The notes under the pieces: generated by a model
What the model saw: only the letters and a program-made list of their open reading frames with translations
What the model was told of the DNA's origin: nothing
The model's database searches: none
Part shown: in pieces, positions 1 to 64,000 of the stretch
Numbering within the stretch: position 1 is the stretch's first letter
How the letters are laid out: each line of letters begins with the position of its first letter
Position numbers and translations under genes: made by a program
Source of the DNA: Dimorphilus gyrociliatus
Lineage: Eukaryota; Animalia; Annelida
DNA length: 64,000 nt
Assembly: GCA_904063045.1 (NCBI GenBank)
Contig: CAJFCJ010000005.1
Coordinates: 759,988-823,987 of the forward strand
Direction of reading: 5' to 3'

Positions 1-543
1 AAGTGTTTAATTCTAAAAAAATTTATCTGGAAGGGCATCATCAATAAAGGTAATAATATTGGTAGTCGACAAACCACATGTATCGTATGATGTAGAAGTC
101 GAAATGAATGAGAAGCAATAGCGGATACTTCCGGAAGTGAGAACTGTTGATGTATTGCTAGACTTATTCAACTGTAAAGGAGTGACGCGAACGCTTTGTT
201 GATTATAAATAGGAGAAAATTGCTGAGTTATTATTCTTATGTGCTATGTTATAGCTAGTTTTCTATTAATTAATATTCGTAATATCAGCGCCTGTACAAT
301 ATTTTCTTGGTCAATAGTTTTCTAAAGGATTAGATGACTTGATTGTTTCTGTAAGATCTTTCTCTGCTGTCTTTTTAACCTGTTAATGAGAACAGTATGT
401 CATCCTAGCATTTATCTAAACGCTCCCCTCCCTTATAGCCTTTCTCTTGTTACTCCTATAATTTCCCTTATTCACCTCTTTTGTCGTTTAATTGACAAAT
501 GTTTTCACTCAAGTACCTGAACTCGTAGCTTAAGAAAAAAGAG

Positions 544-546
<3 letters not shown>

Positions 547-592
<46 letters not shown>

Positions 593-630
593 AAGAGAGA
601 GAAAGAGAGCGAGAGAGAGAGACAGAGAGA
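547..630. repeat. (GA)n microsatellite
   Basis: Long, slightly interrupted GA tract. Confidence 0.95.
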
Positions 631-1908
631 TGGAAAGAATAAGGAATTTTATTAGGGCGAAAGCCAAAATTTTGTGGGTGTGGTTTACTTTCCAACCATA
701 CGTGATAGTTTTTTCCCTTTAAATTCTAACAGTTAAAATATGATATATTCGACAGTCGACACTTCCAATTATGACTTTGAAAAGCCAATTTTTCTGCAAT
801 TAAGCTGACAAACTGTAGACTCATACCGTTTCCTCGGCTTGAAAGAATCTTTTTCTCCCTTTATTTAAGATCTAATCAAAAGAAAGTAAATGAAGAAAAG
901 AGGATGAGGGAGATGGGGGGTAAAGAAAGAAATGAAGAAAAGTTCACCGTAATGTTTTATTAACACTTTCAATTGAAATATAATTAGACGTCGAAAACAA
1001 GACGGTCAAGATTCAGTTCTTGTGATTTTCATTAATGAGGTCATGTTCTTAAGGATGAATAAATAAAGAGAAATGACAAAAATAGAGTATGTACAGGAAT
1101 TTCCATATGATAATGTTCTATAAAAAGTTTTAAACCATTGTAATTGAAATAAGTAATATCTAAGGAAGAAGGTGGAAAAATACATTAACGTATTACTCAA
1201 TAAGTCGAAAGCGAGGATTTCAGGATTTCTTTATGTATGCATCTTCTGTATTGCGAATAATGCAACGGCTTGTATTTACATATTCATCCAAGAGCCTATC
1301 GACATTCTCTCACATTGGAAGCTTATGTACATACAATACTGTATAAATGATACATGGCTAACACTAGAGAAAACAATTTTACCTGAAAAATGATGTTATT
1401 AATATTTATTTAACGTTTATAAGAGATTTATATTATTACATAATCAATTGAAAAATTGATTTTTCAATGAATACGGCTGCATTAACGATTAATACCAATT
1501 AACACCAATTAATAACAATTAATAAACAATACGGCAGAGAGGGGGAAAGTGCACACAAGTTAAATTGAGTAATCGTCTTAAACCGTTAGAGTTGTTACTT
1601 AAGAATATTTTAAATTGTTAACCAGTTGATTCCACTTGGGATTTAAGGTCGATAAACCTTCAATCAAAAACAATAACAATTCATGGTCACGAGTGCAATA
1701 CTTGAAAACATAGCGTAATGAGTTCATGTACACTAGTGCTTATGTCAATGCTTAATTTATACATTTCAAAGAGCAATCGAGGCTAAAAAATGTCTTTATT
1801 CAACGCTAATGGCTGTCTATATTTAAATTATGAGCATATTCTCTCCTCTCCTATGAAAATTCTACGTTTAATCTACTGTATGTACTCGTGCCAATTTTAG
1901 TTTTCCTT

Positions 1909-1947
<39 letters not shown>

Positions 1948-3925
1948 TCTTTCAGAATTTAAAAAGTACATATCAATTTCCTTCTTACAGTACATGAACA
2001 GATATTTTATGTACCTTACTAGTAAAAAAAAAAAGAGAGAAAAAAAAAGCAGTACAGCTGTACCAATCTTTTTGCACTGAAGGCAGAGTTTTTGTAAGGA
2101 AGAGGTAAACTCATATATTACTTAATTGTTTTTTATGTAATAGTAGAAATGGAGGCGTTTCTATGATTCCCCTTTCCGCTCCAATTTATATTGTTTCCCT
2201 TCGCCTTTTCTTCAGTGGAAATACCCCATCGATGTCATGTTTAACCTGTTAACCAGATGTCACCACTAGTGTGACAATCATTAATTATCAACTCATTGAA
2301 AAGCCAATAATCTAGTTCAAGCAAACATTTACCAAATCGACGTCCTATTGATAGTTTGTTAAACATACCATATGTAGCGCATTATTCGATTATTGCTTAC
2401 ATTTACTCATTGTCATGACAACGGCATAAATTGATTTTCGCTTGAATTACAGTCTTCTAATTGACTGCGGCATATGTTTGCACGACAATTCGCAATTATG
2501 CATCACACTTGGAAAATTTCTTTATTAGAGCCGTAGGTTAAACGTTTGATTATTAGTCGATTTATTTCTACTCGGATCTTATCATTCGTCACTTTCATTC
2601 TCCAATTTTCTACTTTCTATCTCCTTAATACGCCCTTACTGAGGATATTACAAGTTTCGTCATATATTAAGCACATGGGAGCGCCAAACGAGAACCTAAG
2701 CCGAGAACATCGATTATTAAAACACTTGTTATTTACGATTAAATAAATCTAATCCTCTAGCTGAATTACTTTCTCTGTTCAGTGACCTGGCAATAACCCT
2801 TTTTTCTCTTTCCCTCTCTATCGTTCGCTCTCCCTCTTCCTCCACTTCTCTTTCTCTCTCCCTCTCTCTCTCTAATTGTCTATCTACAAGAGTATTTGTT
2901 TCAATCTTACCTCCTCCCTATATGTCACAAGTAGAGTTTACACTAATGAGGAGTCGTTATAAGTGTAACTTTATACTTGGAATATCTTATAAAATACTTT
3001 CTTTTTAATAAATGTTTGCTATTTGTAGTGCCTTCTGTTAAAAAGTTTTCTCTTTCTTACTTCTAAGAAAGTAAAAAATGATATTTTTCCGCTTAAACTC
3101 TTTCTCTTGTAGCTTGTACAATTATAATATAGCTTAATAATAAGGAGACGGAAAGAAAGAGTAAATGTCAAAGTATCCATCACGAAATTTCCATTTTAGC
3201 CGATAAAGTTCGTTTTATTGAACTGTTTTTCTATTTCTTTCTATTTTTTTTTTACTAATGACTCTCGCCGGTCAAAATTCAGATTATTTTCCTTTTTTCC
3301 TTCTCCAAACCGGAAGCATAAAAATAAACTTAAAAAGAAAAATAGTAGAAAAAAATGAAAAAGGAGGAATATTTTTTAAAAATAAGTGTAAATCGATAAG
3401 TAATTTTCAGTAGTGAAAGTATAGTGGTTATGCTTTCATTTCATTTCATTCTACTTAAAATCCCTGTGTAAAATAACTATTACATCTAACCCGTCTTTAT
3501 TCTTTATATCGGTGCCTGGCCTATCCTCCCCCCCCCCTCTTTCTCTCTCTATCTCTATCTCTATTTGTCTTCAGATCTTGCTATGGAATCCCCGTCGTCT
3601 CTGTTTCTCTCTCTCCGTCTACCGTCTCTAGAGTTATTTTCCTCTATTTCTTCCGTCTCTCCAAATATCATTGGGAAACGAATTTACGGAAGGCGACGAT
3701 ATAGGTCGATTAAATAAAATAGTTTTGTAACATGTAAAATGTATGTACATGCTTCGATGATAAAGTTATATAGACTAAAGAGATAATTGGTTGAGTGAAG
3801 ACTATTTTTAGAGAGATCAAAAGAAAGCCTTTTGTTTTCCAACTAACTGAATAGTTATTTATAAAACTATAATTTTGTATATAAAATAAATATAAATATA
3901 TAAATAAATATACATATACTATGTA

Positions 3926-3928
<3 letters not shown>

Positions 3929-3960
<32 letters not shown>
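3929..3960. repeat. (TA)n microsatellite
   Basis: Perfect TA run; one of many in the window. Confidence 0.95.
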
Positions 3961-3963
<3 letters not shown>

Positions 3964-4571
3964 TATAGATATATACAGTATATATAAATTGTATCATATA
4001 TATATTATATAGTATATTTAGACTACAAATTGTTCATACAGCTGGAAAATAAATAAATATAAATACATCAAGTAAGACATTTTTCTTGTACAATCAACTC
4101 TTTAAAGCAGTAATGAAAATAAGTAATTTTGTTATATTTATGTCATTTTCATCATTAGGTAGCAAAATAAGTTGAAAAAATAGCTTTCTAGTTTATATAT
4201 ATACAGTATATATATAAATTTATTCTCTATCTTTTAATAAGAAATGATACACGATGCCAATAGTAGGAGAGGGCAGAGTTGTAGTATATTATTAAATGTA
4301 TAATGAACTAGACATCATATTTATACTTTGTACTGTATAATATACTAATTATACCTTATGTACAATCTATAAGGGCGTGTAAAGTATAATGAAAATAATG
4401 TAAACCTATTTTAATGGCTTTTAACCTAACAAAAGGAATAGGAATGAATATCCATGTATTTCTTTTTTTTTATTAAAAAAAATAATTATTTTTTCTATTG
4501 TTCCTATGCGTCTCTGTCTCTCTACCTATCTATCTATCTCTTTATATATACTATATATACAGTATTTATAG

Positions 4572-4602
<31 letters not shown>

Positions 4603-5202
4603 TTCTCTCTCTCTCTGTCTCTCTCTCTCTCTCTCTTCATTTAAGGTATTCATTAAAAATTTAAAATCTACATTTCCTATCAAACACTACACGCTACAGT
4701 ATAATACGATATCTACATATGTTATAATAGAAAGGGAGAAAGTAGACTGTTCACCTCAAACTTTTCATTTATTAAAGAAAACTTGAGAAAGGAGAAAATC
4801 AACAAAGATCAAATTAAAAAAGAAACATATTGAAAAGGAACTTAAGGCCTACGTAATTATAATTTTAAAATTGTACTAAACATCTATTACTTTTGGGATA
4901 AGTATTGCAATGCAAACGAGAAAGTAATTTTGTAGAAATTGCTCTATATATAAATATTTAGTTGTAATAAAAAAGAATAAAGAGAAAAAGAGAGAAATTG
5001 AAGTAAGATGAAGAGAAAGGAAAGATAAAAATAAGTGAAAATTGAAATAGTAAAAAATGACTTAATAAATAGAAAACAGTAATTTTATTTATTCTTGTTT
5101 CTCATAAATATGAGTATAAATTTATTTCTTTTTTCGTTTTATATCATTTTGTAGAAATTAGTTTTCGCATAATCACAACATACGAATAATACAATGAAAA
5201 AG

Positions 5203-5240
<38 letters not shown>

Positions 5241-5748
5241 TACATGTCAATAAACAAATATATGTATATACTGTATATATTTATTTATATAAACGTTTAT
5301 ATGCATGTAACATCCTTTTTTCTTATCTTGTTCAGACACTTATTACACATCGTGCATAATCTGCATATATGTTTGTCAGCAATGAAATGTATTTGAAGTC
5401 AATAGGCCTATGGGCTGAGTCAAGTTTTAAATGAGAGAGTACGCAGTGGAAAAAGGGAGTTGCTGTTTTTTGGTGTTTTTTTGTTTTGTTTCGAAAACCA
5501 AGAAAAGGAATAAAAATGACAAGAAAAAAGAATTAAACGCAAAAAATGTCATAATTTTCCTTTTTTTGTAAATTCAATTAATTGTTAGCCAGCCGAATTC
5601 AAACAATAATTCAATTGGTATAACAATAATGACTTTCGAGAAGCCAAGTAGGGGACACGACGAGCTGCAGGAACCGGTTTATGTTTTTTTTTTTTGAGAG
5701 TTTATAATTATCTCAATCACAAAATGCACTTAAGTGATAAGTGAGTAG

Positions 5749-5888
5749 TCACGTGTTGACTGTCACTAAGGTGCTGTTTGCACCACTATTTGAACCAGCT
5801 GTGCCTCGGTCACCCGCTCCGCCGGTCGGTGAATTCGCTTGCGATCTTCTCTGAACTTGACTTTCACTTTCGACTCCATTAACCACTC
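5749..5888 (-). CDS. Shaw: Shaw terminal coding exon (GVVNGVESESQVQRRSQANSPTGGAGDRGTAGSNSGANSTLVTVNT*)
   Basis: aaattacag|GA GTG GTT, phase 1. GC-rich island open for 45 codons, then TGA at 5751-5749. It has no start codon, so it is absent from the ORF track. Confidence 0.75.
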
Positions 5889-6204
5889 CTGTAATTTTAT
5901 AAGATTTTGTTATTTACTAGAAAATACATAGAAAAAGAATATAAATAAGTGGAGAAGACGCTTAAAAACTAGCTTTCGTAAATGTCTAATAATAGAACTA
6001 TATAACCTGTTAGAGACAAGAAAGCACTAAGCAAAAGAATAATATATTGATTAGTTTTTAGCGCAAAGTCAGATTGCAAACAATAGTGAGCTTGTTTTGC
6101 TTTTTCTTTAAAAAACAAGATTTTCCTTTCATAACCGGAAACTTTCCTTAAGTTTTAACTATGTCTTTTCTTGTTTTTATCTTTTGTCCTGCCTCCCACT
6201 TTCA

Positions 6205-6237
<33 letters not shown>

Positions 6238-6894
6238 CTATACTATATATCTGTCTTTCTCATTTTCTTTATCTGTCTTTGTGAATCTATCTCCTACAAG
6301 AATTCTCTAAACCTCGCCTATCACCTCCTCTATCCCAACCTAAAAGTTATATCTCTCTCTCCTAGAAAAGCTTCTAAAATAACTTTTTTCTTTAAAAAAA
6401 AAATAGCTCTTAAAATAGAATATGCAAATATAGATGTAATTTTCTTTTGTAAAAAAAAGTACTTAATTTTACTTGTAAGTATATTTTTAGTTTGGTTTGT
6501 TAAGATATTTTTGATTTTGAGTTTTAGTTTCACTCTGCACAAGACAGACAACACTGAATTAAGTGCAAACGCAAGTTTTAATTTATCAGTTGATTTAAAC
6601 AAAGATAAATTTCACATCATCCCTTCAGTTTATGCGACGCCTGGTCATGTTGGCTGTCTGGTGCCGAAGCGCAAATCAAGACCATCTTTATGATGGTTAA
6701 AAGAACCAACCAAGGCTTTTTTTTTAAGTTTGTTCGTTTACTCAGAAAATTGAAATTATTGTTCTCTACTGAGTATAGAGAACGATAGAATGATGGGAGA
6801 TGGGGGACTAGGGGTTTTTATATAGTTTTGTTTTTTTGGAGAGGGGAGGGGTTTCTCAGCCTCGGTTGGTCCTGAATGAACTAGCACAACATAC

Positions 6895-7107
6895 CGGCAC
6901 AAGTCGAGCCTCGTTTAAGATCAGTAACTCTAACTGGAGAGCCGGGTGACGCGCAAATCTCGACTAATCTGGGCTGCGAGGACGATGTCTGGCTAGACGC
7001 TCGTCTGGAAGACCTTTGTGCAGTGCCTGTGTCGTCCGTCGACACTGTTGTATTCCTCTCATTGTGATGATTAATCATTAACATCGGAACCGATTCGTCG
7101 GCGTTTC
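6895..7107 (-). CDS. Shaw: Shaw C-terminal exon C (213 nt, phase 1-1, Ser/Arg-rich)
   Basis: GC-rich open frame GNADESVPMLMINHHNERNTTVSTDD...RGSTCA. Acceptor ccgctccag|GA, donor GCC G|GTATGT; lies within ORF 6881-7120. Confidence 0.75.
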
Positions 7108-7568
7108 CTGGAGCGGACATATTAAGATACTAGTCCCGAACTACAACGGCCTATGAAAAAAAGAGGGATAGAGATTGTTAAGGAGGATGTTCTTCCTGCT
7201 TCCTTTTTTTTGCTAAAAAAGGCGTCGTAAATTATATAATTATTAGCACAATTATATGCTGTTCTTTTTACGAAAAGTATTGTTTGTCAGGAGAGAGTCA
7301 TATCCTCTAACTAGTCTCAAATTGAATAGGCCGATGTAGGAATATTTACAGCTAACTCAAAATTGAATAGAAATTTGTTTCTTCTATAGTAAAGAAAGCA
7401 TGCGCAGACAGGTTACGTGACCAGAACCCGGAATGATTGCATATGATTAAAAAAGAAACTGAAGCATAAACTGAAGAAATTAAATCTATGCGGTTTATCA
7501 TTAGCATTGGTGGGGTGCTCAAAAAGGTCATGCAGCGCGTCCTAGTAAAGCGCGTTACTTAGCGTTAC

Positions 7569-7595
7569 CTGATTGTCGGGCTGCTGGAGAAAAAC
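7569..7595 (-). CDS. Shaw: Putative Shaw micro-exon B (27 nt, phase 1-1, FSPAARQS)
   Basis: gttgtgcag|GTTTTTCTCCAGCAGCCCGACAATCAG|GTAACG. Length is a multiple of 3; the internal CAGCAG acceptors also keep frame. Confidence 0.45.
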
Positions 7596-7776
7596 CTGCA
7601 CAACAATTGACATTTAAGACAACATTTAAAAAGCAATACATGATAAATGTCATGTATTGTTGAACTGAAAGAATGGTGATGAAGGCGATTAGCGCGATGA
7701 TTTATGAAAATGAATATATCATTTGATGATGATGAATGAATGGTCATGGGAGAAATAAGGGCAAATAACGACTTAC

Positions 7777-7815
7777 TCCTGAAGGGCATCATTTCTTGGA
7801 TGGCCCCACCTTGTG
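7777..7815 (-). CDS. Shaw: Putative Shaw micro-exon A (39 nt, phase 1-1, AQGGAIQEMMPFR)
   Basis: ttttcaaag|CA...AGG A|GTAAGT. Open and phase-compatible with exon 3. An alternative in-frame acceptor lies 6 nt downstream. Confidence 0.5.
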
Positions 7816-8393
7816 CTTTGAAAAATTGGCAAACATTTTAATATTAAACATCTTCCTTAAAAAAAGTTTCATTTAAAAAATGCCTAAATCCTAAAGTGTA
7901 TAATCCTATCAACAACAAAAAAAAGACCAATAATTACTGTGTTTTATACACTAAATATCTCATTAATATGCAAATTTATGCGTAATAATTAAACCAATGA
8001 ATAAACAAGTGAATGTTACAGATATTTATGTACTTTCTTTCAAAAATGTTAAAAATTAGAGTATATTTAAATATATAAAGTATACAATATATACTTAATT
8101 CAACTGTTGAATATTTTTAATAAAAAGTTTCTCTAATTATTTTGCTCATGTGTCAATTTAAGTTCTAGAGAATAAATTTAATTTGTCAGTTGTCACAGTC
8201 GTTTTAATTCTAGTTTATCTATTTATTTTTTTTTAAAAAAAATCAAAGTAAGCAACTAAAGTTGTGGTAATGTTTTTAAAAAAATAAACAAAAAAGCATT
8301 GATAAGTTTATAGTAATATATGTCGTTTTTAAATAAAAAGTAACATATACATATACATATATATATATATATTAATCAATCTAATTAAAGTTC

Positions 8394-8434
<41 letters not shown>

Positions 8435-9379
8435 TATATATGTTTGTGTAAGTATATAAATATAAATATAACGATATACGCATGCAAAAATAAAGAGATA
8501 GAGATAAGAGATCAAAAACCAATTTTTCAAAGGTTAGTGGAATCAAAATGGCCGACCGATCAGTGATCGCAATGCGCATGCTCGTGCCAGAAGAGAAAAA
8601 AATTATTATTTCTGTTTTTTTTTTAACCTAAAAAAGAATAAGCGCATGACGCCAAAAGCGACTGTTATACTTGTCACCTATGAAAAAAATTTGTTCCTTT
8701 AGTATAAATATTATATATATATATATATTAAAAGAGAATGTTATAGTTATTAAAAAGAAATTTCAATATACAGGTATATAAATGTATTTATACACCTGTA
8801 TATTTATATATATATATATATATATATAAATATCTCTATTAATAAATTGAAACAAAAGAAACAAAAAGAGAGACGACAAGCAACGAGAAGGAAAGAGAAA
8901 TGCTATGAAATAAAAAACGACGCTTTGCGACAGCTGCTTCGACAATTGGACTGTGAAATTTAATTTCTAGAGATTTTCTTCTAATTGTCTAGTCTGCTAT
9001 TTATTCTGTTGATATTTTTTCTCATTTCTTCCTCTTCCCGTCTATCTTTCCTTTGGTCAGAGGAAATAATTGAATTTGTTGGACTTTTTCTTTCAAACTA
9101 GATTATTATATTTAGATATAGACCTTCTGGTTCATGATATAACTGTTGTGTAGCTGATTATTCGCTTATAGGACTTGTAACTTAATAAAAGTGGATTTTC
9201 AAAGTCCAATTGTCAATGTTTGAGATGTTATTCTAGCAAACACCAAACTCTATATCTATATATGGCTATATACTGTATATACAGTATATCATATAGTCAT
9301 ATATAAATGTAAGTATATATAAATAAATAAGTGAATGTACTTTTTTCTTTTACATTTGTGAAGTCGTTAATATACTTAC

Positions 9380-9691
9380 CAATCCTATTTAATTTATTTT
9401 CCATACCAGGAGGATGGTTGTGTTTGACAGCATTCATTCTTCTGGCATGTGCTGGACCACCCTGTGACGGTGCCCCTGGTCCCCTTCCTTTCGGTCGTAC
9501 CGCTTCAACCGGTAAGACTCGCCTTCTCTTTTTAGGTAGCTTCGCTCTAGCTTGTGTATGAGAATAGAAAAGGGCGAAATTGGACACAATAACCGGGACA
9601 GGTAGGGCTATTGTCAATACTCCGAGTAGGGCACATAAGGCTCCGACGAACATGCCTACGTAAGTCTTTGGAGTCATATCTCCGTATCCGA
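9380..9691 (-). CDS. Shaw: Shaw/Kv3 exon 3 (selectivity filter, S6, proximal C-terminus)
   Basis: Acceptor gtttacag|TC GGA TAC completes TMTTVGYGD. Contains the PVPVIV gate and [18 protein letters not shown]. Donor ATT G|GTAAGT, phase 1. Confidence 0.97.
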
Positions 9692-11842
9692 CTGTAAACA
9701 AAATGATAATTAATTAAGAGTATATTCCTTCTATTATTCCATATAATATATAAGTATTTCCTATAACATAAAATTAATTCCGTTTTTTGTGTATGTGTGT
9801 TTTTTTAATTACAAACTCTTTTCTCTCTCTTTCTCCTTTATCTTAAATAAATAACTCTTCTTCGCTAATTAACACCTTCGGATAAATTAAACTTTTATGT
9901 CGCATTTTTCAGGAAAATTATAAATATTATTATAATAGGATTCTTAAAAAATGGAAAAAAGACGAGGAAAAACTTGTGTTAATAGTCTCCTATTTCTAGT
10001 ACAATCAGGAGAAATTGATTTTTTTTCTTCTCTATTTAATTAGTAGAAAAGAATTTTTTCACTTTTTCTCTTCGTCCCTTTCCCTCTTTCTTAAATTTCT
10101 GTCTTAAAAATAACATATGAATACTAATAGTTAAAACTTTTTCCTCTCTTTCTTTCTCTCTCTCTTCCTGCTGAAGAAGTTTGCTAAGATTTAGTTAGAT
10201 TTATTGATTTATATGTCACCGGTGTTTATAGACTGCTTTCCAAAGATTGATATTGTAAATATCTCGGAAGGTTGAATTGCATTCTCTACTGCCGATGACA
10301 CTTGAAAATATATAATTATATACCATATACATATATACATTTCTTCCATCATGCATATAATGTACATATATAGAAATTTGCTTATTCCCCAATTTGTTCT
10401 CTAACGACCCCGGTACTATTCGAAATTCCAAGAAGGCAGATTGTAATCGGGCACCGTAAAATAGAGGACGTAATTTAAGAAACGGGACTCTTATCTCTTA
10501 TTTTATCTTTATTCCTATCGGCAACGATCGAAAATTGAAACGTTCGAGTAGTCTTCAAACACGAAGCGGGGATATAGAAGCAATAATCTATCGTCTTTCT
10601 AACAAAAGAACACAAATTTCTTTTTCTTCTCCTTTTAATTAACAATTCATGATTTTCTTTTCAAAAGGTTTTCTCGCTATAGTTACACTCTTATTCGATA
10701 TGTTTTTCAATCATTATTGAATAAGTTTAACCTTGAGACGAAGAGTTCGAAACGCCTTTGCCAACCGAGAGGGGAAATTTTTATTACTAATTATTTACAT
10801 TAGAGATTATATGAAAAATAAAGATGCTAGCGTTATTAAATTATGGATGAGAGATAAAGGAATTCTTCGAAAAGTTTAAATTATGTGCTTTCATTTTTAA
10901 ATGATTTGAGAATTGAGGCTGGGAGGAGCTTGAGGCTAAAAAACAAGTTTTAGCAGAGTATAGATAATAAATACGTCGAACCACGCCTATCTTTCCCTAA
11001 TCGAAATGCTCTCGAGCAGTTCTTTCAGCTTGTAACCTCTAACCAGAGTATCTACAATGTTGGATGTTGGAAAATAATTTGTACAGCCAGAAAATACATT
11101 TGCCCCTCAGCAAAGTCATGCACAACAGTAACCCTAAACCTGATGGAAACCGAAATTTTTCTATATTATTTCTTCTTAATACGTATAAGCTTGTCAACCT
11201 ACAAGCACTTTTTTGATACAACTAGACCTAGAAAAAGGAAATATATTTTCTACTCTCACAGTTCTCATTCTCCGCTGTTCTATCATTTTAAACTTTTCCT
11301 CCATTTTAACATACTGGTAGTATCAAATATTTGAGTGCACATACAGCCTACATTATACATATCTTTCTTTCATTTTTCTTTACATTTCTACAATTCTATT
11401 CACTCTTGCTAACTCCATTTCTCTCTCTCTCTCTCTCTCTTCATGTCTTTTTTTTACTTCTCTATTTTCTCTTTTATCAATTAGACAATAACCCGAGGGC
11501 CTTCAGTATTATTAAAAATGGTTTTAAAATATAGATGAAAGTTGGTCTTTGCCAAACCAGGTTAGATGAACCGCCAGGGGGAATAAAAAAGCGTTTTTTT
11601 ATAATAAGAAGAGAGAGAAAAAGAGAGTAGGATAGAAAAGATGCTCCAAGTCTAAGAAAATGACGTAAGAGGGAGAGAGAGAAAGAAAGGGAAGATAAAG
11701 ATAAAGAATAAAAGGCGTAGATACAGCTAAGAGAGAGTTAGATATAGATACACTTGATGAAGGGTAAATGAAAGATTATCCTTTTGAGGAGTTAAGGAGA
11801 TTATAGTATTATACTGTTCAAACTAGAGGGGATAAAACTTAC

Positions 11843-12446
11843 CCGTTGTCATGGTTACAATAGCCCACCACAAACCGACCGGAATGCTAGTGAAATCATT
11901 ATTAGGATTGTATTGAATCCGCTCAGCATAGAATATCAGCGCTGCGAAGATAACAATACCGATGACCAAGAAGAAAATGAGCAGGAACAATTCATGAGCG
12001 GACGCTTTGAACGTATGTATAAGAATTTTCAAGCCGGGCGAATGCCTCGTTAACTTGAATAACCTCATTATCCTTATTATTGAGAAAAATTCAAGAATAT
12101 CATTTGACTTTTCCATTCTAGTCAGCATAAAGTCCAAATAAAAGGACAAAGTTGCTACCATATCAATAACGTTGACCGGTGCTTTCAAAAAATCCAATTT
12201 ACTAGGCGTTACTATAAAGCGGATGATAATTTCGAAGGTGAACCAAGCATTACACGCACATTCGACATAGAAGAAGCTACTGTGAGGTTCTGTCTTCTTC
12301 TTTTCCAATGTCCAAGTGAAATTACCGGATGAGTCTATTGAAATTGTCTTATTTTCGATGACTGGCACTCGCATGTTCGGATGAGTTTTTAGGCAAAATG
12401 AGAGAATTGAGACGATAATGAAGAACACAGAAACTACGGCTACAAC
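11843..12446 (-). CDS. Shaw: Shaw/Kv3 exon 2 (S1-S5 and pore helix)
   Basis: Acceptor cttttacag|GTT GTA GCC (phase 0). [23 protein letters not shown]...WFTFE...S4 [21 protein letters not shown]...[15 protein letters not shown]. Donor G|GTAAGT, phase 1. Confidence 0.97.
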
Positions 12447-12837
12447 CTGTAAAAGAAAGAGTAAATTTTAATATCTTTAAATGATCATACAACAAAGTAG
12501 TTTAATTGAAAGTTCTACGCAATAAATATGATTTTGATTATATGTAAAGTTAAACATTTGTCTTGTCTTTCCACTGCAATTCGTTTACATTTCTCTATTT
12601 AAAAACATATCTCAATAAAATTTAAATAAAGTCTATTAAAAATGTATCTCTTTTTTAATTGAAAATGTGACAACTGTCTATTTTTGCTTGAAGGATGCAC
12701 GCTATACAAAGGCTAATGACTGGATTTCAGAATCTTTTCGTATAATATTCACGTTTGTAGATAGAAACGAACAGTGAGTAATATAATTAATATAATCTAA
12801 TTACTTGATAAATACTGTAAGGATCGTATATATTTAC

Positions 12838-12842
<5 letters not shown>

Positions 12843-12888
<46 letters not shown>
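12843..12888. repeat. (GA)n microsatellite
   Basis: GA tract in Shaw intron 1. Confidence 0.95.
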
Positions 12889-12890
<2 letters not shown>

Positions 12891-15814
12891 CGGGGTAGGG
12901 AGGGAGGCGGAAAGGGAAAGGTTTATCAAGGTGAATAGATTACGTTTTATATAAAAAAAATTCGATATAGTGTATACTATTGTATATAAATTTTAATTAT
13001 TCCATCCAGTCACACTTCTTCAACTGCTTAACAATAAAGACAGTTACAATGTTCATTTCTTCTATTAAATTTACTGCAATTAGCAAAAAACAAGAAAGCA
13101 AAAAAAGAAAAACCTAAGAGAGAAACTAGCTATTTATGACATACAATTGTCTTTCAAGTGAATTGTAGACCTACAACACTTTCAAGATTTATACAATTAA
13201 TCAATGTATATTAGCTGATTTATTTCTCTGTGCATTTGGTCGATTTTTGTCTGATTCTGCTGCCCTTCTCCTTACAAATACAGCATATATACTAATATAT
13301 ATATATATGTGCAGTTGATAGAACAACACTAAAACGTGTGATGCTAAAGTACTTTCCTCTTACTTTTGACATTTTGAACTATATATTAGATTTATATTGG
13401 GAGTATTTATTAGGGTCAGAAGGTGATATATTAGAGACACTTTTGCGGCTAATAATTTACACTAGTCATTGATATTTTTAGATTCTTACACAAAAAAATG
13501 ATAAGTTGTATTATTAAAAGTTTAGCACAGTTGCCTATAATACAAAAGTGATTAGTAAATTGTTGATTAAAATCGATACAACGTAATTAATTTTAGCATT
13601 TCTAACTGTTCTTGTTAATTACAATGTATTTAAAAGGGTTGAAAAATACTATTACAAAAAAAATAGTAGCCCAATAATTTTACTAGTAAAATCAACCGTT
13701 CGTATTGTACATATGGTGGAATAGAGTTCCTAACTATAGCGATCCGTCTATATTCATATTGATCAAGAGTCACTAGCGTCTAATATATTTTTCTCATTGG
13801 TTCCACATCAGTTATCAGAGATCATTTAACAGTCTTGGGAATATCTGTCTTTTCTATACTTGTTAAATAATTCTACGTAGAATTTGACAACATTTCCCCC
13901 TTTCCTCTTGCCTCTTTTGTGCTCTTCTTCTCTCCCAGCCTGATTTTCACATTAATCGTTTTCCTTTCACTACCCTACATCACCAGGCCTGTATTCTACA
14001 CCCTCGTTTCCTCTTGCCCTGTCCCTGTCAACAAACTACGGCCACGCCCCCTCTCCTTTTTTTTTCTTTTCTCTGGGTGTATGTCCCCCTATCTTCAAGT
14101 AAATCTGACTTTTTCTCTCGCTATCTTCCCTATATCGTATTTTATATCTGGCCTTTATCTATCTTAAGGCAGCGTAAAGCGAAGCTTTATTTTATAATAT
14201 ATCGAAATATACTAATATTTTTGTAACATATGTCAACTTTTTGAATAATTTAAAGAGTAATTGAGTTATTTATCATACTTTTGTCCATTATGTTAATCTA
14301 GCAAATTATTAAATATCAAATAATCAAATACCATCATATGATCAAAAAGAGATAAGGCGAGTGAATACTCTTTGGATTAATGGGAGAGAAAATTTATTAC
14401 ATCGATAACAAAAATTGTTTTATCTCTACCTTTTCGTTGTTAAATAATAGCATGGAGGTGAAAGTTATCGAGATTTGTGTAGATTTTTTCTCTTCTTCCG
14501 CCCCTTTCCGTTTACTTGCCTTCTTCTCCTTCCCTCTTCTCTTTTTTATCCGAAAAGGAAATCGCAGAGGAAGAGGGAAAGAAGACGGTAAATTGTTTTG
14601 GGAAACACGAAAAACAAAAGTGAAAAATCGATTGAGAAGAATCGATCTATTAGTTTGAGCACGCTATGCCATAAAAGCGCTGAATGTTTATCACTCTTGT
14701 GTATTTTTTCGTCAATACAAACAATTAAAAGTATATTGTTAATTTGTGAATAAGAAATCGTTACCTAACTGATTTATTAAAAAGTTATGATTTAAATTAT
14801 GAAAATTCTTCATAGGATATACAGTATATATATATAGAGTTTATAGATATGTCTATGAATACGTGTGTTCTATAGACAGAGTCGTTCAATAGCGTTTAAG
14901 AAAAATGGATTAAAGAGGAGAAAAAAAAGACCATAGCGTATACTTTTAAAACGCTACAACGCTTGGTTATATATTTTCAAAGTAACTAAATTCTTTTCTT
15001 GACAATTAAGCAACATAAATCTCAAATTAAAAACACAAAAATGAAGAAATCAATAAATAACAACACCTCATTTAACTTTGACGTCAATTTAGAATAGTTA
15101 AATATTTTATAACCATTCTCCAAATTGCCCTAATTAGTGGTGGGTAAATTCAATACAAAAAGCCTCCTACCGATCAATCTTGTATCACACACAAAGCGAT
15201 AAACAATAAAAAAAAAAAACAGTCGATACAGAAATTATAGAATGTTTCTGTACTTATTGTAAACAAACAAAACAGCTTCTCTTTAAACAAGGAAAAATTC
15301 TTCTGAAAACTCTCTAAAATAACGACAACTCCGACGATCTTCATCAATTATTCAAAGATTTACTCGGCGCTTAAGAGACGCTGATAGGGCTAATTTTGGC
15401 GTCTAGACCAGAAGCGCCTGGATCTCACCCTACCCCTTTCATCCTTTTTATTTATTATTTGTTTTATTCTTTTATTCAACTATACGTAGACGCCATTATT
15501 CGTCTATAATAAGGATTAATGTAATAATTGTACAAAATTCCGGTCTATTTATTTCAAAAGATCCGCAGAAGATTAATAACGTTTTTATAATATCCTTTTA
15601 AAGGGAAAGACATTGCCTTTCTACCTTAATTAACGGAGCGTAAGAAAATTATAGACCGATTATTCCAAAGAAGCGGTTAATTAAGGTTTTAAAAGAACAT
15701 AAAGTGAAATTATTTTTCATACGAATCAGTTATTGTTTCATATAAAAAAAAATCTCTTGTTCTCCTCGCTAACTATAGATATGTAAAAATTAATTTCAAG
15801 GGACTCATCTTTCC

Positions 15815-15900
15815 TTCTCTTCCTCCTCCTCCTCCTCCTCCTCCTCCGCCTCTTCTTCTTCTTTTTCTTCTTCTCCTTCTTCTTCTTCTTATTCTTCTGC
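15815..15900. repeat. (CCT)n/(CTT)n compound trinucleotide repeat
   Basis: Polypyrimidine triplet tract; explains the poly-K/R ORF 15738-16007. Confidence 0.9.
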
Positions 15901-16684
15901 CTCTTGTACTTCAAATTTTCCCTCTCCTGTCCGTCTCTTTCTATGCCTAACCCCAACACCTCTTTCTCTCTCTTTTCGTCATTAAAAAAGTGCACTGTCA
16001 AAACCACTTTTCATCATTTCCCAACAATTTTTCTGACATTTTGCTGGAGCGCTCACTTTTTTGCAAATAGTTCTGCTATTAGGGCAATAAGGGTCAAAAA
16101 CCTTCGAGACATTGCATTGCCAGATAATATGAGACTGGGGACAGAACGAAGAAAGGCTGCCAAGTAGAAAATATAATCTTTGTCAAAGAGTGAGAGGAAT
16201 GAGAAATGGGCAAGAAAATGGGGAGAGAGTATCACGAAAAGGGTTATTCTTATTATCTAAAGCTCTTTAGCATATAGCCATGTCCCTTCTAAAGACAAGA
16301 GACTGAAAATACTATTTGAACATCACTCAGACCGGAAAAACCAATTAGGGTCAATATTGTGTAAAATATGTTTAGAATGGTTAAGGAGACAGACAAGTAG
16401 AGTGGGATCGGCTAAGAGAAAGAATTGTATCTCAAAGTTTGTCAATTACTCAACTGTCCCTGACCTATTTTTAAACGTCATTTTTCTATTCCCTTTACTT
16501 ACTAAACAACTACTATTAGGAAAAGGGCGAGTTCAGGAATTGATCGTCACCCGTGGCCTTTTCCTTGCCGCAGGTGTTGGATATGGGCTCCTTATGAATA
16601 TTGATAGAGGTCAGCTAGCAACCAATCACCTTCCGATTCATCTTGTTTGCTCATAAAGCAAACTCTATAAACAATAGGTGCTCA

Positions 16685-16959
16685 TGACGTCACTGTGCGA
16701 CGCCGTTGCTTAGGGCAACAATATGTATAAACGCCTCCTCGGACTACCTGACTTTAGTCGAGAGTTGTTTCCATAGTAACACCCCGGCAGTATGTCAGAC
16801 ATTTAAAAAAAACTCTGCAGTTTGTCATGACTGCTTAGAATCGATAAACGGAGAAGGCCGTCTGTTTTACTCAAAATCGTTAAATCGATTTCTGCTCTTT
16901 TTTTTCAGGGCGTCTCTTTTTTCCTGTCTGATAAAGCGATCGATAGCGACAGATGGCGC
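16685..16959. promoter_or_regulatory. Intronic CRE + two RFX X-boxes + CTCF-like site
   Basis: TGACGTCA 16685; GTTGCTTAGGGCAAC 16705; GTTTCCATAGTAAC 16767; AGATGGCGC 16951. Confidence 0.4.
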
Positions 16960-18752
16960 TATCAAAAAATTACGGATGTACTAGGTTGCAGTTGTGCCCC
17001 GACAATCAATTGAGCTAACTTTTGATTTAGATACAAAACATTTCCCTACTCTTTTCTCTTAAAAGGAGGGATAGTATTGTTTTAAATAGGCCTAGACTAT
17101 TAATTTCGAGGCAATATCGGATGCTTCATAAGCCGCTTATTGGTTGGCGGCTAATGTAATTACTAATTTTCGCGTGTAATTATCTTCTGGTAGGCGACAG
17201 AAATTTTCGCACAAGGAACAGTTTTCTTATTGACTTATCTCCGACAGGATCAGAACGTAGATATTTGAGAAACGGTCTGAAAAAGTTTGTTGCAGAGGTT
17301 CCCAATCGAATTTCATAGCAAACATTGCAGTATATAAAAAAAATTAATCTAACGAAAAAAAACTAGGGTGTTTTTTTTTCCCTTTTCTCCCCTCTCCCTT
17401 TTTTTTTTTTTATCTTTCCGAAGATTATTCCTGTTATCAGCTGTCAACTTGGTTGACTTTCTTGTACTCGTATACAAATTGAGGAGAGAGCGAGACAGTT
17501 CGGTGTTGGTTTAAGATACTTGACATCGGAGGAGGTTCCAGATTAGTGAGGAGAGAAGAAGAAAGAAAATAAATAGAGAATAGCGGCCGTCTTTGTTATA
17601 CATTGTAAATATATGAATATGTTTAACAGAAAGAAATTACTTATGGCGTCTGTAATGAAATATGGAAGAAAAGGATAGAAAAGTCGAAAAAAATTAGAAG
17701 CAGCCAAGAAACTTTTGTATTATGTTTCAAGCTTCAAAGAGTAGAATGAAACTCTTCTAAGAATGCATTTTCATTCTATTTTTTCTACAATGGCCGCTCT
17801 TTTCCAAAACACTCAATTCTACTAAATATTAATAGAGTTAGAGTAAAATAAACAAAATACATAATTTATGAATTATTATAATATTATTACTGTTATTATT
17901 ACTTCTGATAATAAGTAACAAAATAAAATGCATTAAAGGAAATTAAATAGTCGAGTTTTTTCCTCTCGCTTTTAAGTTTCCCCCTCTTCTCTCTATTCTA
18001 AACGGAACTTGGATTAAAGAAAAATAAAAGGGAAAAAGAAAGGTAGCGTTGATAAGAAAATAGAATTTAGGTGAAGAAATTTTAATTTGACATTTACTTA
18101 AACTAAATTGATACGTTCCTTAAAAGCAGCTGCAAACTTTTTCTAACTGTTGGACGTTTGCAGACAAATTGTTTATAAACCAAACAGGTGAGAACGTATT
18201 CATTTCACACGTTCTAGTTTTACCTACCGCGAAGCCACTGTAAAACCGCAAAAATCGGCTTCCTAATGCAAAGAAAACAGACAGCAAAATTACAGTGACT
18301 GACCTTTCGGGACAAAAGTCAGACTCTAATGTAAACAAACGAAATTACTAATTTCCCGCCGTTTTTAAGCCTGGTGGAATCCGGCTGTGTAATTGTAAAG
18401 ATAAACAAGTTTTGGCAGAAGAAAAGCTTAATGACTAATTAAACATCAGACAGGAAATATTATGATGATTCAGCAGGTTATTGAACCCATAAAAAAAGTT
18501 CTAAATATAGATCATTTTCCAGAATGTTATTTAACACAGAGGCAATTCAGTCGAAAATTTCCAGTCTAACAATTTTTGTTATGAAACTCCTAGAAGGTAA
18601 TTAACTGCAAAAATGCAAACAACCGACTTTATATTATGTTATATATAAATCTTTTAAAAAGGTAAATTGAGCGAAAAAAGTCTTCTTCCATAATATTTTT
18701 CTTTATCTCTCTAGCCTGTTTTTTATTTTAATACGAAAAGGTGTTTTTCCCG

Positions 18753-18783
<31 letters not shown>

Positions 18784-21038
18784 CTTTCTTTTCTTGCCTT
18801 TTCTCTGCATCTTTTATAAGCATGCAACAGCATAAATAGAGATACGCTAGCATGCATTGCACTCTTTATTTTATTCTTTTCCGCCTTTCTTCAATTTTTT
18901 TACTCTCCTTGTTCTTTTTAAACTTGCCATCTGCCAAAATTCCTCTATTCTAAAAAGCCTTATTAGAACTTTGCTTTTAATCTATGAAGAACAGACTTTC
19001 ATCAAAAAAAAACAGTCTGCATATATAAATAACATACAGCAATGTGATAATGCGGCAAAGGTTTCCCAGATATGCAGAAACCGATTACTGTAAAGCAACC
19101 GCAAAGTAGATCAACTTTTTTTCTTTTCCTTTTTTTTTTATAAAGATAAAAATCAGCAAGGAAAATGATCGTTGCACGCAGAATGCAAGCAGTTAGGGAT
19201 AAAAATATCGGAATATATGAATATTTTATCAGACTCGTTACGTTTACTGAACAATATAGGACGAATTAATTAAATTATTCTCAAATTCTCCCTTCGATTG
19301 TTCTGATTAAAGAACACTCTTGTAGATGGAATTTAAAGTATTTCCTCTTCAACTGCAAAATGGAATCGCTACAATCAAAGCTTTACTACGTCTCCTTCTT
19401 AAATTTCTATTTAAAATAGCATTAGATAGTTCAACTCTTATACTATTAGTAAATCTTTTAAACATCTTCCATTTGAATAGTTTCTGTCGTAAGTCAAGAG
19501 GAGATTTTGTAAGTGATTTCGGTGTATATCTTTGGATAAAACAGAAGCAAACCGCATGTGTAGAAATGGAAAATACTCGTAGTTTGTTAAAATTTTCAAC
19601 CGACTATTGCTTTTAATAAAAACGACTGCAGACGTAAACAACCTGAGAATCTTTTCAGTAGGGAATTTTCTCTTTTGTAGACACGTGCTTCGCAGAGTAG
19701 TAAATCCGTTGCAGTTGTACTGCAATCTATCAGCGATCGGTTAGCGGCTAAGAGTGAGACCGTGTCAAAATCGAATTTTTCAAGTGTAAAATTGATTTAT
19801 TGCGTAATAATCCTTTCACGCTGTTTTGCAGCTAATTCGATTTTCAGCGTAGATGAGTTGCAGATTTCTGCGTGGGTTGAATAAGCCCAGCATCTTATTC
19901 TTTTCCGTCATCTTTTCAATAATGAGTGATATATTTAAGTCGGAATTCTAAAAATGACTTAGAAGCCATACTTGTTTTTTTTTTAATAAAAAAACGTGCG
20001 TTATTAAAGTAACTGTAGAAGAAGTTTTCGAGAGTTAAGGATATCCCTTTTTGCATTATACAACCATAACAATAGAGGATAATCGATTTTCTCCCTACTT
20101 TTCCCGCTCTTTTTCGTCACTTCTTAAACACTTTTATTAAGTTCTTCCCTTTTTTTCCCCTCTCTTCTCATCTTTTTCTTTTTATTTTACTTCTTAAGTC
20201 GAACTCTCGAACTCTATCCTCTTCATACAACTTTCACTCTTTTTACCATCTCAAAGAAATGTAACGTTTTTCCTCAATAGATGCTCATTTGTAACTCACA
20301 CAGGTCTTCATGACTTGCTACTATACTACTAAAAAGTTTACAGAGTGCAGGCCTATAATTTATTGCTGATATTTATTTATATTTATTCATATAGTTTACT
20401 TGCTTAGGAATTCGGTAAGGTACGCTACGAACCTGAATTGAGCATGGTAAACCTTTCCGACTTTCCCATGATCATTAAGTTGTAATATGATTTTAACTTG
20501 ATAACGAACTCTTCACCAATAGATAATATAAAAACATATCCTAGAATTCTAGCTGAGCATTTTGCTCCTAATTACATAAACAACACTTTCAAAGTTATAA
20601 ATCGCATAATCCATTGGGATTAACTTAAATATTTATATACTCTATATAAGGAAGACGGTTTTCTCTTACATTTGTTCCTGCTGTCATCATTATTCGCTTT
20701 GATTTGGCAATGGAGGCAAAGAAAAGTCGTTTTATTAAACGAGCCAGGAATCGAATATTGATTATTGCTATTATAACTCCGCCTTTCGTCGCTCCTAGGG
20801 ATTAGTGCTAATTAAAGCGCAAAAATCTGCTTTTGTCTCTAGGTTCGAAGAACTTTTGTATAGAAACGAAAAAGTATAACTAATTAGTATCAAGGTTATT
20901 CACCTCATCTCTCCCAAGATGGATTAAAAGTGCTTAATTAATATGGAAAATCGGGATTTCGTCTATTTTGGCTGGAGAATAAGAACAAAAAAAAATAAAA
21001 GAAATAACAATGACATATCAAGGTAAGAATTGACTAAT

Positions 21039-21071
<33 letters not shown>

Positions 21072-21613
21072 TAAAACACAAACAGCACGAACGCGCATAG
21101 AGATTGTTGGATAGCCTACACAAGAATAAGGAGGAGGAAATGTTTATATCTCCCCTATTGGGAAGTTGACTAAAAGGAACCAAGATTTGAATCCTTTCTA
21201 TTGTAGTATTGGGAATAGTGTAGAGTGACAGAGAATGATTACTGTGAGAAGTAATGATAATACCCAGATCAGAGATAAGAGCAGTCTGTGTGGATTTCTG
21301 AAATATTATACGCTTGGAGCATCGTCCATTTTGAATTTAATTTCCGGCATGTGCCATCTAAAAAAATTAATAAAGCAGAATACTTTTGGATAATAAAAAA
21401 AAAAGACTTTGACTAGAGAGAAGTATTGAACACCTCTCCGGCTTACAAGTTATCATTCATGCCCCCTATTTCATATCAGATTTCAATGCAACACAGATGT
21501 AGCCTCTCTTGTTTTTATCCAATATTTCTTTCTTTTCAATTTCTCAATATTATTAAATAAATTCCTTAGAGTCGTCTTGGAGACGCCGTTGTATTCATGA
21601 TTAGAATATATAT

Positions 21614-21650
<37 letters not shown>

Positions 21651-21820
21651 TTTTCCTCTATTCCAAACAAAATAAATAAAGTTGCACAAGTACTTTACTA
21701 AGCATTAATATTATGCATCGTAGTTACTTCTTTAATTATCAAATGCAGCCTATATCTGCTATATTTATGGAGATCGAATCGAAAATTTTTCATTTATCAT
21801 CCTTTATTCATTATATCTAT

Positions 21821-21855
<35 letters not shown>

Positions 21856-24679
21856 TATATATATATATACGATCTGTGCACAATGTAGGCAGTGTATACA
21901 AACTTTTTACGATATCTGTTGCATTTTTCCTTTATGTTTACAAAATACTCCCCCCTTTATGTTTCTATATACCTCTGTAATTGTTTATAATGCTCTAAAA
22001 TGTGCCTCTATAGATAGGAGAATAAATATGCCACAGCACCTTTATTTACCTGCTTTATACATAGGTATATTCAATTAAGTGTTCTAAATGTCATCAAAAC
22101 AACAACCAGTTATCTTTCCTTATTTTTTTTATTTGATATTTCCTATCGATTTCGCTACAGTCAACTCTAGGCCTAAGTATATAAAAAAATCCTGCAAAAC
22201 TGCAAACACCGACTCAATAAATTTCCTGTCACCTTGACAACTCGCCATCAAACCAATAAACAATACGACAAAAAATATTAATTGCAATAAAACTGCCGAC
22301 TTTGCCTCTGCAAATATGAAAAATAGCGTTTTTATTCAACTAGTATATTACGGAGAAGAAAAAAAAATCGATTTACGCATTATACACAACAGCAAAAATT
22401 ATCCAGACTCATTTTTCCCGCGTTTTTTTTTCTTTTAGATTTTTTTTTAATTTCTTTTTTTTATTCTAAAAATAAACAAAACAAACTGAATCTTTTGCCT
22501 CAACATAATTTTCTTTCTTAATTATTTAACAAACCCCGAAAGTGTGATTGTTTTTTTTATTACCGCTAAAAGGGACGCTTTAGAGCAGTAGAAAGGCGTT
22601 TATTTAGCGGGCCTTTTTTTTTCAATGTAATTTTACTTCTAACCTGGGAATTTTTGGGTGAATATTTAAAGTGAAAGATGAAGTGATCTGGGAATGGAAA
22701 AAATCGATAGATAAACAAATGGCGTTGTTATTTTTTTTATATTTTTTTATAAGCTTATTTTCCCTTTTCATAATAGTTTTAAAAATCCAGGTGCTGCACA
22801 TACAATCGTATAAATGTGCTTCTTATTAAAAATGAAACTAAACAAAAGGTGGGAAAGAGGGGGGAATGTATTATATTTCATGGCTTTAACTTAATATATC
22901 TTATTCAATTAGGAAAAGTCTGCAAGGGAGGCCCTGTAAAAATATATACGCCTGTAGAACAAACTATTGAGTTGGTCGTTTATTGCATCAATAGTTTTAT
23001 CACAGTGCTGTACCTGATATATTTCATTAACAAAAGGCATCTATCACCTAGCCATAATTTATTAAGAGTAGAAACATCTCACTGACAAACATTATTTTTC
23101 ATTAGCTAAACTGGCAAGTCACAAAAATAATCACATGACCTACATCACGTGTTGCTCGTAAAGAAAAGGCTAATGGACATCAATTTCAATCGAATGGCTT
23201 TTCAGTTTTCTCAGTAATTAGAGCTATTTGTCTAAGTTCTGATTTTAAAAAAAGTAGAGTGAATGGAAAAGAAAGAGAGATGAATTGAGTGAGAAAGCAA
23301 AAGCAAAGGAGTATATGATAGAGCAGACTTAGCTGCACTCATGCTAAATATACTTAAATGTTAGATAATATATGATTGTATAACTCTCGATAAGCGCTCA
23401 TACAGTATGTATACGCAGTATTCACATGCGGTATACTTTATATGCAATATAGAGAGCATCTGAATATTGCAGAGCAAAGATAAAAGCATACAATAAATAT
23501 AAAAGGCTACAACGAGAGAGAGACAGAGAGATGATGATGAGGGATGGAGGTTGAGAAGGCGAGAGAGAGAAAAAGAGTGAGCCCCTATACAAATTGATAA
23601 ACATAATGACTAGAATCATACGCAACGTAAGAGAAATTAGCCAAAGATAAGAAATTACAATTACTACTTCGCCTCTCATCGTAGAGGGAAACTCTATTAG
23701 AGTGTGGTCTGCGTAGAATAAATAGGCCGTAATAGAGTACCGGATAGTTAAATAATTGCAAATATTTTGACTGGGAAAGCATCAAATTTCTGTGAAAATA
23801 ATCTACTCATACTTCATTTGTAAGAATAAGCTGACTTGTAAAGAAAAAACTAAAAAAGAAATATTCGATTTACAGGCAAAAAACTTGAATTAAACGTCTT
23901 AATAGGACTAGAAAAACGATATATATATGTATGTAAACCTAAGGGAAAAATAGCATTGACAAAAAAAACCAACTAACGTTATTTAGACAAGGGAAAGAGT
24001 AAAGGATGAACAAAGGAAAGCCTTCATCCAAAATTTTAAAACATATACACATGTTTACATTTAGGTAGGTTGTACAATACTTTTATACTAGGTGCAGGTA
24101 AAGTAAGTAACAAATTACTATTATAAAGCATCCTTGTAAAAAGAAAGCCGTTCGTTTTACGGCATTGAGTAGTAAAAGAGCGAAAAAAATAAAGAAAAGG
24201 TAAGGTATGGTAATAGTTGATTATACCAAGACGAGGCAAGCAGGTGTGTAAAGCGCGTCATATTCCGTTGTTGACTAGTAACTGGGTCGACTGTATTTTT
24301 TTTTATTTCTACATGAATAAATAAAGAAGGTGAAAATGGAAAAACAGCCATAAAAGTCACTATGTTCGAATAAATAAATAAAAGAAGAGTAAATAGTACA
24401 CACGTGTATAATGTTATACGAAATCTATACGTTTTCAAGCAAATATACCCTAACTAGTTATTATTTTAGAACAAAGTATAGAATACGTTTAATCCATGGT
24501 TAAGCATTTCAGTATCGGAATGATTTAATGGTAAACATTGGAAATTTTAGTATGCACTGTTCTAGTTTTTATGAATTCTTTAAGCATTCAAGAGCAGATA
24601 AAAATGTAACTTATGGGTAATAATTTCAAAGTAATATACATACTAATATATATGTATATATAATTATTAATAGTATTAC

Positions 24680-24718
<39 letters not shown>
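24680..24718. repeat. (ATT)n microsatellite
   Basis: Perfect ATT run. Confidence 0.95.
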
Positions 24719-25356
24719 GCCCACTGTTAGATATGTATACAAGTGTATATATTTTTAGTTTCGATCAATATGTGCATGCAATGCTACTTCATGAATAATT
24801 AACTAAATTAACATACTTTGAGGGGAAACAAGTAGTCTTAAATGAATTCCCAAACGGAAATCCATAAATTATTTACAAAAAGGAATGTACCGTAATACGT
24901 AAGCTATTTATTAGTGTTAACGCGAGTTTTAACGAAAAACCTATGACTAAAGTGAATAGAACGACTATTGTGTTAATCGTTAGTGCAAAGTGCAGGAGAA
25001 TATCAAATCCAGATCTTATTCATGTTAGGTAGTTGGATTTACTGCAGGCAATGGCTAATTTCTTCTCTTCTTCAACTTTCCCTCACTCACTCACTCACTT
25101 ACTCACTCATTCGTTTCCCAATCTTTCTCTCTCTTTCTTTCTGTTCTTTCTCTGTTCTCTTCCCCTATTCTATTTGTACCTTTTACTATTTGTTCAATAA
25201 CTAATTTTCTGCTTCTCTGTACGCTATCTTTTTTTGTTTTTTCTCCTTTTACTTTTTCTACCTTTCCCTCTCTCTGTCTCTCCCATTTTTGTATGTTTCT
25301 TTCTGTTTCTCTTTATCCATCTCGGCTGTTTTGTCATCTCTCTCATTCTATTTATC

Positions 25357-25357
25357 C

Positions 25358-25401
<44 letters not shown>

Positions 25402-25523
25402 CTCGTCTCTTTTCCTAATCTTGTTCTCCTTTTCCGTTCTCCCTCTCCGTCTCTTTCCCCACTCACCATTCACTCATTCACTCACTCACTCACTCGCTCA
25501 CTCACTCGCTAACTCACTCACTC
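25357..25523. repeat. (ATCT)n followed by (CACT)n tetranucleotide repeats
   Basis: ATCT run 25357-25400 and CACT run about 25470-25523. Confidence 0.92.
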
Positions 25524-27668
25524 AGTATCTCATCCTTTTTCTTTCAGTATTTAATTAACATTGTTTTGTTTATTACATTATTTCTTGTATCACTTGATAG
25601 GCTTGGATATATCCTTTCAACTCTTATGTATGTTTTTACAATTTAACTTCAATCTTTATCTTAGTGTCAAAGAGACGGTCGCTGATGCCTTATTTGTGCT
25701 TAACGTCGTCTTAAAACCATCATACGGCTTTAGGCATTTAGCTTTTAAAAGTAAAACCACAGACGTATCCAAAGTTTCATCGTCTTTAATGAAATTACTA
25801 TCAATCTGCTCTAGCATAGGCCTATAGGGTATATTATTTATAGACAGAGAGTATATAGGCACATCTTGCAGTACGTGACTCACTCATAATAGATTTATAG
25901 AACACGAAACTAGGCAGAGCTATTCCCTGTAAAACTGCAATATGTCAACTGCAATTAACAAATAATTTTCATTCAGTAATAATAATTTCACGCTGTGTAT
26001 AGGCTTAACTAACAAAGAATTAATAAGGAAAATACCAAGTGGCCCCCAGTATAGAAAATCTCTCTCTCTGCAACACCACGAAAGCCACTTGCTGTGATAA
26101 AAAAAATAATCAAGGTCGACTGAAAATAATTACAGTAGGGATATAGGTTTTCTCCATTCTTTACAAATGACAGTATGATCAGCAAGGTATTGCATCACGT
26201 GATATATCTTCTCTATAAGTTATGGATGAATAGATACGAAAAAGTATTCCTTCTTGTTTCTATTTTACCATCTCCTTCTTCATACAAAGTTCTACTTAAA
26301 TCCTTCTGAATGCATAATACTTGGAGAAGAGCAAAAGAAGAGACATTCCACAAATTTTCTTATCTCAGCTAAATTTGCAGATTCCCTGGAAATTGCTAAA
26401 CAGGATAATGGTATATGAATTAGGCGTCTGGAAAATCGCCCCCCAGAAGGAATACCTTGACGCCAAACTGAACTATTAGATGATGTAATCATGGAGAGTT
26501 TTATCCAAAGTGAACTAATTTATGTTTGAAGAAAAGAAAAGATAATTAAAGAGAAGAGAAAAAGAAATAAAGTGAATAGGATGGAATTGTCTTGTTATAA
26601 CTTTTATAAAAATGATTTTAGTCCCCAAAAAGGCAAAAATAAAAAAAATTCTGCAAATAAAATGGAAAGGAAAATATTGAAAGAGAATAAAACGAGAAAA
26701 TTTCATCTCCTAGTGAAATTTTCCGTTAGTTAGAAGGAAAAGTATCTTGTTTAGCAGACGGCTTACTAGAAATTGACCAAAAACAGATTCGATAAAAAGA
26801 GGCTTACTCGTTTAGAGGCTAAAAGTATGCTATTTATATATTATATGAGAGGAGAGTACTTTTTTTCGGGTACTTGATCATTTTTTATGTAGTATTCGCA
26901 TAAACGTATATTACGTATCAGTCTAAATATAGAAACATTACATGTGTTCCAGTTCAAAGGAGCTTTCATAGGAAGAAAAGAAGAAGAAACCTGGCTATTA
27001 CGAGCTTAAGACTGAGTAATACCACGATTATGTACGTGCAGAGGAATTTAAAGAGAATGAAGAGGTTATCGCCGCCTCAAGAGAGGAAAGATTATAGATG
27101 AAAATTAATCTAGACACAAAATAAACAAACGTCGATTGCGTGAGAGTCAAAAGAGAATTCATATATGCAAAACAAAAGGAAAAAACTATTTGGAAGTAGA
27201 AAGAAAACAAAGAAATTAGAGAAAAAATTTTCCTTTTAGGGTCGAAAATACGTTAGTTTTTAGTTCGTTTGATTGGGAAGAAGAAAAGAAGGGAAATAAA
27301 GGCGAGAACACTAATATTACGTTCGTAGTAATAATTTTATACTGATTTATCCATACGTGTGTATCATAAAATGAGAGTTTTATCACTTTTATAGTGTTAT
27401 GCATAGTCCAAGCATTTTTACGTTTTCCACTTTTTATTGGAAACGGAAAAAGGGGAAGTAGAATAGCAAACGGCAGCAACAGCAGCAACAGCAGCGGAAA
27501 GAGCGACATCTTTTTTTTTTGTTTTTTACAAGTTTACCTATTATCAACTATATAGGATGACGGTACGGTTAGTGTAACAGATTCTTTTTTTAGAGTAGAT
27601 TACTTAAATATTGCGTGCGAATATTCCCGATTCGAAACTACTTATTTCTAATCTAATTTGTAACTTAC

Positions 27669-28193
27669 CTTGGCTCCCGTGGACGAATAAGGTTCATCGA
27701 ACAGCGCCCAAATTTTCGGCTTAACTTTTTGCCAACAATTCAAGTCGCCTGTTTGATATTCCTCCTCTAAACCGAATTTTTTCATCATTTCTTCTTCTGT
27801 AGGTTTATCCGTATCCAAGTCCAATCTATCCAATATTTGTAACGTCTCCTGAGTGTCCCGGTGACTGGTATAAGTCATCCAGCAGCACGGTTCTACTTGA
27901 TTCGAATCAAGACCCCAAAATTCGAGCTCTTCTTCGAAAAGTGGACCGCAAACATCCGTCGGATAATGCAGTTTTCCAGTTCGATAATAATTCAAGATTT
28001 GTGCGAACACTCCTGGGTGACGGTCAAAAAAGTACTCGTTTAAAACCGGGTCGTAATTCGCTAAGGCTTCCGTTAATCGCGATAATCTTGTCGCCGGGAT
28101 CTTCTTCAATGTTGCTTTATAAGTTTCGTGCCTTATTCCTCCGACGTTTAATATGACGCGATTTTCCGCGTCTGAAACGTCACCGTACTGCAT
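27669..28193 (-). CDS. Shaw: Shaw/Kv3 voltage-gated K+ channel, first coding exon (T1 tetramerisation domain)
   Basis: [40 protein letters not shown]...[29 protein letters not shown] (H-x5-C-x20-CC Zn motif of Shaw-type T1)...[17 protein letters not shown] at 28193; donor AAG|GTAAGT after 27669; 525 nt, phase 0. Confidence 0.97.
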
Positions 28194-28199
28194 GACTTT

Positions 28200-28420
28200 A
28201 AAAAATATAACTCGTATTTGTCGTCTATCCTCCAACAGACTCCATCTGGATAATCCCTACCGCAATACTGCAAAGTTTGCGGCCGTATACTGCAGAGAGC
28301 GACTGTTGAGCGCATGCGCGCCGCCTTCATCAATATGTAAGTAGTCTGGTTCGCCGAGTTGGTGATGCACCTCTTAAGAATCGAGTCGGACCGCGTAACA
28401 AACACCTGTAGAGACCCTGT
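28200..28420 (-). promoter_or_regulatory. GC-rich Shaw 5' UTR/promoter region
   Basis: CpG-rich block directly upstream of the Shaw ATG, with a perfect NRF1-type palindrome GCGCATGCGC (28310-28319). Candidate acceptors near 28404-28415. Confidence 0.45.
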
Positions 28421-30075
28421 AGGCAAGACAATCTCATCTCTCTCTAGGTCTATATTCTACCTTTTCCTTTGGAAAGATATCTAGGCCTAATCGTCTTTAT
28501 CTAAAATAAGTCAGATAAGACAAAGATAAGAGCCTAATTAATGCCGTTTCGAGAAGAGGAAAAGCCGGATGCTGCATGGACTATATGTAATTTAGAGGCG
28601 GTCGCCTAGGGGAATGTAGAAATAAACAGTTTCCACGCTATAGCTCACCAGACCAGATAAGGGTGGAAGGAAAAACAAGAGAGAGTGTAGATTCTAGGCT
28701 TATTTGCATAAGCAATGTGATAATCAAATGCATTCGTTAGTTAGACGGCTTTTATTTATTTTCCTCTCGACAAATAATGCCCCTCGTTTTTTTTCCGAAT
28801 AGCAAGGTAGGAGGTCCAACAGAAATATTATCAAATCAATGCATCCTCCAAAGAACTTCACATCAACTTACAGCTAATAGGAACACGCAAAAGTTAAGAC
28901 GTTGTTCCAACTAGAAGGTGTTGACGGAAAAGGAGAGGAAAAAAAAAAAAGAGGAAAAGATGAGAGTAATATCGATTTTTATTTTGGATAGATGGCGCTT
29001 TAGCTTATTGTATAACGTGCTAATTTTTTTATACTTGGGCTAGAGACAGTCAAAGGGAGAAAGAGAATTTCATTAGCATTTTACTAGCGATAATAATTAC
29101 GGAATAACCTTTTTCTTGTAGATACAGACAGTTCCTTTACCTCAATGGTTCTCGGGTCATGTTTTACGTATTCCTCAATCCTATAACTCTCTTCTTCAAC
29201 TATAACTATAAAATATATCTACCGCATTTTCCTTATAATAAATTAAGCATAATACTTGAACAAAAGCGGAGTAGACGTCAAATATTTTTTATACCAATTA
29301 AACATTCTTACTGTATTTATTTCTTAACTGACTGAACAAAAAAAGAATTATATGCCTAGAGTTGAAGTTTGCCAATAGGGCTGTCATTAAACTTGCGCAT
29401 ATTTGATAAAAAGTGGAAAAAAAGAAAGAAAACTGGCATCTAGTACTAGTCATCTAGTGCTCGTCATTTTTTAAATAGAATTCTCATAATGCTACTTGAA
29501 AAATCCACTCAATGACACATTTGGTAAAGTGTTCTCCTGGAAAAACTGTAGCTTTCGGGTTAACCTTGAAAGTGCGGTGTACCTATTCATTTATCCAAGT
29601 AAATCTGCTGTAGTTTGTAAGAAATTTGCCACAACTTTTAGTGAAGTATAGGGGGACGAAAATTGCTAAACTTTCTCTCTCAGCTCTTTCAGATATAATT
29701 GATGGAAGAATGTTTTCAATGTTACGCCTCCTCTCTAGGTATCATACTAGACGAAAGACGCCTTCGATTCACGGCTTCTAATAACTAGTTTTTATACGGT
29801 GCCATGTCGAAAGGAAAGCTATTCGGAATTGGCACCGATCCCTTTTTTTTGTATAGGATTCTTTACAGTTCGGAGTGCTTCTTTCATCCTTTTAAACTGT
29901 TCTAAATAAGTTACAACCGTTCTATTTTTACCGTCTACACTTTTTACGTTGCCATTTCCGGAAGTGGGTAAAAAAAGAAAGAGACTTTCAAAGACACACC
30001 TACAAGATGGAATAATAGAGTCAAAAGGAGAGGAGAGTAGACGAAAAAGAGTGAAATAAGAGGAAGGATATATTT

Positions 30076-30474
30076 CTAAACTTCTAAATCATCGGAGTAT
30101 ATCTGATATCCATCCGGCGTAAGTGATTGATCCGTAACGAACGTTGAGGAATTTTCTAGATGAGTTTGAATCGCGTTATCTACTTTTAAGCTTGGAGCCT
30201 GAGTGGAAGCGTCTTTGAGTAGCGTTAAATATTTTATGACGTGCAAGCGTTTCCTTTCTCTCTTCCTCAATTCGACTAGAGCGGTGAAACTATTCAATTC
30301 TAGCGGAGCCGATATAAATTCCTCACATGTCGTTTTCATTCTATTTTTCACTCTTTCCGCCTTACTAGGCCTGATTTGCGAAATTCGCCTTAGAAAAAGT
30401 AGAAAGAATATAGAGATACTTGTAATGAGATGAAATAGAGTAACAATAAACAATAAAGCTGGAAAATAGCTCAT
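30076..30474 (-). CDS. Hypothetical 132-aa single-exon protein with N-terminal signal/anchor segment
   Basis: ATG in acaaATG context. 27-residue hydrophobic N-terminus (MSYFPALLFIVTLFHLITSISIFFLLF), then a basic stretch and a non-repetitive body. A 132-codon ORF is long for this AT content. No family recognised. Confidence 0.55.
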   Translation of the reverse strand: MSYFPALLFIVTLFHLITSISIFFLLFLRRISQIRPSKAERVKNRMKTTCEEFISAPLELNSFTALVELRKRERKRLHVIKYLTLLKDASTQAPSLKVDNAIQTHLENSSTFVTDQSLTPDGYQIYSDDLEV

Positions 30475-31840
30475 TTGTTTACATATTTCTTAAAAACAAA
30501 CTATTCTTCTTTTTCAAAATATTAAAAAAATACCTAAACACCAAACAAACAATAGATAAACAACAAACATTCGATAAGTGAACTTATATTATAGTATTAG
30601 TTAATCTAATAGAATCTTACTAATAATATAATCACAATAAGCATTTGTTAAGTGGTACAAATGCTATTTTATAACTATTTGAAATACTAAACGTTTCGTT
30701 GGTTCACCCAATCGAGTACATACAACTCAATATTGCCCATTCATAATTTAGGCCTAGTGTAACAAACAACGAACTCAATATTATTTACATTGTGAGATGA
30801 GTAAACCCTATCAGGCAACTCATTGCCTTTCATCTTTGGTGGACAAGACGGACACCGTCTCTTTGAGTTTATATACTCTTTCTTCTAGAAAGCTTTTTTT
30901 GTCTCTTCATCTATTTTCCTTTGCTGGTTTATTTCATTTTCTGCTATTTATAAGCGAGCAAAAAAGGAAGAGTTTTACCGACGATAAAATTTATACGATC
31001 CGGAAACAGATATGTAATCTTTCTTCCCCCATCCCCCCTCCCCTTTTGAGAAATTCTATATAGAGAGAAGAAAACAACTTTCATTTTCTTCCCACTCCTC
31101 ATACCGGCTTATCATTTCTCCTCGTTTACCACTTAGTAAAGGAAAAAAAGTTAACAGATGGCACTACTGAATAGAACAATCGGAATTGTTCGTCTCTTTA
31201 CTTCTATTACCTGTTCGCCGACGAGAATGGTTGAACAACTAACATTAAGAAATCTTTGACGACTTCAATAGAACATAGATAAATTTATATTTCTCGGAAG
31301 AGAACTTAAAAAAAGACATAGAGATGGCAAGGATGGAACAATAAGTAATTGGTTGCTTAATTTGCTCCTCTCCCATCTTCGATTATCTGTCTAAGGCGTG
31401 CCGAGAATAGGAACATAAACAATTAACTGACTTAAAACAGCATTTTCAGAATTGAGGCCGCAGACTAGATGCCAAAAATGAACTTGATAAGAATACATAA
31501 TTTTCTACAATTAGATTTGAGGGAAGGGTATTGCAGAAATTTTGCAGAAACTAAAAAAAAAAAAGAAAAAACAAACATAAGGGGCGAAGGTTGTGAAACG
31601 TATGAGAAGGAGGAAAGGCAAGCAAGCAAACAAGCAAACAAAGCATTTAAAAAAAAAAGCTACAATTTATAATCAATCAACAATTACAGATAATTTTTAT
31701 TATCGTTAAAATATACTGTCGGTAACAATTAGTTTTCTCTCTTTAATCCACCCACCCCTTACTCAACTAGCACTCCCTTATTATCCATTTGGTTCTAAAA
31801 ATACTCGATACCTTGCTACTACCATTTGATATTTTCCACT

Positions 31841-32478
31841 ACGCATGACTTCAGTTTTGAATTAAAATAATGATTTATAATAAGTGAGTATTGCCCCCAT
31901 TGAATATTAATTCTAAATGCTGTATACGATTTAGAATGGAATTTTCCTATCTTTTTTAGGTAGATTTATTACTATTTATTACAATATTTATAACTTTCGG
32001 AATAATTGAGTAGGTAGAAGAATAAATAAGTTAGCCTAATAAGATATAACCATATTAAATTTTAATTGCCTTTGTGATCTAGCCAATATACAGTAGGAGG
32101 CGAATTAAAGTGTACATAGTTCTACTGTTTCAGCTTCAGTGATATTGTACGCGTAAAGAATTTAAGTATTTCGGGAATGAGAGAATAAATGAGTTTTTGT
32201 TAAGTCAAGATGGTTTTAGACCCCGATGGATAAGACACGTAAATGAATCGGTCAATAGCGACTATAACGAGCGATATAGATGAAATTTCATCGCTGGTAA
32301 ATAAGATAAACTTCCTTGTTCTACAATAAGCCTTGGGGATGGTAGTTAAAGATAAGACTTTTCTATATATAAAAACAACACTATCAATTATATAACAAAA
32401 GCCAACCAGATTATCACCAATTGGAAGAGTAATAAGATAACGGCAATGTAATTTAGAGTATTTTTTCAAACAATTCAT
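31841..32478 (-). pseudogene. Degraded class A (rhodopsin-like) GPCR fragment
   Basis: YLITLPIGDNLVG resembles TM2 (YL.SLA..D.LVG). YCRTRKF...SSISLVIVAIDRFIYVSYP resembles TM3 with the ECL1 Cys and a DRF motif. TAA follows, then frameshifted pieces with stops that resemble ECL2 Cys, TM6 (LFILLP) and helix 8 (FKTEVMR). Confidence 0.6.
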
Positions 32479-32932
32479 ATAAATATTAAACCATAATTGT
32501 ACTGGTGCAGATTAATGACGTCAGATAAAGGGCAGGAATACTTTTCCCGAATTAACTACAAAAGAACTGATCAGCTTTATAAACTTCAAAGGCTAATAGG
32601 CTAAATTTGAGACGATTACCCTCATCTATAATCGCCCGATACAAGAGAAAGTGATCCTGAAAGATATTCAATCAATATTTTCCTCCTAGCTGTAATATCA
32701 ATTGATTTTAACACGAGGTCAGTATTCCTCTTATCTGTCAAAATCCTAATAGATAAATTCAGAGTCGTTATTCGACTTAATTGAGTTAATATTTATCTTT
32801 TCATTCTAAATATATACTTTATTAATCATTTTCTTTTGTCTTCTATTCATTAGAAGACCTAGAAACTCAATATAAGGAAAGTAAATTATATAAATATACA
32901 ATAGGAAGATAAACAGAGAAAAAGAGAGAGAG

Positions 32933-32973
<41 letters not shown>

Positions 32974-33551
32974 GGGGGGAGAGAGATGGAGGGAGAGAAT
33001 GAGTGAGTGTGTGTGTGTCTGTAGATTTTTCTTTCGCTTTTTTAACCCAATAGGAAAGGTCTAAAATATAAATTAGCAGCACTAAGAAGGATTAATAAAA
33101 GCTCTGAAAAATATTTACTTGGCTTCCAAATTCGCCCAAGCATTTTAGATTAGACGGTGTTGATCAATTATTAAAAAGAATTAGAACAATCTAAACACCT
33201 TCAATTCTTATCCCTCTTTTACTTGTCCTCTATTGAGATCATTTTTCAATTACCCCATTACCGAAATCGACCGCAAAATACATTTACTTGTATTTATGTA
33301 TTCAGTATAGTTTACAAAAAACTTTTGAGTTTGGATATGAGACAGTGACGCCACCTTACGCCTAATATAAAAATATTCTTTTTATTATTACATTAAATGA
33401 TAAATATACATTTATATAAACACATAAGTAAATTAACGATTATTTATATATAATTAATATATATGTAAGTTTTCTCTCGTGGAGGTTATTGTATGCATTT
33501 ATTCATGAAATTGATGTTTTGGTGAATATCTTTTCCTTTTATCTTATCTTT

Positions 33552-34220
33552 TCAATGAAAGGAGTAGATTGTGAGAGTTATAGCTGCAAGAAGGGATTTC
33601 AATATACCGTTGCTTAGTTTCAGAGAAGATGAATTATTATATCGGTTGAAAGATGCAGTTCTATAACGGCGTGTTGGATTTGAACAACTCGCTGTTTCGT
33701 TCCACCATTTTCTCTTTAGTCGTTTTAAAATGCCTCTTCTCTTAAAATTCTGTATTACTCTATTAAATATTGGAACATAGCCTGAATTTTTTGGAAAAGC
33801 TATACCGAAACCTTCATTTAAAAGAAAATTTCCGACCAATTCCAAATCGCAGGGCCATCTTACGGCCACATACTGAGCTATCGAATTTGGCATAATATAG
33901 GCAAAGTTTTCGGTCCGAACTCTCTTCAGTCCTTCTCGATTTGAGGAGGTCAAAGCCGATGGAGTAGAACTGATTCTCCTCCAGAGACTACTATACAAGC
34001 CTTTTTTGGTTTTTCTAAATACTCTATTGGTCATTCCGTTCCTTAATATCCCAAAACTAAGGTCACTTTGCCTAAGTAAATCTCTAGGTTGTTTTATATT
34101 GAATCGATTAGGCTTGCGAAGGACAATTGTAGCTTGAACGGTCATGAAAGATTCGGTAAATTCCATCACCTTCCTTCTTGCCGAAGTAGCAAACATTGCT
34201 GCAGCCGCCATATTACATTT
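33552..34220 (-). CDS. Pore-less iGluR ligand-binding-domain protein, last exon (end of S1 fused to S2, GPI-like tail)
   Basis: tttacag|AAA TGT AAT ATG (phase 0). KCNMAAAAMFATSARRKVMEFTESFM...VLRKP-NRFN-IKQPRDLLRQSDLSFG...AYIMP...PCDL...FGIAFPKNS...LKRKWWNETASC. Hydrophobic end, stop, and AATAAA about 50 nt downstream (33498-33503). Confidence 0.9.
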   Translation of the reverse strand, partial: KCNMAAAAMFATSARRKVMEFTESFMTVQATIVLRKPNRFNIKQPRDLLRQSDLSFGILRNGMTNRVFRKTKKGLYSSLWRRISSTPSALTSSNREGLKRVRTENFAYIMPNSIAQYVAVRWPCDLELVGNFLLNEGFGIAFPKNSGYVPIFNRVIQNFKRRGILKRLKRKWWNETASCSNPTRRYRTASFNRYNNSSSLKLSNGILKSLLAAITLTIYSFH

Positions 34221-35754
34221 CTGTAAATTTGTAAATGTTATTTACCCGTTTATTTACAGATATTATGTATGAAATATCAACTCGTAGGATTCTTTAAAAT
34301 AAATAAAGCAAGATACGTTTGAGCTGTCAAATATACGCCTAATTATTTTTCTATATTTAGAAATATCAACTAAAAGAGCAAGAAATTGCTGCTCAAATTG
34401 TCCTTTAAAAGAGCGTACGTGTTGCATCATTGACAATGTATAGGCCTAGATTATTCAAATTCCATAAACAGCAAGAAAAGTCAGAGGGGAAATTGCATTT
34501 GCCAACGTAAACGCTCGAAATGGCTTGGATAAAAAGGTATTTGCCGCTAGGCCTACAGATCTTTGTAGGTGTTTGTCGCCATCGGTAAAAAAGTGCTTGT
34601 CTTAAAAAGTGCGCAATTAGACATCGCTTTAGACGTTTCTAGTGTGTGCTATGTCAATTTTTCAAAATAAAGCAGCTATTAAATGTAAAAGGCGAGATTA
34701 GTTTGGATAGAAAGCAGAAATTTTTTAACCCGACCATCTCCAATCGGAATGTTTCCAAAAGATGGTGAAAAAAAGCCAGGGATCAGCGAGTTAATTAACT
34801 AAAATAAACACTCTTCCAGCCTAAAGAATAATAACAAATTCCGTACAATCTTCGCAAGAGACGATTCGTCCATAAAACATATAATTTTTCCACCAAACCC
34901 TCATAATTTTGCTGTATAACAATAAATTAGAATTTGCGGATTGGTTACTTCAATACCGCCTCTGAAGTTTTCCATTCCAATTGGTCTTTTTTTCTCTATC
35001 TATACCTTAAAATACTTTTTCCCGCATTCATCAATAAACTCGATAATTCTTTGGGAAAAGGGAATAAAAAAAACAAAAGAGACGCCTCTTTTAAATAGTT
35101 TTTTTGTCCTCTTTTTTAATGTTTCTTTGAAGAACAAAACGATATTATCAATCCTCTTTTTCCCTTTAGGAATTAATAGAAGTCCACTAAGGTTACATGG
35201 ATTTAACTCTTTCTACCTCTTTTAGTCTTAATACTCTTCTCACCTTGAACTCGGGCTATTATTTGAACTTACTAATTAGTTTTTTTGTAAAGGAAAAAAG
35301 ATAAGGAAACGGAGACACGAGAAAGAGAGAAAAAAGGAGTAAAGCAGAGAGGCAAAGACAGAGACAAGAGAATTAGCAAAACTGTTGAACAAGTGAAGCG
35401 GAATAATAATCACACTATTTCGTGTTTAGTTTTATACTAGAGGGAAAGGATAAGGGAGAGGAAAAGGAGGTTGGAATTAATTCGGAATTTTCTCTCCGTG
35501 GCTAATATATATATATATAGCTGGTGGAAAATATTGCAAATATAGATAATTAATTTGACATTGACGCTTTAAAAGGTTAATTAATTAAGTAATAACTATT
35601 ATGGCGTAAGAATGCGTAAAATTATAATGGAGAAGGAAAAAAAGAAGAGAAAGAGAGTGGCTTTATATTTCAAAAAGAGTAAGAAAAATCGAGCGAGGAA
35701 AGGAAAGACGGGACGGATTTGAATGTGAAAATAAATCTCAATTAATTAACTTGC

Positions 35755-35943
35755 CTTATTGATTAATCCTCCAGCAATTCCAGTCCACCTAGGTTTCTCT
35801 CCGTCAAAGTAGCGTTTTCCGTAATCTGATTGTTCTACTAACGTATATTGGAATTTCAACTCATCAGCAATTAATTGTAAAAGATCCACAATGTATCCCT
35901 TGTAAGGCTGACTGTCGTTGCTTCTCATTACGTAAGGTTCCAT
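35755..35943 (-). CDS. Pore-less iGluR-LBD protein, S1 exon
   Basis: gttacag|ATG GAA CCT: MEPYVMRSNDSQPYKGYIVDLLQLIADELKFQYTLVEQSDYG...WTGIAGGLINK, typical iGluR S1. 189 nt, phase 0-0, GC donor AAG|GCAAGT. Confidence 0.9.
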
Positions 35944-36787
35944 CTGTAACAATTCTCTTTACAGGCGGATAAAGAAGTAACATAGACAAATAGATAATTG
36001 AAGAGACAAGGACAAATAAAAAATGACCGATATGGTCGGCGGCGAGATAGAGTTGAAATGCAACAATAGTGAATGCTTTTGTAACATTTGTCTATCGTCA
36101 TTTTTGATTTTGTAATCGTCGCTTATAATTTAATGGAAAACGCTTGTTTTGTTCTATGCCTTGACTGACGTCTATCCTTTCTTTGTAAATTTTGACACGA
36201 GAGCTCTTTCGTGTTAAAGATTTAAGAAACGTCTATATATTTCACATCCTAATCGATTTCGAAATGGAAAAAGGAATACTCAAAGAGAGAGAGATTGAAA
36301 ACTGTCCGGAAATAGGAATGAAATAAATCAACTTCAGTATCAGGTGATTTTTTCCAGGTTCTTGCAGCTTGATAAAAATCCTGCACGAAATCTTTCGGTT
36401 GAAGAATATTCTTCTGTCTCTACTGATTTTCCTTTGAAAGAGAGCTCTCTAAAAATTTCCCCACAAGTAGGGAATTTTTATAAAGTTTTAGTGTATAAAG
36501 ATAAATCTATTAGGCGTCGAAATACGCTGTAGAAGAGAATAATAGCCAAAAAAAAGTCTGTTTTTTTTATCAATTTTTGTTGTATCTGTCAATATCTTCT
36601 TTTGCTTATTCTTTCTTTCTCTCTTTTTTTTTATTTTCGTTCTATTTTTCACGTATCTCTCTCTCTCTCTCTCTCCATCCCCCGATTCCATCACTTCACC
36701 CATATATCTTTTCCCCCTTCTTCCCTCCCTTCCTTTATTGTTATTTGTTTACATTTCAATTAGTTTTAGTATTAAAAATGTACTTAC

Positions 36788-36840
36788 GACAACTGTACAC
36801 ACTTTAAAAGCGTAGCCGTCCGAATTAGACGCCAGTAAAT
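36788..36840 (-). CDS. Pore-less iGluR-LBD protein, exon 2 (end of signal peptide and first S1 strand, FKVCTVV)
   Basis: ctttacag|AT TTA CTG...GTT GTC|GTAAGT. Joins in frame to give YAFKVCTVV-MEPYVM, equivalent to iGluR VTTIL-E.PYVM. Confidence 0.75.
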
Positions 36841-36957
36841 CTGTAAAGACGAGTGATGAATGGAGCGATAATTTTATAGAGTGATAAAGTGGATTTTTTG
36901 GTTTGGAATGCGATGAGTGTAGTTTACGAAATTGCGTGTGGTAAAAAGTTCTCGTAC

Positions 36958-36982
36958 GAAAAACTATATTTAAATATTTCAT
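36958..36982 (-). CDS. Pore-less iGluR-LBD protein, putative start exon (MKYLNIVF)
   Basis: aaaaATG AAA TAT...TTT C|GTACGA, phase 1, followed by a 117-nt intron. Gives MKYLNIVFHLLASNSDG-YAF, a plausible but marginal signal peptide. Confidence 0.5.
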
Positions 36983-39900
36983 TTTTTCCACCTCAAGTAA
37001 GCCTATGAAAAGAACCCATCTATCCAATTTTTCCTCTTAAATCCGTAGTCATTTTATTATAGAAGCTAAGTGATAAACGAGCTATTAATAAATAAACAAT
37101 GAGTGCGCCCGGAGGAAATAGTTTACAAGAGTGTTATTTCGAATTGCATGACGAACAAGCGCTATCTTCTCTCATAAAAATTGCGCAATAATAATGTATT
37201 TTAGCTTATTTACTTTTCATTACGACTATTAAAGTCAATAATAGCTGGAATCAAAATCACAGTTAATTAGATTTTTAACTATTTTTATAAACCTTGCATA
37301 GGCACCTTTCAGGTAAAGCATCCTTGCATCGGATGCTATATTATTTTTAGTTAATGGCGGATAATCTTACTATATCATTTCTTATTTGAAGAAAGTACTA
37401 TCTTATTTTTTCCTGTATACTTAAAATAAAAATAACCAAAGCAAATATTAATATTTTAAAGCAAAAACCACTTTTATCATTAATTTAAAGTTACAATGAA
37501 TAGGGGGGAAAAAAGAGAGGAATAACTCTATAACTAATCAATAATTGACATTTTTACGTCGTCTATAACCGGTATTTATCCAGTCGATATACAATATTAG
37601 GAAAGAATGGCAGTAACTCTTTGATAGCCAACCATCAATTCCTATTTTTTACAGTTCCCTTCCTATTCATGCCTAATTATGAAAAGTACTAATTACGCGC
37701 GATTGTCGAATGATGCAGAAGAAAAGATTTGATGAGCGTTTTGATCCTAAGGCCTAAATTGTTCGGAGATTTATGAAATGTCCTTGGAAATCGATTTCTG
37801 TCATTGTCCTACCTACCGATAATTTTAATTAATTCATATGAAACTGCGTCCCTTTTTCCTTCACTTAACAAACGTTGATGAAAAATCTAAAAACTTCCCA
37901 GTTACCGTAATTATCATTTGATTACGTTGGTAGGTTTAGCCAAACACCGCAAAATATTATTGGCTTATAGCAATAATACAGCAATACAGCAGATAGATAT
38001 AAAATATAGAATTTCTTCCTTTCTAATATTACCTAGTTCCAAAGCAGATTAGGACAGAGAGAGAGAGAGAGAGAGAGATTGACTAGCTCTCGAAAAGGAA
38101 AAAGGAGAAAAAACTGACACCGACGAGAGAGAGAGAGACAGAGAAAGAGAGAGAAGGAGAGAAAGAGAAATAACGCTTCATACTTATGCTAATATCTAAA
38201 TACCCAAAGTGACAGAAATATTAGGATATTATCGCCGATGATATTTTTTTTAAGAAAAAAAAATCACCAAAAAAACGATCATGTCTAAAAGTTTAAAGAG
38301 AGAAAAAGTCCGATTCAAAAATTCTTCGTTTGAACTAAAAAGAAAATCTTTAAAGTATACAAAAATTCCATTCGTATGAAAAAAAAAAGTTGGAAAGAGA
38401 AGAAGAGAGAGAAGCTTGAATTATTTACGAATGTCAAAATCTGGTAAACAATGTGGCCGATTATGCGTCTCTAATCCAGTTTATTCATCAGATCAATTCG
38501 AATCAAATATCAAATTCAATATTTAATAGAATTATTTACAATTAATCAAGCGTCGGCGAGTAACTACGGCGGCGACCCGACCGGTTAGCTTTTTCTCCTA
38601 CTGTTAAAATATCCTTCTCATCCCGCTAATTCGGTGACGAGGTTGACATTTAGTTGGAAAATTATCCTAGGAGTGTCGAAATCGTCCAAAATAGGCCTAA
38701 GTAGACGTCACTTCAATTAGGCCGATCGCAATGCGTCACGCGAGAAGATTTTTTGAGGGCGGAAAGGAAGGGCGTGATTCGATTAGGTTTAATCAAGGAA
38801 CATTTCCCTGGAATATATTTTTTATTTGTTTAATTTTTTTGTTTACTGATTTGTAATAGTCAACGCCTCCGCCGACCTATCGCCTTGTTCGTAGCCTCCC
38901 ACACAACCTCCTCTTACCAACCCTCCTACTCGCTTGACGATCGTTTTTTCTCTCTTTTTCTCTACCCCACACCCTTCTCATTCATCCATCACCGTCCGTC
39001 TACATTGAAACGTTTCCGTGAGTAAAAGCTATAGGCCTAAACGGAAGGAAAGTAGTCGCTGAGTTTTTTCTGTTTCCCAACAAGTACCCTTTCAACGATA
39101 ATAAAAAGTTGATTCTTTACTACTGAAGGTTATACGAATCCTCATCAATATGCAAATAGAGATGAGACGACGGCTTAATTATTTCATACCAAAAATTCTC
39201 CATTTAACTCATTATAAATAGCATAATACTGAGCTTAGCTTTCGTATACTATTACGTAAATACAATGAATTCCAGTTCAATCTCATTAAATAGGCAACTT
39301 AATCGGCAATAATACAAGATCATAGCGATATTCGTCCGCAAAAACTCTCTACACCAACCTCCCCTCCCCCTTATTTCCGCCCCTTGACTTCTACCTATCT
39401 ACATAATAAATATTATTTAGATGTTAATTAACTTTAATTTATTAATAATAATAAAACATTGTAAGCTTAATAAGCTAACAACGGAGTCATACTCTATATG
39501 CGTCAAAAGAAAAGGGACACAAGTTGAGTTCGCTCATTTCATAAATCCTTTCGTTTTAGTATTGGATATGTCGTTCTCTTCATTTATCAAACTCGACTTC
39601 CACTCAACAGGCATTTTGCAGTAAATTTCCCCGATTATGATCTCGCTAACTTTGTTCTTTGACGTAAATCATCATACGCTGTACGTTGTATAACTAAGCC
39701 TATATAATGTATTCTATTAATAAAATTATAACTATCTCTTCTTTACGCGTATTGTTTAGCTATCAACCTTCTAATTGAAAAGTTAGCTAGAACAGCGAAA
39801 TTCGAAAGGGAGTAATAAATGAAAAATGGTTTTATTTGTAATATATAAATATATATATATACTGTATATAGGCCTAGCGCATTTATAAACAGTATCGGCA

Positions 39901-41842
39901 GTATATTTAAATATTATTTTTTATACTAAACGCTCACAATAGACACAGTATATATTTTTATATCATCGATTAAGCGATAGAGGTTTATTGCTTTTCAATC
40001 TCATACCATATAACCAAGAAATCATATTCAGATTACTCTTAAAAAATTTCAATATCAATTATCTTTATTCTTCGCAGCTTGAGGCAAATCTGGAAACTTT
40101 TTCCTTAATTTTTTTTATTCCTTACTATATTTCCTTTCTTTCTCTCTTGTTTTGTATGTGTGTGTGTGTGTTTTTTTTTTCCTCTCTTCCTCTCTCTCTC
40201 TCTCTTTCTCTTCTCTTATTTTATTTCTTTCTTTGTCACTTGGAAAAATTTCTTTTTCTTTTTTTTTATAGTTTATTTTAAAACTTTAATCTCGCTTCAT
40301 CCGGATAAGTAAAATATGCCTATCCACCTATGTCGGTCTAATTAAAGCCTAGGGAAAAAACACTTAATATAGTTATAAGGTTTGGAACGACCTAATTAAA
40401 GGTTTGTTGGAGAGAAAATGAGAAAATTTAGAAGAGTATGTAATGAAAGTAATTTGTCATCCATGCATTGTTAGACAAGATGACGCGATTTGCTAGCCTT
40501 TGTCAATTTTTCCATTCCATCTAACGCCATTAATTTCTACTTATCTCGCCTACTACGACAAACTTGTTATTATTTCATATTTTCCTACTAATACTGATTA
40601 TCGATAGATATATATCTATATATATAAATATATTGGAAAAGCTTAGAGATAATCTGGCCTTTCTAAGTCACCTAAAGAAATTCTCTTTTTGCGCTTTTCT
40701 CTCCCTACCATGGAGACTTTTACAGCTTATTAAAAAAATTGATTCAAGAGGTTTTATCTTGTCTCTCGGTTTTAAGACCTTTGATAACTCATGAAATGAC
40801 GAATACACAGAAATTCTAATTCCTCTTAAATTCAAATAGGAAAAGCTGACATACTAACATATTAAAAACTACTGCACTAAAGCGTTCTCTTGTCCAGACC
40901 AGACATTACGCCTACCCGATCAAAGGAAATGATTTTATCAAGAATAATTGACAATATAAAAATATATATATGTCCCTACTAGAAGTTTTTCACATATTTC
41001 ATCTTTTATTCTTTTTTCTCCTATACATCTAACGTGTTGTATTCTAATCTATAATTAAATAATCAAAAAAGTATAAGAGGTTTTTCTCCTTTTAAAAACC
41101 AGTTGAAAAATTAATGAAAAGACCAAAAATCTTTTATGATAATGATGATTTACCATTCGGAAAGGAAATAGGGATAATGCTATTTAAAACACCAACAAGA
41201 TACAAACATACTTCCCTTTTGACTCGAAGTTATTATCGAATCTTTTCCAATTATTTTATTACAATAATTAAAACGCTTAGATATAATTAATTCCTTCAAT
41301 TAGTTAAAAGCCAAATTGTTCAATCACATTGATTTATCTTTCATTCAGTAGGATTTCAATTAAGAAAATCAACTCATAATGTAATATTTTTCCCATTCGC
41401 CTTCTCCTTTTATTAAGAGATAATATAGAAATATAGAATAAAACAAGGAAAAAAGAAAAGATCTTTCCCTTTACCCTTTAAGACCTTTTTAAGAAATTTT
41501 TTGTGACATTTTTCGTGAAGAGTATAAAAAGACAGCTTTATCAAATTTGTATATATATATATCTCATACATATTGTTTAAAGAGATTATACATGATAGAG
41601 AAACAGTATAGATGTAAAAGCTCACTTTTAATGTAAATCACATTTTAAAAGATTATTTTTTTTTTAAAAAAACAAACTTAAACATAAAATTATCTTAACT
41701 AGTTTTCTTAATTTAAGTAGAATAAGAAAAAAGTTAAAACTTACCAAAATGTAGAAATATTATGAAAGAATATTTAAATAATTTTCCAAATTTCCTCATG
41801 ATTTTATGGATTAGTAGTGGTAATTATTTTTTCTTATAAACA

Positions 41843-41939
41843 TATATGTATATTGATACATACATATGTATCTATATATATATATCTATATATATATACA
41901 TATATATATAAATATATATCTATATATATATATACATAA

Positions 41940-41970
<31 letters not shown>

Positions 41971-41972
41971 TA
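41843..41972. repeat. Compound TA-rich simple repeat
   Basis: TA runs interrupted by C/A variants. Confidence 0.9.
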
Positions 41973-43506
41973 TACTTTTTATCGTTAGAATACTTTTTTC
42001 CTCTTCCAATCAAGGAGATAGAGTGTCTATCAAACGCCTTTGAAAACCAAAATAAAAGTTAATACGTTCCAACGATAGGTGTCGTCTATGTATGAAATGT
42101 ATTATAATTCGTCAAAACATTTTCTGTATTTAGTGTTGAAATTGCAGTGGAATTGTCATTCATTTCCCTTCTACTAATTCGTTTTTAATTGTTTACCTAA
42201 AGTAATTAAATCAAGCGTTTCCGTCGTTCTCTGCTTAATTATGATAAATGCAACGTTAAAAACTTCTGGCATTCTATTCGGAAGAATATTTATCGCCAGA
42301 TGGAGCCAAAATCAATCACTCTTTCTATCCCCTCTCCTTTTTGCCCCTCTTCCTCTTCCTCTTTTCCTCTTTCGCTCTTTAGGAAATGGATGTAAGCCAC
42401 TCTCTTTTATATATCAACAGCATTTAGAGGAAATTCGATTTGGGAGGCAACATTCTTTTCTATATTCCATGATTTTTTTCTCCCGATAAAAAACGGGAAA
42501 TTCCTTTTGGTAATTTCGTATAGATAATTTAAAAATAAAAGACATAGGAAACTAAATTAACCTCTATCTTCTTCTTCCATCTCTCTCTCTTTTTTTTTCT
42601 TTCTCTCTCTCTCTTCTTACTTTTAAAAAAAATTATAAAGTAAAAAGTCATCTAAAGATATACATTCGACTTGACTCTTTCTTGTTCATTTAATCTACAA
42701 ACGACAGGTGTCGCTCTTCTAAGTATTCAATAAGAAGAAAGATAGAGAGAGAGAGAGAGACTATGCCACCCCTTGTAGAAAATATTTTAAATTCCTAACT
42801 TATTCGATTTTAGATAATTTCCTCAGAGCGAACTTGTTTACAAGTTTGACTGCAAAGGAAAGAATCATGATTCTAATTTGAAATAATAGGGGGGGTGGGG
42901 GGAGGGGGGAACTCCTTCAGATACAAGGTGGCGCTAATATCGATAGTATAATATAAATATTTTTGGCGTATTATAGAAAGTAAGGAAATATACGTAAAAT
43001 AGGATCAATATATCTCGATAGTAAATAAAACTGCAATTTCCCGTATTTGATTATTTTATTGCTGACAAACAGCCGTTTTTATCCTAACCAAGTAAGTTTT
43101 TAATTAATATTTTCATAATTATTAACATTTATTCATATCAAAGACGATAGAAATTATTTATAGTCGTTTTCAAGTAGTCTTTTAAGATTTCTCCAAATCT
43201 TTTCCACTGCGCCGACATTTATCGATAGGAAAAGACAAATTCACAGCGAAATATCAAAAGAATTTGCAAACTGTTAAAGAATTTCGCATTGTTTTCTCTT
43301 ATATTTTTTATCCGTATATTGCGTAATATTGATAGACTACAAGAAGATGTTTATAGTTACCCTACTATTATATGTTGACAAAAAATTCAATATTAAACTT
43401 AAAAAATTCCCTTTATTTAATAACAAAAGTGTATAAAAAGGCCAAAAAAGTTCAGTATTGAAAAAATCAATAGGCAATTTCAACGCCCTTGCCTTAGTAA
43501 GGGAAA

Positions 43507-43815
43507 ATGTCTAAAAATTTCGTTTATGACAATGTTGGATTTTCTAATGTAATGGAATCTCAATCTCCAGGCTTAAAGCGGAACGAGACTAAATGGATAG
43601 CAAACGGAGCGGGAAGAGATAGAGTAAAAAAGCCAAAGACGAGAAAAGTTATAGAAGGCAAAACCAAGGCGAAGGACGAATTTGTCTACAGCATGGATTC
43701 CATCGAATGGTCAGATTTAACATTTACTGCAAAAGATCTTATAGAAAGAGGTAAACTATCGGCTATAGTTAAAGTATCTGATGATTGTAATCCGAATGGA
43801 TTCCCTCCCGGTCAG
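43507..43815 (+). CDS. GAREM: GAREM-like adaptor, exon 1
   Basis: aaaATG start, 103 codons to CAG|GTGAGT (phase 0), in frame with the next exon. Confidence 0.75.
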
Positions 43816-44867
43816 GTGAGTCATAGTTTCTTAAGAATTTTTATCATAATCAAACAACATGCACTGGTCGTCACCTTCAAAATTAGATTATTTTCCTTCC
43901 CCCATAGGGGGAGGGGGGGGGGAGAGATACAACTCGCCCCACTCAATAAATAAGTCTATTATTAAAAACTTGTAAGCAAATCTTCTTCTCTCACTCTCCT
44001 CTCTATTCAATCAGTAGCTATCTTTTTTAATGCAATCAAATACAGTCTATTACCGAAATTTCCATACGCTGTATTATAAATATAATATTGTATATACTGT
44101 ATGGAGTAAATTGTTTGTCTGATATTCCCCATAAAAATGTGCACGCTTTCAATTCTTATCTACATCCTTAATAGCAAACTATCTAGGCCTGTTTATCAAA
44201 TACTATAATTTCTACAGAATATATCGAAATTTGAGTAAAATTATTGTTAAAGTTATTGTTTGTCAAAAAGTTAAGTACTAGTATATGTTGTTTATAGAGT
44301 TTGTAAAGACTTTAACGTCAATTTAGATAAAGAAGAATTGAATTTCTATGGTAATTGTTCACACAAAAAGCTTGGTAAATTTTCGAATCGAATTTTAAAA
44401 GGTGTTTTCTTTGTTTGTTTTGTTTGTCTTCAAATTAATTCTTTTAGAACTTTATTCATTTTACAAAGTAAACATTTTACTTGTAGTATTGTCCTAATTT
44501 TTAACGTATGTTCATTGAAATTTAGAATATTATACGTTAAGTAGAAGAAATCTTATATTGTTTTAAAATCCTCTCTCTCTCTCTCTCTCTCTCTTTCTGT
44601 ATCTGTCTGCCTGTCTATCTGTCTCTTTCCTATCTCTCTTTTCTATCAAGTTCTTGGGATATATCATAGATGGCGTTCTCTTCAACTATACAGAAAAGTT
44701 TGTTTGTCTTCAGTAGATATTGTTTGCTATTCATTTTGAATTGACTTTATGTTTGTTTTTTCAAAGTTTGTTAACAATAATTTATTCATCGGCCATAAAA
44801 AGGTGTTTTATAATGTGATAAAGGCGTTCCATCTATCGGCTTAGCAATTAACTATTCTTCTTTTTAG

Positions 44868-45324
44868 ATTATGCAAATTGTAACGAGTACGGAACAAGAT
44901 AGAATATACGCACAAGACGAAATGGGCAACCTGATTAGCTTGCCGAAAAGTTCTGCTTTGCCTATATCGTTAGAGGATGGAACATCGACAACGATAGCGG
45001 ATTTGGTCGATAGCCTTCATGAGAATAAAACTCCCATTGCAGCTCGTATAAATTCGTCTATGATTAGCGAAAGTCGAATGCTGTTGCACGGAAAAAGTTT
45101 GCTTTTGAAGTATGTGAAAAGGGAGAAATTTTTAAAGGGATGCCTGATTGAAGAGGCCTGGGTAGACCAAACCAGGATAGTCGTTATTCCAATTTTTCTA
45201 CCAATCCAGTTCTATGTTGCTGAGGGGATGAGGGGAGCAACACCGGAAGAATGGCATGAATACCAACTAATGTATATCAGAACAATCAGGAGATTTGTCA
45301 TTAAACAGGCTGATAATTTTGAGG
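44868..45324 (+). CDS. GAREM: GAREM-like adaptor, exon 2 (CABIT-like region, inferred)
   Basis: ttcttctttttag|ATT ATG CAA. IMQIV...IYAQDEMGNLISLP... Donor GAG G|GTACTA (phase 1), followed by a 54-nt intron. Confidence 0.8.
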
Positions 45325-45378
45325 GTACTATATAATTAATTACGTGACTTGATCATTTGAGTTTGCTGCATCTTTCAG

Positions 45379-45842
45379 ATATCTTTCTTCACAACGAGAG
45401 TGAAGATTCGGAGAGAAGTGATAATTATTTAATTTATTCAAGCTTGAACGACTACACGAATTGGAAGCCTCAAGAATATTACAATATATCGGAGTTTGAA
45501 AAGACAAATCCTTCCGTCCCCACCTTACCACCTAGAGACTATTCAGAAAGGGTCGAATCGGCTGCCGATGTTGTTGACGTTATACCGGATATTATCCAAG
45601 AGACATCAGTATTAACCATTGAAACCATACCGAATGACCTAAGTGAATTGTCCGCTGGTGGGGTTATTGATTGTCTGAAACTTCTAAATGTAGACTTTGA
45701 TCAGTTCAAAAGACGAAAGATAGATGGCGCTGCCCTTCTTTCATTAGACGATATTAAAGTGCTTCAAACAATTTTCGAGTTGTCACCTTTACAGGCTGCA
45801 ACTCTGATAAGATTTATTAGAGGTTGGAGGCCGCAAACATGA
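45379..45842 (+). CDS. GAREM: GAREM-like adaptor, exon 3 (YxN motifs, PxxPxR, C-terminal SAM domain)
   Basis: tctttcag|AT ATC. Contains PTLPPR. C-terminal PNDLSELS...KIDGAALLSL...LIRFIRGWRPQT* closely resembles the GAREM1 SAM end as I recall it (KIDGNLLVQL...IMQFINGWRPKI). Joined CDS 1230 nt, 409 aa. Confidence 0.85.
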
Positions 45843-48458
45843 CTTTTCTTTCAACTTCCGGTTAGAGAAAGCCGTTATAACATGTATCTAACTTTCAATT
45901 AATAACATTTCTATCTTTTGTCCTCTTTGCCTTTTCTTTTAAAACTGGAATTCACTGCAGAAATGTTATATTTTTACTGTAAATTAAATTAGTCCTTATC
46001 TAGTCAAAAAACTAAATAACTTGCTACTCTTTAAAGGTTAAAAAAAGCTGATAGGATGAAACTTAAAAAGTCATATGCTTCTTACTCTCTGTAATTATGT
46101 ATGCAAAACATACAACGATAGCATTTTCACATCTACATGCATTTATACATGTTCTATATTCTATACATTTTAACTGTTTAAATACTTGCCTATTATTTGT
46201 TCTTTGTGTTTATATTCTATTGGAAATATTTAACACTGTGAATAAGTTTAATAGAAGATGAACATGTAAATAGGAAAGAGAGCGAAAATATAGATGTATG
46301 TTTCATCTTTAAACTGTCTTTGTGCCATATTTATTTTATTGAATAAAAACTAAATACTAGATATGCAATAATTGAATAATAATTGTCTCATTTCTTTAAA
46401 TACCCCATTTATAATACTTAATAATTATTATAAATAGAATATTATATGTATTTGAAACTATTTAGCCTTGTTACCAGACTGATAAAAATAATTTATTATT
46501 CAAAGCATCCCCAGGTAATCTATACAACCTTTTTTCTCAGTGTTATGCCATTTAATTAAAAAAAATCCGTTCCTAGCCTATTACTTTTAAAAGCGTCTCT
46601 TGTAATTGTATAGTCGACGGAGAGTTGCGAGTTAAAGATAGGGTGTTTATCTGGATAGAAAGTAAAAGAAAAAGGAAGAGGAAGAGGCTTTTTCAAATAT
46701 ACGAACATCAAATGGATGGTATTGAATTAAACACAACTAAGAAGAGAAATTTGCTGAAATCGATCGATATTTTTACAGTCACTTCATATTGCATGATCGC
46801 ATCCGGTCACGCAAATTTCTCATGGTGACGCCTAAGCTACGCGAGCGGACATTTGAACTGGCGGCAGAGGTAAAAAATTTTCTTTCTCTTATTTTATTAT
46901 TTTATTACGGGTGAGGTCTATGATCGATATTGCCCTGTTCTTGTATTGGTAAAATTATTTGATTTTAAAGAACGTAGACGTTGTAAAAGTTGTAGCACCT
47001 ACGGCGTTTTTCAGGCGTCTAAATTAAATAAATTCAAAACGGTCATAAATTCAAAGTTTTTTTTTCCTTTCTACTTTTCAATTGCCCTTAATGGGCAAAT
47101 TTTTGGGTAATCTTTTATGACCCGAGTAGCCTTACCCTCTGGCCTGAAACAGCCCAAAACGATAAAACCCCAAAGCCAACATTACCCCCCGCCTCTAAAA
47201 AAAAACATATACTGTATATGTCCGATTCAAAATAGAATTCGGACGAAATATCAATTGTATTGGTTGAGGTTTTCTTTAATTTATAACCCATTTCAGTTGA
47301 AATTATTATAAATCATACATGACCCAAAAAAAGAAAACACTAGAGAAAAGTGCACTCAAAAACAAACAGCATACCTTTATTCAAATTTTAAAGGTCCCTT
47401 AATAAGAGCCACTCTCAAATGTCCTATAATTAAATCACCGTCTTCTAAATCTCTGGTCGGACGTTGTATAGAGTAGATGAGAAAATTAGCTGAGATAGAC
47501 CTTGAAGATAAAATAAAAAAGTAGTTGAAAATGAGAAGGGAAACTTTTAAAAATACCATATTAATTATCTTATAATTTCAAGTGTAGAGAGTAAATTTGA
47601 TAAAGAAAGCGGCCCTTAGCTAAATAGGAAACTTATATTATTTACCCGATACCAGATGAAAAAGACGAGATTGATCCAATTGTAAGGAAAGCAAACAGAT
47701 TATCTAAATGGAGGTCTGTTAAGCCGGTAACGCAGACCGTTTTAGATAATAGCCATTTATCAGGGTATAGTCAGAAACTGATTGATTCATTCATTTGATA
47801 GGAGAGCGGGGGTGGTGGGAAAAGTCTTCAATGGCGTCGAAGAAACGCTCATGAATATTTTCGTTCAGCAAAGAGAGAAAAGGAGGCAAAATTTTTATTT
47901 ATTTTTTGTGAAGAAAAGTCATAAAACTCAACAGAAATTCCTCATTAAACGCCCTTAATTGAATACCAACGTTTTACAGCCGATTTCCGACAAGATTTCA
48001 GCAATTTTCTCGCTCCGCCTACGTAATAAAATTCGTTTACAACCGTAATAACGACTAAACGACTAAACTAATTAGTCTATAGTCATTTAGAGCTCTAACT
48101 TCATAAAATTAGATTACTTATTATTACAAACAATAATTCCTTAAAGACCGAATATAAATAAATATATTACAATATATATATACTTTATATTTATATATTC
48201 GTTTGCCATTTATAAATATGCAAATGAGGCTGCCTTTATTGTTTAATAAATTTGCAATATATACATTTACATGTGTTATTTAATTATACCGTAATCAATA
48301 ATTATATAAATACAGTGTACATTTCTTCAAGTCGTAAAAGATTATTATGTAAAAAATACTGCATATAGTCTATTGCAGAGTGTATTACATTGTTTATACC
48401 CTTAAAAATTATATAGTAAATACTTTACATACTATACATATGTATGTATATATTAGTA

Positions 48459-48498
<40 letters not shown>

Positions 48499-50650
48499 TG
48501 ATACAATTCTGTATATATATATATATATACAGGTCCATGCTTACAAATTTGTTTTTAGTTATACAAACCTTATCTTGCCGTCTATTTATCATTCTTATCT
48601 TTCTCTCTTCTGTCGATCACGTGATCCGGTTCGAGTGGGTCGTAAAAACCGGCGGAGGGTCGTAAAATATTGAGAGAATCTTGTGCGAACACGTTTCGTT
48701 TCGTTGCTTATTTGCTTTCGTCGTTTTTTTTTTTTTTTTGCGACTTTGTAGCATGTTCCAAATATTCACTTGACGTTTTTTTTGCAATACAATTGCCTAG
48801 TCTACATCTTCCCTTCCATTGTATTTCAACGAATAACAGTATATATATATATATATATATACATATCATGCAATAAATTGTTTTATGCCTATTTATTAAA
48901 TCAAAAAATATTCAAAGGTATATTAACAAATAATAATAAATAGTCAATTAAAAAGGACAAAAGGCCATTTTAGCATAACCATATTTTTTTTGCTTTTATC
49001 TTAATTTCTAATAGAAATTAGGAATTTATAGTATTTTTTTGTTTTTTTTTTAAAAAAAAGGTACTTTTTTATACTTTCTGGTTTTTAAACTTCAGTATTT
49101 CGTGACCAAAGTATTTTTAAGTATTATTCAAAAAGTAATTAGGCTATTAGAAAAGTACTTGTTTTTTATTTATTTAAATGAACATCTTGACTATATTGAT
49201 TACGGTACGGGCTTTCGCAACGTCAGTCCTATATTGATTGGGCATGACGATATGCCACCACTAACCGTAACCCTTTACAAGGCGTTAATCATAAAATTTT
49301 GACATTTTTATGCCTAATTACGCTATTATTATTTATAAATGACTTCTTATTATCTAAGACTTTTGCGTTAAAATTGAGAGTGTTTTTTTAATCTTTCCTT
49401 CTCCCTCCCTCCCTCTATCCTTTTCTCTTTTTTTCTCTCTACCAAATATATTCCATTATTATTACTTTTTCCTTCTTTTTTTCAACTGATAAGAACCAAT
49501 TACCAAATGAAACGAATTATTTATTATTATTAATATTATTATCACCGTTTATTACCCCTTTCTCTTTAATACCAACCGAGTTTTTTATTCAACTGTAGCA
49601 AGAAATTGCGGATTGATGGCTTAATTGGGTTTGTTTCCAACATAGGATGAATAAATTTGTGTGTAATAAATGAAATCTGATTACGACTATAAATTGAAAA
49701 TTTCAACCAAAAAAAAGAAAGAATGCATAACGTGACGAGACTGACGAATTGATATCTCAGTTATCAAACATCATGATCTTAACACCATAAATCCATAAAA
49801 TTCCTATATTCTCTCTCATTCTCTCTTTTTCTTTCTTTCTCTCTCTCTTTCTTTTTAACCTTTTTTTTTATTCACTTTTACATTCGCCCCGTCTGTTCAA
49901 CTTTCATCTTTTTTCTCACAGGCACCCACCTGCGAATCATTTCGCATTCAATTCGTAAAATGATGATATTTACCAAAATTTTTATGTTGTACGTTTTGAT
50001 GCTTCTTGATAAATTTATGTCAAGAGTGTTTTAATATTCATGCTATGCGCAAATAAATAAGAACCACGTTAAAGACGCATAGACCTGAATGCTGCTTATC
50101 TATAAGAGAGGAAAAAAAAGCCGCTTGGATAGTTTCTCCTCTTTGTAGTGTTTTTTTTTTATTAAATAAATAAGGAAATGAAGAGAGGGTGGTGGTAGTA
50201 GTAGCCTTGGCGGCGGTGAGGCGGCGGTCTTTACTAAACGACTTATTGTATCAAAGTTAACAAGTAACAGTAAGGTGTAAGCGGACACTGCACTTAGTTG
50301 ACTTGACTAAGTTTCAAAAGACGAAGGAATGGTGTTAACAAGTTGGCAATGTGTAATATTTCTGATAAAAAGGTCAAGCGGGACTTTAATGTGTATATGC
50401 TTCGGTATGGTTAAGTAAACATGTACTTAATTTAGGAATATCAACCTTTAAGCTAAATGTTTAGTACTTAACTGTTTTCGCCTCTGAAGAATTTATGAAA
50501 AAAAAATAAAAAACCTTCATGCATAGACAGTTACATTTCTCCTTACTTCATCCCATTTGTTCGTTCATTCGTTCACTCATTTATTTTTTAATAACTTTAA
50601 CATCATTCTATTTTTAGATCTTTTTACATATATTATATATTTAAGGTTTT

Positions 50651-50683
<33 letters not shown>

Positions 50684-53600
50684 TTCCATTCCCACCTCTT
50701 CACCCCTATTTTCCTATTTATTATACTGAAATGTATTTGAAAATTGTTTGTTATTTTTATTGATCAAAAGCGCACCTATCCCCGAATTTTTTAATCTTGT
50801 TACTTTTCTCCTTTACGCCCTCTCTAAGCCCTTTCTAAAATTCTTTAAAGAAAAGAACAACTCCTATTCGACTCGTTTCAGGAGAATTCAATAACAATTT
50901 ATATCCAATAAACTCGCTCTGATTAAAACATTATTTTTTACCACATATCCCTAGATTGAGGGATTATGACGTCACATCCTGATAGAGATAAGCAAAGCTC
51001 TGATAAGAGTTGAAAAATTATATGAAAATATAATGTAATTAGGAGAGGAAAAATGAAAGAAAATTCTCCTTGACCTAGTTAAGATATTTAGGTTATTCCA
51101 CGGTAGGGAAGAAGACCGACAAAAGAAGAAGATGCGGAAGAAAAGGAATTGGAAAATGATTGAAAGAGTAGTAAATACTAAAGAAAAAACTATGGAGAGA
51201 GAGAGAGAGAGAGTGAGATCGATTAAGAAAACTGCAAGAAGGCTGTAAGTTGAATAAGAGTTATGCTTATGCTGTATTTAATATATTTTCCGGAATATAT
51301 TGAAAATAATATGTGTAAATATCAATAAAGATCAAATAAAAGTTGGCGTTAAATGCGCCTCAAGCTTTATTTATTTGCTATTGTTGGCCAGGTGAAAGAA
51401 AGTTTCATTACTTAATTGTTGTGCAGATGTTTTCTCCGATTTATTATAGACAAATTGAATTTTACGCTCTTTTCCTTTTCATATCGTTCCCTTTTATGCT
51501 ACGAGAAAAACGTCTTAATAAAATAAACAGCGATTTTCTAAATGTTTTAATTTTCCTTAAACGTTTAAATATTCTGTTAAATTTTACACTTTTTTCCTTT
51601 TCAAAGTGAAGAATAAAAATTCAATCTGCTCTTTTTGCCATTTCAATTCATTTTCAATTTATTCTTTTTCCTTTTATTTCTTTTTCTCTTTTAATTAATT
51701 CAAATAAGAAAACAGTAAAATCGAAGAGGAAAAGGAAAGAAACGATTAATAATTAATTGAGTATGTTGAATCGACTTCACGGGTGTAGTGGTTTTTATCC
51801 AATGTATGACGCATAATTATAATAGATATGAATAAATTAAAATCGACCGTTATCTCATAGTAGGGGAAAAGAGTATACGAAATAAAGGTAACAATTTTAG
51901 CGACAGTTGCACGCGAAGAGAATGCCCTTATTAAGAATTATCTTGATGAATTTTGCTTCTTCTTTTTTTTGATTTACCGCTCATTCAAAGATGACAATCT
52001 TTATCGAGTTCCAACTCCTTAATTAAATGTTTCCTTTCGTTTAATAACAGAGATGTTTTCTGTTTCTTCCGCCTTCATTTCTTAGATAAACAACCATCAA
52101 TTAGGCGGGGTGGGGACCTATACTTAAGGTAAACTTTTCCGCCTATTTTTTTTTTCCCTTTCCAAAATTGTAAGTTAGATTTAAGGGTGTTAAAAAGTAC
52201 ATCCCCCGTAAGGTAAAAAGTTACTCTAACTCGTTCCATTAAGCATTCAAACTGCCTGATCAAAAAGAATTGAAGAGAAGGGCTTCTAAGAGAAAATTAG
52301 AAAGTGACGAATTTTGTAAAAGATACTTGGCCGGGTCAATGGGAAAAAGAAACGGTCAATACCGTCAGACAGCAAGCCCTAAACAAATTAAGTCAATTTC
52401 AATTAAAGTAAGACACGTGACTTGATCTTGAGTCAGAATTCCCATCTGATCAACGGGGAAAGTAGGTCAACACGTTTGAAACATTTCCACCTGCCGTCTC
52501 TTGGCCATAAAGCGCCGATGACGTCATGTGTGATGTAACGAACGCGTTCGCTATCCCATGAGCATAGGCCGACAAAAAAATTTCTTTCAAAATGTTTGTA
52601 AAGACCTTTTTCTTCACATCGTAAACAAATTCCAGTTCAATTTCCGGCAAAATACAGAACGATTCGTTTGTCAAGCGGCGCACTTCAAAGACTTTTAATG
52701 GCGCGTGAAGGCTTTGAGTTTTGACTTTTTCAACGTCTAACAACGGTTGCTGTTATAGTTATTCTCGTAGGTCAAAGGTCATTTGATTAAAAATGTTCGA
52801 TCCTTTCATATAATTTTATATTAATCAATAATTGGCAAACTTTAACGAAATGGCGTGAACTATGACTAGTCGAGTTGTCATTTAGATAAATTCGGCTTAT
52901 CGAATTAGCTTGATAATTAATTAATGTTATAGATAACAGTGTATATACAAGAAACATTCTAACCTTATACTATACACGAGTGTGGTGATATAACAAAGAA
53001 TATCTGACATTTATTGAATAAACATTGAAAGCTTTTTATGTATAATTTTACGAATAGAAACTTTCTTTCATATAATTATTGCGCAACTGTTAAGATCCGA
53101 CATATTTATTCGTATATATTTATTCAATATTTATTAAAAAGTCATATATCTTTATGAACGTATGGAACAAGTAGTGCACATAACAATCAATAAACTTCAT
53201 AATAAAATAAAAAGTATGAATAACATTTAAGAACTACAGAATAAATCGCCATTTTGAAGCAGATCTTATGAAAAAATAATACAGAACGATTCAATTGTCA
53301 ATTTTCTATAGATTAAAGTTCGTTTACTTTGTTAAATTCATTATCTTTCACTTTTTTTGTTATCAAATTAAGCTCAATAAGAAATCCGTTAAATCTTTGC
53401 AGTTGTTCTTTCAAATATTCAAGCAACAATCCATTAAAAGCGTATAGTATGGCAACTATTTCTCTTTCTCACCTTCCTATTATAAGCTATCCCTTCTAAA
53501 AGGTTTATGAGATAATACATCGACAAGATTTAATCAATGATAAAGCGAAAGAGGAATAAAAAGTAAAACACAAGTAAATGTGTTTGAACAGATTCTTTAT

Positions 53601-54269
53601 TCTTTATTAAAACGGCCTAAATTTTTACCAGTTTTTCTACCTTTTATTGAACAAATACTAAAAGCTCAGTTGTTTCGTTTATTCCTCTCTTTTTTTTCGC
53701 GAAAATGTCATATTTATTATAAGCATTTTAACATGATAACTTTTAGCCTATAAATACAAGCAATGTTGATATGAAATTATTTTGTTTGTCTATCTCTCTC
53801 TCTCTCTCTCTTTCTCGCTATGTTCCTGTCTCTTTATATATATATATATATATATATATCATTCTTCATCTTTATTTTCTCTATCTTTTCTTATTTTCTC
53901 TTCCTACCTTTATCTCTCTCTCTCTCTCTCTCTCTTTCTCTTTCAGATATATACAAATTTAATCTCGTATTATCACTTGAACTACATTTTTCTATTTTAT
54001 GAATTTTTCGTGTACCTGGATAAGGTTCTCTGCGGAGATTTATCCACTGGCATTTTTGAGCGTTTCTCTCCTAATTGAAATTAAATGGCTGAACGAAAAA
54101 ATAATCCTGTTAACTGTAGCCGGAAAAATGACGAATAAACCTAGCACTGAAACTTATATATTCGCCAAAATCGTCCATAAAACAATATACTAATCATTCT
54201 CAAAGAATTTACAATGAAATAGAACATTTCTATTGTGCATTTATAGCGCCTTAATTGGGCCATATTTAG

Positions 54270-54500
54270 GTCATAAAGAAATCGCTCATGTAATATCTAT
54301 TATCTGCATATACATCCACCATTTTGATTATGTCGACTGAGAGACATATATAATTCATCATAAATTTCTAAATTTGCAGCCGAATCAAGTAAGCCTACAA
54401 ATCGACGCTGATTGGTCGATGTGGGCGGAGCCTGGCGGCCGAATCAACATCGAGAAGCAATGCGCTGAGTCTGGCATTCGGTCATGTATTTTGCCGTAAA
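54270..54500 (+). promoter_or_regulatory. Putative Cdx proximal promoter
   Basis: CpG-rich patch just 5' of the ATG, with a reverse CCAAT (ATTGG, 54411), a GC box (GGGCGG, 54423) and a GTCATAAA Cdx-type site (54270). Confidence 0.55.
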
Positions 54501-54861
54501 ATGGTTTCAGTTATAGATATGTATCAAACGCGACCAACATTCTGTTCATCTGCACCTTCTGCGCAATCCTACGCGCCAACTTATACAACAGCGCAATATC
54601 ATGGATCCGACTACTATCCAGCGGAAGCGCAATGGCCTACTCAACCTCCTGAAACCATAAGTCCCGAATGGAATTCTCCGTATTTGCCGTATTCCCAGTA
54701 TAGACAGGATTGCCACCTTCAGACCCCCCTTCCGGTAGATGTTCCTCAGCAGAACTTTATTCCTCACGAAGATGTAAGAATAAAACAAGAAACATCTGGA
54801 CAAAATCAGCAAGCCTATCAATGGATTAAGAAGCAAACTTATCCTCAGGCTCCACAGCAAG
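54501..54861 (+). CDS. Cdx: Caudal/Cdx exon 1 (N-terminus, hexapeptide AYQWIKK)
   Basis: MVSVIDMYQ..., Pro/Gln/Tyr-rich. YQWIKK hexapeptide variant. Donor CAA G|GTCAGT, phase 1. Confidence 0.92.
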
Positions 54862-57800
54862 GTCAGTTCTCTAATTTGCATATTTTAGAGTCTTGGGTTT
54901 TTTTACGACCGCATTCTAGGTGTTGGCAGGCGCACAAAGCGTCTATTGATCTGGCCCCGAAAATATTTGACCTAAGTCATAAAAACGGCGGCCATATCTG
55001 TGGTTTATGAATATTGATGAGAGTTATGGAGATGTTCTTGTCCACGGGTTAAGGGTTAAAAAATGGTTTGTGTTGACAAAACAACTCTCCGAGGGACACT
55101 TATTTTAAAAAGATGACATTGAAAAAGGCGGTAATGGGCGTAAAATAGGCGGTAGTGTACTTGAAACGCGGCTAATTTGCATAATAGCCTTGTTTTCTTT
55201 TTACATCAATGCTCGTTAAAGTTCCGGTGATTTTATGTAGAGTTAGAAAAAAACGAGAACCTTGTAAAATAATGATAGATTTGAATGGCGATCAAACAAG
55301 ATGAAAGCCTCTCTGAGAGAAAGAAACGACTTTATGAGGTTGATTCTACTGCTCCTCTAACAGTAGATCCCTTTCTTGCCTTTTTAACAAAAGTAGAATA
55401 TATGATAAATGGTCCGAATAGCCGCCTTCTGTATGGACCAAAGCTTGGGTGGGAGAGAAAAGGGACGCTTTCACCGATTTTCCTTCTCCTTTAAAGAATT
55501 TCGTCTGATGAATATTAAAATAATTAAACATAAAGCGTGAACATTATATATGTTAAGTTTCAAAGAAAAGATCAAAGCCTAAAAGGAAACCGATCTAATT
55601 AATCGCATCGCGAGTCAAAATATCAAAGCTACTTACTAATTGCCTTCAGTAGGTGCCGTAAACCTTTGGAGATCACGCGTTTATCTCGGTTGGACATGTT
55701 TTAAATACCTCAATTCTTTTTTCCAACTGTTGTTCTACCCTTTTCCGGTTGATTTAATAATAACAATAAAACACATGCAGACGTGCACAAAAACACAAAA
55801 TTAAAGAAAATTGAATTAGGTATTACTGTTCATAGGGCCAATAAAATGAAACAAGGTCAATATACAATTAATTCAGCCCTTCTTCTTAAAATGATTTTTA
55901 ACGGGTAAAATTTTTATTGCTACGCAATATACTAATTAGTTAAACAATCATATAAAACGTATTGAAAATTTATACTTCCATTATTATTTTATGACAATTG
56001 AAAAGATGCACAACATAACTTTTTAATAGTTGAAAAAAAATTATTTTTCCTACATGACCTACTTTTTATTATCGTTGTTGTTGTGTTTTTTTTTCTCTTT
56101 TTTCACTACTTGGTAGTTATTTCGTAGAAAAAAAAATAGGATAGAAGTGGGAATATACAAAAGAAAGAAAGGTTTACAATGTTTTACCAATGTGTTAAAA
56201 ACTTTTACTTTATCAATGGTAGAAAAGTTTGTTGTTGGACAAAGTATCATCTAACACGATCTGTGCATGTTAGGGAGATTTGTCTTGTTCAACAATAGAT
56301 TCCCTACCTAAGTATATTCATTTGACACTAAATTGAACAAAATACTCTTTTGGAAATAGAGAAGGAGAGAGCGAGAGAGACAGAGAGAGAGAGAGAGAAA
56401 GACGAGCTTTCTAAAGTGTGACATATTTAAGAGATAGAAGGAATAGATAGATTTGTTAACTTTTTGGTTTTTAGCTCAAAATGCAAATAGGAGAGGGTTT
56501 TCGCCTTTACACTTAGTTTTCTCCACCAATTCGCCATTTTGACAGTCAATATTGATCTAATTACCTAATCTAGTCAGCTGATGACGTCAGAACTTTGTAC
56601 TAGAAGGACCGACACACCTATTTGTCGGATTAGGACCTGATAAAACCGAGATAAGCCATACTAGAACAATTTTTGAAGCGTGGTCCGCCATTTTAAACTA
56701 TTCAAATAAATTTTAAATTCATGTCTTTGAAGAAAAAAAGTATAGCCGAAAGTTGACCATTGAAATGTAAATTAGGCGGCGAACTAAACATATTCCTATC
56801 CACCTTGTCGGTGTTTTCATTTAAGCGATTTTAAATGGATTTTAATTCGATTGTAGATCGCGTTAATTTTGGGGTTGCTACCCTTCATATTAATCATTTT
56901 AATTAATTAGCCTTGTCTGCCCTTTTACAATCAGATAGGATTTTTCAGGTTATTTTTACTGTTTTGTCCATTTATTTAAGCGTTTGATCTTTTATCTTTC
57001 AAATTGAGTGTAGAGAAGAGAACGTCTCCCCTTCATATGAATTGTATAGTAAAAAGTCGAACCGTTATCTAGATTTTTACATTTTAGTCGTTATTCCTGT
57101 AACTAATTGTAGGGCGGGCGTCCTTTTACTCGTTATAGATAAATAGATCGACAGCCGCCCCATGTTTTCCCTTTTTCTTAGTGGGCGTGACCGGCTAGTG
57201 GACGAGAGTTTTGGGGGTTAGGATAACGAGATTTGAATCGTTTGGGGAGTTGTCTGATTTTCTTCGCTCTCTTCATTTAGATTCGGCGACAAAATAAAAT
57301 ACTGTCAATTCATTGTAGCTAATCCCACTCGAATGGAGTAATAGACGAATTTTGGAAAATTTCCATTTTTCACCATAATAACAACAACAGACAAAGAAAA
57401 AGGAATAATCTCACTTGACATTTGAACATGTAAAAGCTTTTATAACAATTCAAAGACATCTTACCTTATTTGCATAAATAATTTCTAGGACACGAAATGA
57501 AAAAGTAGCAAGATCGAATTTAAAACTATACATATATTGGGTAGAAATCGATTTGAAAGTAAATGAATAATAGAATACGGCAGCATTGTATGTGGGTGTT
57601 TCACGGTTTTAGCTGCCCTACATATTTTATATGAGCTTTTTATTCGATTTTTACGACTTATAATATTATAAGCTACAAATTCTTATATCGTATAGCTGTA
57701 AGGTAAATTACAGTTTTACTTAACGTTTTCTATTACCATTTAATTGACTTGCACAGAATTTATAAATTTTCCTAATTTATAACCATTTTCCAATTTAATG

Positions 57801-58251
57801 ATAGAAATATAGTGAATATATACACAGCGTATATTATATGCTTATTTATATAGGGGTAGATAATTATTATTACTAGCTGTATTAATATTATAGTTTTATA
57901 GGAGGGTAGAAAGAGGGGCATATAAACTAGACAGTCGAGTATCGTAGTAGTCTCTAAATGGATAAATATAGATAATAGATATAGAGTATAAAGGATGAAT
58001 GCAATACAATACTACAACATATATTTTCAATACCAATCAACTATATGTTCCGCGAAAGGCGGATATCGCCAAAACATGTCCGCCAAATGTCTCACCACAA
58101 ACATTCTTTGTTGACCGATCCATTCTCGGCTGATATAGCCTAGTTTTACAACCAACTAGATGTCTTGGAAGAACTGTATAGACTCTATATTTTACTTAAT
58201 TTTATTTATTAAATAATGAAAATAATTCAACTGTTCTCATCCTTTCTGCAG

Positions 58252-58526
58252 GAAAAACAAGAACAAAAGACAAATATCGTGTAGTCTACAGTGATCATCA
58301 GCGCCTCGAATTGGAGAAGGAATTCCATTACAGTCGCTACATTACCATCCGCCGAAAATCGGAATTAGCCCGAGAATTAAATCTCTCCGAACGCCAAGTC
58401 AAAATTTGGTTCCAAAACCGACGCGCTAAGGAGCGCAAGCAGAACAAGAAAAGAGAAGAGGGCTTGAAGAGCGGTCCAAAATTACCTCCCACCGCCTCAC
58501 ACTTACCGCCACCGCCCACTCATTAA
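58252..58526 (+). CDS. Cdx: Caudal/Cdx exon 2 (homeodomain)
   Basis: cctttctgcag|GA AAA ACA: [40 protein letters not shown]...[17 protein letters not shown], diagnostic of Cdx. Total 211 aa. Confidence 0.98.
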
Positions 58527-58833
58527 CAATCACTAGGTGCTGACGATTTTTCGTTTGTTTTTTTACTGCCTACATGAGTATCCGTTTAAAAAATTTAACA
58601 TGTACATACAGTATATATGATCACTTCGCTTTCAATCATTTTTCTTCTATCTCTATCTCTCTCTGTCTCTTTTTTTCTTTTCCCCATAAAATTTTATAAT
58701 ATATACAAAAAATCAAAGAAATCCGTTAAAAAAAATGTACAATAAAGTCATATATACTGTATTTTCATGTGTAGGAAGAAAGTATTATTTGTATATTCAT
58801 ATACATATCTAAATGATATAAGTATGTATAAGA

Positions 58834-58836
<3 letters not shown>

Positions 58837-58892
<56 letters not shown>
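58837..58892. repeat. (TA)n microsatellite 3' of Cdx
   Basis: About 28 perfect TA units. Confidence 0.95.
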
Positions 58893-58894
<2 letters not shown>

Positions 58895-59291
58895 GAATGC
58901 AAATAATAACAGTCATATCTTTTTTGTCGTCCGTGATTTCGGGGTAATTCGGTTTTGTTTTGTTCGTTCAAGGGAATTGTAAATACTACTTTTACTATTA
59001 TTATTACAATTATAATTATTACTATTATATTATTAAAGAAAGAAATGGGCGGTGGGTGATTGTTTTTTTTTTTTTTTATTTGCAGATTTTTTTCTTTATA
59101 TTGTTTTTTTTTCTTTTTTTTTTCTCCAAGCCTAATTTTTTTTGTTACTCTTACGGTAATGTTTATAAATATATGCATGTTTGATGCTATGCCTTATCTT
59201 GCCGCATGTATAGGGAAAAAGTATGGAAATATACGAAAATAACATTACTCTTTTTTGATTATTTCTATCAATATATACATATGTATACCCA

Positions 59292-59326
<35 letters not shown>

Positions 59327-60233
59327 TTTAATTTCTTAAAATGAATAGAAAATAAAAGAGATTGGTATATTCATTAATGAATTTCAAGTATGAACAAAAA
59401 TAAGAGCTTTTAGGGAGTTAGAGGGAAGAAAATGGATTTATTTTATGAAAGGAAATTGTTTGATCGTTATTGAAATAAAGCAATTTAGACCTAATCAAAC
59501 AATTTGCCAATGCTCATCACTTAACAAAAGATCCTTAAGAAATTAAGAGGATCATATATTTTCTCTTAAAAGTCTTTTTCTTTTCATTTCAATTTTACTG
59601 GTCTACACGACTAAAAAAAAAAACATGCGCCAACTTTTATTCATTTTTTATATCCTACATGACGTGCCAAAGAAAGGAAATCATTTTAAATGCAATTTGA
59701 ATAAGTTTATAAAATGTATTGTTACAGTTAAAATATATGCAAAATTAGATTAAACTTTTAGGAAAAATAAATAAAAATTAGCGGGGCCGAATGAAACAAT
59801 CGATTTATCGAGTTGAAAATTTGGCGTAAAAGGCGAAACGCGCATTGCGCCACTTTAATCTGACCGACGGTCATAAAATGACGTCAGAACTTTGATGTTG
59901 CCGGCGCCGGTAAACAGGCAGCCGGCTCTGAACGGCAATAAAAACTTGGCGCTGACTAGAAAACGGGCTGTCTGAGATAATGAGGCAGTACTACTATTAT
60001 TTATAGTGAATTATTTGCTTTTTTCCACAAATGTAATATAGACGATTGGTGCTATTTGGGCGAATGTAGAAATACTTTGATTCAATAAAAAATTATATAA
60101 TTCCCACGGTAATTCCTTTAATACGTCCATTTCGCTTGAAAAGCACTAAGCAACGAGAATAAAATCAACTTTTCTTTCCTTTATTTTCTGTAAAAGAAAA
60201 ACAAAGGTGGCGACTTCTTTATGCTCCTTTTCA

Positions 60234-62137
60234 CCGTTAGATGGCGCTGAGATTTTTTAAACTCCATCTACAGGGTTATAATCCATTCATGATAGCATCT
60301 TAATAAAGTTACCCTCAACCTCCCTCTATCATTAATATCAAATTGTTACCAATAAAAAAAACCAGGCTAAAAAAATCGACGAGAGATTTTTCTACTCGTG
60401 AAATATCTCTGTAAGCGGCTATCAACGATCTCAGCGCCTCCCAGTTTGCAAGGCCATTTTGTCAAAGATGGCAAAGAGAAAATCGTAATCGTTTCTTGTT
60501 TATCAAGCCGTGATTACCGACTACGCCTGGTTACTTTCCTTTTCCCGTGTACACCCCCACCTTTCAGTCACTTGTCTATCGTGAAAGCGAATAATCTTCT
60601 TCGCATCTGATTTTTTCTCCCTAAAAAGCATATTCCATATGTTTGGACCATAATAAAGCCAAGGTCAAGGTAGTCGAGATTCTATTACCTGTTACCTTCT
60701 CACCCGTTCTATCAATAAGTAGATAAGCAAGGAGAAAATATCAATTATAGCCGATATTATTTCCTTATATTGTATATAATATATTCATATAATTCTTATT
60801 CCACTAAAAATAATCCCTTATTAAAACTTTCTTTTGTTTTTTATTATAGAATTGTTTAGAAAATTATATTATCCTCTCCTAAGTGCTAAACAAAAAGGAA
60901 CTGTATATATAATACAAACACAATGACAATATGTATAGTAAAGATGGTTTATTGTTAAACTTTAAAGGAAAGAAATGGAAGAGCGTAACTTTAAACATAT
61001 ATGAAAGAGAGACAAAGTCTTAATAAGAAGAAGAAGAAAGAAGAAAGAATACTGTACAACTGTCAAAAAAGAATCGTTTCCAAATGAAATAGATCAACCG
61101 ATTACGATTATAAATAAGTAGGTTAATAAATGAATAAGAATTTTTGAATTAATAACAGATAAGATAATATTGGACTAGAGAAAAATAACCTATCAACACC
61201 TCTAAAGAGTTTCAAGTATTAAAAGATATAAATATGTATCCTTACTAATTCTATAGACACTATTAGATTACACGAACAATTGTAGAAACTCTTCTTAAAT
61301 CTGTATACTGAATCTCGTCTGTCAAATGACATCAGGAAGTAAGTAGCGTCTCTCATTTCTAAACTTTACCAATTAAGATATATAACAAAATGTCATTAAA
61401 TTGTAAGTTATAAAATGCTAATAATAGGAAAAGAAGAAGTCTATGTTATTTAACCAGAGAAGAGAGAGACAGATAACGACTTTTTCAAGTGCAAGCCTCC
61501 CTCGAATGATTAGAAAAATTCTAGTGAGAATTTAAAATATAAAAGGTAAGAGGCGAGAGTTTTGTAATATAGTATTACTGGTACTGCGGCGCCATCTAAA
61601 ATGTTAATTTCAGATTTTATCCACTGATACTTAAAAATTCGATTCGATCGAGAGAACTAGCCCAATATTTTTGCGAGTATACTTCAGATGGAGTTACTAT
61701 CGTTATAAAAAATTTAGTTCCAAAAAAAATAAATAAATTAATAAACAAACGACAACTTTAGACGGTGTTTAGGTCTCTTTTATTGTTTGGGAATCATATT
61801 TAGATAAAACGTGTAGAGATTTTAGAAAGTGTAAGGAGAAATTGATTAATTTAGTGTGGAAGTTTTTTCAAAATGAAAATTTCTGACGTAATCGGTGGTT
61901 ATTGAAGGAGGAAGGAGAAATAGGATTCAATGTTAGGACTATTAGTAAAGCATTTTGAAGAAATATGAAAATTTCGTCAATTGAAAAGTTGAATAATAGA
62001 AAGAAATTTAATTAAAGTTTCATAATTCTTCATAATTATTTACCGTTTACGAATATTTTCATCTCTATCTTTCCAAGTTTCATGACTTTGCGATTAACGC
62101 CATCTATTAACAGTCATTTTTAAAGCGACATCTAGTG
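60234..62137. promoter_or_regulatory. Cluster of CTCF-like motifs between Cdx and CBP
   Basis: CCGTTAGATGGCGC (60234, +); AGATGGCGC (61589, -); AGATGGCGT (about 62097, -); ACACTAGATGTCGC (about 62125-62138, -). Confidence 0.45.
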
Positions 62138-62539
62138 TGTGTCACTAATATGTTTCAAAGTCGGATTTTTCTAACCTATTACACGATTAAAAATCGAGAA
62201 AGAATAAGAAATATATAGATATATATAGTTTGTACAATTTTTGAAAATTTTATCTGTTGTTAAGTTGAAAATGCTTAGTTGAAAAATAAAACTCATTCTA
62301 CTTGGCTATATCTTTGTTATATAAATATGAAAATAATGTAAAAAATTAGTTTTTACGCTCGAAAAGAAAATAAAATGGTTAAAAATATTATTAAATATTA
62401 TTAACCATTTTAAAAAGTAAAATTTTATGACCAAAAACCAGTTTAAAATAGACTTTTGTATTTCCCGCAAAATTTCTACTACGTACGTATCCCATGATAT
62501 GAAGCCTAATTAAAAGTCGGTTTTTCTCGGCAAAGGTTA

Positions 62540-62830
62540 TTCCGAAAATGCGACCAATCAAAATTGTTGATTTTCAGTCGTCACAGGTCACGTGACGTGA
62601 ACTTCCCTGCTCGGCTATTTCCGTCACTCGTCACACTCTTTCGCAGTCGCCATATTGGCAGAACGGCTCGGAAAAAGGTGATTTTTGGCTGCAAAATTCA
62701 CCATCAACCTGGCAACTTATCTGCAATTTTTTGATGTTCAATTACAAAGTTAACCTCGAAGAATAATATAAGGCTGGGATTACCTGGATTAACCGCAGAT
62801 TAACGAAGCGATTAGCTGTCGAAATTCGAC
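62540..62830 (+). promoter_or_regulatory. Putative CBP promoter
   Basis: CpG-rich island 200-480 bp upstream of the ATG, with a CCAAT box and the GTCACGTGAC E-box palindrome (62587-62596). Confidence 0.55.
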
Positions 62831-63018
62831 TATATTTCGATATCTGAAAATTGCGAAAAATTCAAAGACGTCCTAAAAATGTTCAGAAATCGATAATCGG
62901 TTATCGAATGGTACATGACAAGTTTAAAAAGCGATTTGGGAAATTTGGTTGATAAGGAATTACGTTTTGGACGTTTTTTTTGGCAGGTTTTATTGAGCCT
63001 TATATATTCTATTAGAAA

Positions 63019-63097
63019 ATGGCGGACGGTCACGAGGGTCCGCCAGCTAAGAGACAGAAAATTAACTCTCCTTCTGCGGCTGGTGGTGATGGAACGA
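63019..63097 (+). CDS. CBP: CBP/p300 histone acetyltransferase, exon 1
   Basis: MADGHEGPPAKRQKINSPSAAGGDGT, then A|GTAAGT. Resembles the p300 N-terminus (GPPSAKRPKLSSP...DGT, with NLS) and its phase-1 first intron. Confidence 0.8.
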
Positions 63098-63953
63098 GTA
63101 AGTTTGATTAAAAGCTAAATTATTTTACGAATGCAAACAATAGTTTATGTATTATTTTTCTAATTTTGTAGTAAATCAGTTTGTTTACATCGTAGGCGGG
63201 GAGGCGTGACCTCTTTCGTCGGTTATTTCTTAATATTTTCCTCTTAAATCCATGGAATTTTTAGATTTCTTTCACCAGAACTTAAAGCATATAAACTAGA
63301 AATTAAAAAATACCCTATGACCGATTAGGGATGGGAAATCGGATGTTTTTACCTCGATAACAGTCACTTTGCTACTTAAATTTTCAAACCGGCCTCTCAT
63401 CTGAAACATTTTTTTCTCTTAAAACCTCTAATATGTAACAAAATTCTTAAGAAGGTTTCTATTTCATTGGGCCAAGATATCTTGTTCTTCATCCTGCTAT
63501 ATTTAGTCAACACTATGTAGACTTGGACTTATAAAAAATGGATTGTATTAACCGTTATTCTGGTTTATTTGATTAATCCTCAATCTAAAACAAGTATTTC
63601 TGCCCCTCATAAATTCGCCTTAGTGAACATTTCGATTATGTACATTTATTTTCTGTTTCGGCAATTCGTTACAATGCTTAACATTTACTAAATAGTCTAG
63701 ACACAAGCATTTAAAAATCTTGTCACATCAGATATAAAGTCAACAGTTCTTGCACAATTACTTCTTCTAAGGAAAAAAGTTGTTAATATTTAATAATGTA
63801 ATAGAAAGGAGGATTAAAACAAATCTGTCTTTATGAATGAAAATTTAAGTTATGATAATATTTACTGTAGTAATAGTGAATTAGTATTATAGTATATTAA
63901 AACATAAACGTAAATTATTCAATGAATATTTCATTTATTATAACTTATCACAG

Positions 63954-64000
63954 ATTTAATGGAAATACTCAAAGATGTGCCGGACGAATTAGAACTTACA
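63954..64000 (+). CDS. CBP: CBP/p300 exon 2, partial (runs off the window)
   Basis: atcacag|AT TTA ATG: NLMEILKDVPDELELT, equivalent to p300 DFGSLFDLEHDLPDELI. Phase matches exon 1. Confidence 0.78.

What the first reader, a model, noticed from the sequence alone, without database searches (positions are those of the whole stretch)
33552..36982. A natural pore-less glutamate-receptor ligand-binding domain (S1-S2 fusion), apparently secreted and GPI-anchored
Seen: four in-phase exons give about 311 aa: putative signal peptide, iGluR S1, then inside one continuous exon S1 (..VLRKP) joined by only NRFN to S2 (IKQPRDLLRQ..). The M1-M2-M3 pore is absent, there is no amino-terminal domain and no full M4 or cytosolic tail. 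The S2 disulfide pair (PCDL, KWWNETASC) is intact. The C-terminus (NNSSS, spacer, ILKSLLAAITLTIYSFH*) looks like a GPI signal, and AATAAA follows the stop. Established: this matches the design of the engineered GluA2 S1S2J construct (S1-GT-S2), and molluscan AChBP is a channel-less nicotinic-receptor LBD that buffers transmitter. Inference: an intact, spliced gene for a surface-tethered or shed ligand-binding decoy, buffer or co-receptor, an iGluR analogue of AChBP. I do not know of this being characterised.
Basis: partly seen in the sequence, partly recalled or inferred. Interest (0 to 1): 0.92.

Follow-up and report, generated by a model that had tools for sequence, protein, structure and literature searches.

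The report
Natural channel-less glutamate-receptor binding domain gene
This small marine worm has an expressed, selectively conserved gene for only the ligand-binding "clamshell" of a glutamate-receptor channel, with no pore, and it belongs to a large uncharacterised family found across annelid worms, a natural version of a construct that structural biologists build by hand.

Summary
On the minus strand, the last exon (34220-33552) encodes the end of iGluR segment S1, a four-residue linker (NRFN, 34109-34098), all of S2, then a short hydrophobic tail and a stop. Its best matches among solved structures are the engineered GluA2/3/4 S1S2 constructs (E 3e-30, collinear).

Spliced RNA contigs from two studies confirm two introns and show no pore exons. 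No M1-M3 or amino-terminal-domain coding exists anywhere in the 64 kb.

An orthologue from another sample (75% identity) keeps the same junction, stop and poly(A) signal; dN/dS is 0.11. So this is neither a pseudogene nor an assembly artefact.

It is not a one-off. At least 62 cluster representatives carry the same pore-less design. Named members come from Capitella, Helobdella, Owenia, Lamellibrachia and Paralvinella, all labelled hypothetical. A single origin is not rejected.

Family members typically have a signal peptide and a GPI-signal-like C-terminus. The carboxylate-binding Arg is invariant. The Glu that binds the alpha-amino group is Pro in most members.

The 5' end is unresolved.

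Seven searches of the held paper library found no description. Unchecked scan notes flag two more such genes elsewhere in this genome.

The parts
36788..36982 (-). Coding part of exon 1. The first in-frame ATG is at 36982-36980 and an in-frame TAA lies upstream at 37039-37037. The exon ends with beta-strand 1 of S1 (..FKVCTVV).
   Evidence: RNA contigs X3 record 12 and X2 record 11 run through this stretch and join 36788 to 35943
36841..36957 (-). Candidate 117-nt mini-intron (GTACGA..TTACAG), in frame and free of stop codons. Both RNA contigs retain it.
   Evidence: the median intron in this species is 66 bp (PMC7854359)
36983..37383 (-). Transcribed leader as assembled (X3 record 12 ends at 37383; X2 record 11 reaches 38292). 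It holds 9 upstream ATGs and no long ORF. The true transcription start is unknown.
   Evidence: no Rfam family
35944..36787 (-). Intron 1, 844 nt, GTAAGT..TTACAG
   Evidence: joint 35943|36788 in X2 and X3; ends read
35755..35943 (-). Exon 2: the N-terminal part of S1 (MEPYVM.. to ..GGLINK)
   Evidence: Pfam Lig_chan-Glu_bd 44.9 bits; RNA contigs
34221..35754 (-). Intron 2, 1534 nt, a GC-AG intron (GCAAGT..TTACAG)
   Evidence: joint 34220|35755 in X2 (depth 128.5) and X3 (depth 62.5); ends read
33552..34220 (-). Last coding exon: end of S1, linker, all of S2, spacer, hydrophobic tail and TGA stop (33552-33554)
   Evidence: AlphaFold pLDDT 90.2, 1.5-1.6 A to GluA2 LBD
34098..34109 (-). NRFN, the natural S1-S2 linker, in the place of the roughly 120-residue M1-M3 pore module
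   Evidence: identical in orthologue P0001
34176..34178 (-). Arg equivalent to GluA2 R485 (binds the ligand's carboxylate); present in all 65 aligned family members that cover this column
33888..33890 (-). Pro at the position of GluA2 E705 (contact for the ligand's alpha-amino group); Pro in 48 of 70 family rows
33849..33851 (-). First Cys of the S2 disulfide (GluA2 C718 equivalent); invariant in 70 of 70 rows
33684..33686 (-). Second Cys of the S2 disulfide (GluA2 C773 equivalent); invariant in 70 of 70 rows
33606..33683 (-). Low-confidence spacer after the LBD, holding the NNSSS sequons (33624-33638) that could supply a GPI omega site
   Evidence: pLDDT 47-59; sequons conserved in the orthologue; small-residue enrichment across the family
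33555..33605 (-). C-terminal 17-residue hydrophobic tail running to the last residue (ILKSLLAAITLTIYSFH): a candidate GPI attachment signal or short membrane anchor
33498..33503 (-). AATAAA poly(A) signal, 48 nt after the stop. The same motif and context lie 47 nt after the stop in the orthologue. RNA contig X2 record 6 ends at 33495.

Best explanation
This is a functional gene of the annelid Dimorphilus gyrociliatus; the species name comes from earlier scan notes. It encodes only the bilobed ligand-binding domain (S1S2) of an AMPA/kainate-like ionotropic glutamate receptor.

Shown:
- The pore module M1-M3 is replaced by a four-residue linker inside one exon.
- There is no amino-terminal domain, no full M4 and no cytoplasmic tail.
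- The gene is transcribed and spliced.
- It has been kept under purifying selection together with its junction and its stop.
- It belongs to a large family with the same design found across annelids.
- The domain is predicted with high confidence to fold like a GluA2 LBD.

Inferred:
- The protein enters the secretory pathway and is held on the outer cell surface by a GPI anchor, or by a very short membrane anchor.
- It closes around a small ligand that carries a carboxylate but is not a classical alpha-amino acid: the Arg is kept, the Glu is replaced by Pro, and the cleft is more hydrophobic.
- Having no channel, it acts by binding. It may buffer or present the ligand, or serve as the ligand-binding partner of another signalling protein.
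For: Sequence and fold:
- Pfam and PDB matches.
- AlphaFold on the window's last exon: pLDDT 90.2, junction region 97, 1.5-1.6 A to GluA2 LBD over about 181 columns.
- Full-length Capitella homologue: pLDDT 87.2, TM 0.92, 2.0-2.1 A.

Expression: spliced contigs in two runs from two studies, with exon depth 62-128 against 0-14 in introns.

Selection against the orthologue P0001/L001:
- 75% identity, with the same RKP-NRFN-IK junction, acceptor site, stop region and AATAAA.
- NG86 dN/dS is 0.11 overall and 0.07 in the LBD. The deficit of nonsynonymous changes has p = 3e-21.

No pore coding anywhere in the window.

Family:
- 63 sequences have an S1-S2 gap under 40 residues, against 53 with a gap of about 120.
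- Named members are all annelids.
- The window's protein sits in a clade of 40 pore-less rows, SH-aLRT 99.
- One clade holding all 62 natural pore-less rows is not rejected, p-AU 0.87.

Surface location:
- The disulfide Cys pair is invariant.
- All three N-X-S/T sequons of the last exon are conserved in the orthologue.
- Most full-length relatives have clear signal peptides.
- Pore-less tails have a median 14-residue uncharged core and 2 residues after it. Channel subunits have 21 and 66.
- Small residues are enriched before the core, 45% against 30%.

Pocket: Arg in 65 of 65 rows; Pro for E705 in 48 of 70; F, M and T at the T480, S654 and T655 positions.
Against: - The form assembled from RNA in two runs retains the 117-nt stretch, and its N-terminus has no signal-peptide-like segment (best 10-residue hydropathy 0.42). 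The spliced form scores only 1.72, against 2.3-3.4 in most relatives.
- A search for the orthologue's first exon found nothing, so the N-terminus is unconfirmed.
- No dedicated signal-peptide or GPI predictor could be run. The GPI call rests on simple hydropathy and composition.
- The hydrophobic tail contains a Lys, and AlphaFold draws it as a 19-residue helix, so a short transmembrane anchor is not excluded.
- Ligand, binding partners, tissue and oligomeric state are all unknown.
- The 3' flank is about as similar as the coding DNA (76% against 78%). The absolute dS may therefore be overestimated, although the contrast between codon positions is robust.
Confidence: 0.72

Rival explanations
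1. The protein is a type I membrane protein held by its C-terminal hydrophobic segment as a short transmembrane helix, a remnant of M4, rather than by a GPI anchor. The LBD is still extracellular and still has no channel.
For: The tail follows a motif (..LKLSNG..) resembling the pre-M4 linker of channel subunits. AlphaFold models residues 203-221 of the last-exon product as one helix. Some relatives have uncharged cores of 20-24 residues.
Against: In this gene the uncharged core is 13 residues and contains a Lys. Only one residue follows it, so there is no basic cytoplasmic stop-transfer. Family-wide the core has a median of 14 residues at the extreme C-terminus and is preceded by a stretch rich in Ser, Gly, Asn and Ala. 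That is the usual GPI-signal layout.
Confidence: 0.2
2. The real product is the 350-aa form without a signal peptide. The LBD would then be cytosolic, perhaps tail-anchored to an internal membrane, and would not sense extracellular ligands.
For: Both RNA contigs that cover the 5' region retain the 117 nt. That stretch is open in frame; my own estimate from base composition is about a 5% chance of that occurring by accident. The N-terminus of this form is not hydrophobic.
Against: The disulfide pair is invariant and the N-glycosylation sequons are conserved in the orthologue. Relatives have signal peptides followed directly by beta-strand 1, which is the layout of the spliced 311-aa form. The libraries also contain unspliced pre-mRNA of the other introns, and contigs drop minor variants. 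The leader of the assembled form carries 9 upstream ATGs, which suggests that it is not the translated mRNA.
Confidence: 0.12
3. The domain no longer binds a small molecule. It would serve instead as a protein-protein module, for example an adhesion or scaffolding partner of full-length receptors, as the GluD receptors use their extracellular domains.
For: Several classical ligand contacts are changed (T480 to F, S654 to M, E705 to Pro). The models come out with an open cleft, closest to antagonist-bound and apo structures.
Against: The carboxylate-binding Arg is invariant in 65 of 65 family members across deep divergence, which is hard to explain without a ligand. dN/dS in the LBD is 0.07. 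Insect IRs with similar substitutions do bind acids; this point rests on established knowledge and was not tested here.
Confidence: 0.12
4. The locus is a decaying remnant of a channel gene that lost its pore by deletion, or an assembly collapse at the junction.
For: A single in-frame deletion could in principle produce such a junction.
Against: The genomic contig is identical. The junction is present in RNA. The same junction and stop occur in an orthologue at dS about 1.25, with dN/dS 0.11. Dozens of relatives share the same design.
Confidence: 0.02

Closest known systems
Engineered GluA2/GluA3/GluA4 S1S2 ligand-binding cores (e.g. PDB 1ftj, 1ftk, 3dln, 3lsw)
   Same: Same topology: S1 joined directly to S2 by a short linker where M1-M3 would be, ending just after the second disulfide Cys. 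They are the best sequence matches in PDB (E about 3e-30). They are also the best structural matches (1.5-2.1 A, TM 0.92 for the full-length relative).
   Different: Those are laboratory constructs with a Gly-Thr linker, and they bind glutamate. This is a natural gene with the linker NRFN (2-12 residues across the family), about 31-36% identity, a C-terminal spacer and hydrophobic tail, and Pro in place of the Glu that binds the amino group.
AMPA/kainate-type (AKDF) ionotropic glutamate receptor subunits
   Same: Homologous LBD with the iGluR-specific disulfide, the KWW motif before the last Cys, and the carboxylate-binding Arg. In the PDB sequence search AMPA-type constructs fill the top of the list.
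   Different: No amino-terminal domain, no M1-M3 pore (SYTANLAAF absent), no full M4 and no cytoplasmic tail. It therefore cannot be a channel subunit.
Variant ionotropic receptors (IRs) of protostomes
   Same: Derived from iGluRs, without an ATD, with divergent ligand contacts. Some IRs keep the Arg but lose the acidic residue and sense carboxylic acids (Croset et al. 2010, PMC2924276, plus general knowledge).
   Different: IRs keep the ion-channel domain and work as heteromeric channels; this protein has none. It groups with other pore-less sequences, not with channel-bearing ones.
Molluscan acetylcholine-binding protein (AChBP)
   Same: Same idea in another receptor superfamily: a natural protein consisting of only the ligand-binding domain of a ligand-gated channel (general knowledge; PMC3423370 listed).
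   Different: There is no homology: Cys-loop fold against periplasmic-binding-protein fold. AChBP is a soluble secreted pentamer with a demonstrated role as a transmitter buffer. This protein is predicted to be membrane-tethered, its oligomeric state and ligand are unknown, and it belongs to a much larger gene family.
Bacterial periplasmic amino-acid-binding proteins (Pfam SBP_bac_3)
   Same: Same fold, and the same stand-alone binding-protein architecture. The Pfam model matches above its cut-off.
   Different: The sequence is far closer to animal iGluR LBDs (about 108 bits to GluA2-4 constructs) and carries iGluR-specific features. It is a spliced animal gene, so it is a secondary return to the stand-alone state, not a bacterial-type protein.
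Uncharacterised annelid proteins ELT90099.1 (Capitella teleta), ESO11012.1 (Helobdella robusta), CAH1773235.1 (Owenia fusiformis), KAI0219233.1 (Lamellibrachia satsuma), KAK2159004.1 (Paralvinella palmiformis)
   Same: Same family. They have a continuous S1-S2, the invariant Arg and Cys pair, a length of 320-345 aa, and in most a signal peptide and a terminal hydrophobic tail. Identity is 31-41%.
   Different: They are paralogues or distant orthologues. This gene and its 75% orthologue form a long branch next to the Helobdella sequence (support 86). They have the shortest linker type and have lost the family's commonest N-glycosylation sequon.

Membership tests
Ionotropic glutamate receptor channel subunit (Pfam Lig_chan, PF00060) | Bilobed S1S2 ligand-binding domain | tested here: met
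   Pfam Lig_chan-Glu_bd 44.9 bits and SBP_bac_3 34.8 bits; PDB E 3e-30; fold 1.5-1.6 A to GluA2 LBD
Ionotropic glutamate receptor channel subunit (Pfam Lig_chan, PF00060) | M1-M2-M3 pore module between S1 and S2, including the SYTANLAAF motif | tested here: not met
   Four residues lie between S1 and S2. The S1-S2 gap is under 40 residues against about 120 in channel subunits. There is no Lig_chan match and no tblastn hit of 27 M1-M3 queries in the window.
Ionotropic glutamate receptor channel subunit (Pfam Lig_chan, PF00060) | M4 transmembrane helix followed by a cytoplasmic tail | tested here: not met
   A 13-17-residue hydrophobic stretch ends at the last residue. Channel subunits have a 21-residue core plus a median of 66 further residues.
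Pore-less annelid S1S2 family (unnamed; e.g. Capitella ELT90099.1) | S1 and S2 continuous, with a 2-12-residue linker | tested here: met
   Junction alignment of 71 sequences; gap classes
Pore-less annelid S1S2 family (unnamed; e.g. Capitella ELT90099.1) | Groups with pore-less sequences rather than with channel subunits | tested here: met
   Clade of 40 pore-less rows (SH-aLRT 99); 55 pore-less rows on one side of a branch with support 96; a single clade of all 62 is not rejected, p-AU 0.87
Pore-less annelid S1S2 family (unnamed; e.g. Capitella ELT90099.1) | Invariant Arg (R485 equivalent) and disulfide Cys pair | tested here: met
   R in 65 of 65 rows, both Cys in 70 of 70 rows, all present in the window's protein
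Pore-less annelid S1S2 family (unnamed; e.g. Capitella ELT90099.1) | N-terminal signal peptide directly before beta-strand 1 | tested here: inconclusive
   Present only if the 117-nt mini-intron is removed, and then weak (hydropathy 1.72). The RNA contigs retain it.
GPI-anchored proteins | C-terminal signal: small omega-site residues, a short spacer, and a 12-20-residue hydrophobic tail at the extreme C-terminus with no cytoplasmic residues | tested here: inconclusive
   The layout fits: NNSSS, six residues, then a 17-residue tail. Family-wide small residues are enriched before the core. No dedicated predictor or experiment was available.
GPI-anchored proteins | Entry into the ER (signal peptide) | tested here: inconclusive
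   See the signal-peptide row. Indirect support comes from conserved sequons and the disulfide.
Variant ionotropic receptors (IRs) | Ion-channel domain retained; works with co-receptor subunits | tested here: not met
   No channel domain
AChBP-like channel-less binding proteins (a functional class, not a homologous family) | [quoted passage not shown] | tested here: met
AChBP-like channel-less binding proteins (a functional class, not a homologous family) | Secreted into the extracellular fluid, where it binds and buffers the transmitter | not testable with these tools
   Needs expression, localisation and binding assays.

The most novel reading that the evidence does not exclude
Annelids carry an old, probably single-origin and much-expanded family of surface-tethered, channel-less iGluR ligand-binding domains. 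These sense or buffer non-amino-acid carboxylates outside the cell. They would be an iGluR counterpart of AChBP, or ligand-binding co-receptors that signal through a partner protein. That would be a second way, besides channels, in which the iGluR clamshell is used in animal chemical signalling.
Probability: 0.4. Interest if true: 0.9.

Novelty: new variant of a known kind. Interest (0 to 1): 0.8.

Why it matters
For 25 years the isolated S1S2 core has been an artificial tool for iGluR structural biology and pharmacology. Finding that animals encode the same design naturally changes the picture of what this receptor family does. Here it is in many copies, under selection, with secretory and lipid-anchor-like signals and a rewired pocket.

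It gives a testable parallel to AChBP. It supplies naturally soluble domains for ligand screening and crystallography. It also points to a set of unknown ligands and partners in annelid chemosensation or neural signalling.

It also warns that surveys of iGluR/IR repertoires which require transmembrane domains will have discarded this family as fragments.

Tried and rejected
- Paralogous or pore exons in the window: none.
- Word-indexed homologue search with the last exon found only the orthologue. The exhaustive HMMER search was needed to reveal the family.
- Search for the orthologue's first exon, to settle the N-terminus: no hit.
The mini-intron question therefore stays open.
- Both sequencing-run runs were used.
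- Twenty further cluster look-ups to learn the taxa of unnamed members gave mostly unlabelled Logan, ENA or JGI contigs. One is labelled Siedleckia nematoides, a parasite of polychaetes, and is probably host contamination.
- Presence outside annelids could not be shown or excluded. An ESM Atlas look-up names Annelida as the commonest phylum of one related cluster.
- Literature: seven searches and three papers read found no description.
- Rfam on 32500-43500: nothing.
- The acceptor at 36841 fed from a far upstream signal-peptide exon was considered and rejected, because both RNA contigs pass through it without a branch.
- Trans-splicing was considered and rejected, because it is reported absent in this species (PMC7854359).
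- The whole spliced protein of this gene was not submitted to the structure or database tools, because it has no single reference. The last exon and full-length relatives were used instead.


Full report
**What is in the sequence**

The feature lies on the minus strand. A three-frame translation of 37300-33400 shows one long open exon, 34220-33555, followed by TGA at 33552-33554.

Read from its start, the exon encodes:
- The last part of iGluR segment S1, ending ..VLRKP. It includes the Arg that binds the ligand's carboxylate in GluA2 (R485 equivalent, 34178-34176).
- Four residues, NRFN (34109-34098).
- All of S2, from IKQPRDLL to KWWNETASC.
- A 26-residue polar stretch containing NNSSS.
- A 17-residue hydrophobic end.

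Upstream, exon 2 (35943-35755) encodes the earlier part of S1, starting MEPYVM. Exon 1 ends at 36788 with beta-strand 1.

Pfam gives SBP_bac_3 at 34.8 bits (cut-off 26.4) for the last exon and Lig_chan-Glu_bd at 44.9 bits (cut-off 30) for exon 2. There is no channel-domain match.

A phmmer search of all PDB chains puts the engineered S1S2 constructs of GluA3, GluA2 and GluA4 at the top (E 3e-30 to 1e-28). They align as a single stretch running straight through the junction.

**Is it real, and is it expressed?**

Public contigs were laid on 33300-38300.
- A genomic contig (X1 record 1, depth 282) matches 33300-36318 without a difference. The junction is therefore not an assembly collapse.
- Two runs from two studies behave as RNA libraries, with depth 62-128 on exons and 0-14 on introns.
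- X2 record 6 joins 34220 to 35755. X3 record 12 joins 34220|35755 and 35943|36788 in one 1723-nt contig.
- On the minus strand the introns read GCAAGT..TTACAG (1534 nt, a GC-AG intron) and GTAAGT..TTACAG (844 nt).
- No joint falls inside the last exon, so no pore exons are spliced in.
- X2 record 6 ends at 33495, just past AATAAA (33503-33498).

tblastn with 27 M1-M3 segments and with full-length iGluRs finds only the two LBD exons in the whole 64 kb. The window therefore holds no pore, no amino-terminal-domain exons and no paralogue.

**Selection**

The word-indexed protein search found one relative, P0001: 218 aa, 75% identical, on roughly 1-kb genomic contigs from two runs of another sample.

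P0001 keeps the following:
- The same acceptor site (TTACAG followed by AA[A/G]TGTAATATGGCGGC).
- The identical RKP-NRFN-IK junction.
- Both Cys.
- A stop after a comparable hydrophobic tail.
- AATAAA in the same context, 47 nt after the stop.

Nei-Gojobori counts give pN 0.13 and pS 0.61. dN/dS is 0.11 overall, 0.07 for the LBD and 0.45 for the tail. The shortage of nonsynonymous changes has p = 3e-21.

One caveat: the first roughly 110 nt of the 3' flank are 76% identical, about as similar as the coding DNA. The absolute dS may therefore be inflated, or the UTR may be constrained. The contrast between codon positions does not depend on that.

**A family, not a singleton**

An exhaustive HMMER search of 1.84 billion cluster representatives found 1879 matches. 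The top of the list is dominated by proteins of 200-350 aa that match as one stretch across the junction.

Measuring the distance between the S1 and S2 matches separates the sequences that carry both parts into two clean classes:
- 63 sequences with a gap under 40 residues.
- 53 sequences with a gap of about 120 residues, the pore module.

One of the 63 is a synthetic GluA3 construct present in the database.

Every member that carries an organism name is from an annelid and is labelled hypothetical or uncharacterised: Capitella teleta (ELT90099.1, ELU10795.1), Helobdella robusta (ESO11012.1), Owenia fusiformis (CAH1773235.1), Lamellibrachia satsuma (KAI0219233.1) and Paralvinella palmiformis (P0154; KAK2159004.1). 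One further member is labelled as a gregarine parasite of polychaetes and is probably host contamination.

A Foldseek search of AlphaFold DB also returned a 316-aa protein named DgyrCDS1714, apparently another copy in this species. Two earlier first-reader notes of this scan flag pore-less S1S2 genes elsewhere in this genome; neither was checked here.

In a maximum-likelihood tree of the S1+S2 columns (115 rows, 254 columns):
- The window's protein and P0001 sit next to the Helobdella sequence, inside a clade of 40 pore-less rows (SH-aLRT 99).
- 55 pore-less rows lie on one side of a branch with support 96.

Holding all 62 natural pore-less rows together gave a better likelihood than the free quick search (p-AU 0.87). 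A single ancient loss of the pore is therefore not rejected, though it is not proven. The tree has no outgroup and no named reference subfamilies.

**Fold**

The full-length Capitella member was modelled with a 71-sequence alignment. The model has mean pLDDT 87.2 and matches GluA2 LBD crystal structures at TM 0.92 and 2.0-2.1 A, best to antagonist-bound open-cleft forms.

The window's own last-exon product (222 aa) gives mean pLDDT 90.2, with 97 across the junction. It superposes on GluA2 S1S2 at 1.5-1.6 A over about 181 columns. The polar stretch after the last Cys is low-confidence (47-59), and the hydrophobic end is drawn as a helix.

**Where the protein goes**

For the family, the evidence points to the secretory pathway and a lipid or very short membrane anchor.
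- Most full-length members have a clear N-terminal hydrophobic signal, followed within 5-25 residues by beta-strand 1.
- The disulfide pair is invariant.
- After the last Cys, the pore-less proteins have a median 41.5-residue tail. Its uncharged core is 14 residues and only 2 residues follow it. Channel subunits have a 21-residue M4 core plus 66 more residues.
- In 60 of the 93 short or pore-less tails examined, the tail is hydrophobic with at most 6 residues after the core. None of 49 channel subunits fits that pattern.
- The 14 residues before the core are enriched in small residues: 45% against 30% in the body.

This is the classical layout of a GPI attachment signal, but no dedicated predictor was available.

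For this gene the C-terminus fits: NNSSS, six residues, then a 17-residue tail. All three N-X-S/T sequons of the last exon are conserved in the orthologue.

The N-terminus is the weak point.
This gives MKYLNIVFHLLASNS followed directly by beta-strand 1, the family layout, but with modest hydropathy (1.72).
- Both RNA contigs that cover this region retain the 117 nt. Retention keeps the frame open and gives a 350-aa product without any signal-like segment (0.42).
- The assembled leader extends at least to 37383 (X3) or 38292 (X2) and carries 9 upstream ATGs. It may include pre-mRNA or an overlapping transcript.
- Contigs drop minor variants, so the spliced form is not excluded.
- The species' median intron is 66 bp and trans-splicing is absent (PMC7854359).
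- A search for the orthologue's first exon found nothing.

**Ligand pocket**

Residues were mapped through the alignment onto the GluA3 construct.

| GluA2 position | Normal role | This gene | Family |
|---|---|---|---|
| R485 | binds the carboxylate | Arg | Arg in 65 of 65 rows |
| E705 | binds the alpha-amino group | Pro | Pro in 48 of 70, Glu in 15 |
| T480 | ligand contact | Phe | mostly Tyr or Phe |
| S654 | ligand contact | Met | mostly Val, Ile or Leu |
| T655 | ligand contact | Thr | Ile or Thr |

The cleft thus keeps its carboxylate anchor, loses the amino-group anchor and becomes more hydrophobic. By analogy with acid-sensing insect IRs (general knowledge), a carboxylic acid that is not an alpha-amino acid is the most likely kind of ligand. 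This is inference.

**How it most likely works**

Shown:
- A stand-alone iGluR clamshell without a channel.
- It is transcribed, spliced and selectively maintained.
- It is one of many in annelids.

Inferred:
- It is displayed on the outside of the cell on a GPI anchor. It closes on a small acidic ligand and acts through binding alone. It may buffer or concentrate the ligand, as AChBP does for acetylcholine, or serve as the ligand-binding half of a receptor complex.

The rivals are a short transmembrane anchor instead of GPI, a cytosolic product if the 350-aa form is the true one, and a ligand-independent protein-binding role. A pseudogene or artefact is excluded by the data.

**Novelty**

Seven full-text searches and three papers read turned up no description of natural pore-less iGluR LBD proteins. 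Surveys of iGluR and IR repertoires define family members by the channel architecture (PMC2924276, PMC12226733).

The sequences have sat in public databases since the Capitella and Helobdella genomes, as hypothetical proteins. I rate this a new variant of a known kind. It shares homology and fold with iGluRs but has a different, conserved architecture and necessarily a different mode of action.

Limits:
- The held library misses many subscription journals.
- The family's range outside annelids is unknown.
- No function has been tested.

Noticed in passing
window 34221-35754 (minus strand): The second intron of the gene is a GC-AG intron (AAG|GCAAGT..TTACAG), confirmed by spliced RNA contigs in two runs. 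All three acceptors of the gene read TTACAG.
   Followed up: yes
window 36990-38292: An ORF-free stretch upstream of the start codon is present in RNA contigs (X2 record 11 reaches 38292; depth about 16 against 4-9 in introns). It carries 9 upstream ATGs in its first 400 nt and matches no Rfam family. It could be a long leader, pre-mRNA, or an overlapping non-coding or antisense transcript. The roughly 6.5 kb from 37000 to 43500 has no ORF over 100 aa, which is unusual for this gene-dense genome.
   Followed up: partly
window 27648-28235 (minus strand): Exon encoding a potassium-channel-type tetramerisation domain (Pfam BTB_2, 104 bits).
   Followed up: partly
window 32200-32478 (minus strand): ORF with a weak rhodopsin-family GPCR match (7tm_1, 23.8 bits, below the 30.5 cut-off), including an ..AIDRF.. 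motif, just downstream of the gene. RNA contig X3 record 12 runs past the poly(A) signal down to at least 33300, perhaps overlapping this neighbour's transcript.
   Followed up: partly
P0113, P0165, P0166, P0136, P0122, P0060 (database proteins): Pore-less S1S2 proteins with clear signal peptides but no hydrophobic C-terminal tail, several from marine plankton transcript catalogues. They may be fully secreted, soluble versions, and in the free tree they sit apart from the main pore-less clade. Their organisms are unknown.
   Followed up: partly
P0029, P0048, P0054, P0056, P0072, P0073, P0082, P0119/P0161, P0128: A second pore-less subgroup, including Owenia and Paralvinella proteins, appears from reading the sequences to keep Glu at the E705 position and a G-x-T-E motif in S2. 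These members may still bind amino acids, unlike the Pro-bearing main clade. One search counts Glu at that position in 15 of 70 rows.
   Followed up: partly
P0002 and P0003: Two long hits (707 and 847 aa) match the query in several stretches and contain repeated M3-S2 segments. They are probably mis-assembled or tandemly duplicated channel genes.
   Followed up: no
L001 788-850 against window 33551-33490: The first roughly 60 nt of the 3' UTR, including TTTCATGAATAAATG, are nearly identical between the two species even though 61% of synonymous sites differ. This may be a conserved 3' UTR element.
   Followed up: partly
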